Shown in pieces: positions 1 to 64,000 of a stretch of 64,000 nt of DNA. The notes beneath the pieces are model-generated. The model had not been told where the DNA came from. It worked only from the letters and a program-made list of their open reading frames with translations, and ran no database searches. This stretch comes from a virus, in IMG/VR virus record IMGVR_UViG_3300007274_000026, positions 1 through 64,000 of that record; one strand, written 5' to 3'. How positions within the stretch are numbered: the stretch's first letter is position 1; the number at the start of each line of letters is the position of its first letter. The translations under genes and the position numbers were made by a program.

Positions 1-2561
1 TAATCAGCCAGCTTTGGCATCGTTACCGACTCGTCTTCAAGACGTGCAGTTGGAAACTGTCCTGATGTGATCTTGTCTGCTGAAATTCCTGGAATCTGAC
101 CAGGAACCAAAATCGATTCACCTGCAGAGACGTGACCATATTCATCAACATCTACAGAGACATAAGTCCCAGCTGAAACAGACGAGGTTGAATGGGTGAT
201 GCTGCCGCTGCCATCAACTTGAAGGGGGTTTGCGTCTTGCGTAGGAACGCGAACGCCGCCAATCGTTGTATTGGTGGCAACAGGCAAGTCCGTAGCTGTA
301 AGCGCTACAGCGTTTGTAATGTGCCCGTGTTCGTCGTAGCTGATGCCGCTAACGCGGCCCTGAGAGATCAGAGTTAAATGATCAATCTCTCCTGTATTAC
401 TGACTGTTAAACCGCTGTTGGTGGGGACCGAGATAACGCCAACAGTGCTTGTGGTGGCTATCGGCAAGTCTTCTGGAGGAACTTGGCTAAAGCCGACGAC
501 ATGCCCGTGAGAATCCCAGGTGATGCCAGCTTGTGAACCAGCGTCGATGTCGTTGACGTGGCGAACGACGCCATCCAGCTCAAGCCCGCCACCAAAAGCA
601 CTGTCGGCAAACTTATCCGCCGTAACGCTGCCCGTATTTAACTTGGAGCCAGACACGCTGTTGACCTTTGCGTCGGTAACAGCTGCGTTAACTAGCTTGT
701 CCGTTGTAATACTGCCGTCGTTTATTTTTGCCTCATTTACTGCATCGTCAGCTATTTGATTTGTATCGATAGCCCCGTTAACTAGGATTGATCCAGGAAG
801 GTCGTCAGCTAGTTTTGCAGCTGTGACGCTTTTGCTTTTTAACTTATCCGTAGAAACGCTATTGCTTGCAAGCTTAGGTTCGGTGACGCTTGCATTGTTC
901 AGTGTACTTGTAGTGACTTGAAGTAAGCCAATGTGCCTTGTAAGGATCGCTTCTGAGTCGATTTTATTTGATGTAACAGCATTGCTCTGAATGGCTGCAG
1001 TATCGACAGAATTGTTTGCCAGCTCTTCTGCGCCAACCGCGTTTGGTCCTATTTCTGCACTTGAAATTGAATTGTTATCAATAATTGAACCATCGATGTC
1101 ATTTTCATTTAAGGTCATTTTGACCCTAGTTACAGCTCCATTTTTCAAGGAGTTAGTGCCCAATCCTTCGGTTACAATGTGCTGATCACCGATTTGCGAA
1201 TTAGCAATTTTGCTTGCTGTAACTGCATCGCTAGCGATAGCATTTGTGTCCACAGCATTATTGGCTAGCTCTGAAGCACCGACCGCGTTTGGTCCTATCT
1301 CTGTACTTGTAATTGAGTTTCCAACGATAACTGAGCCATCAATTTCATTCGCCTTTAGGGTCATCTTATCTCTGGTTACTGCTCCATCTTTTATGGAGCC
1401 AGTGCCCAATCCGCCGTCCACAATGTGCTCATCGCCGATCTGTGAATCAGCAATTTTGCCTGCGGTCACTGCATCACTAGCAATCGCGTTTGTGTCTACG
1501 GCACCGCTAGCCAGCTCTGAAGCGCCAACCGCGTTTGGTCCTATTTCTGCACTTGTAATCGAGTCGTTACTAATAACAGAACCATCAATGTCATTATCTT
1601 TTAGGGTCATTTTGGTGATAGTCACCGCCCCATCTTTTATGGAGTTAGTGCCCAATCCTTCGGTTACAATGTGCGCATCTCCAATTTGAGAATTAGCAAT
1701 CTTACTTGCAATAACTGCATCGTTCTGAATGGCGCTTGTGTCTACAGCATTGTTAGCTAGCTCTGAAGCCCCAACCGCACCCGGTCCTATTTCCGCGCTC
1801 GTGATTGAGTTCCCAGCAATAACGGAACCATTGATTTCATTTTCTTTCAGAGTCATTTTGACTCTGGTTATTGCTCCGTCTTTGATAGAATCAGTGTCCA
1901 ATCCATCGTCAATAATATGCTGGTCGCCGATTTGATCGTTAGCGATTTTATTTGCCGTGACTGCGGCCGTCTGGATTGCTGCAGTGTCCACAGCGTTATC
2001 AGCCAGCTCACTTGAACCAACTGCATTTGGTCCTATCTCCGCGCTACCAATAGTGTTGTTGTTAATAACAGACCCATCAATATCATTTGCATTAAGGGTC
2101 ATCTTGACCCGCGTAATTGCACCATCAGCTATGGAATTAGTGCCTAAGCCTGTTCCGATAATGTGCTCATCACCAATCTGATCGTTAGCGATCTTTGCTG
2201 CCGTCACGGCGTCTGCCTTTATGGCTGCCGCGTCTACAGCGTTATTAGCCAGTTCACTTGCGCCAATTGCATTTGGAGCAATTTCTGTTGCGGTCAAGCT
2301 ATTTGCAACGATCTTGACAGCCGCAACTGATCGATCCTTTAGTGCCGCGCCGCTGATCTTCCCAGTGTTTGCCGTGTCCCAATCAATCTTGCCCGGGTCA
2401 ACCGAACCGTCTGGTAAGTCTTCAAGCGCTCCGCCTACAAGCCCTGTCGCAGAGATTTTCTTGGTCTCAGACGCTGAAATATCAACAATCGCTAGGACGT
2501 CATCTTCCTCCAGCAGCGACGCTGGCAGCTCGATCAGCCTGGAAATCTCGGTATCAGGCAT
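1..2561 (-). CDS. Tail fibre / long repetitive structural protein, 3' end truncated by the window edge
   Basis: ATG at 2561 (MPDTEISRLIELPASLLEEDDVLAIVDISASETKKI). The same frame is open at position 1 (...GQFPTARLEDESVTMPKLAD). VT.xKIA/VDT.AI repeats; follows the tail genes. Missing from the ORF track because there is no stop in the window. Confidence 0.75.
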   Translation of the reverse strand, partial: MPDTEISRLIELPASLLEEDDVLAIVDISASETKKISATGLVGGALEDLPDGSVDPGKIDWDTANTGKISGAALKDRSVAAVKIVANSLTATEIAPNAIGASELANNAVDAAAIKADAVTAAKIANDQIGDEHIIGTGLGTNSIADGAITRVKMTLNANDIDGSVINNNTIGSAEIGPNAVGSSELADNAVDTAAIQTAAVTANKIANDQIGDQHIIDDGLDTDSIKDGAITRVKMTLKENEINGSVIAGNSITSAEIGPGAVGASELANNAVDTSAIQNDAVIASKIANSQIGDAHIVTEGLGTNSIKDGAVTITKMTLKDNDIDGSVISNDSITSAEIGPNAVGASELASGAVDTNAIASDAVTAGKIADSQIGDEHIVDGGLGTGSIKDGAVTRDKMTLKANEIDGSVIVGNSITSTEIGPNAVGASELANNAVDTNAIASDAVTASKIANSQIGDQHIVTEGLGTNSLKNGAVTRVKMTLNENDIDGSIIDNNSISSAEIGPNAVGAEELANNSVDTAAIQSNAVTSNKIDSEAILTRHIGLLQVTTSTLNNASVTEPKLASNSVSTDKLKSKSVTAAKLADDLPGSILVNGAIDTNQIADDAVNEAKINDGSITTDKLVNAAVTDAKVNSVSGSKLNTGSVTADKFADSAFGGGLELDGVVRHVNDIDAGSQAGITWDSHGHVVGFSQVPPEDLPIATTSTVGVISVPTNSGLTVSNTGEIDHLTLISQGRVSGISYDEHGHITNAVALTATDLPVATNTTIGGVRVPTQDANPLQVDGSGSITHSTSSVSAGTYVSVDVDEYGHVSAGESILVPGQIPGISADKITSGQFPTARLEDESVTMPKLAD
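930..2340 (-). repeat. About 6 tandem 246-bp (82-aa) degenerate repeats inside the tail fibre gene
   Basis: The element GC..CC.ACCGC.TTTGGTCCTAT recurs every 246 bp; equivalent positions are at 991, 1237, 1483, 1729, 1975 and 2221. Confidence 0.85.
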
Positions 2562-2594
2562 TGGCCAAGACGAACAGCTTTAAAGCCAGTTTAC

Positions 2595-3473
2595 TTAGCC
2601 CAGAGGAGAGACAAAAATGCCGCTGCCGTCTTCCTGCAGAAGCTTGGCTGGCTCCTCTGTAAGCAGGTAACTTGGTGGTTCGCCAATTAGAAGCTTGAAC
2701 GGACCAGTGGTGACAAAGTCGATAGACGACTCGATGACCTCTGCAGCTGCAACCGTGACCGTGACGTTCGTCACGATGCAGTCCGCCTCATACCAAACAG
2801 AGTTTCTGTCAGCTCTCGCGTCGGGTTCACTGGCAGCCGCGTAAACATAAAACCGCCCAAAGAAGTCAGCGCCCTGAACGAGACGGATGCAAAGCTGCGC
2901 AAGGTAAACAGGCAACTCAGCGCCACTGCACCCGCTTGGGTCGCAAAGCTCATGAGCATGGTCCCAAAGGCAGTCAAGCCGCCCTTGTCCTGTGATCAGC
3001 CCTGACTCAAAGCGCTGGCGGAATTCACTTGTTAAAACCGTTGTGTCGACAGTTTCACGTTCAGTTGTAAATTCATACGATCTAATCCGAGCAAGAGACG
3101 AGTATCTTGTCCCCCGAGTTTGGATGTAAATCTTTTGATCAGTGCTTGGATTTTTTAGCTCAATTGCTTTGCTGGCTTCGCCTGCGATTGCATCATTGAA
3201 ACGATCATATAAACGAATCCCGCCCATGATGTCGATAAAAATATAACCGCGCCAATCGCGCCTTTTATGACCAACAATGAAATCCAGCTTGCCCTTAGGG
3301 ACAAGGACAATATCAACTTGATCACCTGAAATCAATTCGCCACGGATGTCCTCAGGAAAACTAAAGCGCCTGCGTTCAGGGTTTACGTCAGCGACACCGA
3401 CGGTGGCCTGAATACCGGTGGCAGCCGTGCGTTTTAGCTCAACCAGACCGCTGTCTCCTAGGTAGACAGTCAT
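2595..3473 (-). CDS. Tail/baseplate structural protein with tail-tube-like C-terminal half
   Basis: 292 aa, MTVYLGDSGLVELKR...; C-terminal part (YEFTTERETVDTT...IESSIDFVTTG) resembles tube-type beta folds; lies in the tail operon. Confidence 0.55.
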   Translation of the reverse strand: MTVYLGDSGLVELKRTAATGIQATVGVADVNPERRRFSFPEDIRGELISGDQVDIVLVPKGKLDFIVGHKRRDWRGYIFIDIMGGIRLYDRFNDAIAGEASKAIELKNPSTDQKIYIQTRGTRYSSLARIRSYEFTTERETVDTTVLTSEFRQRFESGLITGQGRLDCLWDHAHELCDPSGCSGAELPVYLAQLCIRLVQGADFFGRFYVYAAASEPDARADRNSVWYEADCIVTNVTVTVAAAEVIESSIDFVTTGPFKLLIGEPPSYLLTEEPAKLLQEDGSGIFVSPLG

Positions 3474-3477
3474 TCAA

Positions 3478-3963
3478 TCAAAGGTTCCAAACGTCAGGAG
3501 CGCCGTGCCCAGTCCATGCAATATCAGCGCTAACAACTTCACCGACAGAACAAGTCATGTTGAAGGCGGTGATGACAGCAAACATTTCGATAATCCTGCT
3601 GTTTCCTGACCCGCCTCGATTGTCGAGCTTAAGTTGTAGTTTGACGGTTTCTGGCTTGTTTGCTGTATTTCCAAACTCTGCATTTGTGTAACCACTATTT
3701 CCCGCCTTGAAAGTGTCCCTTGTAATGTTTTCAATGTCAGTAACGCTATTAGTTCCAGTGTTGTAATAAAGCAAGGTGGCGGTTCCAGAGTAACTTCTAA
3801 GCCCCGGCAAAATTGTTTTATCTAAATCCATCAGACACGTTGTATCAACAGTGTCGGTCGTTGCGCTCACGGTCCAGTCACGCATCCGCCCGATTTCACG
3901 ATACGAGCTTGCATCGGCGTCCTTGATGCTTAGCTTGCCGTTACGGCCTGAAAAATAAGACAT
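3478..3963 (-). CDS. Tail tube-like structural protein
   Basis: 161 aa with SG.NG, W.V.ATTDTVDTT, G.A.LLYY and GEVVSADI.W.G motifs typical of tube-fold proteins. Confidence 0.55.
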   Translation of the reverse strand: MSYFSGRNGKLSIKDADASSYREIGRMRDWTVSATTDTVDTTCLMDLDKTILPGLRSYSGTATLLYYNTGTNSVTDIENITRDTFKAGNSGYTNAEFGNTANKPETVKLQLKLDNRGGSGNSRIIEMFAVITAFNMTCSVGEVVSADIAWTGHGAPDVWNL

Positions 3964-3987
3964 GATGCGGGCAGTAATAACGCCATT

Positions 3988-4386
3988 CTAAGCGCCGTAT
4001 AAATAACCAATGAAGGAGCACGTCACCGTGCTGAGCCCTGGGTAAACGCTGGTGACCTCAGGCGGTCCGTTGTAGCGATACTTCAGCAGCTCCCGCCCTG
4101 TCTCCATTTTGCTTTGCAGCTTTGCGCCCATCCCCCCTAAGCCCCGTGTGTCGCCGAACAGGACGTTGTCATCACCGCTCATGCTGTTGTAGTGAGTCAG
4201 GATGTCAGCAGCTTCTGCGTCAGTAATGTTGGCAAAGGTCAGCGTAAGCTCTGCATTGACAAAGGCGCCGCCAAACTGGACAAAGCTCACGGCACCGTTC
4301 TGGCCAGTAAAGACCGTCTCAGGGATACGTCCTGGCTTATAGCTTCGTGCTGTTGGCGTTAGCTGAGGGAATTGCGTGGAAGCCAT
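3988..4386 (-). CDS. Distal tail / minor tail protein (lambda gpM-like)
   Basis: 132 aa, FP.LTPTARSY.PG...LTLTFANITDA..ILTHY; position next to the tail tip gene. Confidence 0.5.
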   Translation of the reverse strand: MASTQFPQLTPTARSYKPGRIPETVFTGQNGAVSFVQFGGAFVNAELTLTFANITDAEAADILTHYNSMSGDDNVLFGDTRGLGGMGAKLQSKMETGRELLKYRYNGPPEVTSVYPGLSTVTCSFIGYLYGA

Positions 4387-7300
4387 TAAGCCACTTCCTC
4401 AATGAAGTCGTTGTTACTCCAGTCTAAGATTGCAAAAGTGCCTGCAGACGTCAGAGGAGCATGGCTGCCTGATACCGATACCAAGCCATCATCTGAATAA
4501 CTCAAGGTCTCAACCTTGTAGACCCGGCTGCTTTCTGATTCCTGCACTTTTGCCCAAAGCGTTCCAAACAAGTATCTTTGCGTCGTCTTTTTCCCTGCAA
4601 AAGTCAGATTCCCTGTTTGGGTTGTCGTGCTGCCAGGCTTCCAGTAAACGACTTGGAATGAGGAATTATTCACATTTTCGCTTGAAATCACGTCACCCCC
4701 ATCCGTAACTGAACCGCTTTGGAAGCGGTCGGTGTGAGTCACCTTGCTAGCGACCTTGAAGTATTGACCCGGTTCAAGGTTCATTGCTGACTGCGGCGTG
4801 GTCTCAAAGGTGATGCCATGGTCAACTTTCTCCCGCAGCTTTAAGGCAATGCGGCCAAACCAGCGAGCCTGCTCTTCGCTAGTGCAGAACTGAGTCATAT
4901 CAAATTCTTCGATAGGGTCGCTGTCATGGTTTCCACCAGGCAGGCGAATCGTCATGGTTCGCGTTTCGGCAAAGCTATTAGGCTTTTCCTGCCTGTAAAG
5001 CATCACCGCTTTAAATGGTTGACGCTCTTCAGGTGAAAGGAAAGTCACTTTCATGTTCCGCATATTTGTGTCGGTAAACAATGCGCGTATGTTGGGCTTG
5101 CCCTTTTTATTGATTTTCCAAAACGAGTCGTATGGCACCGAAGGAATCAAAGAAAATTTTCCGCCTTTAATTGTAAAATCACAAAGAATAAAGCCAGCAT
5201 TTGCAAAGATGAATTCACGCAGGTTTAGGTTGTCAGCAATGACCCCATCCCAAAAAAAGTTATTTCTTCCGCAAAACATTGCGGCTCTAGCCATTGCTTC
5301 TCTGTCGCAGGATGCCGCTCCAATGAGCTTGCCTGCGCCAATTCGCTCATCAGTCAGCAATGCATAGGCAATCTCAGGAAACAGGTTAGTTGGGCCCTTG
5401 GAGCCGCGTCCGTCACCTGTTAACAAGTGCTCAACTTGAATACCCTTAGAAATCCATGCCGAGAGGTTATTGAAGCTTGTCCACTCCTTGGAGTTGGTGA
5501 TCTTGATGCCACACAAAGCCAGATCGTTGTATTTTGGAGGGTTGCTTGCGTTTTGCTCAATAATCTCATTGCAAAACACCACGTTATGCTCAGGGCCTCC
5601 AGCATGACTGCTGTTGTCAGTTGAATTGATGAAGTAATCGCAGATGGCATTTAAAGGGGAATGATTCCTGCCTTTTTCAACCATGTTGTTGTAACCTGCA
5701 TCCCAGTCTTCGTCGTCAAGTCCGTAATCAATTCCCGTGACTTTTGTGACTTTTGAGCCCGCCTTGCCTTCAAAGTTAATTTTTACGGGTTCACCCACTT
5801 CGTAATTCTTGCCTGGGTTTCTTAGCTTCCATGTAGCAGCTCCGCTTTTGTACTCGGTAACCCTCACTGTGGCATCCTTGCCGCCGCCTTTCTCTTTCTG
5901 TGAAACCAACGCAGTTGTGTAAGTTTCTTTGGGTTCGGTTTCGGTGATTACGTTATATCTAATGATACTATATTCCCCAGGAACTTCAGCCCGAAGTTTT
6001 TGTCTTTCAATTTCATACGTCTCAGGAATAATGTCGATAAACTGATAAGTTAAATCCCACTCTTCGTACTGCATTCCTGTGACTTTTTCAGTGAGTACTT
6101 TGTAGCAAGGAAACTTACCACCTTCAATTCTCCCAACCATTGGCGGACTGCTTTCATTTGTGCCAGTAGCGCTATACCAAATATTGCCGGGCCCTCTAAT
6201 GTTCATTTTGTTGCCGTTCCATTCAACCGCCGGACCTTGATAAAGCTTTTCGCCGGCAACAAATAGCTTCAACAAAGGAACATCTTTCGTTTGATTGGGG
6301 TTATTTGGATTGCGAATTTGAACTGTGTTTTGATAGACCGCACCATCTGTCACGCAATCTGCAACGTTTGCGTCCTTGTCAGGATCACAATCACGAGACC
6401 TTCCAAGACTTTCTCTGGTTTCAGGCCTATATTCTTGCCTCACAGTATCAGCCTTGTAGCGAGGATCCTTCCCGCGTATGCCACCAGAAGTGCTAACGCC
6501 TTTCATGTATAAGTAACGACTTCCGCTTCTTCCAAGGAGACTATTATTTTTGAAAAACTCATACCAACCATCTTTAAATCTTACGCCTGTTTGGGGTCTT
6601 TTATTGACACCATCGGGCTTGTAGACGTTTTGGTAGCTTTCATCATCAGTATATTTCCAGCCCTCGCTTGATCTTTTAATTAGATTGCCATTGTCGTTTT
6701 CATCTTGTGCAACTCTGTACCTGACAGTTTTGCCCCTTTCCTTCCACGTTTTAGTAAGGTGGTTCTGGCGATGAATTTCCGAGTTGTTCCACATCCATCG
6801 GTAAGTGTTTGTGCCTGGAATTTTGTAAACACAAGTCACCATTCCGTTATTGCTTTTTTCTCCCTGATAAATGTCAACGACGTAAACAGATGTCTCAGGA
6901 TTAAAAACCCACTTCTCTGGACTGTATTCCACTTCTTGTCTGCCGCGTTCGTATATTCCAATTGCATTATCATCTTCAACGATTCGGATCCTTTCGCCTT
7001 CAGGGGTGATAGGACCTTTTTGCACGTGAGCCCAAATATATTGATACTGCCTAACGCCTTGATTGTTTTTGGTAACTCTAACTAGATGGCTACCAGGAAC
7101 TTTGTATCTCTCGGACTCTTTGTCAAGAATTTCATTTGTTTTTGGATCTTTGCCATTACTGTAATCATTGATTGCAGTAATTGGCCCATTTCTTTTGTAG
7201 TCTTTTAACTCGGCTTCGTTAAGTATCCATTCAGGATTGCTTGCATCGTCGCGAGTAATTACTTTGGTGACTCCTGTATAACGGACACGATAGTCGGATC

Positions 7301-9113
7301 TAGCTATAGTTTCGCTGCTGGCCTTATACAGTTCAGTGCCAGTCAGCAGTCTGACTGTGATGCTTCCTGCGCTGCTTGATAACGCTTTGTAAAACTTTGC
7401 GCCAGGGACGGGGACAATTTTGAATTCTTGCGCAGTTGGTCTGACTGAGGGGTGGTCAATATAAATAGTGTTGTACTGAGCAATAGGTGAAGTGCCGCGC
7501 ACTGCAAACGGTGTGCTACCTGTAATGTCAATCCAACTAGTGGCGCCCACCTCGCGGGCATACAACGTGAAAAAGCTATAGCGCTTTGTGTATTTGGTGA
7601 TTTGTCCAACACTGATCTGCCCGCCGTCGTGCTCATATTCCTCAATAGTGTCTTTTGTTGGAAAGGCATTGAAATTTATAGATCCGGTGATCTGACGCCA
7701 AACCTCTGATTTAATCCCAATCTCTGTGGCATTGCAGGGGCGATTGTTTGAAAGGCTGGCAATTGAAACTTGCTGGATCGTTTCGCGTTCCCAAGGGTTT
7801 GCCCCGCCTTTATCTCCATCAGTGTCGCCTAAAGTTCCATTGTTGGCATTGGAAAATTCAACATCGCCACCATTGTCAAGGCGGAGTGTGTATCTGAATT
7901 GCTCGTTGGATTCTGGCGCCCACACTCCGCTCTGAGAACGCCAAACAACACGCCCCAAATGAGTGCCAACCATGAAGTCCTGATTAGGCTGCAATCTTTC
8001 ATCCGCTGCTGTACGTCGCTCATTCATGATCGACGCAACGTCACTCAAGCCCCACGGGCGCAAATCATCAGGGTCAATGGCTGACCCACCAGGCCTAAAA
8101 TCAGGGCCATTATCAATGGCATATGTATAGTCTGACCCCCTCCTAGAAATTATTCCGCAATAGCTGGCATAAGGGCGACCAAGCTTTTCGCGCTTAGCGC
8201 GGCTGTCTTCTTTTGCTTGGCTACCAGTGCCATCAACCACCATCACCAGCTCAAACGGAAGGTAAAACCGATGGCCATTGGCAATTGGGTTATGGCAACC
8301 AAACTGCGTTTTAGTTGACGGAGTGCGCGTGCCCGAAAAGAACGGTTCAAAAGTTTTGCTCTTGCCAGAGTAAACACTAAAAGCATCAGCCGTGTCTCTG
8401 ACTATTAACTTTGTTTCGTCGTAATCGTCGTTCTTGCCAATACGATGACCTGTTCCTTTTTTTGCGCTATCACGAAAATACAGTTTGAACTTTGCATAAT
8501 CGAAATCCCTTAACAGCAAATCACCAATAGCAAAGCCATTGATGTCAGGCTTTGCCCCTAACTGGCCCATCCCAAAGGTCAGCAGGGCGTGAAGGATTTG
8601 ATTGTTGCCACTGCTCAGCATTTGAGACAAGAGCAAGTCAGTCTCTACGCGAATACCGCCGTATTCGCTCCCATCAGGCTGCTTTTGGTGGTCAGCAAAA
8701 ATCAGTGGAATAGTCTCGCCCAGGCTAGCTAGCTGCTGAACGCTGTCGAAATTATTGCTTTTGGAATATCGCGTGCGGCCACGGGAGCCAGCAATATCAA
8801 GACGACGCTGCTGCTTTTGCTCTTGTGCTTTTGGCTTGGGTGCCAAGAGCATGCCGATTGCCGTTAGCGCAATGCCAATGACAAGGTTGATTAGGATTGG
8901 GGCAACTGGAGCATTCCTGATGTCAGGTATGTGGTCATACTCTTTTCCCCGTTCTTTCAGCGTCTCTTGCGCTGCAAAAATAAATTCCCAATACTCATCA
9001 GGCGTAATGCCTAGCGATTCACAAAGATCTAATTCATAGGGCAATAAAATGCGACGACCGGAAGGACGTCTGTGGGGGACCATCTCACCACCGACTCGTA
9101 GAAGTGGATCCAT
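4386..9113 (-). CDS. Tail tip / central fibre host-specificity protein (gpJ-like); true start probably near 9045
   Basis: 1575-aa ORF with QQLASLGETIPLIF, NLFPEIAYALLTD, FFWDGVI, FET.P and LEPGQYF motifs; downstream of the NlpC/P60 and gpL-like genes. Confidence 0.75.
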   Translation of the reverse strand: MDPLLRVGGEMVPHRRPSGRRILLPYELDLCESLGITPDEYWEFIFAAQETLKERGKEYDHIPDIRNAPVAPILINLVIGIALTAIGMLLAPKPKAQEQKQQRRLDIAGSRGRTRYSKSNNFDSVQQLASLGETIPLIFADHQKQPDGSEYGGIRVETDLLLSQMLSSGNNQILHALLTFGMGQLGAKPDINGFAIGDLLLRDFDYAKFKLYFRDSAKKGTGHRIGKNDDYDETKLIVRDTADAFSVYSGKSKTFEPFFSGTRTPSTKTQFGCHNPIANGHRFYLPFELVMVVDGTGSQAKEDSRAKREKLGRPYASYCGIISRRGSDYTYAIDNGPDFRPGGSAIDPDDLRPWGLSDVASIMNERRTAADERLQPNQDFMVGTHLGRVVWRSQSGVWAPESNEQFRYTLRLDNGGDVEFSNANNGTLGDTDGDKGGANPWERETIQQVSIASLSNNRPCNATEIGIKSEVWRQITGSINFNAFPTKDTIEEYEHDGGQISVGQITKYTKRYSFFTLYAREVGATSWIDITGSTPFAVRGTSPIAQYNTIYIDHPSVRPTAQEFKIVPVPGAKFYKALSSSAGSITVRLLTGTELYKASSETIARSDYRVRYTGVTKVITRDDASNPEWILNEAELKDYKRNGPITAINDYSNGKDPKTNEILDKESERYKVPGSHLVRVTKNNQGVRQYQYIWAHVQKGPITPEGERIRIVEDDNAIGIYERGRQEVEYSPEKWVFNPETSVYVVDIYQGEKSNNGMVTCVYKIPGTNTYRWMWNNSEIHRQNHLTKTWKERGKTVRYRVAQDENDNGNLIKRSSEGWKYTDDESYQNVYKPDGVNKRPQTGVRFKDGWYEFFKNNSLLGRSGSRYLYMKGVSTSGGIRGKDPRYKADTVRQEYRPETRESLGRSRDCDPDKDANVADCVTDGAVYQNTVQIRNPNNPNQTKDVPLLKLFVAGEKLYQGPAVEWNGNKMNIRGPGNIWYSATGTNESSPPMVGRIEGGKFPCYKVLTEKVTGMQYEEWDLTYQFIDIIPETYEIERQKLRAEVPGEYSIIRYNVITETEPKETYTTALVSQKEKGGGKDATVRVTEYKSGAATWKLRNPGKNYEVGEPVKINFEGKAGSKVTKVTGIDYGLDDEDWDAGYNNMVEKGRNHSPLNAICDYFINSTDNSSHAGGPEHNVVFCNEIIEQNASNPPKYNDLALCGIKITNSKEWTSFNNLSAWISKGIQVEHLLTGDGRGSKGPTNLFPEIAYALLTDERIGAGKLIGAASCDREAMARAAMFCGRNNFFWDGVIADNLNLREFIFANAGFILCDFTIKGGKFSLIPSVPYDSFWKINKKGKPNIRALFTDTNMRNMKVTFLSPEERQPFKAVMLYRQEKPNSFAETRTMTIRLPGGNHDSDPIEEFDMTQFCTSEEQARWFGRIALKLREKVDHGITFETTPQSAMNLEPGQYFKVASKVTHTDRFQSGSVTDGGDVISSENVNNSSFQVVYWKPGSTTTQTGNLTFAGKKTTQRYLFGTLWAKVQESESSRVYKVETLSYSDDGLVSVSGSHAPLTSAGTFAILDWSNNDFIEEVA

Positions 9114-9403
9114 CCGCCCTCAAAGTAACTAGCCATGCCCAATCCAAAATCGGATTGACAGAGGGCAACTGTCACAAGTTTAGGTGCATCTACAGCAACA
9201 CCCCAGCGTTCAAGCTCCTCCTGGAACACGCTGGTATCGCCCCGTCTTAAGCGCCGATACCAAGCCCGCTGAGCCGGTGGGGTTTCAATCCCTTGGTATT
9301 GCAAAACGGCTTTTGCCAACGACAAGCAATCAGCAGCACCATGCTTTTCAGGGCTAGCTCCCAACCTGTATTTCATGCCAATCAGGTTGTAAGGATGGAT
9401 CAC
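9029..9403 (-). CDS. NlpC/P60-like tail assembly protein (gpK-like)
   Basis: LIG..YRLGA...ADCL motif with catalytic Cys; canonical position between gpL-like and gpJ-like genes. Confidence 0.7.
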   Translation of the reverse strand: MIHPYNLIGMKYRLGASPEKHGAADCLSLAKAVLQYQGIETPPAQRAWYRRLRRGDTSVFQEELERWGVAVDAPKLVTVALCQSDFGLGMASYFEGGWIHFYESVVRWSPTDVLPVVAFYCPMN

Positions 9404-9876
9404 TGCGATTGGATGTTGGCTGTCACTGGCAAGCTGCCAACTAGATCACGGGTCAGGACTCGGGTCGGAGCATTAGCGCCAACGGCATCAATACCGCTAC
9501 TAAGGATGATTTCCATGACTTGATTGTCGTAGCTCAGTGAGGCTGCAATCCAATCCTCAATCGTGAGCACCCGTGAAACAGTGCCGTTATCCCTTAACAC
9601 CGCTGAATAAACGCGGACATGCCAGCGGTTGTTTACGGCTTCAGCTGCAATGCCGCTGCTGATCTCATTAACTGAAACCATCATCTGCGCTTCTAGGTTG
9701 TCGCCGGTCCTGTTCTTCGCTGCGCCTTGGTAGACAAAACTCAAATAGCTGTAGGTAATCCCTTGGTATTCCAGCGTTGTGCCCGGCATTGAATTGTGAT
9801 ACCTGCCTTTATTCCGTTCGCTGCCACCGCTCATGGCATACATCTGTACGAAGTTGGCAAGACGGATGTAGCTCAT
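9400..9876 (-). CDS. Minor tail protein (gpL-like)
   Basis: 158 aa, YSYLSF.YQGA...LSSGIDAVGANAP.R.LT..LVG.LP; ATGA overlap with the tape measure gene. Confidence 0.6.
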   Translation of the reverse strand: MSYIRLANFVQMYAMSGGSERNKGRYHNSMPGTTLEYQGITYSYLSFVYQGAAKNRTGDNLEAQMMVSVNEISSGIAAEAVNNRWHVRVYSAVLRDNGTVSRVLTIEDWIAASLSYDNQVMEIILSSGIDAVGANAPTRVLTRDLVGSLPVTANIQSQ

Positions 9877-12800
9877 GACATACCGATTTTTGCGCGTTGG
9901 CTACGGCTGTTGCGCAGCGTCTGCATTGATCTTGTATATCCGCCTTCCATGCCACGTTTCGCCCCGTCATCAGCGGCGCGACGGGACATTGCCATGGCTT
10001 GTTCAGCGGTGACGTATTCAACGTTGTTGATGATCCGCGATTCAAATTTGATCGTGCTTGTACCACCGCCAGTGCTTCGGTTGTTACCGCCTCTATATCG
10101 ACTCATTGATGTGCGGGCATCTCCGCCGTCGCTAAGGCTATTGCTATCGCTATTGCTATTGCTGTATCGGCCCATGGGAGACCGATGGTCAATGATCGTC
10201 TCATCAGGATGGATCATTGCCATGTAGCCCCCTTGGCCATCAAGGCCACCAGAGCGAGGCGTATTGCCTGTATAGCCACCACCGGCAAACGACTTTGCAA
10301 GTGCTGGCACATTCAATTGTTTTGCGATGTTTTCAACGTCAGGAGCTTGCTTGTTCAGCCTGCCATTGGCTGGTGCATAGTCAATGACTGTCTTTTCAAT
10401 ACCAGAAGCTTCCTTGTTCAGGCTGACATTAGATCGCGCATAGTCAATAACTGTCTTTTTGCTATTAGGTTGTGCATAATCAATAACTATCTTTTCATTG
10501 TTTGGGGCTTGCTTGTTTGAGCTGATACTAGGGCGTGCATGGTCAACAGCTTTTTGTTTACTGTCAGATTGCGCATAGTCAATAACTGTCTTTTCAATGT
10601 TTGGAGCTTGCTTACTAAGGCTGCTATTAGATCGAGCATGGTCAATGACTGTCTCTTGTGGGTGGAGCATTGCCATGAAGCCACCTTCTCCATCAAGGCC
10701 ACCAACACGCGGCGCATCGCCGGTGTAACCACCGCCAGAAAATGTGGAAAACGGAGTATCAAAAATGCTGCCACCAGTAAACAGCTGAGGTGCGCTTTGA
10801 CCGTAACCACCACCTCCAGAAAATCCACCACCAGCACCAGCAGCGCCTGAAGCACCGCCACCAAAGATCCCAAGCACTTTCAGCACCATTGCTTTAGCGA
10901 TCATCTGGGTAGCCATATCAATAAATGCCTTGCCAATGTTCTTGAACATTTGACTGAAGGCTGCGGACGCCGTCTGAGTGCCATCAATAAGCCCTGAGAT
11001 TGCATTGCTCATTGCTGAGCCAATCTCGCTCTCAACCGTTTGAGCCAAACTTACAATCATCCCCCCGGTATCTTCCAGATCGGCCCTTAGCTTGTCCATG
11101 TACTGCTCAACTTTGCCTTTCTGCGGTTCGTTATCAATTCGAGCTTTGCGGTCTTTCCCTGATTGCTGAATTTCGCCCTTAAGCCCTTGAGCTGCTGCTA
11201 GCTGGCGCTCAAGCTCATCAGCTGTGACGCCAGCGGCATTAGCTAGCGCGATCTGGTTTTCCAGTCGCAAGATGTCAATATCAAGCCCCTCAGTCAGCTT
11301 GTTGACTTGCTGGTCGATAGACGCATATTGATTAGCCAAAGACGGCTCAATCCCGTCGGCCATGTATTGCTGCTTCAACGCCAGCAGTTCAGCTTCTTCC
11401 CTGCCTGACTTGACGAACTCTTTAGCAGCAGCCATAGAGGCTTCTGTAGAAGCCAGGACGGCCTCGCTTGACTGCAGCCGAGCTTTGTCAGCCGCTGCCG
11501 CAAGTAGCTGTTCCTGCTGGCCTGCAGCAGCAGTTTCAACAATCTGTTTCTCCAGATCAGCCTGATCAAACTTGATCTGAAGCAATTGCTTCTCCAGAGC
11601 ATCCTTTGTTTGTAAGAGCTGAATTTCACGCTCAAGCTGTTGGATCAGCTTTGCGCCTTCTGCTTGTTTGTCGGGGCCCTTGCTGCCACCGCCACCACCG
11701 CCACCACCGCCGCCGCTCCTACCACCACCTGTAGGGGCAGGAGGGGTTACTGAATCCAATAAAGCCTTGGCTTTTGCTTCAGCTTCTTTTATGTCGCTAA
11801 CAGTTGCAGGAGGATTTATTGCTCGACCAGATTTGGCATCATATCGAATTCCACTGACTTCGTAAGTTTCTGCATTTCCTTTTCCATCAAAAGTCCAGCC
11901 TTCTCGTTCAAGCTTGAGCTTGATGTAATAAGTTCCTTCCATGCTCTTTAAGTCAGCTTCCAGCTGCCTAATTTCTTTTTGCAATTGCACGGCTTGGCGA
12001 CCAGTGGCTTTAATCTCACCGCCCGTTCCCTGAAGCTTGTTTTTTGCCTCAACTAGCTCATTTTTAACACTTTCAATTGCTGTCCTAAATTCCTGTTGGC
12101 TTCCCTCGCCCTCGTTTACCAGCCTGTTGTATTGCTGTTGAGCCTTGACGTTTTCGTAAACGGCATATCCAACAGCAGCAACGCCAGCAGCAAGAGCTAG
12201 CCACGGAGCTACCGCCAGAACGCCAGCAGCAGCAATCTTTATCCCGATAAGTCCTGCTTTAATAACACCCAAGCCGCCAGCAAAGACCGTTGCCGCACCA
12301 CCTGCTGCCACAAAGGCGGCCTTGATTAAACCAAGCGTTGCGACTATTCCCGCAATTGATCCAGCCACTGCCACTAAGCCAGCCACCGCTAGAAGCGCCT
12401 GACGTACTGGTGCCGGTAATCCTGCAAATGCCTCAACAAGTGCCCTAGCCGCTTTTGCTGCTGCAAGTAGGACTGGCGCTATCTCTGTGAATATCTGTTC
12501 CTGTAGCCCCTTGATCTCATTGTTTAATCGTTGCGACAGATCTGCATAAGACCCTGATAGCTCCTTTACGGCTTGCGCTGTTGCGCCTGCAGAGTTTTTC
12601 TGTTTTTCAATCAGCTCTTCAAAACGCTCAAGATTGCCGAGCAGTGGAAAGATTGCCTGACCCGCTTCCGTTCCAAGTAACTTTGTTAAGTCAACTTTGT
12701 CGGTAACTTTTGTCAGCTTTTGAAGCGTTGCCAATAAGCCTTCTTGGGCAATAGTGTTTGCGTCAATTTGAATTTTGTATTTACTCAGAATGTCACTACC

Positions 12801-13712
12801 CTCTTTGGTTGGTGCCGCCAGCTTTGCTATCGCAGAGCGGATTGCCGTAATACCAATTTCTGCGTTTAGACCTTGCGCGGTAACAGAAGCAATCGCTGCA
12901 TTTACCTCCTCAAGGGGAACCTTCAAAGATGCCGCAAGTGGCGCCAATTTACCGATGTTGGCTGCATACTCTCCAACGACAATTTTGCCGTCGTTTTGCG
13001 TCTGCAAGAACATATCGGAAATCTTGGTTGCATCAGACGCGGCGATGCCATAAGCATTCATCACCGTGGTCAAGCCATCCACTGCCGTCGTGGTATCCGT
13101 GAAACCACCTTTAGCTAGATTGATCGACGCTCCCAGTGTTGACGAAACATTTTCTGCCCCGCTGACTCCAGCGGACAGCAGCTGATAAGCCGCCGCATTT
13201 GCTTCGGTCGCCGTGGTTAACCCGTCTGTTTCTTTAACGACTTGATTGATTGATTTCTGAAGCGCTGGATAGTCATTGCCTGCAAGGGTCCTAACTGCTC
13301 CCTGCTGCTCCTGTAAGGCGATGCCTGTTTGCGACAGGCCACTAATGACCCGCTGCACGGCAAAGCCAGCACCAATGCCACCAAGCGCGGTTGCTAGCTG
13401 TCCAGCAGCATTACCTGCTGTTTGGGTCTTTTTGGTGAACGCATCAAGCTGTCGATTGACGATCTTGAATTTTGCACTGTTTTTGTCCAGGCCATTAGCC
13501 ATCTCCTGGAGCTTCTTGATGTATTTCGCTTGAGCGTTTGCTGTGTTAGCGACCGTTCGCCCTTGCTCTTTCAGTTCCTGCTCAAACTTGTTAAGGCTGC
13601 CGGTGACATCATCGACCTCCTTGTCCAACTTGAGAAAACTCGCCGTTGCCTGCTGCAGGCCCCGAAGGACCTGCTGCACTTGCAATCCAAGGCTGACTGT
13701 ATATTCCGCCAT
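9873..13712 (-). CDS. Tail tape measure protein (TP901-type core)
   Basis: 1279 aa, Ala/Gly-rich helical protein, YQLLSAG...LTTVMNAYG...QTQNDGK core, hydrophobic segment; preceded by the chaperone genes. Confidence 0.9.
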   Translation of the reverse strand: MAEYTVSLGLQVQQVLRGLQQATASFLKLDKEVDDVTGSLNKFEQELKEQGRTVANTANAQAKYIKKLQEMANGLDKNSAKFKIVNRQLDAFTKKTQTAGNAAGQLATALGGIGAGFAVQRVISGLSQTGIALQEQQGAVRTLAGNDYPALQKSINQVVKETDGLTTATEANAAAYQLLSAGVSGAENVSSTLGASINLAKGGFTDTTTAVDGLTTVMNAYGIAASDATKISDMFLQTQNDGKIVVGEYAANIGKLAPLAASLKVPLEEVNAAIASVTAQGLNAEIGITAIRSAIAKLAAPTKEGSDILSKYKIQIDANTIAQEGLLATLQKLTKVTDKVDLTKLLGTEAGQAIFPLLGNLERFEELIEKQKNSAGATAQAVKELSGSYADLSQRLNNEIKGLQEQIFTEIAPVLLAAAKAARALVEAFAGLPAPVRQALLAVAGLVAVAGSIAGIVATLGLIKAAFVAAGGAATVFAGGLGVIKAGLIGIKIAAAGVLAVAPWLALAAGVAAVGYAVYENVKAQQQYNRLVNEGEGSQQEFRTAIESVKNELVEAKNKLQGTGGEIKATGRQAVQLQKEIRQLEADLKSMEGTYYIKLKLEREGWTFDGKGNAETYEVSGIRYDAKSGRAINPPATVSDIKEAEAKAKALLDSVTPPAPTGGGRSGGGGGGGGGGSKGPDKQAEGAKLIQQLEREIQLLQTKDALEKQLLQIKFDQADLEKQIVETAAAGQQEQLLAAAADKARLQSSEAVLASTEASMAAAKEFVKSGREEAELLALKQQYMADGIEPSLANQYASIDQQVNKLTEGLDIDILRLENQIALANAAGVTADELERQLAAAQGLKGEIQQSGKDRKARIDNEPQKGKVEQYMDKLRADLEDTGGMIVSLAQTVESEIGSAMSNAISGLIDGTQTASAAFSQMFKNIGKAFIDMATQMIAKAMVLKVLGIFGGGASGAAGAGGGFSGGGGYGQSAPQLFTGGSIFDTPFSTFSGGGYTGDAPRVGGLDGEGGFMAMLHPQETVIDHARSNSSLSKQAPNIEKTVIDYAQSDSKQKAVDHARPSISSNKQAPNNEKIVIDYAQPNSKKTVIDYARSNVSLNKEASGIEKTVIDYAPANGRLNKQAPDVENIAKQLNVPALAKSFAGGGYTGNTPRSGGLDGQGGYMAMIHPDETIIDHRSPMGRYSNSNSDSNSLSDGGDARTSMSRYRGGNNRSTGGGTSTIKFESRIINNVEYVTAEQAMAMSRRAADDGAKRGMEGGYTRSMQTLRNSRSQRAKIGMS

Positions 13713-13721
13713 GAGCCAAGG

Positions 13722-13931
13722 TTACCGACGGCGACGAGCGTCTTTTTTAGCTTTCTCCAAGGCCTTGTCTTCTTCCTCAGATCGGTATTGGTAGAAGGCT
13801 TGCCATAGATAAAGCTCTTCAAGCGTCATGGCTTCACGCAGCTCAGACAGGGTCTTCCCCAGCTTTTCGGCGATCACCATTTCAAGAACGGTTTGACCGT
13901 CTTCCTTCAGCTGCGGGATGAGCGCTTTGGG
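13722..13931 (-). CDS. -1 frameshift extension (gpGT) of the tail assembly chaperone
   Basis: Slippery heptamer C CCA AAG at 13925-13931; the -1 frame is open (ALIPQLKEDGQTVLEMVIAEKLGKTLSELREAMTLEELYLWQAFY...RRRR) to TAA at 13722. Confidence 0.8.
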   Translation of the reverse strand, partial: PKALIPQLKEDGQTVLEMVIAEKLGKTLSELREAMTLEELYLWQAFYQYRSEEEDKALEKAKKDARRRR

Positions 13932-14284
13932 CTGATGTCAGCGATTTTGCCGTCTTCATCAGGCTCCATCAGCGTGTCACGGAAGACTTCGCGAATCAGC
14001 TCACCGATCACGCTCTCAGGGAGCATGTTCTTTAGCTCGACAATGTCGGCCATGGTGAACAAGGGCATTCCGTTTTCGTCCTTGGCTTTCATCACCAAAA
14101 CATGAAGAGCCACAGTCAGAACGTTCTCTGAATCCTTACCTGCGCGAGCTGTTGCTCTGTCGCGCTCTGCCAGGGTGACAGGGCTCATGAACCACTCAAA
14201 GATTGAACCGTTCGGCATCTCAATAAAACGCCGTGTGGGCGCCATAGAGCAAGCTTTGGTGAGCTTTGATAGTCCTTCGGGCAT
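13907..14284 (-). CDS. Tail assembly chaperone (gpG-like)
   Basis: Lies between the major tail and tape measure genes; P.TLAERDRA and KAKDENG.PLF motifs; probable ATG at 14284. Confidence 0.75.
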   Translation of the reverse strand: MPEGLSKLTKACSMAPTRRFIEMPNGSIFEWFMSPVTLAERDRATARAGKDSENVLTVALHVLVMKAKDENGMPLFTMADIVELKNMLPESVIGELIREVFRDTLMEPDEDGKIADISPKRSSRS

Positions 14285-14328
14285 GAATGCAACGCGCTTC
14301 AAACCAATCCTAACTAATAAAGGCAAAT

Positions 14329-14352
14329 AAAAAACCCGGGCCGAAGCCCGGG
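14329..14352 (-). terminator. Intrinsic terminator after the major tail gene
   Basis: CCCGGGC-TTCG-GCCCGGG followed by TTTTTT on the minus strand. Confidence 0.85.
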
Positions 14353-14383
14353 CTCTCTCCCCTGCACCTAGGCTAGCTAGCCA

Positions 14384-15169
14384 TCAAAGGTCGTCATAGA
14401 ACAGATGAGTTGGCGGACCGGTGAGGTCAAAGGTGATCTCAGCCGTCAACACTTCCGTCGTGTTTGCCGTGACACTAAAGCCCGTCAAGGTAACGGGAGC
14501 CTCGATGTACATCGAGTTAGTGTCGTCAGGGCCCGTGTCATCAGCGGTGTAATTCAAATACAGCTTGATGCTCACGCCAGACTGATCTTCCAAAATAGTG
14601 TTGTAGATCAGGCGGTTTGAAATCGCCGCTTGGTCGGGCGTAAACAGCACGCTCATTGAACCGCTACCACTGGCAGGACCAGCAATAGATGTTGCAAAGT
14701 TGGCGTACTTAGATGCTTGAACTGTTGTTGAGCACGGGATCGTGGTTGTATCGATTGAGTCTCTGGAAAAATCCATCGACCAGTCGGTCACCAAACAGAC
14801 CACCAAATCCTCGGCAAAGCCGACATTGATGTGTGAGTCTGGGGTGTCATCATCATTTGTCCCGCCGTTGTCCTGAACAAAGGTGATTGGGGTTCCACCT
14901 ACACTGGCTGACACCGAAATGGTGGAAGCAGCTCGGGCGACGACGTAATAAGTCGTTCCCGCAGTCAAAGCCGTGTTTAGAACAGCGTTGTTTTCAGTAG
15001 TGAAAACAATTGGATCGCCAATACGGAAATCATGATCAGCAGGAACAACAACGTTGTTGCCATCTGGGAAATCCGTGTGATCAAGTAGGCAGTGCTTTAC
15101 GCCTGCTGGCTTGAACATGACGCGCCCACTGGATCCCGTGAGCGCACTCTGGGAGCACTGGACTGGCAC
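14384..15169 (-). CDS. Major tail (tube) protein with an inserted beta domain
   Basis: 261 aa; WSMDFSRDSIDTT and SGSGSMSV.F motifs; followed by a terminator and the chaperone gene. Confidence 0.75.
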   Translation of the reverse strand: MPVQCSQSALTGSSGRVMFKPAGVKHCLLDHTDFPDGNNVVVPADHDFRIGDPIVFTTENNAVLNTALTAGTTYYVVARAASTISVSASVGGTPITFVQDNGGTNDDDTPDSHINVGFAEDLVVCLVTDWSMDFSRDSIDTTTIPCSTTVQASKYANFATSIAGPASGSGSMSVLFTPDQAAISNRLIYNTILEDQSGVSIKLYLNYTADDTGPDDTNSMYIEAPVTLTGFSVTANTTEVLTAEITFDLTGPPTHLFYDDL

Positions 15170-15287
15170 TTAAAGCCTCTCTAGTTGGTTTACAGGAGAA
15201 GCGGTGAAACGTCGCTAGGTAGAGCGGGCCTAGGTCAGATTCAATTGCTTCTAGGGCGCCGCCCGTTAAAAACAGTTTGCGCAGTCG

Positions 15288-15881
15288 TCAAGAGCAGAGC
15301 GCAACAGGTTGATCCCAAGCCTGTAATTCGCAAGTTGTCGTCATCGTGAAAAACGACGTTTCAACTTCAGTGCCACCACTCCTTGGGCCATTTGGGCGCA
15401 ACAGCATGTAGCAAGGTCTGGGGTTGCTGGTTGGATCTGGCAGCATGCCCCATGCGTTCATGAATCGCCTCACAACATTGCTCGCTTGCAACGCCACCGC
15501 AGAACCTTGGTTCTTTGGCGTATAGATAAAGATGCTCATCACGCCTTCAACAAACGACGCTGAACCCGCATCACTGCAAGGGATGGCCTGGCGGCTGCTG
15601 CTCTTGCCCCAGCTGGCGACAACCCGCACAGCCCCATTAGGAGGGATCTCCCTCACGGTGTTCTGATACAGCAGGGGATAAGCCGGGCCGATCTCCTCCC
15701 AATCGTCAGCGTTGAAGTCATCAGCGGCAGCCACTGCATCGCACGCGAAATAGACAACACCGCTGTTCTGGACAAATGCGTGCTGGTCGTAGTCAGTTGC
15801 AGCCACCCATTCCGCAGGATCAAAAATCCGACCCCACAGAAGTTCGTAGTCCTGACGAATAGCGTTCGGATCAAAGCTCAT
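15288..15881 (-). CDS. Tail terminator-like protein with a CBM5/12-like insertion
   Basis: G...IFIYTPKNQG motif; position upstream of the tube gene; W...TDY....V...G.VY.A...W insertion. Confidence 0.55.
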   Translation of the reverse strand: MSFDPNAIRQDYELLWGRIFDPAEWVAATDYDQHAFVQNSGVVYFACDAVAAADDFNADDWEEIGPAYPLLYQNTVREIPPNGAVRVVASWGKSSSRQAIPCSDAGSASFVEGVMSIFIYTPKNQGSAVALQASNVVRRFMNAWGMLPDPTSNPRPCYMLLRPNGPRSGGTEVETSFFTMTTTCELQAWDQPVALCS

Positions 15882-16294
15882 TTAATACCTCTGCTCTTAA
15901 GGGCTTCATCTAAATACTTACCGCTTTCCCAGCGGTCGCCGATCACAGTGAACCAGTCTTCAGGGACTTGCTTGCTCCAACCTGAAGTGCACAAGCGGTT
16001 CGCGTAGGGCAAGGCGTTGTAAATGACTTGATCTTGCTTTGGGTCAACCTCGCCTTCCTGAAGGATTGGTGGCGCTGGTACTGACTGCCCTTCGGCGGGT
16101 TCTTCAGCAACAGCACTGCCTGGATTAGTTGTTCCCTGCAAATGAAACCAGCTGGCGCGAAAGCGCCCTGAATCAACTGGACTGCCGTTCTTTAGGTCTG
16201 CATCAAGCTGTGCTGTCGCCTCTTGGATCGACTCCTCAAAAGCCTCCTTAAGGGCTTGGGTCAGCTTTTTGATGTTGGTCTTTTTGCTTGGCAT
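15878..16294 (-). CDS. HK97 gp10-like neck protein
   Basis: SPVDSGRFRASW and IYNALPYA.RL...GWSKQ motifs; ATG at 16294 overlaps the upstream TGA. Confidence 0.75.
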   Translation of the reverse strand: MPSKKTNIKKLTQALKEAFEESIQEATAQLDADLKNGSPVDSGRFRASWFHLQGTTNPGSAVAEEPAEGQSVPAPPILQEGEVDPKQDQVIYNALPYANRLCTSGWSKQVPEDWFTVIGDRWESGKYLDEALKSRGIK

Positions 16295-16725
16295 CAGGGA
16301 GGTCCAAGGAAATTTGGCTGGGTCCCTCTGTCCTCGCATTTAAGAATCAGAAGGGCGACAGAGGCATAGCCGAACACCGAACCCGGGACGTACAACTGCG
16401 TGATCACCGCGGCCTCTTGGCCGGTGTTGTCGTCTCCTTCCATGGTGAGAGACTCCGGGTAGATGTTTGCGCGCACCTCGCGTTCGGTGCAACTGCATTC
16501 CCCTGTCTCCGGGTCATAAGCGTCTGGCGTCTTCAGGGTGAAGACTGCCGGCGTGCCGAACAAGTCCAGCAACGTCACCGGAAGCGGCATTAGGGGGCCG
16601 TTCAAGACGCCCATGCCTGTATCCACTCGCTCATTGCTCAGGATCACCAGCTTGCGACCCTGAAAGCTGACCGAGTCAACGATCCCACCATCAGAAGCGG
16701 TAAATGGCGCGGGAGCTGAAGCCAA
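16294..16725 (-). CDS. Head closure / head-tail joining protein (segment order looks permuted)
   Basis: LL..FG...YDPETG motif; position between the adaptor and gp10-like genes. Confidence 0.55.
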   Translation of the reverse strand: MASAPAPFTASDGGIVDSVSFQGRKLVILSNERVDTGMGVLNGPLMPLPVTLLDLFGTPAVFTLKTPDAYDPETGECSCTEREVRANIYPESLTMEGDDNTGQEAAVITQLYVPGSVFGYASVALLILKCEDRGTQPNFLGPP

Positions 16726-16801
16726 GACTGGTTAGCTAGAATTGGTTTGGCCAGCGAGCGCTAACTCCTGGCCGTGATCAGACGAGCCTTTAATTCCCCT
16801 G

Positions 16802-17332
16802 ATGCCAAGAATTTTAATCGACCTGACAGGTAGGACTTTCGGTCAGCTGATTGTTGAGGGCGAATCCCCGGGATCAGCACGCGGCCGCCGTTGGGTTTGC
16901 CGGTGCAGTTGTGGTGACCGCCGCCCGTACATCATGGGCAACCTGACGCATCACAGAAGCGTTCGCTGTCTTAATTGCTCGCGTGCTTCAACAGCAGCGA
17001 AGCTGCGCAATCACGAAAAGGGAGACAAGCTCTACCAGAAGTGGAAATCGATGAGGCAAAGATGCAGCAACCCGAACGACGACAAGTTCTACAGATACGG
17101 CGGGAGAGGCATCTCTGTGGCGCCTGAATGGGACGACTACACCGTCTATAGGGAATACATCCAAACCGTCCTTGGACCCCAGCCAGGGCCGCGCTACTCG
17201 CTGGACCGCATTAACAACGACGGCAATTACGAACCGGGCAATCTTCGATGGGCGGACGACTTCACCCAAGCCCGCAACAGGCGGCCTGGGTGGATCAAAC
17301 GCAAACGGAACTCCGCCGGCCAGTTCGCCTAG
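16802..17332 (+). CDS. HNH homing endonuclease
   Basis: DLTGRTFG.L.V, W.C.C.CG, W.SM.QRC, YGGRGI and SLDRINNDGNYEPGN.RWA motifs; antisense to the structural operon. Confidence 0.9.
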   Translation: MPRILIDLTGRTFGQLIVEGESPGSARGRRWVCRCSCGDRRPYIMGNLTHHRSVRCLNCSRASTAAKLRNHEKGDKLYQKWKSMRQRCSNPNDDKFYRYGGRGISVAPEWDDYTVYREYIQTVLGPQPGPRYSLDRINNDGNYEPGNLRWADDFTQARNRRPGWIKRKRNSAGQFA

Positions 17333-18057
17333 AAGCTCCCGCCGCCGTATCGGCGGTAGACCTGTCCGTTGCGAAGAGACAAGGTCCCATTGACCTGCCA
17401 AGGGAGCCGCCCGTTCGTCTGCGCCACGCTGCCGCGGCTCACGTGGCCTTGGCTAATGCCTGATTGCATTCCGCCATCGATCCACTTGGAAACGAGACTC
17501 TGCACGTAGGGAGACAGGGCGTCATAACCCCAAATGCTGGAGGACTTGAACTCCGCATCGGGTCGCATTTTTACCGTAATGGGACCCACCGTGGCTTCTG
17601 TGAATTGGTCCAATCCACCGCCGCCTCCGCCGCCGCCTCCACCGCCTTGGGAGTTGTTGCCCGTACCGCCGCCGCCACCAATAGACCCGAGGCTCCCTGT
17701 GTAGGCCTGTTCGGCGGCTAAAAAAGCACACGCCATCTGGATATCCAGGGGGATCGCACTGCAGCTCGCCATTTCGCAAGTGCAGTCGTTGACCTGCCGC
17801 GGCCATTCCAACGCTTGCTCACAGCTACAACGTTCGCCCTTCCAGTTCAGCGGCTCAAGAATTTGCGTAGCCAGGTTCAGGCTCTGCTCTCGTTGCGCAT
17901 CGGTGTAATCGTCTTCATTGAGCCATAGCGCAATCCCGTCTGATGCAGGCAGCGTTGCTAAAAGCTGCTTAGCAACATTCACGCACACGTAAGACGTTGA
18001 ATCGTCTTCGCTTACAGCGCAATTAAACTGAGTAATGACAATTGGAGTTCCTGTCAT
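17329..18057 (-). CDS. Head-tail adaptor (DnaT-like phage family)
   Basis: SYV.V..A, L..AT..LE.L.W.G, QALEWPR, IP.DI..A and VGPITV motifs; poly-Gly insert. Confidence 0.7.
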   Translation of the reverse strand: MTGTPIVITQFNCAVSEDDSTSYVCVNVAKQLLATLPASDGIALWLNEDDYTDAQREQSLNLATQILEPLNWKGERCSCEQALEWPRQVNDCTCEMASCSAIPLDIQMACAFLAAEQAYTGSLGSIGGGGGTGNNSQGGGGGGGGGGGLDQFTEATVGPITVKMRPDAEFKSSSIWGYDALSPYVQSLVSKWIDGGMQSGISQGHVSRGSVAQTNGRLPWQVNGTLSLRNGQVYRRYGGGSF

Positions 18058-18257
18058 TCTTTGACCCTTTTCTGAACAGGCTTACGGCGTTGTCTAGGGA
18101 GGCGGCGAGATGCAGGCGCGGGTTGCGGTGCCTTCTTTGGGCTAGGCACTACAAATTCAGGCGGCTCAAACTCGGGTTTCGTTGGCATCACAGGGGGTTC
18201 GTCCTTTTTGCCTTCCCAGCGCTTCGCGTAGTCGTTATTAAACGCGAAGAGCCCCAT
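18054..18257 (-). CDS. Small Pro/Lys-rich protein
   Basis: MGLFAF start typical of small head-region genes; ATGA overlap with the adaptor gene. Confidence 0.5.
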   Translation of the reverse strand: MGLFAFNNDYAKRWEGKKDEPPVMPTKPEFEPPEFVVPSPKKAPQPAPASRRLPRQRRKPVQKRVKE

Positions 18258-18324
18258 GATCTAGCTAGCAGTGCTTTGATTTTAGAGCCATCCATAAAAT
18301 GGCAATAACACTTGATTGCCAGCC

Positions 18325-18741
<417 letters not shown>

Positions 18742-18792
18742 TGAGGCTGTAACGGAGTTCTTTTACTTTGGGGCGGCTCAGCCCAGCTAGCC

Positions 18793-18963
18793 ATGGTCAC
18801 GACCCGAAAGACGTATCCAGCAAATTTGCAGCTGTGCTATCGGGGAGTGAAATACAGGCCAGCTGCGCTGCAGCTGCTGATTGAACGAGGTGGATGGGGC
18901 GCGGAGCATCGCCCCCGTCGTGATCAGGATTCTTCAGTTGTTGATTGGCGCGTGACTAGCTAA
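18793..18963 (+). CDS. DUF4278-like small protein
   Basis: 56 aa, MVTTRKTYPANLQLCYRGVKYRP...; L.YRGV.Y motif; below the ORF-track size cutoff. Confidence 0.55.
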   Translation: MVTTRKTYPANLQLCYRGVKYRPAALQLLIERGGWGAEHRPRRDQDSSVVDWRVTS

Positions 18964-19138
18964 GGCACCAGCGGCGAGCGGTGGTGGGGCTGATGCTGAG
19001 CCTTGAGGCAATGGACTTGTAGGTGTGGCCAGCCTTGCGCCAGCGCTTGGCGCGCTGCTGCGGCGATTCGGTGAGCCAAAGCAGCAGCAGGACAGGCAGG
19101 GTGATCAAGGCGAGCACCCAGACGGTGAAACAGGTCAT
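18956..19138 (-). CDS. Small membrane-anchored HTH protein
   Basis: Hydrophobic N-terminus, then G.TYKSIASRLSIS.TTARRW helix-turn-helix; AACCACCAC leader. Confidence 0.55.
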   Translation of the reverse strand: MTCFTVWVLALITLPVLLLLWLTESPQQRAKRWRKAGHTYKSIASRLSISPTTARRWCLS

Positions 19139-19257
19139 TTGATTGGAAAGGTTCGTGGTGGTTTGCCGGTGGAGGCGCAACGCCTTCGCTTCCGACCCCT
19201 GAAGTATAGCACCTCTCTAGCTAGTGTGGTATTGTTGTCACAACAGCAACCACCACC

Positions 19258-19476
19258 ATGGAACTCGCAACCATCACCGACCACATGACCGGGATCGTCT
19301 ACCCCGGCACCGAAGAGGCCAAGGAGCTGATCATCACCGGCAACCAAAACGATTTCTGCCGGGACATGGTCGCCCGCAGCATCGCTCGTGTCAGAAACCT
19401 GGCTCACGAGAACGGCATGGACCCATACGTTGAGCTGTACGAAAGCGTTATGGGCGCCATCGGGGCGGAGGGCTGA
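19258..19476 (+). CDS. Small early hypothetical protein
   Basis: Preceded by a CTAG..TGGTATTGT promoter motif and an AACCACCACC leader. Confidence 0.6.
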   Translation: MELATITDHMTGIVYPGTEEAKELIITGNQNDFCRDMVARSIARVRNLAHENGMDPYVELYESVMGAIGAEG

Positions 19477-19589
19477 ACGCCCCTTCCTCGTGCACCGATG
19501 CAGGAGGAGGAAACCGGAGGCTGCCAGCCCTAGCCACGGCTGGTTACAGGACGTAACTATTGAGAACCGAGCCAGAGTGTGACAGTGAC

Positions 19590-19696
19590 TTTTCCACAGG
19601 ATTTACGCTGTTATCCACAGGGGCTCGCCGTACCCCCAGTCGTTGCTGTGTAAATTCCACAGGCCAGCCTGGCTAGCACTGGTCTTATTCCACAGG
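19590..19696 (+). promoter_or_regulatory. Cluster of four co-oriented DnaA-box-like sites
   Basis: TTTTCCACA 19590, TTATCCACA 19611, AATTCCACA 19653, TATTCCACA 19686, each followed by GG, in a non-coding gap. Confidence 0.55.
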
Positions 19697-19914
19697 CAGA
19701 TTCTCAATACGCCCGCTTGCTGTGCCAGTCGCTATGCCAGTGAGGGTGCCACTTCTTTGAAAATGTGCCAGAAATTTATTGGCATAAACAGGGGCAGATC
19801 CATTGGCACAACAGCGATCTAAGCAAAACCGGTACGAACGTACCAAGCAGTCTTTCCACCGCCCTTAGCCAGCAATGGGGCCATATTGAGCGAGCCCCCA
19901 ACCACCACAGACAC

Positions 19915-20124
19915 ATGGGAATGCTCGCCGACGCCCTTCGCGCCAACCTCAAGCAGGTCGCCGAATCTGACGCCCGCGCCTTGCGCGCTACGCAGGAGAT
20001 GCTCACTGAGGTTCGCGCTCAGATCGCTGCCGCTGAGGCCCCTCAACTGGCTGCCAGCAAGGACGACGAGATTGCAGCCGCCATCGCGCTGCTTGAGGCC
20101 AACGGCTACACCGTCACCCGCTGA
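19915..20124 (+). CDS. Small hypothetical protein
   Basis: AACCACCACA leader; MGMLADALRANL...AIALLEANGYTVTR; followed by a terminator. Confidence 0.65.
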   Translation: MGMLADALRANLKQVAESDARALRATQEMLTEVRAQIAAAEAPQLAASKDDEIAAAIALLEANGYTVTR

Positions 20125-20146
20125 CCCGTCGCCTACCGGCCGCACC

Positions 20147-20175
20147 GCCCCCGCCACCACGGGGGCATTTTTTTT
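20147..20175 (+). terminator. Intrinsic terminator
   Basis: GCCCCC...GGGGGC stem followed by ATTTTTTTT. Confidence 0.75.
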
Positions 20176-20242
20176 GCCTGCCTGTAGGCGCCCCTACAAG
20201 CCGCTGTAAGGCGCCCGCTAGCAACGACCGGTGTCACAGGGC

Positions 20243-20542
20243 TCACAGCCACGCAGTCGCACTCTGCGGGCCAGGACGCGGCTTGTCCGGTTGGCGCCGC
20301 TTGCCCAGTCGCTTCTGGCTGTAACGCATCTTGTCCAGCCGGAACTCAGCGCAGTGATGCAGCCACCACTCCACGCCCTCACTGGTAGCCAGCGCCTCCT
20401 TGGGGCTGCTGCAGGGGCCGATCTCAGCCACGTAGCGCCCACGCATCTCATGGAAGGCCTGAGGCGCCGTTTCATATAGCTCCTTCATGCGCCAGGCCAC
20501 ATACGGCGCCAGGCCGCGCAGATCAGGGTTCATATCAACCAT
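20243..20542 (-). CDS. Hypothetical protein
   Basis: 99-aa ORF with ATG start and plausible composition. Confidence 0.45.
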   Translation of the reverse strand: MVDMNPDLRGLAPYVAWRMKELYETAPQAFHEMRGRYVAEIGPCSSPKEALATSEGVEWWLHHCAEFRLDKMRYSQKRLGKRRQPDKPRPGPQSATAWL

Positions 20543-20783
20543 GGGGAATCTCCCCGCTGATGCATTTGGTGAGCTTTGCTTCTGCGTCGGCTACCAAGTG
20601 CATAGAACTAACAGCCACACAACGGCGCTCGCCGTCCAGCTCAACGCAAACAAGGACGGCGTCATCGGGAAGGGTTTCGATCTCTGTCATGTCCCAAGCT
20701 TAGCTAGCAACGGTTCAAATGAAAAGCCCCGCTCGGGTAACGGGCCAAGCGGGGCGGTGATGGGGGAGCCTTCGGTGTAACAG

Positions 20784-21293
20784 CTACGAACGGCGGGCGC
20801 CAGCGTGAAGCTTGCTGACATGTTGAAACGTGATCCCAAACCGCTCACCAATAGCGGCTTGCGTCATCGTTCCCTTTAGCGCTCGAATCTCCGCCACCTG
20901 CTCATCAGTCAACTTGGCTGCGGGATTCTTCTCACCGCTTAAGTCAGGCATAGTCCCATCCCTGTGTTTGTCCAAAGCGTTCTGGCTGTGGGTGCCATAG
21001 CTCAGGTTCTCAGGGCGGTTATCAAACTTCCCGTTAGGACCATGCAGAACAATCAAGCCCTCAGGCTTTGGCCCAAGGAAGGCCGCGGCCACCGCCTGGT
21101 GAACGGAATAGTCCTTCCGCGTGTAGACGCCGTCACGGACTTGAACAGCGGTGAAGCACAAATAATCACAGCCATGCGATCCACGCATCCGCTGTTTTAG
21201 CGGCTTCTTATTGCGCCGCCCCATGATCCGCCCCTCTGAGCTGACCTTGTATCCCTCGCAGTTCGGCAACGGTATGTCCCGCCATTCAGCCAT
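20784..21293 (-). CDS. NUMOD4-HNH homing endonuclease
   Basis: EWRDIP...Y.VSSEGR, VH..VA.AF.G, H...DNRPENL.YGT.S.N and AKLT..QV.EIR motifs. Confidence 0.9.
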   Translation of the reverse strand: MAEWRDIPLPNCEGYKVSSEGRIMGRRNKKPLKQRMRGSHGCDYLCFTAVQVRDGVYTRKDYSVHQAVAAAFLGPKPEGLIVLHGPNGKFDNRPENLSYGTHSQNALDKHRDGTMPDLSGEKNPAAKLTDEQVAEIRALKGTMTQAAIGERFGITFQHVSKLHAGARRS

Positions 21294-21295
21294 GA

Positions 21296-21318
21296 AAAAA
21301 GGGGCCTCGAAAGGCCCC
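21296..21318 (-). terminator. Intrinsic terminator after the major capsid gene
   Basis: GGGGCCT-TTCG-AGGCCCC followed by TTTTT on the minus strand. Confidence 0.85.
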
Positions 21319-21340
21319 TATTGTAGCTAGTCCTGGTTGA

Positions 21341-22357
21341 TCAGGAAGGCAGCTCACCGCGCAAAGCGCAGATCTTGACGTTGCGGGGATCGTCGAAAAC
21401 ACAATCCCAGTTGCCGACAGTGGCGAACTCAGCGTTGGTCGGTGAGTTGCCAGAGGCAGTACCAGTCCAGCTGCAGCCGACAGGGTGCAGCATGTACTCC
21501 TTACGGTTCACGAGAATCTCGATTCCACGCAGGATGTCGCGGTCGGTTTCAACCGGGGTCTTCGGTGCAATCTCCGAGTAGGTGAATGCGCCAGGAGCGA
21601 AGAAGTAGATGGTGTGAACGTCACCGCCACCATCTCCACCACCGACAAGGTCGCCAGTGGGCCTCAGGCCGTCGTCAACAATGACAGGGCGACCCAAATA
21701 GGTGCCGAACTCAGCCCGCTCAGCAGACACGCGAGTGTCCAGCTGTGAGGTGATCTCAGGGCTTGAGCCAGGGATGATCAGGTCAGCCTTAATCAGCGCG
21801 TAGTAAGCCTGGCTGTCCATTGCAACAGCAGACAGATCCTGACCAGCATCACCAAGCTGGGCGATAGCGTCGATCATGGTGTCTGCGCCGATGGTGGCAG
21901 TAGCGCCACCAGTCAGGTGATCACTGGCCAGCGTGCCGCCACCAGCCAAAGGACCAAACAGACCGTTCAGGATTGAGATGAGCACAGCCTGGGTGTCGCG
22001 CACCCAATACTCACCAGTGCGGATTGCAATGGCACGCATGGGGTCATCACCAGCCAGCTCAGCCGCCAGGTCTGAAGACTGCCAAGCGCGACCGCGCAGG
22101 TTACGAACACCGATCTGAGCATTGCCACCAAGAACAGCAGCAGTCAGGCCAACAACATCCGAGAGAATCTCGGAATCACCAGCCAGATCGGCAAAGTGAG
22201 GAATGGTGATCGTGCGACCGCCTTTGGCGAATTCCGCAGAGATCGCAGCGTTGTTAGCAACAATGCCTGAACGAAAGAACCCGGATTTTGCTTGGTTGAT
22301 CTCCTGCTGATAGGAGAGGAACAGTTCCGGGATAAAAGGAACGTTTGCAAGCAACAT
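21341..22357 (-). CDS. Major capsid protein
   Basis: 338 aa; IPELF..Y, F.SGIV, GG.TITIP.F.DL.G, RG.AW...DLA.ELAG.DPM, YLGR.VIVDD and ETDRD motifs. Confidence 0.9.
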   Translation of the reverse strand: MLLANVPFIPELFLSYQQEINQAKSGFFRSGIVANNAAISAEFAKGGRTITIPHFADLAGDSEILSDVVGLTAAVLGGNAQIGVRNLRGRAWQSSDLAAELAGDDPMRAIAIRTGEYWVRDTQAVLISILNGLFGPLAGGGTLASDHLTGGATATIGADTMIDAIAQLGDAGQDLSAVAMDSQAYYALIKADLIIPGSSPEITSQLDTRVSAERAEFGTYLGRPVIVDDGLRPTGDLVGGGDGGGDVHTIYFFAPGAFTYSEIAPKTPVETDRDILRGIEILVNRKEYMLHPVGCSWTGTASGNSPTNAEFATVGNWDCVFDDPRNVKICALRGELPS

Positions 22358-22459
22358 GGCTTGTAAATCTCAGAAATAAATTGGACGGTGAAGCGCCGCT
22401 TCAAATTTGGCTTGGGCGCCGCCCTTGCCAGGTTGCTCTGAAGAGATGATAACTAATTC

Positions 22460-23317
22460 CTATTTTTTGAGCAAAGCCAAGAACTTTGAATCAAGCTTCC
22501 CGGCTGATCGTGCCTCACCCATCAAGCGCCGCGCCTTATCAGGCTGGGCCTGCCACATGGTTGCCGCTTGCGTCAGGTTGATCTGATCAGTGCGGAAAGG
22601 ATTAGCGCCACTACCAGCTGATGCCGCCTGATTGTTCCTTACGCCAGTACCAGCACCAGTCATTCCTGAACCGGCAAACATGTAGCTGAAGTTTTCATCA
22701 TCCCGAACGGCAGCGATCACATCACTCAAGGGTTTCGGGTCATAGTCAGGACCACCAACAACAGCACCCTCCTCAGTGAGGTTTACCGCGTACTTGGTAT
22801 CGAGTCCCATCAGCTTGTAGGCATGGCTGGGGTTTGTGGCGCCAGCTTTGCCGAGAGCTTCAACAACGATGCGCTCAATCTTGTCCTGACGGTTGCGAAG
22901 GATTGCCTCCTTCTTCTCTTCTTCGCTTTGGCGGGCTTTCTCTTCGAGAATTTCCATCTGCTTGCGCAGCCGCTTCAGCTCGGCATCCATCAACGGATCC
23001 GGCCCTTTAGGCGTTTCAGCTGGAGTTGAAGCACTCTCTTGAGCCGTCGTATCAGCTGGCGGATTCGGGCGAACCAATAGCTTTTCTGCAAGCAAGGATT
23101 CCGCTTCGTCATCTTCTGCGTCAATGCCGATGGTGCTGATCAGTTTCTTGATGCGCTTAAGCCTTTTGGTTTCATCTAAGGCTTCATTGCGCTTGCCTTC
23201 CAATTTGGAGACGCTTGAAGTGAGCCTGGCGTTCTCCTCTTTGAGCTTGGAGATGACGGCTTCAAGGTCGCGTGATTGACCTTCACCAGACGCCGTCTGA
23301 TCAAGTTCTTCAGACAC
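22460..23317 (-). CDS. Capsid scaffolding protein
   Basis: Coiled coil, G.GAG linker, NPF....NLT.. C-terminus; directly upstream of the major capsid gene. Confidence 0.8.
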   Translation of the reverse strand: MSEELDQTASGEGQSRDLEAVISKLKEENARLTSSVSKLEGKRNEALDETKRLKRIKKLISTIGIDAEDDEAESLLAEKLLVRPNPPADTTAQESASTPAETPKGPDPLMDAELKRLRKQMEILEEKARQSEEEKKEAILRNRQDKIERIVVEALGKAGATNPSHAYKLMGLDTKYAVNLTEEGAVVGGPDYDPKPLSDVIAAVRDDENFSYMFAGSGMTGAGTGVRNNQAASAGSGANPFRTDQINLTQAATMWQAQPDKARRLMGEARSAGKLDSKFLALLKK

Positions 23318-23395
23318 AGTTCAGACCATTGCTAACTACGAGCAGTTTATTTGCTTAATTCCTAGCCACAAGGGGAGGAGTGAGGGGCAAAGCCC

Positions 23396-23620
23396 TCACG
23401 CTCCAGCAGGCCCCAAGCGATAGCCAGGCGACTTGATCATGAACTCATCGCCCCACTCAAGATCCTTGACTTGGACTGGCGCAGCGGTGAAGTGCTGAAT
23501 AGCTCGAACGGTCACCTCGACCTCGTCGCGATCCACCACCTCATAAATGGGGTTCCGCCAGTCCGAAGGATCAGCGACCTTGTCAAAAGCTGCTTCAAGC
23601 TGAGCTTCAGTGAAAGCCAT
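23396..23620 (-). CDS. Small hypothetical protein
   Basis: AFDKVADPSDWRNPI...AI.HFT...SPGY; own promoter (CTAGCTA..TGGTATAGT) at about 23675-23695. Confidence 0.65.
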   Translation of the reverse strand: MAFTEAQLEAAFDKVADPSDWRNPIYEVVDRDEVEVTVRAIQHFTAAPVQVKDLEWGDEFMIKSPGYRLGPAGA

Positions 23621-23775
23621 TTTTCAAAACCAGCGACGGGGCTGGATCGTGTGGGGCTGAACCCCTGTTGAAACAACTATACCAGCCATAGCTAGAAATG
23701 GTCAACACCATCAATCGACCAAGCGCTAGCCACAAGTGGTGCTATAATAAGAAAGCCAACCACCACAAGGCGTCC

Positions 23776-24024
23776 ATGAAAAAACCGCGCAGCTGGGCTG
23801 AAGCGGCCCAGCATCCGGGCATCTCCTGGATTGAAGATGAGCGCTGCGTTGCCAGCCGCGATCCCCACACCGGCGAATGGGACAGCCCACCATTCTTCGT
23901 TTACCTGAATGACGGCTGGAATTGGGACGGGCTGACGGCGTTCGCCATCTATAGCCTGCGCGAGCTGCAGGAAGAATGGCACCAGATCGAGAACCAACAC
24001 TGCGCCCAGCCCGGAGACGAATGA
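23776..24024 (+). CDS. Small early protein (paralogue of the next gene)
   Basis: MKKPR...HP....EDER...FVYL.DG; promoter and leader upstream. Confidence 0.65.
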   Translation: MKKPRSWAEAAQHPGISWIEDERCVASRDPHTGEWDSPPFFVYLNDGWNWDGLTAFAIYSLRELQEEWHQIENQHCAQPGDE

Positions 24025-24233
24025 AAAAACCACGCACTCTGAAGACTCTTCTGGCCCACCCGTGGGTGGAAGACTGGGACGACGAACGCGGCATCGATAA
24101 CGGCATCTGGATCTATCTCAAGACGGGGTACTGGTCGCCTGAAATGGAAACGACCAGCATCCATGAGATGACGGTGGCTGAGTGTTGCGACGTGTTCAGC
24201 CGCGTCGAACCTGACTTGCGCCCGCAAGACTGA
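24021..24233 (+). CDS. Small early protein
   Basis: MKKPR...HP...DDER...WIYL.TG; ATGA overlap with the previous gene. Confidence 0.65.
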   Translation: MKKPRTLKTLLAHPWVEDWDDERGIDNGIWIYLKTGYWSPEMETTSIHEMTVAECCDVFSRVEPDLRPQD

Positions 24234-24290
24234 TCACGTCACCTTTGCTAGCCAGCCGTGGTATGATTAACAGGTCAACCACCACCAGCA

Positions 24291-24488
24291 ATGAACGACC
24301 TCGACTTTCTCCCTTTTGAACTTGAGCCCCAGGTAGAAGAGCGCTTCTGGCTTCACTACACCGACAGCGAAGGTTTCGAAGACTGGTTCCACGACGACGA
24401 AGAAGACCGCGAGCAGATCCGTGGCCTTATCGCCAGCAACGGCATTAAGGGCACAGCCTGGCAAATCGAGAAAACGCCAATGGATTGA
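24291..24488 (+). CDS. Small acidic early protein
   Basis: Promoter and AACCACCAC leader upstream. Confidence 0.6.
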   Translation: MNDLDFLPFELEPQVEERFWLHYTDSEGFEDWFHDDEEDREQIRGLIASNGIKGTAWQIEKTPMD

Positions 24489-24703
24489 TTGCCACGGCTA
24501 GCTAGGCGCCCAATCATGGGCGCTAAGCGGTAGCCACCTATGGGACAAAACAACACCAGAAACCTCCATTGGCAGTCGAATCCAAGCCGCTACATGGAAC
24601 AAGCCAAAGCCCGCGCATTGGCAACGCTTCACGACTCTGCGCCTGTACTCACCACTCTTGAGCGCAGCTATCGACAAATGCTCCTTAAAAACCACCACCA
24701 CTC

Positions 24704-25276
24704 ATGACCCTCACACCTTGCAAATCAGGACCGTTCGCTCACCCCGCACTGTCTGCTGACATACCTCGCGTTTTTGGGATTTATCTCACTTGCCCCCATG
24801 CTCACGCCGTTGGTCATCGCTACGGCGCATGGCTTGATTGCTCAATGCTCCTGAACATGGCTGCCTATCAATCCGCCATCACCGAGTTCACAGAATCGTC
24901 ACCCTGGAACACGGACGGTGCTTGGACGATCAGCGATTGGGACATGCCGTGCGTTGCCGTTGAAGACAAATGCTTGGCCACCCTCGCTGAGTACGTCCGC
25001 AACTGGCGCCAGTGCTCAGGCGATCAAGAGCAACAGGCTTACGACGAGTACATCACGGATCGTCGCCAAGTCGTCAGCTACCGCGAATTCAAGGAAGCTC
25101 TGGTTGGGATTTACAAAGACGAAGTCGATTTTTGCTGGGAGCAATGCGACGCGCCCGGCGTTGATGAGTTCGGCGAGTTCGTTGACTGGGATCGCTACTG
25201 GAAGCGCCGCTATGAAAGCGACGGCTACACATCTGCATCCGTAAGCGGCGGGATGGCGATCTTCCGCCCTGTTTAA
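24704..25276 (+). CDS. ardA: ArdA-like antirestriction protein
   Basis: GAWLD, W.ISDWD, F.EA.VG.Y.DEVDF, F.DW..Y and final G..IFR motifs; acidic protein. Confidence 0.7.
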   Translation: MTLTPCKSGPFAHPALSADIPRVFGIYLTCPHAHAVGHRYGAWLDCSMLLNMAAYQSAITEFTESSPWNTDGAWTISDWDMPCVAVEDKCLATLAEYVRNWRQCSGDQEQQAYDEYITDRRQVVSYREFKEALVGIYKDEVDFCWEQCDAPGVDEFGEFVDWDRYWKRRYESDGYTSASVSGGMAIFRPV

Positions 25277-25329
25277 TTTGACCGTGCTAGCTAAAGCTGG
25301 TATTATCAAGAAGTAACCACCACCGCCCC

Positions 25330-25512
25330 ATGAATCACTTTCCTTACGAGCTACGACGCGGCGACGCTGAATTAGTCGTTATGGCGCTTCGCAGTTACCT
25401 GTCGCGCCAAATGTCTGGAGACGGCGCCGCTAACGGCATGGAGATTCTCCGTGATGAGCTTGAGCTTTGCCTTGAAGAATCCGAAACCGCCCTGTTTGGT
25501 GCCAGGCAATGA
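25330..25512 (+). CDS. Small early protein
   Basis: Promoter and leader upstream. Confidence 0.6.
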   Translation: MNHFPYELRRGDAELVVMALRSYLSRQMSGDGAANGMEILRDELELCLEESETALFGARQ

Positions 25513-26192
25513 GAGAACAACTCAAACACCTGGAGGGCAAGCTGGTTGTCCTCCGCGGGCGGGTCGCCGCGGCCCGCATCACCGAAAATCACCGCTACTA
25601 CTTCTGTGTCTCCAATCCCAAGATCTCCCCCTGGGATGGCAACGAACCGCTTCAAACAGCTTCATTCAAGAACACTGTCCGCGCTGACCACATCTGGGTC
25701 AACACCAGCGACGACGTCAATTGGCCAAAGCTCTATGAAAAACACTTTCTCGTTGGCAACTGCGGTTACTACACACGCAAGGACGGCTCCGTTGACCTGA
25801 GCGTCACCAAAACCGCCGCCATCCTTAACGGCCAGAAATTCCTCTGGGAGATTGAAGGCGTTCTGCGTTCAAAACGGTCAGAAGCCCAGCGTATTGACAG
25901 ATCCCTAGAAATGCTCAGCTATCTAGGCGACTCACTGCTTCATCACGGCGACCACAAAAACGGGATGGATCATTACGTCTACGGCACCGACTGGTCGGTT
26001 CACGAAATCACCGAACGCGTCCTGGCCATGCATAAGGACGTGCTGCAACGCCAACGGGCGTTAGCGCTGGAAAGCGTTCGCCACCTCAAGCCAGTGGCGC
26101 AGAAGCCCGGCTCAATGCTGTTCTTGAATCAGCCCACCGCACCAAAACACCAAACCGCTGTTGAACGACTTTTGGAGGAAAGGCAAAAATGA
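25509..26192 (+). CDS. Hypothetical protein
   Basis: 227 aa; DHIWV...G..GYYTRKDGSVD motif; ATGA overlap. Confidence 0.7.
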   Translation: MREQLKHLEGKLVVLRGRVAAARITENHRYYFCVSNPKISPWDGNEPLQTASFKNTVRADHIWVNTSDDVNWPKLYEKHFLVGNCGYYTRKDGSVDLSVTKTAAILNGQKFLWEIEGVLRSKRSEAQRIDRSLEMLSYLGDSLLHHGDHKNGMDHYVYGTDWSVHEITERVLAMHKDVLQRQRALALESVRHLKPVAQKPGSMLFLNQPTAPKHQTAVERLLEERQK

Positions 26193-26322
26193 ACCAAGAC
26201 AAGCTAAAGCTGATGCAGGTGGAGGAGTCTCGATACAGGGACCAGCACCTAGCTAATCTGCGCCGCCGTCAGCAGGAATGGCAAGAACACATCCGCAATG
26301 CGCGGGCCGAACTGGAGAAGCC

Positions 26323-26592
26323 ATGACAGATCCAAACCCATGGGGTGAGCTCACCTGGCAGGCGATCATCAACAACCTGCCCGCGGATGATGCTGCGCTG
26401 GCAAAGCAGGCCACCAGCCTGCAGCGGGTTGACTTTGAGCCTGAACGGGATCACATCGTCATTCAGCTGGCCGTGGCGGTGGATGGCATGGTGTCGATGA
26501 GCGAACGGCTGCCGCTGCTGAAGGAGACGGGGCGAGAGTTGTTTGGGTTTGTGCCGACATTTGTGCTCCAACTGGAGAAGGTCTCCCGATGA
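26323..26592 (+). CDS. Hypothetical protein
   Basis: Probable ATG at 26323 in a chain of overlapping small ORFs. Confidence 0.5.
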   Translation: MTDPNPWGELTWQAIINNLPADDAALAKQATSLQRVDFEPERDHIVIQLAVAVDGMVSMSERLPLLKETGRELFGFVPTFVLQLEKVSR

Positions 26593-26656
26593 CTGTTGCC
26601 ATCTACCACCACTAGCCAGCAGAGGTGCTATGATTAGCTCAACCACCACAAAGCAC

Positions 26657-26887
26657 ATGACCCTCATTCAGGAATCCGCCGAACTCGCTGGCTTCTTCAC
26701 CCTCACCACCGAGAAGGGCAAAACCATCGAGGTCAACACCGCAAATGATCAAGTGATGGTCTACATCCAGCAGAACGGCAGCCGCGGCCTGAGCTACGGC
26801 AAGCGCTTTGACTCCCTGGCTGCTGCAGCTGAGGGCTACAAGCGCCAGGACATCAAGGCCGCCCTGTATGCGCTGGCTGAGGCCTGA
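26657..26887 (+). CDS. Small early protein
   Basis: Promoter and AACCACCACA leader; GKRFDSL.AA..GYK; hairpin follows. Confidence 0.7.
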   Translation: MTLIQESAELAGFFTLTTEKGKTIEVNTANDQVMVYIQQNGSRGLSYGKRFDSLAAAAEGYKRQDIKAALYALAEA

Positions 26888-26932
26888 TCCTCACCGCCCC
26901 CGCAAGGGGGCTTAACCACCATCAACAAAACC

Positions 26933-27274
26933 ATGACTCACACAGCACCGATTTTTACAACACAGCAGTGCGCCGATGCCATCGACCAAGCCGAGCTAAC
27001 CCCGCGCCAGCTCGAACTGGTCAAAGCGCTACTAGAGATGCGTCAGGGCACCGCAGAACAATTCACGGAAGCCGTAGGGGGCGTCAGCTACAAGAGCACC
27101 TTCAACAGCCAGCTAGGGGTCGCCTGCCGGAAGCTTGCTGAAGCACTTGGGTGGCAACGGGCTGATGGGCGCCATTGGCTTGATTTAATCCTCTGCTTTG
27201 AAAACGCCGCCTACCGTGACGATCTCAAGCACAGCATCTGGTCAGTTCGGGGCAACTGGATTGGCGCTCTCTAG
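26933..27274 (+). CDS. Winged-helix-like small protein
   Basis: LTPRQLELVKALL...TAEQF..AVG..SY pattern. Confidence 0.55.
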   Translation: MTHTAPIFTTQQCADAIDQAELTPRQLELVKALLEMRQGTAEQFTEAVGGVSYKSTFNSQLGVACRKLAEALGWQRADGRHWLDLILCFENAAYRDDLKHSIWSVRGNWIGAL

Positions 27275-27276
27275 CC

Positions 27277-27492
27277 ATGACAGAGGAACAGCTGCAGAAG
27301 TATTGGGGGCGGGTGCACGATCTGCGCAATTTGCAGTGCGAACAGATCCGAAGCATCGGTCTGCGGAAGCGGGAGCTCGAGCAGGCCGAACGGGATCTGA
27401 CCCAGCTGATGCGGGCGTATCGGGCAACTGACCTGGAACTGGGGAAGGTACTCAGTCAGATGCAGCTTGAGGGGATGCTGGAATCTGACTAA
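27277..27492 (+). CDS. Small coiled-coil protein
   Basis: 71-aa ORF with a heptad pattern. Confidence 0.55.
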   Translation: MTEEQLQKYWGRVHDLRNLQCEQIRSIGLRKRELEQAERDLTQLMRAYRATDLELGKVLSQMQLEGMLESD

Positions 27493-27559
27493 ATTGCGCC
27501 ATCGACCACCGCTAGCCAGCAAAGGTGGTATGATTTGGGAGTCGCCACCACAGACACCA

Positions 27560-27784
27560 ATGACCGTTTACACCATCACCGTCGAAAGCACCACCCACTC
27601 TATGAAGAGCAAGGTGACCGACTACGCCTACGCCGTGGGCATGATCATCGACGGCACCGTTCACAAGCCCGGATTTTCACGAAAGCTCGACCGTGTCATG
27701 AAGGACGCCCAACAGATCCGCGGATACAACAACGGCTCTGTCCCTTACGTCGTCGAGCTTGCCAGCGGCAAGCGCTTGGTCTGA
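27560..27784 (+). CDS. Small early protein
   Basis: Promoter and leader upstream; hairpin after the stop. Confidence 0.65.
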   Translation: MTVYTITVESTTHSMKSKVTDYAYAVGMIIDGTVHKPGFSRKLDRVMKDAQQIRGYNNGSVPYVVELASGKRLV

Positions 27785-27811
27785 CCCCGCCCCCTTCGGG
27801 GGGCCAACCCC

Positions 27812-28006
27812 ATGACTTACGCAACCCGCATTCAGCTGCTCTCTCACGTCGAAAGCCTTGAGCTTGAACCAGATGGTTGGTGCTGCACCCTGCGACCTGG
27901 CCTAACGACAGAAGCGCTAGGTGGTAGCGGCATCATCATCGACCCGTCAATCCGTACGGTCTGGTCGTTCGTGAAGGGACCAGCAATGCCCGCGCAGGAG
28001 AGCTAG
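27812..28006 (+). CDS. Small early protein
   Basis: 64-aa ORF after the hairpin. Confidence 0.5.
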   Translation: MTYATRIQLLSHVESLELEPDGWCCTLRPGLTTEALGGSGIIIDPSIRTVWSFVKGPAMPAQES

Positions 28007-28075
28007 CTAGGCATTCCACCACCACTAGCCAGAAGAGGTGCTATACTTTTCAAGTACCAAGGCAACCACCACGCC

Positions 28076-28348
28076 ATGACCCGCTCCACCAAAATGACCG
28101 CCGCCGAGATCGCCGCCTTCAAGGCCGCCAACCTCGCAGCTAACGCCCGCAACAAAAAGACCATCGTGATCAAGCCCGCTGCCCCTGCACCCCGCAAAAG
28201 CCAGCGCCAGCAGTTCACCGAAGATCTGCGGGAGACAGAAGACATGATCCGCGCCGCCAAGCGTCAAGGCCTTCTACAGGCCATCCCTGCCCTTCTCGCC
28301 CGTCACAACCAGCTGACCGCACTGGTCAACCACGCCGCCCTGTCCTGA
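28076..28348 (+). CDS. Small basic early protein
   Basis: Promoter and leader upstream; hairpin after the stop. Confidence 0.65.
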   Translation: MTRSTKMTAAEIAAFKAANLAANARNKKTIVIKPAAPAPRKSQRQQFTEDLRETEDMIRAAKRQGLLQAIPALLARHNQLTALVNHAALS

Positions 28349-28715
28349 CGGCCGCGGCCCCTTCGGGGGCCACCAACCACCACCCCTAGCCAGCGTGGTA
28401 TAGTGATCAGGTCGGGCGGCAACGCCCGGCGCAACCACCACACCTGGACAACTGAATGACGACTTACGAAGCGATGCATCAGCTCGTCGCCCTACTGCAG
28501 CGTCAACGCGACGCGATCCCTGATCACATCTGGGAAGCGCAGGAAGACACGGAGCTGATGGCCGCCTGGGACGCCCTGAGCGACCTGGAATACGCCCTAG
28601 AGGCGAACAACGTCAAACCATGAGCGAGGGGCCTTCGGGCCCCTTTCCCATGACCTGTTGCCATCGCTAGCCAGCGGTGGTATTATTTGGAAGTCAACCA
28701 CCACCACGACACCCA

Positions 28716-28955
28716 ATGGACTTCATCGCCACCTTCTTCGCTGAAAAGGATCTCGACGACCGTATCTACGAAGTCGAGTCCGCCAACGGCACCCTCAACC
28801 TGATCAGCACCGCCAACGTCATCGAGAAAATCGGCATGACCAGCGGCACCGAACGCCAGCAGATCGAAAACATCCTTCGCCAGCTGGACTTCCGCAATGG
28901 AGACATCCACCACTTCCTGAACCACCTGGCTCAGGCCATGGCCGTCAGCTTCTGA
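28716..28955 (+). CDS. Small early protein
   Basis: TFFAEKDL...IDF/LDF.NGDI.HFL.HLA pattern; promoter and leader upstream. Confidence 0.7.
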   Translation: MDFIATFFAEKDLDDRIYEVESANGTLNLISTANVIEKIGMTSGTERQQIENILRQLDFRNGDIHHFLNHLAQAMAVSF

Positions 28956-29005
28956 TCACCCCGGGGCCTTCGGGCCCCACCACCACCAACCACCACCACA
29001 AAACA

Positions 29006-29239
29006 ATGAACAGCCCTCAATACCTAGAAGACCTTCGCAACGGCGAAACACTGAGCACCGTTCACTTCGCGACAGGCCAACGCCGTAACTACCAGTGGCA
29101 CGCCGAAACGGAAACCGTGCTGATTCACGTCACCAACAAAGGCCAGGCAGGAACAACGACGCAACGCGACAACTGGAAGATGGGCACCCTGCAACTGTCC
29201 ATGGCCAAGCGCAGCGACGCTTTCCAAACCAGCTTCTGA
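29006..29239 (+). CDS. Small early protein
   Basis: Tandem ACCACCAC leader upstream. Confidence 0.6.
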   Translation: MNSPQYLEDLRNGETLSTVHFATGQRRNYQWHAETETVLIHVTNKGQAGTTTQRDNWKMGTLQLSMAKRSDAFQTSF

Positions 29240-29485
29240 CTCACCACCAACCACCACAGAACAATGAACGACTTCAACGAATGGACGCTCGTCTATGAGG
29301 TCCGCCCTGGCAAATGGATTGAAAAGAAATTCGACACCGCTAGTGAGATGAACGCCTTTAGCGATCAGCGCGCCCGCGAGCGCCGCGAACGCATGGAAGC
29401 CCTGAAGGTCTGGCACCGATCTTGAGCTGATCTACCAGACTGGCTAGAGATGGTGTATGATTCTTTCAAGCCACCACACCAGCCA

Positions 29486-29695
29486 ATGCTCGCCAACATC
29501 GCCGGCAACGCCTACCGCCCCGAGCCCCTCAACATCCGCGCCGCTGCTGCCACCGCGCTGCTCGCCGCAGGCGTTGAGGCCACCGACACCATGATCGAGC
29601 GCGTCACCTTCACCGCCCAGATCTGCCTCCGTGTCGGCGACAGCCTCGAGACCGCCATCGCCGAAGGCGTCGCAACCCACCTCCTCCCCTCCTGA
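29486..29695 (+). CDS. Small early protein
   Basis: Promoter with inverted CTGGCTAG motif, leader, and terminator downstream. Confidence 0.6.
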   Translation: MLANIAGNAYRPEPLNIRAAAATALLAAGVEATDTMIERVTFTAQICLRVGDSLETAIAEGVATHLLPS

Positions 29696-29817
29696 ACCCA
29701 CCGGCCAGATCGCCCGCCTCCCGTAAGGGGGGCATTTTTCATGGCCAATCCCTAATGGATCTACCACTGCTGGCTAGAGATGGTGTATACTTTGTTTGTC
29801 GCAACCACCACAAGCCC

Positions 29818-30132
29818 GTGACCGAAACCGCAATCGCCAACTGCGCCAAAACCAACAACCTTGTTGTTCGCCTGAACGACAAGTTCGGCGAGCACTACAG
29901 CTTCAGCGTTGAGTACGGCCGCAAGTACGCCCGCATCGTCCAGGCCGATCCTGCTTCCAGCTACGCCCAGCGCTCCGTCTATTGCTTCGTTCGGATCGAA
30001 GACGGCGCCATTCTGAAATCAGCCAGCTGGAAGTCTCCCGCCAAAGGCGTCCGCGCCTGGCTGGATCAAATCCTGGCCAGCGACCTGGCCGGGGTGGATC
30101 AATACACCGGCTGGCTTTACCGGGGCCGCTGA
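29818..30132 (+). CDS. Conserved phage hypothetical protein
   Basis: GRKYARI...SVYCFV...G.ILK.ASW..PAKGVR motif, which I recall from many phage early proteins. Confidence 0.75.
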   Translation: MTETAIANCAKTNNLVVRLNDKFGEHYSFSVEYGRKYARIVQADPASSYAQRSVYCFVRIEDGAILKSASWKSPAKGVRAWLDQILASDLAGVDQYTGWLYRGR

Positions 30133-30245
30133 TCTGACCGCCCTCCGCAAGGGGGGGGCTTTTTAAATGCTGGCCAATTTCCAGCCCCATTGCTCCATTG
30201 CTGGCTAAAGGTGGTATAGTTATTCCTGTCAGCCACCACACCGAC

Positions 30246-30437
30246 ATGAACGCCTTCTTCATCTTCTCCGCTTGCTCCTACGATATGGAGAACAACCCTG
30301 ATTACGGCATCGTTCAGGAGCCCGGCTCCTTCGCTACCCGTGAATCAGCAGAGGCCGCGGCAGAAGAACTCAACGCAACCCAGTTCCCCGATCATTTCTG
30401 GGTCCTGACCGCAGAAGAGGCCGCTAACGCCGCCTGA
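30246..30437 (+). CDS. Small acidic early protein
   Basis: F.TRE.AE.AA motif; promoter and leader upstream. Confidence 0.6.
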   Translation: MNAFFIFSACSYDMENNPDYGIVQEPGSFATRESAEAAAEELNATQFPDHFWVLTAEEAANAA

Positions 30438-30492
30438 GCCCACCAGCCCCCTTCGGGGGGCTCCCTACCCTTGATCCATACGCCCACCAGCT

Positions 30493-30654
30493 ATGGCCCA
30501 ACCCTCCTACACCGAACTCATGGATCAGCGGCGTGCCGCTCTCCGACAATCCCCTCGCGACATCACCAAAGCTCAATCCCTTCTACGGCAAGCAATGAAG
30601 CTGGTAGAAGAAGGCAAAGTGACAGAAGACGAAATGCTCGCCGCTCATCTCTAG
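30493..30654 (+). CDS. 53-aa helical protein convergent with the MuF-kinase gene
   Basis: MAQPSYTELMDQRRAALRQSPRDITKAQSLLRQAMKLVEEGKVTEDEMLAAHL; shares a CTAG stop overlap. Confidence 0.55.
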   Translation: MAQPSYTELMDQRRAALRQSPRDITKAQSLLRQAMKLVEEGKVTEDEMLAAHL

Positions 30655-32897
30655 ATCCCCTCGTAAAGCTGATCCATATATTGCTTGGCCTTGGCAATCG
30701 GCATCGCAGCCTTTTCCGCTTCATCAACCGCCATGCTCATCATCCCCACAAAATCCCCGTAACCATCTTTCTCCATTGCGGCTGATACTGCCGCTTTGTT
30801 TTTCTTAAACCTGATCCACATCGGCTCACTATCGATCAGCTTCCGCTGATTGCCCCAAATCGCCCTGAACAAGAATTCAGAGGTGAAGCTGGTGTCTGTT
30901 TCCATCGCCTCCACCAAAGCGCTCACAGGGTGGATGTCGGCCATGCCGAAATCAATCAGCGTCGTCTTGCCTGTCGCTTCGTCAAACATCACGTTGCCAC
31001 TATGCATGTCATTGTGGGCAATGCCCGCTTTATGCATTTTCTTCCGTGCCTGCATTGTTCCCTGGAACTGAGCACGCCGAACGCTGACCTTTGGCTCAGC
31101 CTCACGCCAGAACGCAACTGATTTACCCGGGGCAAGACCCATTGTCATGAAGCCCTCTCGCGTTTCATCAATACTTGTTTTCTGAAAATCTTTTTCAATC
31201 CACTTCACACCCTTGAATTCAGGCGTCACGCCCGAATCATTCATTAGTTCCAACGCTGGAATTTCTGTTTTAGAAATCCGCCCGCGTTTTGTAACACCGC
31301 TTGCCGTTCGCCTTGCCTCGCCATAAGCACCAGCCCCAAGAACATCGGCAGGCCCTGCGGCATTAAATTCCGCTTCAGCATCTACGCCTTGAACAGGCGC
31401 TGGCTTAGGTGCTGGGGCGGGCTTAGGCGTTGGCTTGGCCGCGGCTTTCTTGACAGGGGTGGCCTTCGGCTTGGGCGCAGGCTTGGGCGTTGCTGCCTTG
31501 GGCTTGGGCGCCGCTTTCTTCGGTGCTGGCTTAGGCGCAGGCTTCGGCACATCCACCACCTGCCCCGCGCTGCCCGCAGGTGCTGCCACCTTCACCGGCG
31601 GAGCCTTTACCTTCGGCTTGGCCTTCGGCTTCACAGCATTGGCCGGTGCAGCGGGCGCCTTCTTCAGCTTCTGCTTCAGCTGTGATGCCTTCAACGGCTT
31701 CGGCAATGCAGCCTTGGCCTGTTTGGTCGCCTTGCTCTGCGCCTTGGTCAGTGAGCCGGTGTTCCGATAAGTCCGGCCGTTCTTGCCGCCCAGGATCGCG
31801 TCCTGCCCTGCAGCAGGCTGCGCCTTCAGCCAATCGGCATACGTGGGGGGCTTGCCGCTCTTGTTCTTGGCAATCAGCGCCTTCTGCTCAGTAGTGAAGC
31901 TGTTCTGATACTTGGGGTCATAGGCACCAACGAACTTGACCTTGTCGCCTTCCTTGACCGCCATCGTCATTGACCGGCCGCCAGCGTCCCTGCCTGGTAT
32001 GTGGGCGACCAGCACTGAACGACACCGAAAATGGAGGGGTGGCCGCGGCGCATCCTCTTTCTTAAACACCTCACCATCCAGCTGGCGGCAAATGGGCGAA
32101 GTCCGCTGGTCAAGCGTTGCCAAATACCGCACGAACTCAACCGCCGTGTTCTGATTCAGTTGATCCGTCTGAACGGCGTTCGCTGTGGATTGCGCACCCG
32201 TAAGGGCCAACGTCTTCAGCTGGCTGATGGGCGCGTTCATCTTCCCCACCAGCGCACCCTCACCCTTCAGCTGGCGGATAATGTCGGCGTTGGTGGCGCC
32301 TGACAGCACCCCACCGCGGATCTCCCGCTCGAACACTTCATTGAGCCGTATTGCCTGCGCTTTGAAGTCCTGCTGCAGGCTGCGGTTATCAGGGGTCAGA
32401 AATGCATTGGCGAATTCACGCCCGAGCGAATAGGGCTGTTTGGCCGATCCAGCCACAGCCAGTTCAATCGGGCCCATCGTGCTCACCACCCTCAGGGCTT
32501 GCTCGCTAATTAGCGCTTGCCCTCCCACCCCTGGGCCAATACCTGCCGCAGGGCCAGCCTGTAGCGCCTCCTGGGCCAGGTCGCCTTGCTCTACGGCTGA
32601 CGCAACGGTTGCCCTGACTTCAGCAGCGTCTCGCCGCGTCCACGTCGCCAGGTCGCCAGCTACGTCGTCAACGAATTGGTCATAGGAGGCAATCCCTGCC
32701 TCTTGGAAAACAGACTGGATCTGTGAGAGCTGCGCCTCTAGAGCCACCCGCGTCATCTCACCGCCAGTCACATTGATTTTGCGCATCGCATTACGCGCGG
32801 CTGTGCGCAAGACCTTCTCAGCCCGAACGCCTATTTTTTCCGTTTCGCGGGCAAGCCTCAGGCTGTTCTGGATGTGCCTGGCCTCGGGGCTAATCAC
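30651..32897 (-). CDS. MuF / SPP1 gp7-like head morphogenesis protein fused to a C-terminal protein kinase domain
   Basis: YLATLD.RTS.IC..LDG and PPLHF.CRS (MuF); K/P/A-rich linker; LGAGAYG, HNDMHSGN and IDFG (kinase). Confidence 0.85.
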   Translation of the reverse strand: MISPEARHIQNSLRLARETEKIGVRAEKVLRTAARNAMRKINVTGGEMTRVALEAQLSQIQSVFQEAGIASYDQFVDDVAGDLATWTRRDAAEVRATVASAVEQGDLAQEALQAGPAAGIGPGVGGQALISEQALRVVSTMGPIELAVAGSAKQPYSLGREFANAFLTPDNRSLQQDFKAQAIRLNEVFEREIRGGVLSGATNADIIRQLKGEGALVGKMNAPISQLKTLALTGAQSTANAVQTDQLNQNTAVEFVRYLATLDQRTSPICRQLDGEVFKKEDAPRPPLHFRCRSVLVAHIPGRDAGGRSMTMAVKEGDKVKFVGAYDPKYQNSFTTEQKALIAKNKSGKPPTYADWLKAQPAAGQDAILGGKNGRTYRNTGSLTKAQSKATKQAKAALPKPLKASQLKQKLKKAPAAPANAVKPKAKPKVKAPPVKVAAPAGSAGQVVDVPKPAPKPAPKKAAPKPKAATPKPAPKPKATPVKKAAAKPTPKPAPAPKPAPVQGVDAEAEFNAAGPADVLGAGAYGEARRTASGVTKRGRISKTEIPALELMNDSGVTPEFKGVKWIEKDFQKTSIDETREGFMTMGLAPGKSVAFWREAEPKVSVRRAQFQGTMQARKKMHKAGIAHNDMHSGNVMFDEATGKTTLIDFGMADIHPVSALVEAMETDTSFTSEFLFRAIWGNQRKLIDSEPMWIRFKKNKAAVSAAMEKDGYGDFVGMMSMAVDEAEKAAMPIAKAKQYMDQLYEGI

Positions 32898-32973
32898 TCA
32901 ACGGCTAGCTAACATTGGGTTGCGATGGCGTGTTCCAGCACCCACCGCTTGACCAGACAACCGACATTGCCTG

Positions 32974-33540
32974 ATGAATGAATTTTGCCGCGAAGAATGG
33001 CGCCCAGTAAGAGGCTGGGAAGGTTTTTACGAGGTGAGCAATATCGGCCGCGTTCGATCTGTTGGCCGATACGTCAAAGCAGGACCAAAGGGGGTGGGGC
33101 TTGCTTACAGAGAAAGCCGCATCCTGAAGCAGGGCAAAAATCCAAAGGACGGGCGCCCGATGGTATCCCTGTGGCGCGATAACAAGTACAAGCGATTCAG
33201 CACCCACGTCTTGGTTCTTGAGGCGTTCGTAGGGCCGCGGCCTGAGGGAATGTGGGGGCTGCATGGAAAAGGGGGCTGCCTAGATAACAGGGTTGAAAAC
33301 CTTTATTGGGGCACACCTAGCCGCAACAACTTTGCAGACAAGCTGCGCGATGGCACCTACAGCCCACCGCCAGGGTGGGGCCGTGGAAACAAGAACAAGA
33401 ACGCCAAAGCAACGCCAGAAATCGTGCGGGCAATCCGTGAGTCAGACGAGATTCTGAAGGTGCTAGCTAGCCGTTATGGGCTCAACATCAGCACCGTGTC
33501 AGAGATCAGGCGTCGCCGGACGTGGGCTCATCTTCCGTAG
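32974..33540 (+). CDS. NUMOD4-HNH homing endonuclease
   Basis: EEWRPV.GWEG.YEVSN.GRVRS, H.LVLEAF.G and DNRVENL.WGT motifs; antisense, between the portal and MuF genes. Confidence 0.9.
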   Translation: MNEFCREEWRPVRGWEGFYEVSNIGRVRSVGRYVKAGPKGVGLAYRESRILKQGKNPKDGRPMVSLWRDNKYKRFSTHVLVLEAFVGPRPEGMWGLHGKGGCLDNRVENLYWGTPSRNNFADKLRDGTYSPPPGWGRGNKNKNAKATPEIVRAIRESDEILKVLASRYGLNISTVSEIRRRRTWAHLP

Positions 33541-35143
33541 CCTGGCCATCGAGCTTGTTGGTCTCCTCCTCTTCGTCTTCCTCCTCTGCTTCGTCTGGCT
33601 CCTCAGGGGGAAGCTCTTCTAGGTCCATTGCAGGCGCCTCTTCGCTGATTCTTTCCATTTCCTCTTCGACAGACCATTGGTCGAGAGCGTCAAACTCCTC
33701 GGCCGCGGCGAGCTTGCGCAAGAAAGTATCACTAGACAGCAGACCCTGAGTCGTAAGCGCTGCAAACTCCTTGATGTCGGCAGGCTCCATGACGTCAGGG
33801 CTGAAGTCCCGAGGGAGCTTCAGCTCTACTGGGTCGATTTGCATGTAGAGAGCAGCGATAGCCAACGCTTGGTTTAGAGCGTCTTCGAGCTGGCTAACGA
33901 TGACGGAGAGCTGCGCGTCTGATTGAGCGCGGTCGAGCTTTTTGGCCGCGGCAGCCTCGACGCCAGTAGTGCTTTTAACCTGAAGCTGGACTGGCGCCAA
34001 ATGCTGCATGGCGTTCTCCAGGGTTGCCAACCGCTTCAGCATCATTTCAGTCCCGCCCGAAGGCGCACCAATCCACTCTGCTTTGGAAGTTGGATCAGCC
34101 AAGAACAAGCTGCGATCCGGGGACACGGAAACGTCCGCGTTCTCTCCTGCTGTTTGAACACCGCTAATAACTAGCGTTGGTGACGCTGACAAGTGCAGGC
34201 TATGGGCGAGATCAGCCGATGTGGCCCAGTGGCTCAGGTTCAATCGGGCAACATCCAAGAGCATCGGGCGAGCCCGCATGAACCCGTCCTGAACCCCTGC
34301 ATAAGTCGCGACAAACGGGATTAGGGGGATGCCTAGGACCGATTCGTCTTCAAGGGTCCAGCGCTCTTGCTCACCCTGGTTGCTGGCCTTCAGGACGAAC
34401 AGGCGACAGGTTACGGCGCCTTCTTTTTCGGGCTGGTCAAAGACCCGAACGGCAGGGCGCGTGATCTGGTGGAACTCATCCTCAGGGTCAGGCTCAGAAA
34501 CGCTGTCGCGGATTCGGAGCTGGGTGAGCCGTTCGCCGTAGGTGACGGAATCACCGACCTGGATGGTGTCCGTGGTTGTTTGCCAGCCCAGGACATCAGC
34601 CATCGGAACCAAGCTGAAGTAAGGCCGCAAACCGAGCGCCTTTTCCTGCGCGAGGTTTAGGACGCCTTCGACTTTGGGGAAGTCGATGAGGATGCCTGCC
34701 CAGCCTGAGTCGATGGCAGATTCGAGGAGACGGCGGGAGAAGATGGTGAGGGAATCGCCGTCGAGGGTGGCGTTATTGAAGAGGGCTTCCCATTCGGGGG
34801 TGGAGAGTTCGTCAGCGAGGGAGATGGGTTTACGGAGTGCGGTGCCGATGGTGACGCTTTTTAGGGAGCGGTAGAAGGGCTCGAAGGAGGAGAGTGCGGA
34901 GGAGAGGCGTATTGAGTATGCGGAGTCAGATTCGTAGCAGTTTTGAGGGATATAGGTTTGGGCGGCTTCTTCGAGGAAGAGTTCAGGGCGGGAACAGTAG
35001 GAGGTAGGTATTAGGAAGGGGAGTGCGGCAGATTGCTGGTCGGAGTAGACCGCTACGGAGGCGAAGGGATCGTTAGCGGTATTGCGCTGAGTACGACGGA
35101 GGTCGGAGTTGTAATCAGCGGGTGGTAGGGAGGAGATGGCCAT
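33506..35143 (-). CDS. Portal protein (DUF4055-like)
   Basis: 545 aa; G.AGILID.P, RPYF, IP.IPFV, P.LLD.A.LNL.H and H..A.P motifs; acidic tail. Confidence 0.85.
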   Translation of the reverse strand: MAISSLPPADYNSDLRRTQRNTANDPFASVAVYSDQQSAALPFLIPTSYCSRPELFLEEAAQTYIPQNCYESDSAYSIRLSSALSSFEPFYRSLKSVTIGTALRKPISLADELSTPEWEALFNNATLDGDSLTIFSRRLLESAIDSGWAGILIDFPKVEGVLNLAQEKALGLRPYFSLVPMADVLGWQTTTDTIQVGDSVTYGERLTQLRIRDSVSEPDPEDEFHQITRPAVRVFDQPEKEGAVTCRLFVLKASNQGEQERWTLEDESVLGIPLIPFVATYAGVQDGFMRARPMLLDVARLNLSHWATSADLAHSLHLSASPTLVISGVQTAGENADVSVSPDRSLFLADPTSKAEWIGAPSGGTEMMLKRLATLENAMQHLAPVQLQVKSTTGVEAAAAKKLDRAQSDAQLSVIVSQLEDALNQALAIAALYMQIDPVELKLPRDFSPDVMEPADIKEFAALTTQGLLSSDTFLRKLAAAEEFDALDQWSVEEEMERISEEAPAMDLEELPPEEPDEAEEEDEEEETNKLDGQATEDEPTSGDA

Positions 35144-35783
35144 GGAATCTTTGCTTGAAGTTGTTTGTTGGGAGAAGCCCCCCCTCTCGCTCGGTTCCCT
35201 CGCTGTCCCCCCCAGGGGGGGGGAAGATGTGGGGTTTTATTGAACGTGGGGACGATTAATGAGAACGGCTTGTTGTGGGAACGACCTCCTACCCCACCCA
35301 CCTCCGTAAGCTTAATTTGAAGTCAAGGGTGTGAATGAGAGTGAGGTTGAGTTTTGGTCCAGATAAGGGGAGGCGGAAGGTGATGGGGATGAGGGCGGAG
35401 CATTGTTGTGAGGTGAGATTGGATGGAGAGGTTGTTGGGTTGTTATTGAAGGGGGGAGGGGTGTGTGAGTACAGGGGGAAGGCGATAGGTAGGAAGGGAT
35501 TGGAATGGGTGTGTGGAGGGGATAGCCGTGATGTGGTGGGGAAATTGCTGGAGAGCCTGGCTAGCTAGGTTTGAGTGAAACCAAGGTTGGCTATGGATGG
35601 GATGGGAAACGTGAGCCCGGCTGACCTGGATAAGGTGTTGAAGGACCTGCAGGACGCGATGAAGGGGTTGAGGATCCATGAGGGATTGAGGAATGCGAGC
35701 ACAGCAGAGCTGCGGGCTGAATTGAAGCGTCGACAAAACAACCAGAATTAACTACGCTTGGCGGTGAACGAATTAGCTAGCGC

Positions 35784-35993
35784 GTGCTGCGAACCACCAC
35801 CGAACGCTTTGTGCTGAAACGGGCCTGTGATGGGCTCTACTTCCAAGAACCGCCAGTGGGGTCGATTAAGGAATGGACGGATGTTGTTGAGGATGCGCGG
35901 ACATGGGCCGATCTAGATAGCTGCTGTGCTGCAGCCTTCACGTGGTTCCGAATTAAGGGCCAACAGCTTGAAGTTCATGGGATCTGTGGATGA
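35784..35993 (+). CDS. Small hypothetical protein
   Basis: 69 aa, WT.....A..W pattern; overlaps the next ORF. Confidence 0.5.
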   Translation: MLRTTTERFVLKRACDGLYFQEPPVGSIKEWTDVVEDARTWADLDSCCAAAFTWFRIKGQQLEVHGICG

Positions 35994-36424
35994 CCGAAAA
36001 CCAGTGGTATGTGCTGCTTGATCGCCACGGTGATCAGGTGATTGCTGTGGCTAAGACCACCCCTATTCATGTGGACTTTTTTGAGGAATTCATTGAGTCG
36101 ATCATTAATCGGCCGATGGCTTACAAGATGGCGTGGAACATCAGCAACCACGAAGGTGGTGCGATGTGGTTCAGGGATTTGCAACGCCACTTAGAGGATG
36201 CTGCCTGTTCCCTGATTGATTCACCATGTATTGGGCGGACACACGGGATGATTGCCAGCCCTGTGGTGTTTACGGGCATCAAGGACGATGAGGGCAAGAT
36301 CCGTTTACTGGATCGCGACATTGCTCACCAGCTGGCTGACCAGCTCAAACGCAATTCACCGATTTGCGTTGAAGGCGACTTGATCCTGTCGACCAACACG
36401 CTGCTAAGCAAAATTGAACGGTGA
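35990..36424 (+). CDS. Hypothetical protein
   Basis: 144-aa ORF; ATGA overlap. Confidence 0.55.
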   Translation: MTENQWYVLLDRHGDQVIAVAKTTPIHVDFFEEFIESIINRPMAYKMAWNISNHEGGAMWFRDLQRHLEDAACSLIDSPCIGRTHGMIASPVVFTGIKDDEGKIRLLDRDIAHQLADQLKRNSPICVEGDLILSTNTLLSKIER

Positions 36425-36662
36425 TCAAGCCAGATCGGCGAGACGCTTTTCTAATTGTTTGATCCGACGTTGCAGGCGCTGATTTTGCTCAAGCGCTAGG
36501 GCTGCAATCGTGAATGGATCCTGGCCGGAACTTGCTAGTTCACGGCGCATGTAGAAACTTTGGGTGTTTTCAGAAGCCATAGAGAACCCCTGATTATGTC
36601 CGCACTGTAACTCATGCCAAGTTAGCTAACCGCGGTAGAGTGGGTGTGGATGCCACCACAGC

Positions 36663-37010
36663 ATGAACACCAACCCCACACGGCAAGAGGTCGTGGACCA
36701 TCGCGATGAGTATCTGGTCGCACGCGAAGAAGTCCTGGACAGGTATTTCGTCCTGGAAGACTTGCTTGCTAACAGCGCTGACTTCGCGCCGGAGGACGTG
36801 CAGGCCATTCACGCGGGCTTGGCTGAAGTTGATAACACCTTGAAACACATCAATGACCGTTTGGCCGAAATGCAAGCGCTGTTGCAGGTGTTTGAGGACC
36901 GCACGGCAGAACCGGCATTGATGCAACCCAAACAACCGCTGATCCGCACGGAACACGTTATTGCGGCTGGGTTCTTCGTGGTAGTGCTGGTGGCCTGCCT
37001 GTTGATTTAG
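36663..37010 (+). CDS. Coiled-coil protein with a C-terminal membrane anchor
   Basis: GCCACCACA leader; C-terminal VIAAGFFVVVLVACLLI. Confidence 0.65.
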   Translation: MNTNPTRQEVVDHRDEYLVAREEVLDRYFVLEDLLANSADFAPEDVQAIHAGLAEVDNTLKHINDRLAEMQALLQVFEDRTAEPALMQPKQPLIRTEHVIAAGFFVVVLVACLLI

Positions 37011-38503
37011 CCGTAGATCTGGATGCCGCGGCTCATCGTGCGGCGTGAGCCACCAAGGGCACCCCAGACGAGATAACGGAAGGCATCACCAGCGTGGCTG
37101 TAATCATTGGCGCCCCCCTTGATCGGTCTTCCGAGCTCGTCATAACTCCAGCGCTCTAGGGAGTCGACGGTGTGCTTCGCACGAAGATCGTTGACACGAA
37201 CCAACCCTCGATGCAGCAGAGCATTGGCATGGGCGAAGGATTCCGCCACTTGCGGGTTCTTCCGTTCGGCCTGCACCGTGATGCCGCTTTCCCTCAGGAT
37301 CTGATGATCAGTCTTGGTTGATGCCGTGCTCTGAGCTGCACCTGCGGCGTCTGGATAGCAAACCAGCTGTTTCCTGATGATCTGATTGCCGTAGGTCCGC
37401 TGCAGGTATTGCGCCGTTTCATAGGTGTTAGTGGTGACGAAGCTCTGAACGACATGCAGCACCCGCTGCTGGCCTTCGGCACGGATTACGCCTGCACAGC
37501 CATGGCAGATCCCCACGTTGAAGTCCAAGCCCACAACGACGTGATCATCTGGACCAATCAACTCACTAGACGCGCAACGCTTGCGGTCGTATTCGCTGAA
37601 GATGCTGGCCTGGGCCAGGTTGACGAACTCACCGTTCAGATAACTCTCAATCAGGGCAGGTGGGTACTGGTCCCGCAGGCTTTGGATGTACTCCGGCGGC
37701 AAGTAGGGGTTATCGGTGGTTTTGGCGCGGATCAGCTGTTTGCTGTTATCCATGTTTTCCACAAAGAAGTCGTGGAGGAACCCGAAGCCCTCTGGTGTGG
37801 AGCAAACGGCAATCTGGGGACGCGGGCCCGTTCTGATCCTGCCCTGTAGAAGGCGGAAGGCGGTGGTTGCCACCTGCGGTTTCACGGTGTCGATCTCGTC
37901 CACGCAAGCCCATGCCGCGTTGACGCCCCTGATTTTCGTGTAGTTCTCGAACGAGCGGAGAAGCACCTTTGAGGTTTGCCCGTCAGGGCACCTGACATGG
38001 ACTTCGGCCGCGGCTTTATGCAGGGTGTAATCAACCCCCCAGTCATCCCAAATGTCCTGCATCTGGGGAATCAGGATGTCGTTCAGGAGCCCGTAAGTTG
38101 GCTCAAGCGCGATCCCCGTAAATCCGGGGTTGTCGTAGCAAAGCTGCAAAATCTTGACGGTCAGGCTGTAGCTCTTCCCAGCGCCGAATCCAGCCACTAG
38201 CCCGACGTGACGGATCGTCTTTTCCTCCAGGAAAGCTCGCTGATGAACGAGGAGCGAATCAAGCCGCTTCTGTTCTTTGAGCTTCGAGACCTTCTCCTCT
38301 AGCTCAGGATTGTCGCCACCCCTGACCAGTGACTGGATGGTCAGATCTTTGTGAAGGGTCTTGGTCAGAATGGACCCAGAACGCTTTTTAAACCCCATGG
38401 CCTCGCCTCCGTACAAAACAACGTCCAGTAACAAGTCCCGCGGGAAGAACCCGAGCATTGAGGCCTTGAGCTCTGCATCCCGTGCCAGCCGCACGCCGTT
38501 CAC
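37007..38503 (-). CDS. terL: Terminase large subunit (start may be the ATG at 38398)
   Basis: Walker A AGFGAGKS, Walker B ACVDE, STPEG, T.DNP.LP..YI..L, GLDFNV, H..DA.RY. Confidence 0.95.
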   Translation of the reverse strand: MNGVRLARDAELKASMLGFFPRDLLLDVVLYGGEAMGFKKRSGSILTKTLHKDLTIQSLVRGGDNPELEEKVSKLKEQKRLDSLLVHQRAFLEEKTIRHVGLVAGFGAGKSYSLTVKILQLCYDNPGFTGIALEPTYGLLNDILIPQMQDIWDDWGVDYTLHKAAAEVHVRCPDGQTSKVLLRSFENYTKIRGVNAAWACVDEIDTVKPQVATTAFRLLQGRIRTGPRPQIAVCSTPEGFGFLHDFFVENMDNSKQLIRAKTTDNPYLPPEYIQSLRDQYPPALIESYLNGEFVNLAQASIFSEYDRKRCASSELIGPDDHVVVGLDFNVGICHGCAGVIRAEGQQRVLHVVQSFVTTNTYETAQYLQRTYGNQIIRKQLVCYPDAAGAAQSTASTKTDHQILRESGITVQAERKNPQVAESFAHANALLHRGLVRVNDLRAKHTVDSLERWSYDELGRPIKGGANDYSHAGDAFRYLVWGALGGSRRTMSRGIQIYG

Positions 38504-38616
38504 ACGCGGCGATGGGGATTCTTCCAGCAGCCTTACGGAAGAGGCAGTGCGCGGTCATAGCCGCCCGAACTGGAAACAGAAGGTCACCAGCGACGGCCGC
38601 CCGATCAGCTGACAAC

Positions 38617-39195
38617 TCAACCCGCCTCATAAGCCTTTTCGTGATTTTCGGAATCAAGCTCCTCGAGGCGGGTATTAAGACTTTCGACGCCCAGGCCTTC
38701 TGACCAAAGGCCTGACGCGGTGGTGGCGGTCTGATTCAGGACGGTCATGAACTTCGTAGCTCGATCAAGCGTCCAATCCTCATCGTTGCTGTTGTCGATG
38801 GCCATATCCGTCTTGGACAACACCTTGGAAGCCAGCACCGACAGATCCTTGCCAAGGGTCTTTTGGAAACGCTCGAATTCTTCGAGCTCAATCCGCATTT
38901 TCTCGCGGCGCGTTTCCGCTTGAATTCGCGCCTTATTGGCCAGATCCCATCTATCGAAGAGTTCGGCGCGAAACGCCCAGCGATTGTCACGCTGGAGAGC
39001 GGAGAGCGTCTTCTGATCTGGCGTTCGTTTGATCTGATCGTCGGCCAGCAGCGCTTTCACCGTCTCGGCGATTGAACGCTGGGGACCAAGCCCCTCAAAT
39101 GTTTTGTAGTAAAGGTAGTGAAGCGCAGATTCACCTGCTTGTTGCTGCCACGCCTTCAGTTCACTTCCGTGAACGACTTCAAGTGGGGAAGACAT
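38617..39195 (-). CDS. terS: Terminase small subunit (probable)
   Basis: W.QQ.GES...Y....LGP.RS...W..RAE.FD motif; upstream of terL. Confidence 0.7.
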   Translation of the reverse strand: MSSPLEVVHGSELKAWQQQAGESALHYLYYKTFEGLGPQRSIAETVKALLADDQIKRTPDQKTLSALQRDNRWAFRAELFDRWDLANKARIQAETRREKMRIELEEFERFQKTLGKDLSVLASKVLSKTDMAIDNSNDEDWTLDRATKFMTVLNQTATTASGLWSEGLGVESLNTRLEELDSENHEKAYEAG

Positions 39196-39289
39196 AACTA
39201 ATCATGGCGCCGCCATTTCTTGATCTAATTAAAGCGAATTGGGAAGGGGCTTGTCCTTGCCAGCCTAGCCAAGGCGGTATAATGGGACC

Positions 39290-39628
39290 ATGACACCCCG
39301 AACCATGGTTGCCAAGCTTGATCTAGATCCTGAACATCTCTGGGAGGTGTATCAGCGCACCGGCAGCCTCAGAGCGGCAAGTCGGGAGATCGGGGCGGGT
39401 CATATGCTCATCAAAGCCCACCTGCAAAGAGCTGGTTACACCGTCGAGAAAAAAGAGACGGGGCAGTCCATGCACCCCAAATTTAAAATTTATATTCGTC
39501 CCGAGCAATTCGAAGCGCTCGATAAGCTCGCCCACGAACGCGGCGTTGAGAACCGCCACGAGATAGGCCGCCAGCTGCTGGACAAAGCCCTCAAAGAAGA
39601 GCTGAAGGACTGGAAGCCGACCGTTTGA
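39290..39628 (+). CDS. HTH plus ribbon-helix-helix regulator
   Basis: GSLRAASREIG helix-turn-helix; FKIYI.PE..EALD.LA..RG; TATAAT 6 nt before the ATG (leaderless). Confidence 0.6.
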   Translation: MTPRTMVAKLDLDPEHLWEVYQRTGSLRAASREIGAGHMLIKAHLQRAGYTVEKKETGQSMHPKFKIYIRPEQFEALDKLAHERGVENRHEIGRQLLDKALKEELKDWKPTV

Positions 39629-39888
39629 GCCTGATGCAGTTACAGCAAAGAGGATCCCGCACCTTGTACAAGGGCGGGTCGCTGGTGGAGCTTGTCCACA
39701 TCATGCGAAACCACGCATTAGAGCCTTGCCCGAGCGTTGACGCCTACATGCAGGCGTATTCAGAGCGGATGCAGAAATGGGATGGGTCAAAGATCAGGAC
39801 CACCAGCGCGACAGAGTTTCTGCAGGACTTGCAGCGCTGCGGTGAGGTGCGGATCTGGGAAGATTGGCGACCTTATCGACCAGACTAA
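39625..39888 (+). CDS. Hypothetical protein
   Basis: 87 aa, YM..Y..R...IRT.S..EFL.DL...G pattern. Confidence 0.55.
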   Translation: MSLMQLQQRGSRTLYKGGSLVELVHIMRNHALEPCPSVDAYMQAYSERMQKWDGSKIRTTSATEFLQDLQRCGEVRIWEDWRPYRPD

Positions 39889-39928
39889 TTAAGGCTGGTA
39901 TTCTGGGTCAGCCCACTGCCACCACAGG

Positions 39929-40738
39929 ATGGACTTCAAACCCATTTCCACGTTGATCAAACCTGAATTCAACGCGGACAACCACAGCTACAGCTTCGAC
40001 GGTCAACCCCTGCCAGGCGTTAGCTACCTGATGGAACAGATCGGGGTAAAGGAGCCCTTTGATCGGACCTTTTGGTTTCAAAGCCTGATCCGCAAGGGCA
40101 TGACCGAAGAAGAGGCCATTGAGCACATGGACATGCGCTGTCAGCTGGGCATTGCCCGCGGCAATGGCTTGCATGGTTATGTCGAAAGCTGGATTAAGGG
40201 CGGTAGGCCTAACGCAAAGGATTTCTGCCCGCCTGAGCTGCCATCACTTGATCCCTATGTGGCTGGCTTCCATGAGTTTCTGGCTCACTACGAAGTCAGC
40301 AGCGTTCTGCTCTGCGAGCAACCGCTGGTCAATCCCATTGCCATGTATTGCGGCACCGTGGATTGTCTGGCCGTCACGCCAAACGGCTTGATGACGATTG
40401 ATTGGAAGACCACGGAAACGCTGAAGAAGTATCGGCGGCACGAATGGCAGTGTTACCAACAGGTGCTTTATGCGGCTGCCATCAACCGCTGCTACATCCT
40501 CGACCGACCCGTTGATAAAGGGATGTCGGTCACGTTTGCGGAGGATGGCTGGAAAGTTCAGGAATGGCCAACTGAACTGTTCATGCCTCGATGGGCTGAA
40601 GTGAAACAACTAATTTGGGATTTCTGGCACGAGCAACTTGAGCTTGGTCAGATGACTGAATGGCCCGGTGCTGCACCGCGTGCCATTGAAGCGATGCAGC
40701 GCCAATGGGGCGCCAAAAAGCAGCCTGCTGCTGTCTGA
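39929..40738 (+). CDS. PD-(D/E)XK exonuclease
   Basis: H.Y...LPGVS, RG..LH, E..L....YCGTVD, IDWKT and Q...Y motifs. Confidence 0.85.
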   Translation: MDFKPISTLIKPEFNADNHSYSFDGQPLPGVSYLMEQIGVKEPFDRTFWFQSLIRKGMTEEEAIEHMDMRCQLGIARGNGLHGYVESWIKGGRPNAKDFCPPELPSLDPYVAGFHEFLAHYEVSSVLLCEQPLVNPIAMYCGTVDCLAVTPNGLMTIDWKTTETLKKYRRHEWQCYQQVLYAAAINRCYILDRPVDKGMSVTFAEDGWKVQEWPTELFMPRWAEVKQLIWDFWHEQLELGQMTEWPGAAPRAIEAMQRQWGAKKQPAAV

Positions 40739-40759
40739 TTACCACCACCAACACAACAG

Positions 40760-41281
40760 ATGATTCTCAGCGACAACAGCCTCTATTCGCTAGCTAATAA
40801 CGGCATGGTCACGCCGTTTGAGCGGAGCAACGTTCAGGGCTCAAGCATTGATCTGACCCTGGGGAACAGCATCAAGGTTGAAGCCACCACCGGCTCTGGT
40901 GGAGAGTGGTTTGAAGTTGACCTCAGTGAACAGGGCTATTCCCTGGATCCAGGGGAGTTCATCCTGGCCCATACCGAGGAGGTGATCAGCGTGCCTGAGG
41001 GTTGCGCTGCAATGGTGCTGCTGCGCTCCTCAGCTGCTCGCGCTGGCTATGAGCACAGCCTGGCGGGATGGTGCGATCCAGGGTTTAAGGGGCAGATCAC
41101 TTTGGAGCTTCGGAACAACCTTCGCTTTCGTCAGCTGCCAGTTAAGCCAGGGATGCGCTTATGCCAGCTGATCGTTCACAGGCTGGATGGACAAGCTGCT
41201 AACCATTACGGCTTGCGGGGCAACTATCAGGGACAGATGGGAGTGACCGCTAGCAACAACAACTTTCAGAAGGTGGCCTGA
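40760..41281 (+). CDS. dcd: dCTP deaminase
   Basis: MILSD, SIDL.LG, PGEFILA.T.E, RSS.AR.G, DPGF.G.ITLEL.N and YQGQ.G motifs. Confidence 0.92.
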   Translation: MILSDNSLYSLANNGMVTPFERSNVQGSSIDLTLGNSIKVEATTGSGGEWFEVDLSEQGYSLDPGEFILAHTEEVISVPEGCAAMVLLRSSAARAGYEHSLAGWCDPGFKGQITLELRNNLRFRQLPVKPGMRLCQLIVHRLDGQAANHYGLRGNYQGQMGVTASNNNFQKVA

Positions 41282-41448
41282 TGGGGATGAACAAAAACAC
41301 CACGAACAAGCGGCTGAAATCAGTGACCATGTGCCTCAACCCTGAGGAGTATCAGGAGCTGGTGAACAAGGCTGAACAGGTTGGGATGAAGCCGTCTGTT
41401 ATTGCTCGCCGCTTGCTGCTTGAACACATCCGCTTCTATGCCCAATGA
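41281..41448 (+). CDS. Ribbon-helix-helix small regulator
   Basis: SVTMCLNPEEYQELVNKAEQVGMKPSVIARRLL. Confidence 0.6.
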   Translation: MGMNKNTTNKRLKSVTMCLNPEEYQELVNKAEQVGMKPSVIARRLLLEHIRFYAQ

Positions 41449-41777
41449 AATCTGACAAGTACGTCATTCCCGGTTCACTAGGCATCTGGCGTTACAAACA
41501 GCGAGAAGGACCTCCAGTGGTTTACATCGTCCACATGCCGCACAAGTTCACCACTCGCCCCTTCTCTGACAAGAAGGAAGCGATCAAGTTCATCAAATGG
41601 CCCAAGTCAACACCAACCGGCCAAGCCATCCGGGAATGGTTCGATCAATTTGATGATGAGAACGTGGTGGCGAAGCCTGCCGACGAGTTCCACCAGCAGA
41701 TCAAAGCTGAAGGGTTCGGCCCTGAGGCTCACATTGAGGAAGAGGAACCAAACGCCAACACACGAACGGTGATCTAG
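41445..41777 (+). CDS. Hypothetical protein
   Basis: 110-aa ORF; ATGA overlap. Confidence 0.6.
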   Translation: MKSDKYVIPGSLGIWRYKQREGPPVVYIVHMPHKFTTRPFSDKKEAIKFIKWPKSTPTGQAIREWFDQFDDENVVAKPADEFHQQIKAEGFGPEAHIEEEEPNANTRTVI

Positions 41778-41932
41778 GACGTCTTTTTCAGATCCTGGCT
41801 CATCAAGCCTGTGAATGTGCCGTGCAAGGGATGCTCACGCTTGTCACGGCCATCTGCAACGTAAAGCTTTTCCATCAGCTTGATGCGCCGGATCATTTCA
41901 GGAACGTTTTCAGCGCCGTAGGCAAGGGTCAT
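41774..41932 (-). CDS. Small conserved cyanophage-type protein
   Basis: M..LY..DGRD...HP.H.T.TGL motif; ATGA overlap with the basic protein gene. Confidence 0.55.
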   Translation of the reverse strand: MTLAYGAENVPEMIRRIKLMEKLYVADGRDKREHPLHGTFTGLMSQDLKKTS

Positions 41933-42132
41933 TTCTTTTTAGAGGTGGGGCGTTTCTTGGCGGTGCGGGCGGCGCGCTTGAAGTCCGCGTCTTTGGGGCG
42001 GCGAGTCTTCTCGCCGGCCTTTTTCTTTTTGCCAGCTCCAAGTTTTTTGAGGTTGATTGACCGGTAGAGGCCGGGCTTCTGGCGCTTCAGCTTTTTGATT
42101 TTTTGAGCCTTGGACAGCTTTTTGGCGGCCAT
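41929..42132 (-). CDS. Small highly basic (possibly DNA-condensing) protein
   Basis: KPGLY..I..K...GEK.R.P...FKRAARTAKKR, a motif I recall from marine phage basic proteins. Confidence 0.65.
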   Translation of the reverse strand: MAAKKLSKAQKIKKLKRQKPGLYRSINLKKLGAGKKKKAGEKTRRPKDADFKRAARTAKKRPTSKKK

Positions 42133-42242
42133 GGGCCCAAAACGCATCAGCAAATCCAGCTTAGCTAGTTGCCATGCGTAGCTAGCAGTGGTATGGTTCA
42201 AGGCAACGGGGCAAGCCCCGCAACCACCACCACTTCAACAAC

Positions 42243-42560
42243 GTGATTTTCCGCACGCTCATCGCACCTGCTTTCGCTGCCATGTCGGCACTGCAGCCCG
42301 TCGCAGCCATGCAGCAGGTGCCCGCAGGCTTCGCCTACGTCAACAACTCCGACGAAGGCGACTTGTATTTCATCAAGCAAGTTGCCAAGTCTGGCGACCT
42401 GCAATTCACCCAGATCCACGCCATCGCCCCTGATGGCGACGCCTACACCGTCACCTACACGTTCAACTGTGCAACCCGCCAATACAAGAGCGGCGATCAG
42501 TGGAAATCTCCCAACCCCAACACCGTTGGCGTGGAGTGGATGGACCAATCCTGCAACTGA
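42243..42560 (+). CDS. Exported protein
   Basis: Signal-peptide-like N-terminus; promoter and leader upstream. Confidence 0.6.
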   Translation: MIFRTLIAPAFAAMSALQPVAAMQQVPAGFAYVNNSDEGDLYFIKQVAKSGDLQFTQIHAIAPDGDAYTVTYTFNCATRQYKSGDQWKSPNPNTVGVEWMDQSCN

Positions 42561-42595
42561 TCACCACGACTAGCTAACCAACCATCATCAAAACC

Positions 42596-42856
42596 ATGAA
42601 CCTGATCAAAGCCACCGTTGCAGCCGCCGCCGTCGTGACGTGCTGCCTTGGCAACGAAATGCCTGCTCGCTCCGACAGCTTCACTTGTATGGATCTGGGC
42701 CCTGGATATACAACCTGCTCAGGGTCAGGCGGCAGCCACACATTCATGGACCTTTCTCCTCGCCCCCTTGATATGGGCCTGCCTTCTCTTGATGAGCCCT
42801 TTGACAGTGGCATCAGGACCTGCAGCACTTTCGGTTCCACAACCACCTGCTTCTGA
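42596..42856 (+). CDS. Exported small Cys-containing protein
   Basis: Signal-like N-terminus; C...G..TTC repeats. Confidence 0.6.
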   Translation: MNLIKATVAAAAVVTCCLGNEMPARSDSFTCMDLGPGYTTCSGSGGSHTFMDLSPRPLDMGLPSLDEPFDSGIRTCSTFGSTTTCF

Positions 42857-43143
42857 TGACCTGGCGTTTTAGACGAAGCTTCAGCCTCATCCCTGGAGTT
42901 CGCATCAACCTCAGCAAGAACGGCTTCTCAAGCATGAGCATCGGCCGACCTGGCGCCACACTCAACATCCCCATTGCTCGCGATGGGGGCGTTCGTGGCA
43001 CCGTCGGCATCCCTGGCACTGGCCTTAGCTACAGCGAGGAGTTCGAGTCCCGCAAGCCTGATCTAGACGGCATGCCAGACCCGAACACCTGCACGTGGGC
43101 GGAATGGCAGGAAGCCTGGGAAAAGCGCGAAAACAGCAAATGA
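42856..43143 (+). CDS. DUF4236-like protein
   Basis: RFRRS..L.PGVRINLSK.G.S.SIG...T.GIPGTGLSY. Confidence 0.8.
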   Translation: MTWRFRRSFSLIPGVRINLSKNGFSSMSIGRPGATLNIPIARDGGVRGTVGIPGTGLSYSEEFESRKPDLDGMPDPNTCTWAEWQEAWEKRENSK

Positions 43144-43171
43144 CCACCAACACCACCACAACCAACCACCA

Positions 43172-43351
43172 ATGAAACAACGCGAATTTCTTTCGGGTCG
43201 CTGGACCAAATCCTTAGGAGACGGACCAATTGCAAGATTTTCAATCGTCCTGCCTGCTGAAATGAAAGACAGGTTAAGAGCAGAAGCGCTAAAGCAAGGG
43301 ACAGACTGCTCAGAGTTGACTCGATCAATTCTCAGAAGAGCTCTGTATTAA
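43172..43351 (+). CDS. Arc/RHH-like small regulator
   Basis: RFSIVLPAEMKDRLRAEALKQG...SEL.R.IL; ACCACCAC leader. Confidence 0.6.
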   Translation: MKQREFLSGRWTKSLGDGPIARFSIVLPAEMKDRLRAEALKQGTDCSELTRSILRRALY

Positions 43352-43377
43352 CCAACGGCCCCGAAAGGGGCCTTTAT

Positions 43378-43815
43378 TTATGGGACCTGCCTGATGGCAA
43401 TCAATGCACCTGGAAGCTCCCCTTCGGCGGCGTAACGCTTGATCGCCGATGTCCTGGCTATACGGGCATCGTCCTGATAGGCAACGTTTGACAAGGCGTC
43501 TTCCGTGCTTCTCAGCAGCTTGCTGATGTCGGGCCGGGTGGAATGCAGAAGAGGGGCGCTTGGTTTGAGCTTGTCAGCGTTCTTGCCTGTGCCGTAGTGC
43601 GAACGGGGGCGCGGGAACACAAACTCAACTTGCATCTCAACCGCCCCCATTAAAGGCTGCGCACCTTCGGCCACGGCGGCATCAGTCACAGCAGCGCGCC
43701 ACGATTTGACGTGTTTACACGATTCGATCATCACGCCATTGCCGACCATCCTTTTGCTGCCTTGGGGCATCGGGATGTGTCCACGGACTTTAATTGTGAT
43801 CTGTTCGTTCATCAA
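43378..43815 (-). CDS. rusA: RusA-like Holliday junction resolvase
   Basis: PQGSK, F.FPRP.SH, PD..KL.RS.EDAL...YQDD motifs. Confidence 0.88.
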   Translation of the reverse strand: MMNEQITIKVRGHIPMPQGSKRMVGNGVMIESCKHVKSWRAAVTDAAVAEGAQPLMGAVEMQVEFVFPRPRSHYGTGKNADKLKPSAPLLHSTRPDISKLLRSTEDALSNVAYQDDARIARTSAIKRYAAEGELPGALIAIRQVP

Positions 43816-43944
43816 GCCAATGCGGCGGTGGTTCCTTTGTGAATTCCTGGTCGACAGCTCTGCGGTAATCCCGTTGCCATCCCCGATCCCTTGCCCACAA
43901 CCAGCCGCGCACTGAAGAACGGACCCGTTGCGGGCGCAGTTTGA

Positions 43945-44916
43945 TTACGCGATAGCTGGGAGCTTCTTCGCTGGCTTCTCCACCATTACCGTTGCGGGTA
44001 GGTTCAGCTGGCATTGATTGATCACTCCTGCTCTGAAACGTAATTTGCGCAGCGCGCTGTCGCGGATCTGCCGCGTGCGCTCACGGCTGACACCATCACG
44101 CCCGCTGCCATCCAGGTTCACCAGCGTTTTGCCAATGTCGCTGAGCTTCATCGGCTTATCAGCTTCAATGCCGTAATAAGAGAGGATCACCGTTCGTTCC
44201 CGGTCGTTCAAACAAGACAGCATCTGTTCGTCCAGGTTGTACTCATCCAGGCTTTCATCAAAAGCCTCACGACGAATGGGTTCTTCTTTGTCGTGGATCA
44301 GATCCAGCAGCATCGTCCAATCGTCATTGCCGACATTGGTGTGAAGGCTGGTGATAGGGGCAAAGGCTTCCAGCGTTTCACGTACTTTGTTTTCGCTGAT
44401 GCTGAGGATTGCGCCGATCTCGGTAAGGCTTGGCTGACGGAAATGCGCCTGCTCGAATTCGGCAGTAACTCTGCGGATCTTGTGATGCAGTTCTGAGATA
44501 TGAAGCGGCAAGCGGATGGAACGGGTCTGCGAGTCGATAGCCCGCGTCATCGCCTGACGAATCCACCAGTAGGCGTAGGTGCTGAACTTGTATCCCCTGG
44601 TGTGATCAAATTTTTCAACAGCACGGTTGAGGCCAATGCTGCCTTCTTGGATCAGGTCGATCAGTTCAAGATTGAAGAAGGAGTATTTTTTAGCTACAGC
44701 AACCACCATCCTGAGGTTGCCTTCAATCATTCGTTTTCGCGCTCGCTGCCCCATGCGAACCGCGCGCAACTGCTGCGGTGTTCGCTCAGAAGGCGGCACT
44801 TCTTCTTCAACCGCTAAACCAGCTTGAACTTTGCGGGAAAGGTCGATTTCTTCGGCTGCAGTCAGAAGGGGGATTTTGCCAATTCTGGACAAATACAAAC
44901 CGAGAGCATCTTTCAT
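43945..44916 (-). CDS. RpoD/SigA-family RNA polymerase sigma factor (phage-encoded)
   Basis: YL..IG..PLLT..EE, NLR.VV.VAKKY, DLIQEG.IGL.RAVEKFD..RGYKFSTYAYWWIRQA, SRER.RQI. Confidence 0.95.
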   Translation of the reverse strand: MKDALGLYLSRIGKIPLLTAAEEIDLSRKVQAGLAVEEEVPPSERTPQQLRAVRMGQRARKRMIEGNLRMVVAVAKKYSFFNLELIDLIQEGSIGLNRAVEKFDHTRGYKFSTYAYWWIRQAMTRAIDSQTRSIRLPLHISELHHKIRRVTAEFEQAHFRQPSLTEIGAILSISENKVRETLEAFAPITSLHTNVGNDDWTMLLDLIHDKEEPIRREAFDESLDEYNLDEQMLSCLNDRERTVILSYYGIEADKPMKLSDIGKTLVNLDGSGRDGVSRERTRQIRDSALRKLRFRAGVINQCQLNLPATVMVEKPAKKLPAIA

Positions 44917-44994
44917 GCGTGGGATAAATGCGCATGGACCGCACCATACAAAAAAATCCCACGATTAGCTAGCAAAGGCTGCGAATAAGTCCAA

Positions 44995-45104
44995 ACAGCA
45001 GAAAACCCCCAGCCGGTATGCGGACTGAGGGTTTTCCCCGATGCCGCATGCAAGCGACAGTCGGACGGGACCACGCAACCACCACAGAAGTGTGGCCCCG
45101 CGAT
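44995..45104 (-). ncRNA. Candidate three-hairpin small RNA whose loop is antisense to the phage leader motif
   Basis: Promoter TTGCCA-18bp-TATGAT (45140-45111); three stems; loop contains UGUGGUGGUUG; the last stem ends in GUUUUC. Confidence 0.65.
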
Positions 45105-45230
45105 GTAGTCATCATACCACGTAGCTAGGGCTGGTGGCAAAGTTTGGCGATGCGCGACATCACAACATGCGCTACATGGACCATAAGGAATGAATGCATA
45201 CCTAAAGCGCACATAGACTCTCACTGGACT

Positions 45231-45722
45231 TTAGGCGTGCCTGGCGAACTCCCCATGCAACTCCTCGCGCTTTGCTCTGACCGCTTCCAGGGCTTCCTCC
45301 TTGGTCTTATGGCACCCGAGGTAGTGACTGACCTTGTTCACCTGAACACGCGCCATCCAGCGCTGGCTGGACTTGTCAAAGCGAACGCCTTTGTCAGGGC
45401 GCGACTGATTCATCATGTTCTGGCTATGGGTGGCCTCCCGCAGGTTGCTGATGCGGTTGTCAAAGCCGTTCCCGTTGCGGTGGTCGACCCGCCCCGCAGG
45501 GTCAGTCCCGTAATACAACTTCCAAGCAATGCGGTGCTCAAGAAACGATCCCTGCGGGTGGAACGTAATAGATCGGTATCTAGGGGTTTTGTTGCCAGCG
45601 CGGTCACCTGCCTTTACAGCGTGCCCGTTGCCTACTTTCCAGGTCAACACGCCAGTTTCGGGGCAATAGTTCAGCTTCTCCTGCAGAAACTCCAGTGGCG
45701 GGAGGGGTTTTGAGTTATGCAT
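45231..45722 (-). CDS. HNH-AP2 homing endonuclease
   Basis: Y.PETG.L.W, HRIAW, DH.NG...DNRI.NLR.AT..QN, then AP2-like GV.F...W.A.....YLG. Confidence 0.9.
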   Translation of the reverse strand: MHNSKPLPPLEFLQEKLNYCPETGVLTWKVGNGHAVKAGDRAGNKTPRYRSITFHPQGSFLEHRIAWKLYYGTDPAGRVDHRNGNGFDNRISNLREATHSQNMMNQSRPDKGVRFDKSSQRWMARVQVNKVSHYLGCHKTKEEALEAVRAKREELHGEFARHA

Positions 45723-47033
45723 AAAATCACTTTAGCCTATGCAAGGTGCTCCACAACCGAACAAGATTCAGCATTAGAAGCTCAAATAGTTCGGCTAAAA
45801 GAAGCGGGCGCAGAGAAAGTTATTAGCGAACTTATTTCAGGAAGGAATAACGAAAGGCCAGGGATCCTCGAGGCCATGGCCATGGTGAAAAAGGGGATGG
45901 TCAAAGAACTGCTGGTGACGCGGGTTGATCGTCTGGGTCGTGACGCGGGTTACGCGGACCAACTGCTGGCTTTATGCCAAGACAGCGGGGTGATCGTTCG
46001 GGCGCTCGATGGAGGGGAGATCGAGACGGCAAGCCCTCAGGGATTTCTGATGGCCCGCATGATGACTTCGATGGCTGAGATGGAATCGAAAATGCTGTCC
46101 ATGCGCATCAAACGAAGCTTTGCGGTATACAGAGCTCAAGGACGTCACTTAAAGCGCAGGTTGATCTTCGGCTACACGAAGGGTGAAAACTTCAAGCTCG
46201 CCCCGCATCCTGAGAATTGGGACAAAGCCCTGTATGTGATCGAGCTACTCAAAGAGCTTGGCTCGTTCACGAAGGTCAGCCAACGATTAGGGAAGGAAGG
46301 TTTCCCGTGGACTCCCGCCTCATCGAATTTAGAATTTTGGTTCGTCAACCCAACAATCCGCGGCCACCTTCCCCACCTATGGGATCGCAGCAGCGGCAAA
46401 GGCTGGAAAGCCAACTGGAAGGAGACCTATTTTGACCAACACCCTGCCCTGATCAGTGAGCACGATTGGCGCGAGCTGGCCGACAAGCTCCGCAGGGTCA
46501 AGAACAACTTTGAGCAAACAGGCAAATCCCCAGGACATGGCCTGACGGGCGTTCTGTCCTGCATGAGTTGCGGCCATAACCTCAGACGCAACACCAGCCA
46601 AGGAACGGTCTGGTGGTCCTGCCGCAACCGCAATTGCAGCGCTCGTGGTCGCGGCAAGGAAATCGACCTGATTCAGCTTGCTGCTGTTGAGTCAGCCAAG
46701 GCTGCCAAGCGCCTCGCCCAGCTAATGGCAACGCCGCAAGCGGAAGATCCGCGGGTGGCAATGAAACGGGCTGACCTGCAAGCTCTGCAGGCTCTTGCTG
46801 TTCGTAACCCGTCAATGCTTCCAGCCGTGGAAGCATTGAAAAATGAGATCACTGCAATGCAGCAGACGGACGCGCCTCAAGTCGACGTGAGCCGATATGA
46901 GGCCTTTACCCGCGATCCAGAGCTGTTTCTAGATCAGTCGCCTGCCGTTCAGCGAGCGCTTTTTCTGCACGTCCTACAAACGATTCAGGTAGGTCAGGGA
47001 GGGGTTGCCCAGTCCGTTCCGCGTGTCGCTTGA
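45717..47033 (+). CDS. Large serine recombinase (integrase)
   Basis: YARCST..Q catalytic Ser, SG...RPG, RVDRLGR, E.ES...S.RI, FGY, zinc ribbon CMSCG...CRNRNC. Confidence 0.92.
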   Translation: MHKITLAYARCSTTEQDSALEAQIVRLKEAGAEKVISELISGRNNERPGILEAMAMVKKGMVKELLVTRVDRLGRDAGYADQLLALCQDSGVIVRALDGGEIETASPQGFLMARMMTSMAEMESKMLSMRIKRSFAVYRAQGRHLKRRLIFGYTKGENFKLAPHPENWDKALYVIELLKELGSFTKVSQRLGKEGFPWTPASSNLEFWFVNPTIRGHLPHLWDRSSGKGWKANWKETYFDQHPALISEHDWRELADKLRRVKNNFEQTGKSPGHGLTGVLSCMSCGHNLRRNTSQGTVWWSCRNRNCSARGRGKEIDLIQLAAVESAKAAKRLAQLMATPQAEDPRVAMKRADLQALQALAVRNPSMLPAVEALKNEITAMQQTDAPQVDVSRYEAFTRDPELFLDQSPAVQRALFLHVLQTIQVGQGGVAQSVPRVA

Positions 47034-47070
47034 TCGCGATGATCAAAGCGTCCCTGGCTGAAAATTCCAT
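46906..47070 (-). CDS. Small protein overlapping the integrase 3' end (candidate recombination directionality factor)
   Basis: 54 aa, MEFSARDALIIAIKRHAERTGQPLPDLPE... Confidence 0.4.
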   Translation of the reverse strand: MEFSARDALIIAIKRHAERTGQPLPDLPESFVGRAEKALAERQATDLETALDRG

Positions 47071-47245
47071 AACTAGCTAGCGGAGTGATCAGAGGTGGCG
47101 CCACCGGCTAAGGACATGTGGCGAATGATGTTCAGCAACTTGCGGGCGGCATCTTTGGTGGGCTGCCATCCGTGGGCTTTGCCGTCGGTGCTGACGACTT
47201 GGTAGCCGCCATCCATGGCGGCCAGATGAAACCGAGGGTAGCTAG

Positions 47246-47569
47246 TCAAGATGCCTCCGCAGCAAGGTAAATATCCAGGGCTTCGAGAATGCCGCTGATC
47301 TCATCCTGAATCTGTGTGATCCGATAGGTGATCGAAAGCTTTCCGATCTGGTCCAAGTAGTCGTGGTGAACCTGCTGAATCGCCTCTAGCTGAAACGTTC
47401 GGGAGTTGAGCAGGCTGAAAAGCACGCTGATAGTGACCACAACGCTGTCCGAACGGGCGGCACCTTCAAGAATGTCTGGGAGCTCGATCTCAAGGGCTTC
47501 AACGCTTTTGCCGATGTGCTCGACGATTTCGCAGACGGAATCCGCCCTTGTGGCCAAGTCCTTGGTCAT
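47246..47569 (-). CDS. Hypothetical helical protein
   Basis: 107 aa; promoter-like motif and CACCACA leader upstream. Confidence 0.55.
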   Translation of the reverse strand: MTKDLATRADSVCEIVEHIGKSVEALEIELPDILEGAARSDSVVVTISVLFSLLNSRTFQLEAIQQVHHDYLDQIGKLSITYRITQIQDEISGILEALDIYLAAEAS

Positions 47570-47687
47570 GCTGATTTTGTGGTGATCGCCCCGTCAGCCT
47601 ACCACCCTTAGCTAACGGTGGCACACGTTTGGGGAACGTGCCTTCTGTTTAGGTCCACCCCCCCAGTTCTGGCAAGGACTTACGCAT

Positions 47688-47712
47688 TAAAAAAGCCCCG
47701 CTGTTGCGGGGC
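47688..47712 (-). terminator. Intrinsic terminator closing the RAMP-array operon
   Basis: GCCCCGC-AACA-GCGGGGC followed by TTTTTT. Confidence 0.8.
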
Positions 47713-47727
47713 ATCTGATCTGTCGGA

Positions 47728-48264
47728 CTAGCTAGCCAGTAGCTGCGCCGCTTCAACAACTTTTGAATGCGCCTCCTGCACCGCCTGAACCCTGATGGCG
47801 AAACCTGGATCCTTCAGGTTGCCGCCAATCTGGTTTAACTCTTGGATGGCTTTCTGAGCTTGGTTCAACCTCTTCTGAGCATCTCGCCAGACCAGCTCAA
47901 AATGCTCTGGATTGTCCTTCAAGGATGCCGCAGTGACATAAACGCCAGGGTCCTTCGGCTTCTCATATTCAAGCTCTCGAACGTTGTAGTAAAGCGGCGT
48001 TGGCGCCGGGTCTTTGTCGTACCAAACTTCAACCCACTTGATCAGGTCGCGGCTTTGGTGCTTGCGATATTCGTTCGCCGCAACGTCATTACGCCACTCA
48101 AAGCACTCATGCAATGGAGCCTGTTCAGGCTCGGATGCATCCACAACACCTTGCGCTGTTAATGCACCTTGATCGGCCTCAATGTCAGCCAAGGCTTCGC
48201 CGACATTGTCGGCCGTTAGTCCGTGCTTGGTTTTGGATCCGTCCCTGAATGCGTAGCTGGTCAT
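47728..48264 (-). CDS. Conserved phage protein downstream of the GGY-NN array (accessory gene)
   Basis: G.LT...VVDAS.PE..PLH.CFEW.ND.AA..YR..Q.R.LI motif. Confidence 0.75.
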   Translation of the reverse strand: MTSYAFRDGSKTKHGLTADNVGEALADIEADQGALTAQGVVDASEPEQAPLHECFEWRNDVAANEYRKHQSRDLIKWVEVWYDKDPAPTPLYYNVRELEYEKPKDPGVYVTAASLKDNPEHFELVWRDAQKRLNQAQKAIQELNQIGGNLKDPGFAIRVQAVQEAHSKVVEAAQLLAS

Positions 48265-48328
48265 TGATTAGCTAGTGATGGTTGATAAGAGTATGGGGCA
48301 AGCGGCGACTAAAAGCCACCGCTTGCAG

Positions 48329-48893
48329 TTGCCGCGTCATGCCCGTGCAATCCGCGCCCAGCCGTGCGACGCCAGCTGAGCCGCGCCAGGTCCTGCCAGG
48401 TCCTGCCTGGCCCCGCCATGCCGCGCGCTGCCCAGCCATGCCTGCCGCGCCTTGCCCAGCCTGGTCACGCCGAGCCACGCCTGCCGTGCCTTGCCTCGCC
48501 GCACCGTGCCGCGCCATGCCCAGCCATTTCCTGCCTTGCCGAGCCTGCGTTGCCCAGCCAAGCCTAGCCCTGCCGTACCGCGCCTCACCGCGCCGCACCT
48601 GGCCTCGCCTGCCGTGCCTAGCCCGGCCACGCAGCGCCGAACCCTGCCTTGCCGCGCCTGCCGTGCCCCACCCTGCCTTGCCAAGCTCGGCCACGCCCTG
48701 CCATGCCTGCTGTGCCATGCCTCGGCGCGCCATACCTCGCCCGGCCATGCCTGGCCTCGCCTGCCGTGTGAAGCCACGCCTTGCCTCGCCCGGCCCCGCC
48801 TGGCCATGCCGGGCCGTGCCTCGCCTCGCCTGCCGTGTAAAGCCGTGCCGGACCCCGCCCTGTCTTGCCATAACTTGCCTCGCCTGCCGTGCC
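48329..48893 (-). ncRNA. GGY-NN pentamer repeat array, 10 units (candidate guide-RNA array)
   Basis: Hand parse gives 105 pentamers (about 89 start with GGC/GGT) plus 10 four-base phase slips (mostly GGCA) = 565 bp; flanked by hairpins at 48903-48918 and 48298-48326. Confidence 0.85.
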
Positions 48894-48934
48894 GTGAATA
48901 AAGGGGGCCGCAGCCCCCATTGAGCAGGTCAAGG

Positions 48935-49576
48935 TCACTCAAGACCAGCGACTTCAAACAGACCGTTCCCTAAACCAGCAGAAGATTTGGAATCAGGGCG
49001 ACCTTCACCGATGCCGACCTGCATGCCAACGCGGGCAATCAAGTTCAAAACATCTTGTTCGCTCAACATTCCATTATCAAAACGGATCCGCAGGTTTGCT
49101 GTCCAAGGGAAATAAGTCGGACGCGGGCGCAAGTCGATAACACCTGAACTGTTCCGACAAGGCGAGGTGATGATCTTGTGATCTCCGTAAATCCGAACGA
49201 GCGGGGTGCTGTCTTCCTCGTCAAAGCCATCGGCCTCAACGAACAGAGCGAGCTTGGCCTTCGTCATCACGAAGCCAGCAGCGCGACAAGCGCTGATCGC
49301 TGCGTTACGGAACGAAGCGGCGTGGATGCCATCCCAGCCATCATCAGAGATGTGACGGGCGGCGTTACCAACAGCTTCAAAGTCTTTGGCTTCCCGTTTT
49401 TTCTTAGAGCTTGATTGACTGCCAGCCTCCTGCTTGGCCTGCATCTCGGCTTGAGCTTTGCTGCTGAATTTGTTTATTACCAGCGGTGCAGTTCCTTTGA
49501 GCTTGAATCCGATGGTGCAGAAATCAGGAGCGCTGATCAGCAGGGCTTTGCCTGCCTTTGTGGCGGTTGAAGTCAT
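48935..49576 (-). CDS. Stand-alone RAMP/Cas7-like RNA-binding protein
   Basis: L.GTAPL..N, I.AASFRNA..SA, RP...W...L.I.F, and C-terminal Gly-rich loop VGIGEGRP...G.G.FEV; probable ATG at 49576 after an AACCACC leader. Confidence 0.75.
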   Translation of the reverse strand: MTSTATKAGKALLISAPDFCTIGFKLKGTAPLVINKFSSKAQAEMQAKQEAGSQSSSKKKREAKDFEAVGNAARHISDDGWDGIHAASFRNAAISACRAAGFVMTKAKLALFVEADGFDEEDSTPLVRIYGDHKIITSPCRNSSGVIDLRPRPTYFPWTANLRIRFDNGMLSEQDVLNLIARVGMQVGIGEGRPDSKSSAGLGNGLFEVAGLE

Positions 49577-49712
49577 GGTGGTTTCGAAAAAGGTGCCCGA
49601 AGGCGTGAATAGCGAAGCCGTTGCCTCGCTTGTGCAAACAATACCACAGCTAGCTAGCACAGGCAATAAAAAAGCTCCGCATTTGCGGAGCCTTGAATCT
49701 GTGGGGTGTTGA

Positions 49713-49973
49713 TCAGTTCGCTTTGAACGTTGCAATCACCCGTGATGCCACTGCCTCGGCATCGTGTCGGTTGAGTTTGCCGCGGCCTGCTGCCAGTGCA
49801 GCAGAGACAGCGGCGGCATAGTTGCCCTTCAGCTGTTTGCCACCGTGAAGGCGATCCATGATCGCCCCCTGAATCCAGACCGTTCGGAACTGGTCTCGTT
49901 TGATGGCTGCTTGTTCAACCTGTTCGAGCACTTCGGGATCAAGCCGAAGTTTGACCTCCTTACCCGCTGCCAT
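49713..49973 (-). CDS. RHH-like regulator
   Basis: EVKLRLDPEVLEQVEQAA.....RTVWI..AI. Confidence 0.55.
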   Translation of the reverse strand: MAAGKEVKLRLDPEVLEQVEQAAIKRDQFRTVWIQGAIMDRLHGGKQLKGNYAAAVSAALAAGRGKLNRHDAEAVASRVIATFKAN

Positions 49974-50314
49974 CAGAACGGCGCCCACTCTGCGGACGCA
50001 GGCTCAGCAGAAGAGCCATCAGCCTTGGCGGCCTTGCGGGCAATCTCTGCCTTTTGTTCGGTCCAGTCGCGGATTTCAACCTTAATTACTGGTTTGTTTC
50101 CCTCGGGTGCGTTCTTCCATGCGGAAGCATCGAGCTTCACAACTTCAACACCATTTCGCTCATCCATCACGGTCGGCAGCTCTTTGGCTTGATAAGCCTG
50201 AGAGAGGTCACGAAGCACGGTGATAGGAATCGACAGAGAGCCACGAGCATCGGGCTGACGGCTGCCTTCCGTCTTGTACTGGTTTGGCCAAAGGGCCAGA
50301 TCAAAGCCTTTCAT
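49973..50314 (-). CDS. Single-stranded DNA-binding-like protein
   Basis: L.PN..K.....PD.RG...L..SAWK, C-terminal acidic ...PF tail. Confidence 0.6.
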   Translation of the reverse strand: MKGFDLALWPNQYKTEGSRQPDARGSLSIPITVLRDLSQAYQAKELPTVMDERNGVEVVKLDASAWKNAPEGNKPVIKVEIRDWTEQKAEIARKAAKADGSSAEPASAEWAPF

Positions 50315-50367
50315 AGATCCTTGAAGTCAAGTGTTTGCCGGTGCCGTCCCTGGACAGCGTGCCAATC

Positions 50368-50991
50368 TTAACTAATCGCGGTCCAGTTATCAAGAGCTGG
50401 ATTCACGACGCGATAGACCATCGTTCGACGCGCATGGCTCTTGCTGCTTTTCATCGCACGGAGTTCGCCCGTTTCGATCAGCGCGCCCATCTTCTTGAGC
50501 CCCATCGTCAACCCACCCCATGCGTTGTGGTGATGAGGAACGATGCCCTGCTGTTCGCAGGTCAGACGGAAATCTTCTGACGTTGCCTCCCGTCCAGCCC
50601 AGACACGCAAAATGCAGGCGATGGCTTTCTGGCGAAAGTCAGAGCCTGCATTGGTTGTCACTTTGGCCAGGTTGAAATCCCGTTCTTCCTTGGCAGCGCC
50701 CGGAGATGGCCAGGACCAATCCAGCGCGCCGCCGTAAGGATCCGCCTCAGTTACGGGCGGATTGCTGGGCCTTTCGCTGACGGAACTGCTGCTTTCGGGC
50801 TTGCGGTCAGATCCGCGTTGCCCGAGGGAACCCCAGTCGGACGACGCCCAGCTGAAGTCGTGTAGGTAGGTCCCGCGTTCAGGTTGTTTGTTGTGACGCT
50901 GAGGCCGGTGCGGCTTGGCACCGAATAACTCTGGCTGTAATAGGCCATCGGGTTGGGGGGCACTGCTGCCCCCATTCTGACGGGTTGTCAT
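50368..50991 (-). CDS. Hypothetical DNA-binding protein
   Basis: C-terminal T.ED.R......PHH.NAWG.......G.L..TG....S..SHAR...Y pattern. Confidence 0.6.
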   Translation of the reverse strand: MTTRQNGGSSAPQPDGLLQPELFGAKPHRPQRHNKQPERGTYLHDFSWASSDWGSLGQRGSDRKPESSSSVSERPSNPPVTEADPYGGALDWSWPSPGAAKEERDFNLAKVTTNAGSDFRQKAIACILRVWAGREATSEDFRLTCEQQGIVPHHHNAWGGLTMGLKKMGALIETGELRAMKSSKSHARRTMVYRVVNPALDNWTAIS

Positions 50992-51005
50992 CGCTAGCTA
51001 GTCCC

Positions 51006-51482
51006 TTACCAACCTGCGCCTAATCCTGCATTGGCCGGCGCTGCCTTGCCGTTGCTGGATGCACGCTTGGTCTTGATGCCTGATGCGGTGTTGCCGTCAT
51101 CATCGGCACCGGCCGTGATGCCGAGCAAGCCGCAGACGTTGTAACGCTGCGCATAAGTTTCACACCCGCCAACCTTCTGCGGAGCTGGATCAGTCACAGG
51201 GAAATAGCTGCTGCGCCATCCGCCTGACTTGAAGTGGGTGATCGTGGTGACGAAATAGAAGCGCTCGCCAACGATGACGCCTGCGGTGGAAATGCCAATC
51301 CCTTGCTTGAGCAAAGCAGGCGTGACAGCTGACAGCACGTCTTCTAGCGGTGCGTAGCTGGATTTGAAATGAGGGTTGTTGGCGGACTTGGTCAGGTCGA
51401 CAAAGTCAGGGCGAGCCTTGGAGATGGCTTCATCCAGCGCCTTAACGCCGTCGATGTCTGGCCCGCTGTTGGGAGAAAGCAT
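51006..51482 (-). CDS. erf: ERF-family single-strand annealing protein
   Basis: K.A.NPHFKS.YA.L.DV, PQ..G...TYA.RY...GLLGI....DDDGN. Confidence 0.92.
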   Translation of the reverse strand: MLSPNSGPDIDGVKALDEAISKARPDFVDLTKSANNPHFKSSYAPLEDVLSAVTPALLKQGIGISTAGVIVGERFYFVTTITHFKSGGWRSSYFPVTDPAPQKVGGCETYAQRYNVCGLLGITAGADDDGNTASGIKTKRASSNGKAAPANAGLGAGW

Positions 51483-51738
51483 GGAGATGCGGTGGTTGAC
51501 CCCTTTACTGTACCAGTATTGGCTAGCCCGGCAGTGAGCCGAAAAGAGCGTTTCTAGCCAGTCAGGTCCAGTTAACTGGTGCTTAAGCGGACTGTCGTCT
51601 TAAAATCAAAGTTCATGTAACGCTTAATACGCGAATTGTTGAAACGGCATTGCACGACGCAAGCGGAAGCTGATTGGTGCTGGCGAAATCGCCAGGTTCT
51701 TATGGAAGCAGCAAATGAATCTGAAATTCAGATCCTGG

Positions 51739-52470
51739 TCACAGTTGCAGGACACGATCTAGCTTTTCGGGCGACTTCTCAATCTCCAGCAAAGTCTTTA
51801 AATCAAACTTGACTTCTGTCATTGCCGTTAGCGCCACGCAAACGGCTAGTGATTCGGTTTCAGCCTCAGCAGCGCTAAAGGAATCCAAGCCCATCACAAC
51901 GGTTTTCAGCCGCAACACGCGGGATTCGTCTTGTGATGGGTAGAACTTCGCCAGCTGGTCCAGGTTGTCAAGGATGTCGCCTGGCAACGACTGCAGGACA
52001 TAGCGAACACAACGGCCAAGGTCTTCGATGGCGAAAGTTTTTGGCGGATCAACAGCAGACCAGTCGACTTCAAGCCAGTCGCTAGGCAAAAAACATTCTT
52101 GAGCAATGCCTAGAAACAGCTCTGCAAAATCAGCCGTAGCAAATGGCGCACCGTCTCCTTTCGTGACAGGCGGGATGAGATTCAGCAGTTCACGCAACGA
52201 GCTGTTTGCCGGATCAATCTTTTTGACGTGATAGTTAAAGGCGGCGGTGTTCAGAGCTCCAAAAGCGTCAAAGGTGTAAATGCTGATTTGCTTTTGCAGG
52301 CCAACGCGCAAGCCTGAAAGCTGAGCAGAGTGCAGACGGTTGTCTCCTAATGCCATCTCAGTAGCGCGACAAAAGGAAGCGGAGTTAAGGGTTGAACGCT
52401 GGAGCCAGGTTTGGAGACATGAAGCAAACACTTCACGCCCCTTCAAATGACGGGGGAGAGCATTAGCCAT
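51739..52470 (-). CDS. Hypothetical protein, possible repressor-like HTH N-terminus
   Basis: GR..F...L..W......F.......LHS.Q.S.LR.G; flanked by non-coding gaps. Confidence 0.45.
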   Translation of the reverse strand: MANALPRHLKGREVFASCLQTWLQRSTLNSASFCRATEMALGDNRLHSAQLSGLRVGLQKQISIYTFDAFGALNTAAFNYHVKKIDPANSSLRELLNLIPPVTKGDGAPFATADFAELFLGIAQECFLPSDWLEVDWSAVDPPKTFAIEDLGRCVRYVLQSLPGDILDNLDQLAKFYPSQDESRVLRLKTVVMGLDSFSAAEAETESLAVCVALTAMTEVKFDLKTLLEIEKSPEKLDRVLQL

Positions 52471-52599
52471 CCGTTCTCTGCTTAAAGCGAATCATGCGCA
52501 CCATAACGCGGTCTTTAACTAATTTGCTCTTCCTACATAGGACGGAAAGAACAAAAACGTTTCTTCATGAATCCTAGCTAATGCTGGTATCGTGTTGGC

Positions 52600-52872
52600 A
52601 TGGAAGACCAGCAGTCACAACTTCGTCATCACGCCGATCAAGCACGCGTGGCCAACGCCCGCATGGAATACCTCTTCAGCGGCCACGAAAAGGCCCTAGG
52701 AGAAGCGCTAGACCGTCGCGATAACGCCACCACCCCAGAGGAACTAAAGGCGGCTTGGGCGGCAATAGAGGAGCTTCATGCGGCCGAACTGGCTGACTTT
52801 GATCGCATCGCTCAATGGATGGGCGAATCACACGAAGCGATCATTGGCGAGCACCTTGAACGGCAGGGCTAG
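52600..52872 (+). CDS. Small helical protein
   Basis: Promoter CTAGCTA..TGGTATCGT, 6 nt before the ATG. Confidence 0.6.
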   Translation: MEDQQSQLRHHADQARVANARMEYLFSGHEKALGEALDRRDNATTPEELKAAWAAIEELHAAELADFDRIAQWMGESHEAIIGEHLERQG

Positions 52873-54293
52873 TTAAAACCGGCAAGGTTGGGCTGAAACA
52901 AAGCGCAGCGATCTGGCACAAAAGCAACCTTGAATGACCCGGTGTAGCCCTGCCGGTTCTTCAGCGCAGCAATCACCATGTCGGTGTCGTTTTCATCCGC
53001 GGAGTAATAGCCCGGTCGAGTCAGCCCCAGAACGACGTCGGCATCCTCTTCGATCCGCCCCGAGTCGCGCAGGTCAGCGAGCGATGGCATTTTTTCCTGA
53101 CGCTCCTCAAGGGCTCGGTTGACCTGGCACAACAGCAGCACATCGATGCCGAGCTTGTTTGCCGTCGTCTTGATCTGCCGCGTGGCCTCGCCAAGCGCAG
53201 TGGCTCGGTTGCCATTGCCTACGTTCAGCAACCCAACGTGATCAATCACAAAAAGCCGGGTGTCCGGGTTGGTTCGAGCAAACAGCTTCATGCTGTTGCA
53301 GATCGCGCCAGGGGTGCAGTCAAAGTTGTCCACCACCTTGAAGTTGTCATCCAGCGCGGCAGCGGTTCCCTCTTGGCTCATGTAGCGCTCACGCAGGGTG
53401 CCGGTCATTGCGTGAGCCTGAATCATGGCGTAGGTGATCGGCAGCTCCCCAAGCCGGCCTTCGCGTTCGCACAACAAAAAATCCATTGCAGCAATCAGCC
53501 GGGTGCTGATCTCCGTGGCCTGCATCTCCATGCTCCACATCGCCACCTTCCCGCCAGTTAAAGCCACGCGCATGGCCAAATTGAGAGCAAGCGCTGTTTT
53601 GCCCATGCCGGGACGAGCCGCAACGATGATTAGCTTTCCAGGGTCTGGGGCGCCGGGGCCGGAAAAGCCACCACCCAAAATTTTGTCAATACCAAGCAAA
53701 CCTGAGCTGATCTTGGCCGATGGCTTCAAGGGCTCCAGGAATTCACGCCAGTGCGCCAGGAAAGAATTCTTGTCAGGTGCGGTGCAGGTGGGAACAGCAT
53801 CAACAGCCGCCATTGCGGCAGTGATGTAATCCCTCGCGTCAGCCGCTGTTGATGGCCGGGGCGGGAGGTTGTAAAGCTGATCGGCCTTAGCCAGCGCTTC
53901 TTGGACCCGTCGGCGCTTTTGCTTTTCCCACCAAATGGGGATCTCTTTCTCGATGAATTCGTCCAGGACGAAGTAAGACGTCGCGTTGCCGCAATTGGCA
54001 TAAGCCGCCCGACTCCAGCCTGTCTCCCCAGAGAGCTCCTCCGCCCGATCTAGGACGGCTGTATCGGTAATCCGAGCATTGGGGTCATGGGCCAGGGTTG
54101 CCAGCTCAAACAACGCCAGGAACAGATAACGGTGATCGTCTTCCTGAAACCAGGTCTCGTCGACACAAGTCAGCAGCTGAGTTGTGTTCTGAAGGTTCCG
54201 CTTGCGGAGCATCATTTCGGCAGCGCCGCCAATGAAGCGCTGCTCATCTTTGAACGTGTCCCAATCGCTGGGACTCTCAATCGGGTCGAACAT
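52869..54293 (-). CDS. dnaB: DnaB-like replicative helicase
   Basis: LIIVAARPGMGKT, SMEM, VIDH, LLCQ.NR..E.R..K.P.LADLRDSG.IEEDAD, KNRQG. Confidence 0.95.
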   Translation of the reverse strand: MFDPIESPSDWDTFKDEQRFIGGAAEMMLRKRNLQNTTQLLTCVDETWFQEDDHRYLFLALFELATLAHDPNARITDTAVLDRAEELSGETGWSRAAYANCGNATSYFVLDEFIEKEIPIWWEKQKRRRVQEALAKADQLYNLPPRPSTAADARDYITAAMAAVDAVPTCTAPDKNSFLAHWREFLEPLKPSAKISSGLLGIDKILGGGFSGPGAPDPGKLIIVAARPGMGKTALALNLAMRVALTGGKVAMWSMEMQATEISTRLIAAMDFLLCEREGRLGELPITYAMIQAHAMTGTLRERYMSQEGTAAALDDNFKVVDNFDCTPGAICNSMKLFARTNPDTRLFVIDHVGLLNVGNGNRATALGEATRQIKTTANKLGIDVLLLCQVNRALEERQEKMPSLADLRDSGRIEEDADVVLGLTRPGYYSADENDTDMVIAALKNRQGYTGSFKVAFVPDRCALFQPNLAGFN

Positions 54294-54307
54294 GTGTGGT
54301 GGTTGTA

Positions 54308-55153
54308 TTAGACCAGCGGCTTCAGCGGTGGGCCTGGCCTTGGTCGATCATTGTTAGCTAGTCCCGGTCCTTTGGCAAGTCCAAGGTCTCGGGCGATGTC
54401 GCGAACGAGCTTGTTCTTGCCCGCATGACCAAGCGATAACCAGCCCGCTTGGGCTGCTTGCGCAAGGTATTCATCAGCGATGCGGGAATCAATCGCAATC
54501 ATTTCTCGCAACGCTTTGGCGGATAGCTGGCGACTGCCCCAAGGATCGGTTCTGTGTTTTTTGTCATAGCGCTCTTCAAGCCAAGCCTTGATCTGTTCTT
54601 TCCTGCCAGCGAAGTCAGGCGGGATGCCATCGATCCAGCTGATCAGAGTCTGAGCTTTCTTTTCAGCAGGTGTCAGCCGTTTTGTTTTCGGCGCGGGTGT
54701 TTCCCCCCTCTGGGGGGTAAGGGGGGTTTTTCTTGTTAATGGGTTCTTGTTAATGGGTTCTTGTTTGTGTCCGGGATCCCGGAGGGGTGGTGTCCGGTTT
54801 TCCGGAGGGGTGGTGTCCGGGTTCCCGGAGGGGTGGGTGTCCGAAAATGCGGAGGGGTGGTCAACCCGGCAGCGGTAAACAGTGGTGAATCCAGGCCGTT
54901 CAACGGCATGAATCCAGCCCTCACCGATCAGCCATTTCATGATCTCGGTAAGGCGGTTGTGATCAATCCGGGCCTCTGCCGCAACCGTCTTGCGAGAACA
55001 CCAACAACCCTCATCGCTGGCAAAGGCGTGGCGATAGACCACGTTGTAAACGGCCCAGTGGTCGTTTGACGGGGCATCGTCCATCAACTTCCAAGGGGTT
55101 ATTGAAAATCCCGTCCTGCTAAAGCTGGCTCCCGGTTCGCGTTGATTACTCAT
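54308..55153 (-). CDS. Replication initiator with N-terminal winged helix (lambda O-like)
   Basis: C..S.KTVA.EA.I.......KWL...GWI...RPG.TT.Y; internal DNA repeats; upstream of dnaB. Confidence 0.75.
   Translation of the reverse strand: MSNQREPGASFSRTGFSITPWKLMDDAPSNDHWAVYNVVYRHAFASDEGCWCSRKTVAAEARIDHNRLTEIMKWLIGEGWIHAVERPGFTTVYRCRVDHPSAFSDTHPSGNPDTTPPENRTPPLRDPGHKQEPINKNPLTRKTPLTPQRGETPAPKTKRLTPAEKKAQTLISWIDGIPPDFAGRKEQIKAWLEERYDKKHRTDPWGSRQLSAKALREMIAIDSRIADEYLAQAAQAGWLSLGHAGKNKLVRDIARDLGLAKGPGLANNDRPRPGPPLKPLV
54729..54860. repeat. Iteron-like repeats / putative replication origin inside the initiator gene
   Basis: CGGAGGGGTGG at 54780, 54803, 54826 and 54850, next to T-rich TTCTTGTTAATGGG repeats. 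Confidence 0.75.
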
Positions 55154-55364
55154 GAATCAACCAGCCTCCTGCCAAAAGCAATAGGTCAAATCCTTTGCGA
55201 ACGGTCGGGCTTGCGTTGTTGATGTCTTTGTGGGTGCAGCCGGGGGTTGATTTGATGAACTCAACGCAGGCCACAACTTCTGCACCCATAGCTGCGTAAC
55301 GCTCAGGCGCCCAACTTGTGAGCATTCGAATCGTCTGCAGCCTCTCAGGCCGAGTGGATGTCAT
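55146..55364 (-). CDS. Small hypothetical protein
   Basis: 72 aa; overlaps the initiator start. Confidence 0.5.
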   Translation of the reverse strand: MTSTRPERLQTIRMLTSWAPERYAAMGAEVVACVEFIKSTPGCTHKDINNASPTVRKGFDLLLLAGGWLIHE

Positions 55365-55452
55365 AATGACCTCAAGAACTTTTGTTTTCGACCCCGTTGG
55401 CCCTGGCAGGCTGCGGGGTCTTTTTCATGGTACGGGCTGGAACCGGGACTGG

Positions 55453-55611
55453 CTAGCCGCTGTTGGGAGTTTGCAGCGCTTGCATCACTGCCCGACGAAC
55501 CCAGTGGGTCACGCTCATGAAGTCAGCTTCAGCACGTTGCTCAAGCTGCTCAAAGGCGTTCTTCTCAATGCGGATCTGGACGTGTCTCCATTCAGTTTTG
55601 GGTCGTGTCAT
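55453..55611 (-). CDS. RHH-like small regulator
   Basis: HVQIRIEKNAFEQLEQRAEADFMSVTHWVRRAV. Confidence 0.6.
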   Translation of the reverse strand: MTRPKTEWRHVQIRIEKNAFEQLEQRAEADFMSVTHWVRRAVMQALQTPNSG

Positions 55612-55614
55612 TGG

Positions 55615-56853
55615 TCAGAGTTTTTTGAAGGTTTGAATCTCGGCAATGTCAGACAGCATCAGCCGTTCACGTTTGGCTTTGGTGTTTGTCATCGCCATCT
55701 GCGGGTTCTGTGCCTGCTGGATCTTTCGAGTGCTGTAGGCCACGTCATGGAGCACATAACCAGCAGCAACCCACCACTGACGAAGCAGGTCACAAGTCAT
55801 GATCCGGCCGTGATCCCAGTCGCAAAAGTTTGGGGCCATTACTGACACCAACCCGCCCGGCTGTTGCGCTGCTGCAACGCTTGCCGCTACGGCTTGCATT
55901 GCTTCTGACCAGCCAGCTAAATCCATGTTGGCAATGTCGTCGGTGTCCTCCGAATAAGCCCCAACAACCTGCCCGAAATAAGGCACATCCATGAAGACAT
56001 AATCCGGGTGATAGTCGGCAGGCAGTCCCTGCGTGGCGTCCAACTGCTCAATCTGATCTTTGTATCGACCACGGGGCAGCCGATCAAACATCCTCAGGTT
56101 GAACTCAACTTCACGGCCCCTGGCCCACCGTGCGCGGTCTTCATAAACCCGCATGGCCTGGCCGCTACCGGCCATCAGATCACAAACCTCACCACCATCT
56201 GGCGCGTAATACCAGAAGCAGTTGGCGTAGATCTCACCGGGGATGTAGCCGTGGGATTCGCCGGATTCATCGATGCGGTCGTAGTGAACCGAAGCAAAGT
56301 TCCAGTTATCAGACGGCTTGATCAGTGGGCTGTGTTCCCCTTTAGCTGTCTTTGGATTTGCAGCGCGAACGATGCCTTCGGTTGATAGGAACTTTGTCGG
56401 TTCTTTGTGTTTCTTGTCTCTGGCTTGAGACTTCCCGTCACTGACGCTTTTTTCAAACTTGGCGTCATCAATCTTGGCCAAAGCCCGGGCGGTCTTAGCC
56501 ATGTGTTTAGTAATGCCCTGCTCCGCAAGCGTGAGTGGCTGATCTTCTGTTGATTTAGGCGGGGCGTTCAACTCCCCGCCTAAATTCGGGCGACCCTTTC
56601 CGGCATTGCCGGTGTTCTTTGGCATCTGCAGAAGCAGTTGCCCTAGCCGGCGTTCAGCCCTGATTCGCAGTTCGGTCGCCTCAAGTTTGATCTCAAGGCT
56701 GGCGTTTGCTTCCTTGGTCAGCGCCTCAATGGCCTTGCTTTTCTGCCGCAGGTAGGCGGCATCATCCACCCGTTGGCAGGCCTCGAGTGCGTGCTGAATG
56801 TCCAGCAGCACCGGCAGGATTTCGGCAGGAGGTTGGCTAACGGAGAGCGTCAT
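55615..56853 (-). CDS. Amino-DNA methyltransferase-like protein with a helical N-terminal domain
   Basis: V.DLMAGSG SAM-binding motif, DAT, FMDVPY catalytic-like motif; N-terminal RIRAERRLG.LL. Confidence 0.75.
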   Translation of the reverse strand: MTLSVSQPPAEILPVLLDIQHALEACQRVDDAAYLRQKSKAIEALTKEANASLEIKLEATELRIRAERRLGQLLLQMPKNTGNAGKGRPNLGGELNAPPKSTEDQPLTLAEQGITKHMAKTARALAKIDDAKFEKSVSDGKSQARDKKHKEPTKFLSTEGIVRAANPKTAKGEHSPLIKPSDNWNFASVHYDRIDESGESHGYIPGEIYANCFWYYAPDGGEVCDLMAGSGQAMRVYEDRARWARGREVEFNLRMFDRLPRGRYKDQIEQLDATQGLPADYHPDYVFMDVPYFGQVVGAYSEDTDDIANMDLAGWSEAMQAVAASVAAAQQPGGLVSVMAPNFCDWDHGRIMTCDLLRQWWVAAGYVLHDVAYSTRKIQQAQNPQMAMTNTKAKRERLMLSDIAEIQTFKKL

Positions 56854-58478
56854 TCTTCGTCCTCCATCACCGTGTCAACGGTCAGCTGGAACGGAGACCG
56901 CAGCATCTGGCTTTGAACCACAGCATTGCTGCCGAACAGATCCACCAAGGCCTGACCCGGCCCGAAGTAAGCAGTGCTAGCTAGTTGCTCCGGGGTGGCC
57001 TTCTCAAGAGCGCTGCGGGCCTGGCCTGCGTTGTTATGGCGAAGGATCAACCTGCTGTTCAGGTTGTTCAGGATTTCGCTCGGCACCTGTTCGGCCGATT
57101 GCACCGCAATGGTGAATGCAATGTTCAGACTCCGGCCTTTGCGGATCTGTTGGCTCATGCTGCCGCCGGCAGCCTCAGCGAAGCGCTTCGATCCGCCGAA
57201 GATGTCCTGCGCTTCATCAATGAAGTGATGCACGGGGAACTTGATCTCGCGATTGGCCCGCGCCCGGTAGACCCGCTTCAGCATGAAGTCGAGGAACAGG
57301 CCATATTCGCGGCCGGCCTCTGAACCGTTGATCTTGATGCAAAGCACCTTGCCTTTCTGGATCTTGTCCACGGGGTCAAACCACACCGGCTTGCGATAGC
57401 CGCTCTTGCGGCCCATCACACCACCAGTGGAGGGTTGATCCGACCGACTCCCGATGTTGATCCCATCAAGCCATGACGGCCGCCGATTACGTCGTGTCAC
57501 CTTGCGCAACAGCGCCTGAAGCGTCCGCTGGTTTGGCGCATGACCAACCATCTGTTGGACATCTGCCGTTGATGCTGCGCCGCCCTGGTCATTGGTAAAC
57601 CACCAATACCAATCATTCAATGTCCAAACGGCGTCTGGATCATCGTCACGCATTTGTTCGCGGAAGATCTCCAGTCCGTGTTCCATCTCCTCTCGCTGCT
57701 GCATCTCGCCGTCATTCCAAAAAATGGTGGCGGCCAGCATTGCGGGTGAAAAGCAACTGGCAGGAATGGTGATGGTGTGCCCGTTAGAGCCAGGCTGGCG
57801 ACCCAGATACCAATACTCAACATCCATTGGCTGTTGATTCGGATCGTCATCAGACAGATCTGAATTCAGCTTTTCCATGTCTTGATAATCCGGCTTGTGG
57901 TCGTAAACCACGCAACCGAACCCCATGTTCACGGATGCCTTGATGATGTTGGCTCCGGCGTTTGACTTGCCGCTGCCGGTAGCCCCCGCCAAAAGGGAGT
58001 GATACACCAACCGCTTGCGGTCGTAATAAATTCCGATTTCAGTGCCAGGGATGGTGCCAACAATGGTCTCCGGGTTGGCATCAGGGAGGTTCATGTATTT
58101 GATGACCTCCTCTTCAGTCGCTGCCACCGCAATGGAATTGATCTGGGGACGGCGGGTCACGACCTCAGGCGTGCCGGTGGAAACGTCCCGCAGCAACCTC
58201 ACGTCATAGAGGAAGCATTCAGACACCACCGCCTCGCGGCCATATTGGCCCTGCACAACAGCCTCAAGAGCTGTGATTGTGGTGTTGTCAAATTGCCCCA
58301 GTCCAGAGCGGTTGATGTTGCGCTGAGGGCCGGTGATCATGCCGAAATAGATTCGGCCGCTGTGCCTGTCCGTCACGATGACGAACTGGTTCATGCTGTA
58401 GTTAGCAGCATCAGTTGCGATGCACTGCACGCTGCCGAGATCGGAGCGTGAATCGTCGGGAAGTTGGAAAAGAGTCAT
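56850..58478 (-). CDS. herA: HerA/FtsK-family ATPase
   Basis: HAS-barrel-like N-terminus, H.L.AGATGSGKSN, D.K.DY, FIDEAQ, RKGRS, QS. Confidence 0.88.
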   Translation of the reverse strand: MTLFQLPDDSRSDLGSVQCIATDAANYSMNQFVIVTDRHSGRIYFGMITGPQRNINRSGLGQFDNTTITALEAVVQGQYGREAVVSECFLYDVRLLRDVSTGTPEVVTRRPQINSIAVAATEEEVIKYMNLPDANPETIVGTIPGTEIGIYYDRKRLVYHSLLAGATGSGKSNAGANIIKASVNMGFGCVVYDHKPDYQDMEKLNSDLSDDDPNQQPMDVEYWYLGRQPGSNGHTITIPASCFSPAMLAATIFWNDGEMQQREEMEHGLEIFREQMRDDDPDAVWTLNDWYWWFTNDQGGAASTADVQQMVGHAPNQRTLQALLRKVTRRNRRPSWLDGINIGSRSDQPSTGGVMGRKSGYRKPVWFDPVDKIQKGKVLCIKINGSEAGREYGLFLDFMLKRVYRARANREIKFPVHHFIDEAQDIFGGSKRFAEAAGGSMSQQIRKGRSLNIAFTIAVQSAEQVPSEILNNLNSRLILRHNNAGQARSALEKATPEQLASTAYFGPGQALVDLFGSNAVVQSQMLRSPFQLTVDTVMEDEE

Positions 58479-59563
58479 CGGGAAATACGTTCATCAGAAA
58501 GCTGGGTGGCCATGTCTGAGTCCCTGGCCTGGAGCTGCGCCAACAGCAATTTCTTGATCTGCGCAGAGTTATTGCTGCTGCGGCAGTGCTGATCGACCAC
58601 CTGGAGCAGGCGAGGGATTTCATGGTTGATCTGCGGTGATGCGTCATTGCGCAACAGAGCAATGGCGTAAGGCAGATCAGAAAGGGCGCACTCGAAGGCA
58701 AAAGCTTTGCCGTTGGGTCGATACACCCCACGGACAAAGTTGCTGGCGTTGCGTTCAAGCCAGCCGGCCATGATTTGAGCGCCACCGCCACCTCCTCGAT
58801 TGAGGCGTTCGGTGAACGCATCGCGGATGGTGCTGAGCACATAGACCTCGCCTGGACGCAGCGCCAGGGCAGCCCACCGGCAGATTGACCATGAAGAATC
58901 AAGGCCTTTGATCACGCCGATGTATCGGCGGCTGTCGCGAAGCATTGGTTCCATCAGGTGATCGCGTGCCACCTGTTGGGTCATCAGGTTTTGAGTGAAG
59001 AATGGCCCATCAATCAGGCATGTCTTCACCTCACTTGGCATATCGGCCGCTACTTCCCGCTCAAAGTATTCGCGGATAGTGGTTGACCAAGAACCATCGC
59101 GAGCGGCCTCATCCATCTGCTCAGCAATTGACCAGAGATCGTTGCTGTCTTCATCCGTCAGATCAGCACCAGCCAAGTCACTGGTGGTTGATGTCAGATG
59201 CATCTCCGGATCACCACGGCGTTGTGATGTCACAGAACAGATGCCGCTCACCATCAACTGGGTTGAGGCAAACGACATTGGCGAAAGCCGGTCAGTGCCA
59301 TCGACAGCACCGATGGCGCCATCTTTCAGTTCTTGCTGAATCTGCTCGTTGAATTCAGCGCCCAGGGTTTGGAAGTCGTGAAAACCTCCAATGTGTTCAG
59401 GGTCGGCGCTGCATTCCTCCATCAACTTGCGGAAACGTTCAATCAATGCCGTGCCTGATTTCTGATTGAGATCAAGCTCAGGGGCCAGATTGACCAGCTC
59501 CATTTCAGTGATGGAGCGCCTCGACTCCAACGCCGAGGCAAAAATTCCATCGATGTGTTCCAT
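58475..59563 (-). CDS. nurA: NurA-like nuclease
   Basis: AVDGT, EY.ER, LIDGP, IGVIK, P.LL..VD..C motifs; overlaps herA. Confidence 0.75.
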   Translation of the reverse strand: MEHIDGIFASALESRRSITEMELVNLAPELDLNQKSGTALIERFRKLMEECSADPEHIGGFHDFQTLGAEFNEQIQQELKDGAIGAVDGTDRLSPMSFASTQLMVSGICSVTSQRRGDPEMHLTSTTSDLAGADLTDEDSNDLWSIAEQMDEAARDGSWSTTIREYFEREVAADMPSEVKTCLIDGPFFTQNLMTQQVARDHLMEPMLRDSRRYIGVIKGLDSSWSICRWAALALRPGEVYVLSTIRDAFTERLNRGGGGGAQIMAGWLERNASNFVRGVYRPNGKAFAFECALSDLPYAIALLRNDASPQINHEIPRLLQVVDQHCRSSNNSAQIKKLLLAQLQARDSDMATQLSDERISR

Positions 59564-60024
59564 CAGCCGAAGCCTTTGGATTGACGGCGAACGGTCAGGT
59601 CAGCCTTGGTGACGTGGAACTCAATAAGGCGGACACCGCGGTAAACGCCATGGCAGGTGGCATCACCGTGATTAACCATGACTTGAATAGGTTTTTGCTC
59701 TTGGAGTGCTTGCTTGGGTGTCGTGATCACGCGGACCCATCCACCTGTGAGCAGGTCTTCCATGCCGGTCTCGTAGCGCTCCAACATGCGCTTGCTGTTG
59801 GTGTTGCGCTCGTAATAGATGGAGCAACCGGTTAGGTCTGCATGGCCTTCTGCGTAGGCCTGATCGACCATGACGCGACCGATGGCATCAGGATCGGCAG
59901 CGGCTTGCTGCATGGTGTCACCGCTCATGACCATTGAGGTCATGGGGTCACCGTTGCTTGAAGCAACGAAAATGTTTGACATGATTGGGCCAGGCGTTGC
60001 CTGGGGCGAGTAGGTCACTGGCAA
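59563..60024 (-). CDS. Hypothetical protein leading the NurA-HerA operon
   Basis: TGATG coupling to nurA; promoter CTAG..TGGTATGCT at about 60072-60095. Confidence 0.6.
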   Translation of the reverse strand: MPVTYSPQATPGPIMSNIFVASSNGDPMTSMVMSGDTMQQAAADPDAIGRVMVDQAYAEGHADLTGCSIYYERNTNSKRMLERYETGMEDLLTGGWVRVITTPKQALQEQKPIQVMVNHGDATCHGVYRGVRLIEFHVTKADLTVRRQSKGFG

Positions 60025-60137
60025 TGCCAGGGGCGGGAGAGGGGTCGCATCCCTCCCGTTCCGCTTGCTTAGAGCATACCACGCTTGACTAGAGCTGGCA
60101 ACGTTGTGCCAAAAAACGGGCTAGCTAACCTTGGGTC

Positions 60138-60206
60138 ATGACTCTCACTGGCCTCACACCAGAGCAGCTGATCATGGCCCACCTCACTGTTGAGGAGTTC
60201 AAATGA
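60138..60206 (+). pseudogene. 22-codon remnant of the endolysin N-terminus
   Basis: MTLTGLTPEQLIMAHLTVEEFK*, compared with endolysin MTLAGLNPSEIIMAHLTVDEFR. Confidence 0.7.
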
Positions 60207-60706
60207 AGATCATCCCCAGCACCAATGGCGCCTATGGGGTTGATGATCAGGGCAGCATCTGGCGCCTGACGCCATCCACCATTTCAAGGGAGCCACGGCT
60301 TCTAAAGCCGATACAGGGGAAAGACGGTTATTTGCGCGTGAGCCTTTGCATCAACAACAAGGTTCAATGCAAGACAGCTCACAGCCTGGTGGCTGAAGCT
60401 CACCACGGGCCACGGCCAGAAGGGCTGGACGTGTGCCACCTAAACCACAAGCGCGACGACAACAGACCCGAAAACCTGGCCTACGGAACGCGGGAAGAAA
60501 ACTGCCAGATGTCATCGGCAAATTACGGACACTGGCGAAAAGGGAAGAAGCCAGCGGGAGCAAAGCTTGCTGATCATCAGTTCCAAGAAATTATTAACCG
60601 TTATGCCATGGGCGCCTATCAGGCTGACATCGCCAAGGAATACGGCATTGCGCAGTGTCGCGTCTCGCAGATCATTAGAGGAGTCGGGCTGGCCACGGCT
60701 AGCTAA
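60203..60706 (+). CDS. NUMOD4-HNH homing endonuclease
   Basis: GYL.V.L, H.LVAEA.HG.RP, H.N..RDDNR.ENL.YGT..EN, C-terminal HTH. Confidence 0.9.
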   Translation: MKIIPSTNGAYGVDDQGSIWRLTPSTISREPRLLKPIQGKDGYLRVSLCINNKVQCKTAHSLVAEAHHGPRPEGLDVCHLNHKRDDNRPENLAYGTREENCQMSSANYGHWRKGKKPAGAKLADHQFQEIINRYAMGAYQADIAKEYGIAQCRVSQIIRGVGLATAS

Positions 60707-61497
60707 TGACTCTCGCTGGCCTTAACCCCTCTGAAATCATCATGGCTCATCTGACCGTTGACGAGTTCCGCGCATTTTTCAAGTGGTACAAAGGCGCGCC
60801 ATCTGACCCGCAGCAAGACGAAGCCATCGAGATGCTCTACCGGGTAATGCCGGTGTCCTTGCTGGAGCAGGACAAAACCGACAACTGGATTGCCAAGTAC
60901 CGAGAGACCCCACCACCGCCCCCAAAATCTGAAGGCCCGATTACTCCTGCATTAATGCATAAGTATTCAGGCCACTCCGCTAGCAGCTTTGATCAAGCGT
61001 TCTGTGATGACTTCAACGACCTGCTAGCTCAGACGGGCTTTGCCACAGATCTCACCGCCTTCCGAATGCTGATCGCGCAGATGGCGCATGAATCAGCTAA
61101 TTGGAAGTACATGAAAGAAATAGACCCTGGGTACTACCTGGAAGGCCGCACCGACCTTGGAAATACGCAGCCGGGTGATGGGCCCAAGTTTCGCGGCTGT
61201 GGTCCCATCCAGACAACTGGACGTAACCACCACCAGCGGGCAAGCGATTTAATCAACTCTGTCTACGGGATTGATGATCCAAAGATCATGAGTGTTGGGA
61301 CTGATTATTCAGCCGACATTTATGCGTTCCGCATGGCTCACGCTTGGTTGGTGGATAACGACTATTTCAACCTGTGCAAAGGCGGGGATGTCTACGCTTG
61401 CACCCGTCGCTTGAACGGTGGGACGAACGGCCTTGCTGATCGTCAGCAGTGGTACGACAAAGCCTGTCGCGTGATCACTCAAGCGGACTTGAGCTGA
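60706..61497 (+). CDS. Endolysin, GH19 chitinase-like
   Basis: AQ.AHES, EGR.DLGN..PGDG..F.G.G.IQ.TGR.., TRR.NGG.NGL.DR. Confidence 0.9.
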   Translation: MTLAGLNPSEIIMAHLTVDEFRAFFKWYKGAPSDPQQDEAIEMLYRVMPVSLLEQDKTDNWIAKYRETPPPPPKSEGPITPALMHKYSGHSASSFDQAFCDDFNDLLAQTGFATDLTAFRMLIAQMAHESANWKYMKEIDPGYYLEGRTDLGNTQPGDGPKFRGCGPIQTTGRNHHQRASDLINSVYGIDDPKIMSVGTDYSADIYAFRMAHAWLVDNDYFNLCKGGDVYACTRRLNGGTNGLADRQQWYDKACRVITQADLS

Positions 61498-61635
61498 TGT
61501 GCGGTCTCATCAAGATGATTGTCTACCGCCAGGGCGTTTCAGACACTCTCCACGTCACCAGAGAAGAGCTCCCCAAAGTCCGCAACCGCCTTGCCCGTGA
61601 GGGCTGGGTGATCGTCCACTCTGAAGTCCTGTGAC

Positions 61636-61932
61636 CTAGCCAGGCTTCTTAGGGGGCTTGGCCACCATCGGCCCCGGCTTTACATCTGGCGGCTTCTGCT
61701 GCTTCTTCTGCACCATCTGCACCGCCCCTGCCCCGGCAATCAATCCCAGCACTGCCGCCATGGTCTTCTCGCTGTAATTGTCAAACCGCGCTCCAATGTT
61801 TGGACAGATATTAATTGGATCATTGCTGCGGCTACAGGTAAACAACCCGAAGCCAAAGAACAACGCATTAACCGCTAGCACTGCACCCAGCAGGTAAAAC
61901 AGAAAACGCTCGCGGTTAAATGGTTTCATCAA
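61636..61932 (-). CDS. Small membrane protein (holin-like candidate)
   Basis: Two hydrophobic segments and a basic C-terminus; adjacent to the endolysin. Confidence 0.45.
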   Translation of the reverse strand: MMKPFNRERFLFYLLGAVLAVNALFFGFGLFTCSRSNDPINICPNIGARFDNYSEKTMAAVLGLIAGAGAVQMVQKKQQKPPDVKPGPMVAKPPKKPG

Positions 61933-63609
61933 TCAATCGTGTTTAATAATGAAGTGCACGGCAACAGTTTTGGGTCTAGTTACTTCATCCCAGCCACTAT
62001 CAATGGAAACTTGACCTTTACGTATGCCAGCAAAGTCTGAACTGCCAGCTTTGTTAGCAGTTTTATTTTCGCCGTTATTAAAGCTGCTGCTTGAGCGAGG
62101 AGAGCCACCGCTTGGTTTTGCTGTTTGTTGCGGAAGCTTGATGCCTACATCACCATTAAGGTGGTCGCCAATCTGTCCTGGATAATGTCCTCGCCAATCT
62201 GGTAGATTGCCTGATACATATCCATCTGATTGTTGCAGGTAAGCGTGAAGTAATGGATAAGCATTGATATCAAAACTACCGCCCTTTAGCTTAAGCCAAC
62301 CAGAAGGTGCAATAGAATTAATCCACATCATGATTGAGCCAACCGGGACACCTCCAGTGGGTGCCGGAATAGCTGCAACGGCCTCGTCTACATACTGTTC
62401 AGTTGCCAAACCATCCACGCTGGCAGCAACTTTGCTGTCAACGTAACCCTTATTTGCGCCCCACTCATCAGCACCATCAGTGCAGTCCTGAACGTGAAAC
62501 AGCTTCATGTTCTTGTTTTCGATCTCGATATAGTTCCTATTCACCCCATCCGAGTCAGGCTGCTGGATCTTCCACTTGGCCGAATTAAGGCTCTGAGTGC
62601 CTGATGTTTTTACAACTTTCTCGTCGATGTATTGCTTGGTAATTATGTCGTTGGCATCGCTTGCCATGAACGCATGGCTGGTGTCATGACCCGCTTTTAC
62701 CTTGCCGTTGCCAGTGACTCGAAAAGCAACCTGTTTGCCGTCCTCTAGGTGTGGCGCCTCAACAGAAAAGATGTACCCACTAGTTGTTGCATCTGGCCTT
62801 GTCATCTTGAGATGACCGGTCATCGTGTCACCAGTTTTCTTGACTCTCTTGTCGACTTCTACTTGAAGCAAGGCGTCTTGCCCGTCAACGTATTCCTTGC
62901 TGACGCCTTCTTCGTTCTGCGGGTAGATGTAAACCTCCTCGTTTTCGCCTTTGGCAAAGTTGTTGTCACCGCTGATGTAATCAACAATCAACGCCTGAGA
63001 ATCGCCGCCATCAACGATGCGATAGCGCGTTACTTGACCTACATCGCGGACTACCTCAACAAATTCAATGATGTCGCCCGTGTTGGCCGGTCGTGTCGGC
63101 TGACCGTTGATGTCAAACGGAGCAAAGCTAATGGCCTGCACATCCGCTGCATTAGGGCTGCTGACATAAAGCTCGCCATTGCGGATAGCCGCGCCAATGT
63201 GCGTCTCTGTGACCGCGTAACGGGCAACGCTGCCCTTGGTAACGCTTAGCTCTTCCAGGGAAAGTTCAATCTGCCGCTGCTTAATCTCACCAGCGGCCAC
63301 ACGACCCACCAAGTCATCCTGAATAATCAACGCATCGTTGATTTGAGCCTCAATGCCATCAAGGCTTACAGGCGGGGATGCTGGGACCCACTCAGTGCCT
63401 GTGTACAGATACAGCGTTAGCTCATCGGCCTTGGTGTCAAACCACAGGTCGCCTTCCTTGGGGTTCTCTGGCGGGTCTTCACCTAAATCAACAATGAAAT
63501 CCTCGGTGCTGCGGAATGCCTTGACGACCCACTTGGTGCCATCCCAGCGGTAGATGATCCCGTTGGGTGCGGTGAAGTCTGCTTTGTCTTCGGGGAAAAT
63601 GAAAGCCAT
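61933..63609 (-). CDS. Tail fibre protein with collar domain
   Basis: Y.WDG.KW, GDLWFDT, K.GDTMTG.L, and PVGSI..W....P.GWL...G..F....YP.L...LPD.RG collar motif. Confidence 0.85.
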   Translation of the reverse strand: MAFIFPEDKADFTAPNGIIYRWDGTKWVVKAFRSTEDFIVDLGEDPPENPKEGDLWFDTKADELTLYLYTGTEWVPASPPVSLDGIEAQINDALIIQDDLVGRVAAGEIKQRQIELSLEELSVTKGSVARYAVTETHIGAAIRNGELYVSSPNAADVQAISFAPFDINGQPTRPANTGDIIEFVEVVRDVGQVTRYRIVDGGDSQALIVDYISGDNNFAKGENEEVYIYPQNEEGVSKEYVDGQDALLQVEVDKRVKKTGDTMTGHLKMTRPDATTSGYIFSVEAPHLEDGKQVAFRVTGNGKVKAGHDTSHAFMASDANDIITKQYIDEKVVKTSGTQSLNSAKWKIQQPDSDGVNRNYIEIENKNMKLFHVQDCTDGADEWGANKGYVDSKVAASVDGLATEQYVDEAVAAIPAPTGGVPVGSIMMWINSIAPSGWLKLKGGSFDINAYPLLHAYLQQSDGYVSGNLPDWRGHYPGQIGDHLNGDVGIKLPQQTAKPSGGSPRSSSSFNNGENKTANKAGSSDFAGIRKGQVSIDSGWDEVTRPKTVAVHFIIKHD

Positions 63610-63611
63610 GG

Positions 63612-64000
63612 TTAGAAAAGCCCAGAAATAGTGAACCTATAAAAATCAGCATTGCCGATGTCTCCGTTATTCCATTTACGTGAATCGTCTAAAACAGTAG
63701 TAATTTCTATATAATCAGAATATAGTCTTACTCGTTCAATCTCAGCAGTACCTTTCCACTTCCAGTCTGGACCATTGGATCGATAATACCAACAACTAAT
63801 AGTCATAGCTGCTTGTTTTGTATCACTTTTGTAGTAATACATTGTCAACCCATTTGCACTTTGAAATGGTACTGGTCCATTGCTAGCAGTTAGAGATAAC
63901 TGAATAGTCCTAGCCTTTATAGTAGTTCCATATATAAATGCTTGCCCCTCGCTAGGTACACCTTGTGCGCCAGTTTGATTGGTATAACATTTATATTCAT
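63612..64000 (-). CDS. 3' end of an AT-rich gene (probably tail fibre), start outside the window
   Basis: The frame of the 63612-63848 ORF stays open to position 64000. Confidence 0.6.
   Translation of the reverse strand, partial: EYKCYTNQTGAQGVPSEGQAFIYGTTIKARTIQLSLTASNGPVPFQSANGLTMYYYKSDTKQAAMTISCWYYRSNGPDWKWKGTAEIERVRLYSDYIEITTVLDDSRKWNNGDIGNADFYRFTISGLF

What the first reader, a model, noticed from the sequence alone, without database searches (positions are those of the whole stretch)
44995..45140. Small structured RNA whose loop is the exact antisense of the leader shared by more than 20 phage genes
Seen: a near-consensus promoter on the minus strand (TTGCCA-18 bp-TATGAT with extended -10, 45140-45111) and no ORF behind it. 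The ~105-nt transcript folds into three stems: GCGGGGCCAC/GUGGUCCCGU enclosing ACUUCUGUGGUGGUUGC; CCGA-UGUCGC/GCGGCA-UCGG; and GAAAACCCUCAGUC/GGCUGGGGGUUUUC. The loop UGUGGUGGUUG is complementary to CAACCACCACA, which sits in the translation-initiation region of the early genes, dcd and dnaB. Established: P1 C4 and P4 CI RNAs confer immunity through loop-target pairing. Inference: one sRNA may switch a whole regulon post-transcriptionally (lysogeny, immunity or early shut-off), or act as a translation adaptor. It lies between the integrase region and the sigma factor gene, so it could instead be an attenuating leader for sigma.
Basis: partly seen in the sequence, partly recalled or inferred. 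Interest (0 to 1): 0.85.

Follow-up and report, generated by a model that had tools for sequence, protein, structure and literature searches.

The report
Cyanophage small RNA mirroring start-site tag
A phage of marine picocyanobacteria marks about fifteen of its early genes with one short C/A-rich tag where a ribosome-binding site would normally sit, and it carries a conserved small RNA gene whose exposed loop is the exact mirror of that tag, so one RNA probably switches translation of the whole gene set, although no transcript or effect has been shown.

Summary
On the minus strand at 45140-44995 there is a promoter (TTGCCA-18-TGgTATGAT), about 110 nt with no conserved ORF, three hairpins (z -5.4) and a terminator-like last hairpin. 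The 17-nt loop of hairpin 1 contains UGUGGUGGUUG. This is the exact antisense of CAACCACCACA, whose 9-nt core is tied for the most frequent 9-mer in this 72.5-kb cyanophage genome.

With one mismatch or less the tag occurs 19 times (1.4 expected). Sixteen copies lie 0-13 nt before start codons of 15 non-structural genes (ArdA, ERF, DnaB and small early ORFs). None of these has a Shine-Dalgarno tetramer.

New evidence: three metagenomic relatives (sigma factor 53-56% identical) have a hairpin at the same place upstream of sigma. One unrelated viral contig has one too. In all of them the loop 12-mer CUGUGGUGGUUG is invariant and the stems are entirely different but still pair. The viral contig's two neighbouring genes carry a tag that fits its own loop.

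Best reading (0.6): a trans-acting anti-tag sRNA that masks a C/A-rich translation element and represses early genes, like GcvB or P1 c4. It matches no Rfam family. Expression is untested. Earlier notes from this scan report similar tag-plus-mirror RNAs on other phage DNA.

The parts
45135..45140 (-). -35 hexamer TTGCCA of the sRNA promoter
   Evidence: 10 of 12 consensus matches, spacer 18
45122..45128 (-). CTAGCTA box in the promoter spacer. The same box (CTAGCYA, 2-7 nt before TGGTA...) sits in the promoters of the tagged early genes.
   Evidence: sequence reading only
45111..45119 (-). extended -10: TG-g-TATGAT
44995..45104 (-). predicted sRNA of about 105-110 nt. The start is inferred at about 7 nt after the -10, and the end in the U-rich tail.
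   Evidence: fold, z -5.37; ends are inferred, no RNA data
45065..45101 (-). hairpin 1: 10-bp stem GCGGGGCCAC/GUGGUCCCGU with a 17-nt loop
   Evidence: z -2.96; stem covaries in relatives
45076..45087 (-). invariant loop 12-mer CUGUGGUGGUUG. The anti-tag 11-mer UGUGGUGGUUG is 45086-45076.
   Evidence: 12 invariant columns in 5 sequences
45038..45064 (-). hairpin 2 (CCGA-UGUCGC / GCGGCA-UCGG, loop UUGCAU). Its loop varies in close relatives.
   Evidence: differences at 45049, 45050, 45053
44992..45036 (-). hairpin 3 (GAAAACCCUCAGUC / GGCUGGGGGUUUUC) plus tail UGCUGUUU: a terminator-like end
   Evidence: not flagged by the simple terminator scan; loop indels in close relatives
19247..19257 (+). 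tag CAACCACCACC, 0 nt before the ATG of a 72-aa ORF
19899..19909 (+). exact tag, 5 nt before an ATG (69 aa)
23757..23767 (+). exact tag, 8 nt before an ATG (82 aa), behind a CTAGCCA promoter cassette
24276..24286 (+). tag (1 mismatch), 4 nt before an ATG (65 aa). The next gene (24704-25276, ArdA) has the variant AAACCACCACC.
26640..26650 (+). exact tag, 6 nt before an ATG (76 aa)
28063..28073 (+). tag (1 mismatch), 2 nt before an ATG (90 aa)
28432..28442 (+). exact tag, 13 nt before an ATG (55 aa)
28695..28705 (+). tag (1 mismatch), 10 nt before an ATG (79 aa)
28987..29000 (+). two overlapping tag copies, 5-8 nt before an ATG (77 aa)
29248..29258 (+). exact tag, extended to 14 nt of complementarity (CAACCACCACAGAA), 5 nt before an ATG (53 aa). 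Strongest predicted duplex, -24.7 kcal/mol.
29802..29812 (+). exact tag, 5 nt before the GTG of a DUF7717 protein (104 aa)
30230..30240 (+). tag (1 mismatch), 5 nt before an ATG (63 aa)
42221..42231 (+). tag (1 mismatch), 11 nt before a GTG (105 aa)
51488..51498 (-). tag (1 mismatch), 5 nt before the ATG of an ERF-family recombinase (158 aa)
54295..54305 (-). exact tag, 1 nt before the ATG of the DnaB-like helicase (474 aa)
43945..44916 (-). neighbouring gene: group-2-like sigma-70 factor (regions 1.2, 2, 3, 4). The sRNA unit lies upstream of it here and in three relatives. Its own start region carries no tag in this phage.
44943..44972 (-). promoter-like site between the sRNA terminator and sigma: CTAGCTA, then 17 nt after TAGCTA, then TATGGT
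   Evidence: sequence reading only

Best explanation
This is a gene for a trans-acting, base-pairing small RNA of about 105-110 nt, encoded by a siphovirus-like phage of marine picocyanobacteria.

Shown from sequence:
- It has its own promoter. The promoter belongs to the same class as the early-gene promoters (CTAGCYA box plus extended -10) and additionally has a good -35.
- It has three hairpins and a terminator-like 3' end.
- In relatives only the 12 loop nucleotides CUGUGGUGGUUG are kept, while the stems are replaced by other sequences that still pair.
- The loop is the exact mirror of a C/A-rich tag, (C)AACCACCAC(A). The tag takes the place of the Shine-Dalgarno sequence 0-13 nt before the start codons of 15 early or non-structural genes.

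Inferred:
- The tag is a translation-promoting element for a host that uses few Shine-Dalgarno sites.
- The G/U-rich loop pairs with the tag (11-14 bp, predicted -14 to -25 kcal/mol) inside the region that a 30S subunit must occupy. This blocks initiation and possibly speeds decay of the early mRNAs.
- The RNA is driven by an early-type promoter and is strongly structured. It would therefore accumulate during infection and turn early protein synthesis down (an RNA timer or dampener). If the phage lysogenises, the same RNA could keep these genes quiet.
For: 1. Anatomy. The promoter scores 10 of 12 with TG. Fold z is -5.37, with 0 of 200 shuffles as good. No tRNA was found. No Rfam family matched at gathering score or at E up to 10 (best E about 4).

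2. Tag statistics. There are 19 sites against 1.37 expected, and 0 of 100 shuffles reach 19. Sixteen of the 19 lie within 20 nt of a start, covering 15 genes, and none of the 16 has GGAG, GAGG or AGGA. AACCACCAC is tied for the top 9-mer of the genome. Tagged genes include ArdA (variant tag), DUF7717, ERF and DnaB.

3. The only tag copy that is antisense to its local transcription unit is the one inside this RNA gene.

4. Conservation. Of 198 loci holding a sigma homologue, only the three closest (L107 56%, L108 56%, L109 53% identity) carry the 12-mer. In each it lies 170-220 nt upstream of sigma, on the same strand, behind a -10 box and inside a hairpin. Outside the 12-16 loop letters the 314-nt intergenic region shows no similarity to them. 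All five hairpins fold better than shuffles: z -2.96, -3.61, -5.15, -2.52, -4.65. On a model-fitted alignment of 4 sequences, 97.4% of cells pair, 7 of 10 pairs change on both sides, 0 of 500 shuffles reach this, and slid registers give 28-47%.

5. A second system. Viral contig L048 has TGGTATATT, a 13-bp hairpin with the same loop, and a U-run. Its two adjacent genes start with AGGAGCAACCACC-N-ATG, and 12 nt of this (GGAGCAACCACC) mirror its loop plus the stem edge. There the pairing would cover a canonical Shine-Dalgarno sequence.

6. Close relatives in DNA runs. The best-supported differences inside the RNA lie in the loops of hairpins 2 and 3, and none is listed in hairpin 1. The adjacent sigma coding region shows about 25-30 listed differences.

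7. Predicted loop-to-start-region duplexes average -17.1 kcal/mol for 9 tagged starts, against -10.5 (sd 3.1) for 104 untagged starts.

8. No frame with an ATG start is open over the loop in all five units.

9. Precedent. GcvB silences C/A-rich, ACA-containing translational enhancers in many mRNAs (PMC3879156, abstract read). P1/P7 c4 RNA blocks a ribosome-binding site through loop pairing (review PMC12197685, passages).
Against: - No RNA evidence of any kind exists. The transcript ends, the pairing and the direction of the effect are all inferred.
- One sRNA promoter would have to match about 20 target promoters of the same class, so strong repression needs a stable or recycled RNA.
- Full-length cofold gains are small for several targets (-1.5 to -4.6 kcal/mol for 10 of 32).
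- The loop has weak internal pairs, 2 bp here and up to 6 bp in L108.
- Twelve of 104 untagged starts also reach -14 kcal/mol or lower.
- The covariation rests on only 4-5 sequences. The alignment was fitted to the structure. L048 was picked among 70 exact 16-mer hits because it forms a hairpin.
- 315 differences were not shown by read laying, so hairpin 1 may not be fully invariant in close relatives.
- The relatives' contigs are only 3.6-7.4 kb, so co-occurrence of tag and loop could be checked for only a few genes.
- Synechococcus phage S-CBS1 has similar CACCACCC tags before five early-strand starts, and I found no mirrored hairpin in it. The tag can therefore exist without this RNA.
Confidence: 0.6

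Rival explanations
1. Same molecule and same pairing, but the biological role is superinfection or lysogenic immunity, as with P1/P7 c4 or P4 CI. The RNA would be made from the prophage. It would keep the tagged early genes of the resident phage, and of incoming relatives that share the tag, untranslated.
For: The unit lies about 600 nt from a serine recombinase gene (45717-47033), which is where immunity regions usually lie. I found no CI-like repressor among the 28 ORFs scanned against Pfam; the only candidate is a weak RHH match at 39290-39628. The promoter has a good host-type -35. Relatives share the identical loop, so cross-immunity would follow.
Against: Loop and tag are invariant across lineages with only 53-56% sigma identity, and in an unrelated contig. 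Immunity specificities usually diversify, as they do between P1 and P7. Translation-level silencing of about 20 separately promoted genes by one single-copy gene is demanding. No prophage copy turned up: none among the 80 genome loci kept by the sigma search, and none in 151 sampled cyanobacterial genomes. The Pfam survey did not cover every ORF.
Confidence: 0.2
2. It is the 5' leader of the sigma-factor mRNA and acts in cis. Hairpin 3 would attenuate read-through into sigma, and the loop would pair with the sigma start region or with another part of the same transcript.
For: It always lies directly upstream of sigma on the same strand, in 4 of 4 syntenic cases. In L107 and L108 the sigma start region reads CCAUCACAG-AUG, which pairs with loop CUGUGGUGG with one G-U. 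L107's last hairpin lacks a U-run. In the high-GC contig L047 the same loop sits immediately upstream, on the same strand, of a CCCACCACCACCAC leader.
Against: In this phage and in L109 the sigma start region has no complementarity to the loop. A terminator-like hairpin with a U-rich tail and a further promoter-like site (TAGCTA-17-TATGGT) separate the unit from sigma. The relatives have a comparable CTAGCTAGC...TATAAG site before sigma. L048 has the hairpin with a U-run and no sigma gene beside it in the region inspected. A cis role would not explain why the loop mirrors tags on 15 distant genes.
Confidence: 0.1
3. The RNA helps the tagged mRNAs instead of repressing them. It might protect their 5' ends from degradation, open structure, or bridge them to the ribosome.
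For: Many tags lie about 8-10 nt after a -10 box, that is at or near the 5' end of the mRNA, where a duplex could hinder 5'-end-dependent decay. The RNA shares its promoter class with its targets.
Against: The duplex would lie 0-13 nt from the start codon, inside the 30S footprint. In L048 it would cover the AGGAG Shine-Dalgarno sequence. Nothing else in the RNA is conserved that could contact a ribosome. Neither the 11-mer nor its complement occurs in 47 of 151 cyanobacterial genomes, so the loop does not copy a ribosomal RNA segment.
Confidence: 0.07
4. It is not a functional RNA. On this view it is a decayed plus-strand gene start that kept its tag, or a chance hairpin, or an RNA aimed at host transcripts.
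For: The plus strand reads the tag in sense at 45076-45086. No expression data exist.
Against: No plus-strand start codon of a sizeable ORF follows within 20 nt. The plus-strand ORF 45144-45713 overlaps the HNH-AP2 gene, which has Pfam support on the other strand. The promoter, the terminator tail and the synteny all lie on the minus strand. Stems covary. The tag is not enriched in 151 cyanobacterial genomes; counts are like those of the reversed control.
Confidence: 0.03

Closest known systems
GcvB sRNA and its C/A-rich (ACA) target elements in enterobacteria (Yang, Figueroa-Bossi and Bossi 2014, PMC3879156, abstract read; Sharma et al. 2007 recalled, not read)
   Same: A G/U-rich single-stranded seed pairs with C/A-rich elements at or just upstream of ribosome-binding sites of many mRNAs. 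The targeted element is itself a translational enhancer, so masking it silences the gene.
   Different: GcvB is a chromosomal, Hfq-dependent regulator of amino-acid transport. Here the RNA is phage-encoded, has no GcvB match in Rfam, and presents the seed in a hairpin loop. The targets are the phage's own early genes, which lack a Shine-Dalgarno sequence altogether. Enhancer activity of the tag is not tested.
c4 antisense RNA of phages P1 and P7 (review PMC12197685, passages read) and CI RNA of satellite phage P4 (recalled)
   Same: A small, structured, phage-encoded RNA whose loops pair with phage mRNA around a ribosome-binding site and block expression of early or lytic functions.
   Different: c4 acts on one operon, its own transcript upstream of ant, and sets heteroimmunity through loop differences. 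P4 CI causes transcription termination. Here there are 15 or more dispersed, separately promoted targets that share a private tag. The unit has its own promoter and terminator. The loop is invariant between relatives. There is no Rfam C4 match.
Start-associated sequences (SAS) of Cluster K mycobacteriophages (Pope et al. 2011, PMC3203893, passages read; 2025 survey PMC12699233, passages read)
   Same: A short asymmetric repeat lies a few nt before start codons. It is confined to non-structural genes, lies in one orientation, and is absent from the host genome. The function is unknown, and the authors leave open a phage-encoded RNA or protein partner. [quoted passage not shown]
   Different: SAS contains the AGGAG Shine-Dalgarno core, and the tag here has none. 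The passages I read name no partner RNA for SAS. Here a conserved hairpin RNA carries the mirror copy. The hosts (actinobacteria and cyanobacteria) and the sequences are unrelated.
T4 RegA translational repressor and RegB endoribonuclease (recalled; review PMC3014915 seen only as a search listing)
   Same: A phage-encoded device that shuts off many early mRNAs by acting on their translation initiation regions.
   Different: Those are proteins. Here the proposed effector is an RNA that recognises a defined tag by base pairing.

Membership tests
P1/P7 c4 antisense RNA (Rfam family C4; name recalled) | Matches the curated covariance model | tested here: not met
   No Rfam family at gathering score in the whole window. 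In 44850-45250 at E up to 10 there were only three chance-level matches (rnk_pseudo, P15, BTH_s1; E 4-5).
P1/P7 c4 antisense RNA (Rfam family C4; name recalled) | Loop sequences complementary to phage mRNA at a ribosome-binding site | tested here: met
   The loop 11-mer is the exact antisense of the tag 0-13 nt before 15 starts.
P1/P7 c4 antisense RNA (Rfam family C4; name recalled) | Processed from the same operon transcript as its single target (ant/icd) | tested here: not met
   The unit has its own promoter and terminator-like end, and its targets are dispersed over 19-54 kb on both strands. Processing itself is not testable here.
GcvB-type multi-target sRNA that silences C/A-rich enhancers | G/U-rich single-stranded seed | tested here: met
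   The conserved CUGUGGUGGUUG is 11 of 12 G/U and lies in the loop of hairpin 1 in five sequences. Weak inner pairs are predicted.
GcvB-type multi-target sRNA that silences C/A-rich enhancers | Many targets with C/A-rich elements at or before the ribosome-binding site | tested here: met
   Fifteen genes under the strict definition and up to 32 candidate starts under the loose one.
GcvB-type multi-target sRNA that silences C/A-rich enhancers | Sequence or structure homology to GcvB; Hfq dependence; the target element enhances translation | tested here: not met
   There is no Rfam GcvB match. Hfq dependence and enhancer activity cannot be tested with these tools.
Start-associated sequences (Cluster K mycobacteriophages) | Short asymmetric repeat within a few nt of start codons, in non-structural genes, in one orientation | tested here: met
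   Sixteen of 19 copies lie 0-13 nt before starts. All are in mRNA sense except the copy in the RNA gene. None was found before the structural genes.
Start-associated sequences (Cluster K mycobacteriophages) | Contains the AGGAG Shine-Dalgarno core (consensus GGGATAGGAGCCC) | tested here: not met
   The tag has no G at all, and none of the 16 tagged starts has GGAG, GAGG or AGGA.
Start-associated sequences (Cluster K mycobacteriophages) | Rare or absent in host genomes | tested here: met
   In 151 cyanobacterial genomes the counts match the reversed-pattern control, and 47 genomes have no copy on either strand. The true host is not known.
Independent sRNA gene (promoter, structured body, intrinsic terminator, no ORF) | Promoter and terminator on the same strand, no conserved reading frame, structure conserved by compensatory change | tested here: met
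   The terminator is judged by eye, since the simple scan did not flag it.
Independent sRNA gene (promoter, structured body, intrinsic terminator, no ORF) | A discrete transcript exists | not testable with these tools
   No run on record as RNA holds this DNA.

The most novel reading that the evidence does not exclude
Tag-plus-mirror-RNA may be a general, so far undescribed layer of phage gene control. Phages would give a block of genes a private start-site tag that can replace the Shine-Dalgarno sequence, and would carry one master hairpin RNA with the tag's mirror image. This would form an RNA-only switch for the whole block.

Here the CCACCAC-type tag and its GUGGUGG loop recur in four cyanophage lineages. 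The identical 16-nt loop also occurs next to a CCACCACCACCAC leader in a 67% G+C viral contig (L047). Unchecked notes from this scan report analogous pairs in at least 19 other phage genomes.

The single reverse-oriented SAS copy reported for Cluster K mycobacteriophages could be the same thing.
Probability: 0.35. Interest if true: 0.85.

Novelty: new variant of a known kind. Interest (0 to 1): 0.75.

Why it matters
If the pairing is real, it gives a concrete RNA partner for start-associated tags. The function of such tags has been open since they were described in mycobacteriophages in 2011. It would also show a phage running a whole early regulon through one small RNA.

It bears on how translation starts in picocyanobacteria, where most genes lack Shine-Dalgarno sites. 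A defined 9-11-nt C/A-rich element that stands in for the ribosome-binding site is directly testable.

In practice, a tag and anti-tag pair would be a compact, orthogonal translation switch for cyanobacterial engineering. It would also be a marker for annotating early genes and non-coding RNAs in uncultured phage genomes.

Tried and rejected
**Known RNA classes.** No tRNA or tmRNA was found. Rfam gave nothing at gathering score and only chance-level matches at E up to 10.

**Close relatives in phage records.** blastn and megablast found nothing. tblastn with sigma found only relatives of about 42% identity or less among the 30 records listed, including S-CBS1, S-CBS3 and KBS-S-2A. One record in the 60-80% identity band was not among them. 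S-CBS1 has CACCACCC tags but no mirrored hairpin. I looked at only 5.9 kb around the S-CBS3 sigma gene.

**IMG/VR.**
- 35 sigma loci (47% identity or less) have no similarity to the RNA.
- The exact loop 16-mer gave 70 loci, a number close to what chance would give. Most lie in coding regions. I kept L048, noted L047 as a possible case, and rejected L078 and L054.
- The promoter-plus-tag cassette pattern gave 7 hits, which I judged to be chance.
- The promoter shared by L107 and L108 gave 0 hits.
- The L048 leader pattern gave 35 loci, L048 among them. None of the 34 new ones has the loop hairpin.

**Genome contigs.** The sigma search returned only cyanobacterial sigma genes of 44% identity or less and no prophage.

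**Covariance models.** R2 found nothing new in 100 loci. In 151 cyanobacterial genomes it gave 5 hits at E 0.1 or less, and all are generic G+C hairpins without the 12-mer.

**Host-target idea.** The tag is not enriched in 151 cyanobacterial genomes or in one other genome.

**Alignments.** MAFFT alignments A1 and A2 put the stems out of register. I therefore used a single-sequence model to obtain a structural alignment.

**RNA evidence.** No RNA holder is listed for this DNA. Only DNA contigs could be laid.

**Literature.** Five searches ran. None gave a paper that describes this RNA, this tag or a tag-plus-mirror RNA in phages. The motif-string search returned primers and unrelated sequences. 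The P-SS2 paper (passages read) mentions no such motif. I could not see its supplementary promoter table and logo, nor the SAS paper's supplementary figures, and these could bear on motif claims.

Full report
**What the DNA is.** The window is bases 1-64000 of a 72,540-bp IMG/VR virus record rated complete, with 54% G+C.

Next to the finding lie:
- a sigma-70 gene with regions 1.2, 2, 3 and 4 (43945-44916, minus strand);
- a RusA gene;
- an HNH-AP2 endonuclease gene (45231-45722, minus strand);
- a serine recombinase gene (45717-47033, plus strand).

The named homologues of the sigma protein, at about 46-50% identity, come from Cyanobium and Synechococcus. Closer homologues (51-93%) are unnamed, mostly metagenome proteins. 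DNA runs that hold the stretch are labelled marine or aquatic metagenomes. I read this as a siphovirus-like phage of picocyanobacteria. The host is inferred, not shown.

**The observation.** On the minus strand the sequence reads TTGCCA (45140-45135), an 18-nt spacer, then TG-g-TATGAT (45119-45111). This is the only promoter-like site in 43800-46000. Over that region the scan's count of 1 is no higher than in its shuffles (mean 1.4).

From about 45104 the RNA folds into three hairpins:
- hairpin 1 at 45101-45065, with a 10-bp stem and the 17-nt loop ACUUCUGUGGUGGUUGC;
- hairpin 2 at 45064-45038;
- hairpin 3 at 45036-45001, followed by UGCUGUUU.

The MFE is -60.8 kcal/mol, z is -5.37, and 0 of 200 shuffles fold as well. 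The simple terminator scan did not flag hairpin 3, so I call it terminator-like from the sequence alone.

Two ORFs (48 and 103 aa) overlap the unit on this strand. Both begin upstream of the predicted start of transcription. The longer one has no Pfam match. No frame with an ATG start is open over the loop in all five homologous units.

**The tag.** CAACCACCACA with one mismatch or less occurs 19 times, against 1.37 expected; 0 of 100 shuffles reach 19. The remaining 8.5 kb of the genome adds none.

- Eight copies are exact.
- Sixteen of the 19 lie 0-13 nt before an ATG or GTG of an ORF of at least 45 aa. That makes 15 genes, because two copies precede one start.
- None of the 16 has GGAG, GAGG or AGGA.
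- The three exceptions are a copy before a promoter cassette (28374), a copy inside a gene (49559), and the copy inside the RNA gene, which is the only one antisense to its own transcription unit.

AACCACCAC is tied for the most frequent 9-mer of the genome. A looser core search gives 32 candidate starts with spacers of 1-17 nt, and some of those are spurious.

Tagged genes are non-structural. They include a DUF7717 protein, an ERF recombinase, DnaB and many small ORFs at 19-30 kb. ArdA and dCTP deaminase carry variant tags. My crude survey of 113 ORFs found no tag before the structural genes, and most of those also lack a Shine-Dalgarno sequence.

Most tagged genes sit behind a promoter cassette of the form CTAGCYA, 2-7 nt, (T)GGT..TAnnaT. 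The RNA's own promoter contains the same cassette (CTAGCTA-cg-TGGTATGAT) plus a better -35. The RNA would therefore be made together with its presumed targets. This is an inference.

**Relatives.** IMG/VR and the phage records held no close relative.

A metagenome scan with sigma gave L107, L108 and L109, at 56, 56 and 53% identity. In each, a hairpin lies 170-220 nt upstream of sigma, on the same strand and behind a -10 box. Its loop contains CUGUGGUGGUUG. Further hairpins follow, and then a promoter-like site for sigma. Among 198 loci with a sigma homologue, only these three have the 12-mer upstream.

Outside the 12-16 loop letters, the 314-nt intergenic region of the window has no detectable similarity to them. 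L107, L108 and L109 also differ from one another in the RNA body.

All hairpins fold better than their shuffles. On an alignment of four sequences fitted to a model built from the window's hairpin, 97.4% of cells pair and 7 of 10 pairs change on both sides. No shuffle out of 500 reaches this, and slid registers give 28-47% paired. This is only four sequences on a fitted alignment, so it is supportive rather than conclusive. L108 has a 32-nt insertion in the loop and aligned poorly. By eye it has a 12-bp stem.

**A second system.** Among 70 IMG/VR loci with the exact loop 16-mer, most are coding-sequence coincidences. The 7.4-kb contig L048 is different. It reads TGGTATATT, 9 nt, a 13-bp hairpin with loop CGCUUCUGUGGUGGUUGCUC, and then a U-run.

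Its two divergently placed neighbouring genes begin AGGAGCAACCACC-C-ATG and AGGAGCAACCACC-A-ATG. Twelve nucleotides of each (GGAGCAACCACC) mirror the loop and the first stem bases. There the pairing would cover a canonical Shine-Dalgarno sequence, which argues for repression. I picked L048 because it forms a hairpin, so the hairpin is not independent evidence. Its promoter, its terminator and the matching tags are.

**Close relatives in sequencing runs.** There were no RNA runs. DNA contigs of three runs cover the RNA at 80-95% likeness. The listed differences inside it are at 45049, 45050 and 45053 (the loop of hairpin 2). There are also indels at 45016-45024 (the loop of hairpin 3) and at 45111-45114. 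None is listed in hairpin 1, while the neighbouring sigma coding region has about 25-30 listed differences. Another 315 differences were not printed, so this is only suggestive.

**Host checks.** In 151 cyanobacterial genomes the tag is as rare as its reversed control. Forty-seven genomes have it on neither strand. So neither the tag nor its mirror is part of ribosomal RNA or of any conserved host gene. A covariance model of hairpin 1 found only generic G+C hairpins in 151 genomes.

**Mechanism.** What is shown is a conserved, structured, non-coding unit whose single invariant element is the mirror of a tag that occupies the ribosome-binding position of 15 early genes.

What is inferred is that loop and tag pair. 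The pairing would be 11 bp, and up to 14 bp at 29248. Predicted loop-to-start-region duplexes run from -12.6 to -24.7 kcal/mol. The mean is -17.1 for 9 tagged starts against -10.5 for 104 untagged starts. This pairing inside the 30S footprint would lower initiation.

The tag is invariant across diverged phages, and S-CBS1 has related CACCACCC tags without a mirrored hairpin. This suggests that the tag has a function of its own in translation, and that the RNA evolved to mask it. This is the logic shown for GcvB and ACA enhancers.

The loop does not diversify between relatives, and the RNA shares the early promoter class. I therefore favour a timer or dampener of early translation over an immunity determinant, but the two are not exclusive.

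Points against are the lack of any RNA data, the stoichiometry (one RNA promoter against about 20 target promoters), and the small full-length cofold gains for some targets.

**Comparison with what is known.** The unit works like GcvB (a G/U seed against C/A elements, with many targets) and like P1 c4 (a phage loop against a phage ribosome-binding site). It is a member of neither, since Rfam gives no match and the architecture differs.

The tags resemble the start-associated sequences of Cluster K mycobacteriophages in position, orientation, gene class and absence from the host. They differ in having no Shine-Dalgarno core. The authors of that paper left open an RNA or protein partner. They also noted one reverse-oriented copy away from gene starts in four phages.

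My five literature searches that ran gave no paper that describes a tag-plus-mirror RNA in phages.

Earlier notes from this scan describe similar pairs in at least 19 other phage genomes, one with a CACCACCAC tag. They are unchecked AI notes, and I did not use them as evidence.

**Verdict.** This is a new variant of a known kind (a base-pairing sRNA) with an unusual regulon defined by a private start tag. Interest is 0.75.

Noticed in passing
whole genome, e.g. window 14373-14383, 18261-18268, 33463-33470, 47728-47735, 49650-49657, 50994-51001: CTAGC[CT][AG] occurs 108 times on both strands in 72.5 kb, against roughly 35 expected from length. CTAGCTAGC is among the top 9-mers, with 19 copies. 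It lies in the spacers of early promoters and also right at many gene junctions and before late-gene starts. It could be an operator, an element for the phage sigma factor, or a stop-in-several-frames junction.
   Followed up: partly
L047:3110-3153 (minus strand) and the 60 nt downstream: A 67% G+C viral contig has the identical 16-nt loop CUUCUGUGGUGGUUGC in a long G+C hairpin. On the same strand it is directly followed by CCCACCACCACCAC...GAAAGGAA...ATG of a 195-aa ORF. This is either a cis version of the same tag and mirror pair in an unrelated phage, or chance.
   Followed up: partly
L107 about 600-623 and L108 about 3350-3374 (just before the sigma start): In two relatives the sigma gene's own start region reads CCAUCACAG-AUG. 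This pairs with the loop's CUGUGGUGG with one G-U, so sigma itself may be a target there. The window's sigma and L109's lack this.
   Followed up: partly
L109:440-470: Hairpin 2 of the L109 RNA contains the sense-like stretch GACCACCC. It could pair with the RNA's own anti-tag loop (a possible self-masking or kissing contact).
   Followed up: no
L276 (Synechococcus phage S-CBS1) about 21313, 23715, 25196, 25865, 26087, minus strand: The cultured cyanosiphovirus S-CBS1 has CACCACCC 3-40 nt before five early-strand starts, including its sigma factor gene. I found no hairpin with the mirror sequence.
   Followed up: partly
window 45231-45722 (minus strand) and 20784-21293 (minus strand): There are two HNH endonuclease genes, one with an AP2 domain and one with NUMOD4. 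The first ends 90 nt before the sRNA promoter, so a homing-endonuclease insertion may have shaped this intergenic region.
   Followed up: no
window 24704-25276 (plus strand): A tagged early gene encodes an ArdA-like anti-restriction protein (Pfam E 2.4e-6, just above the cut-off).
   Followed up: no
window 28374-28442 and 28979-29000: Some tags are doubled or stacked (CCACCACCACCAACCACCACCAC). One copy precedes a promoter cassette instead of a start. Several follow small G+C hairpins such as GGGGCCUUCGGGCCCC.
   Followed up: no
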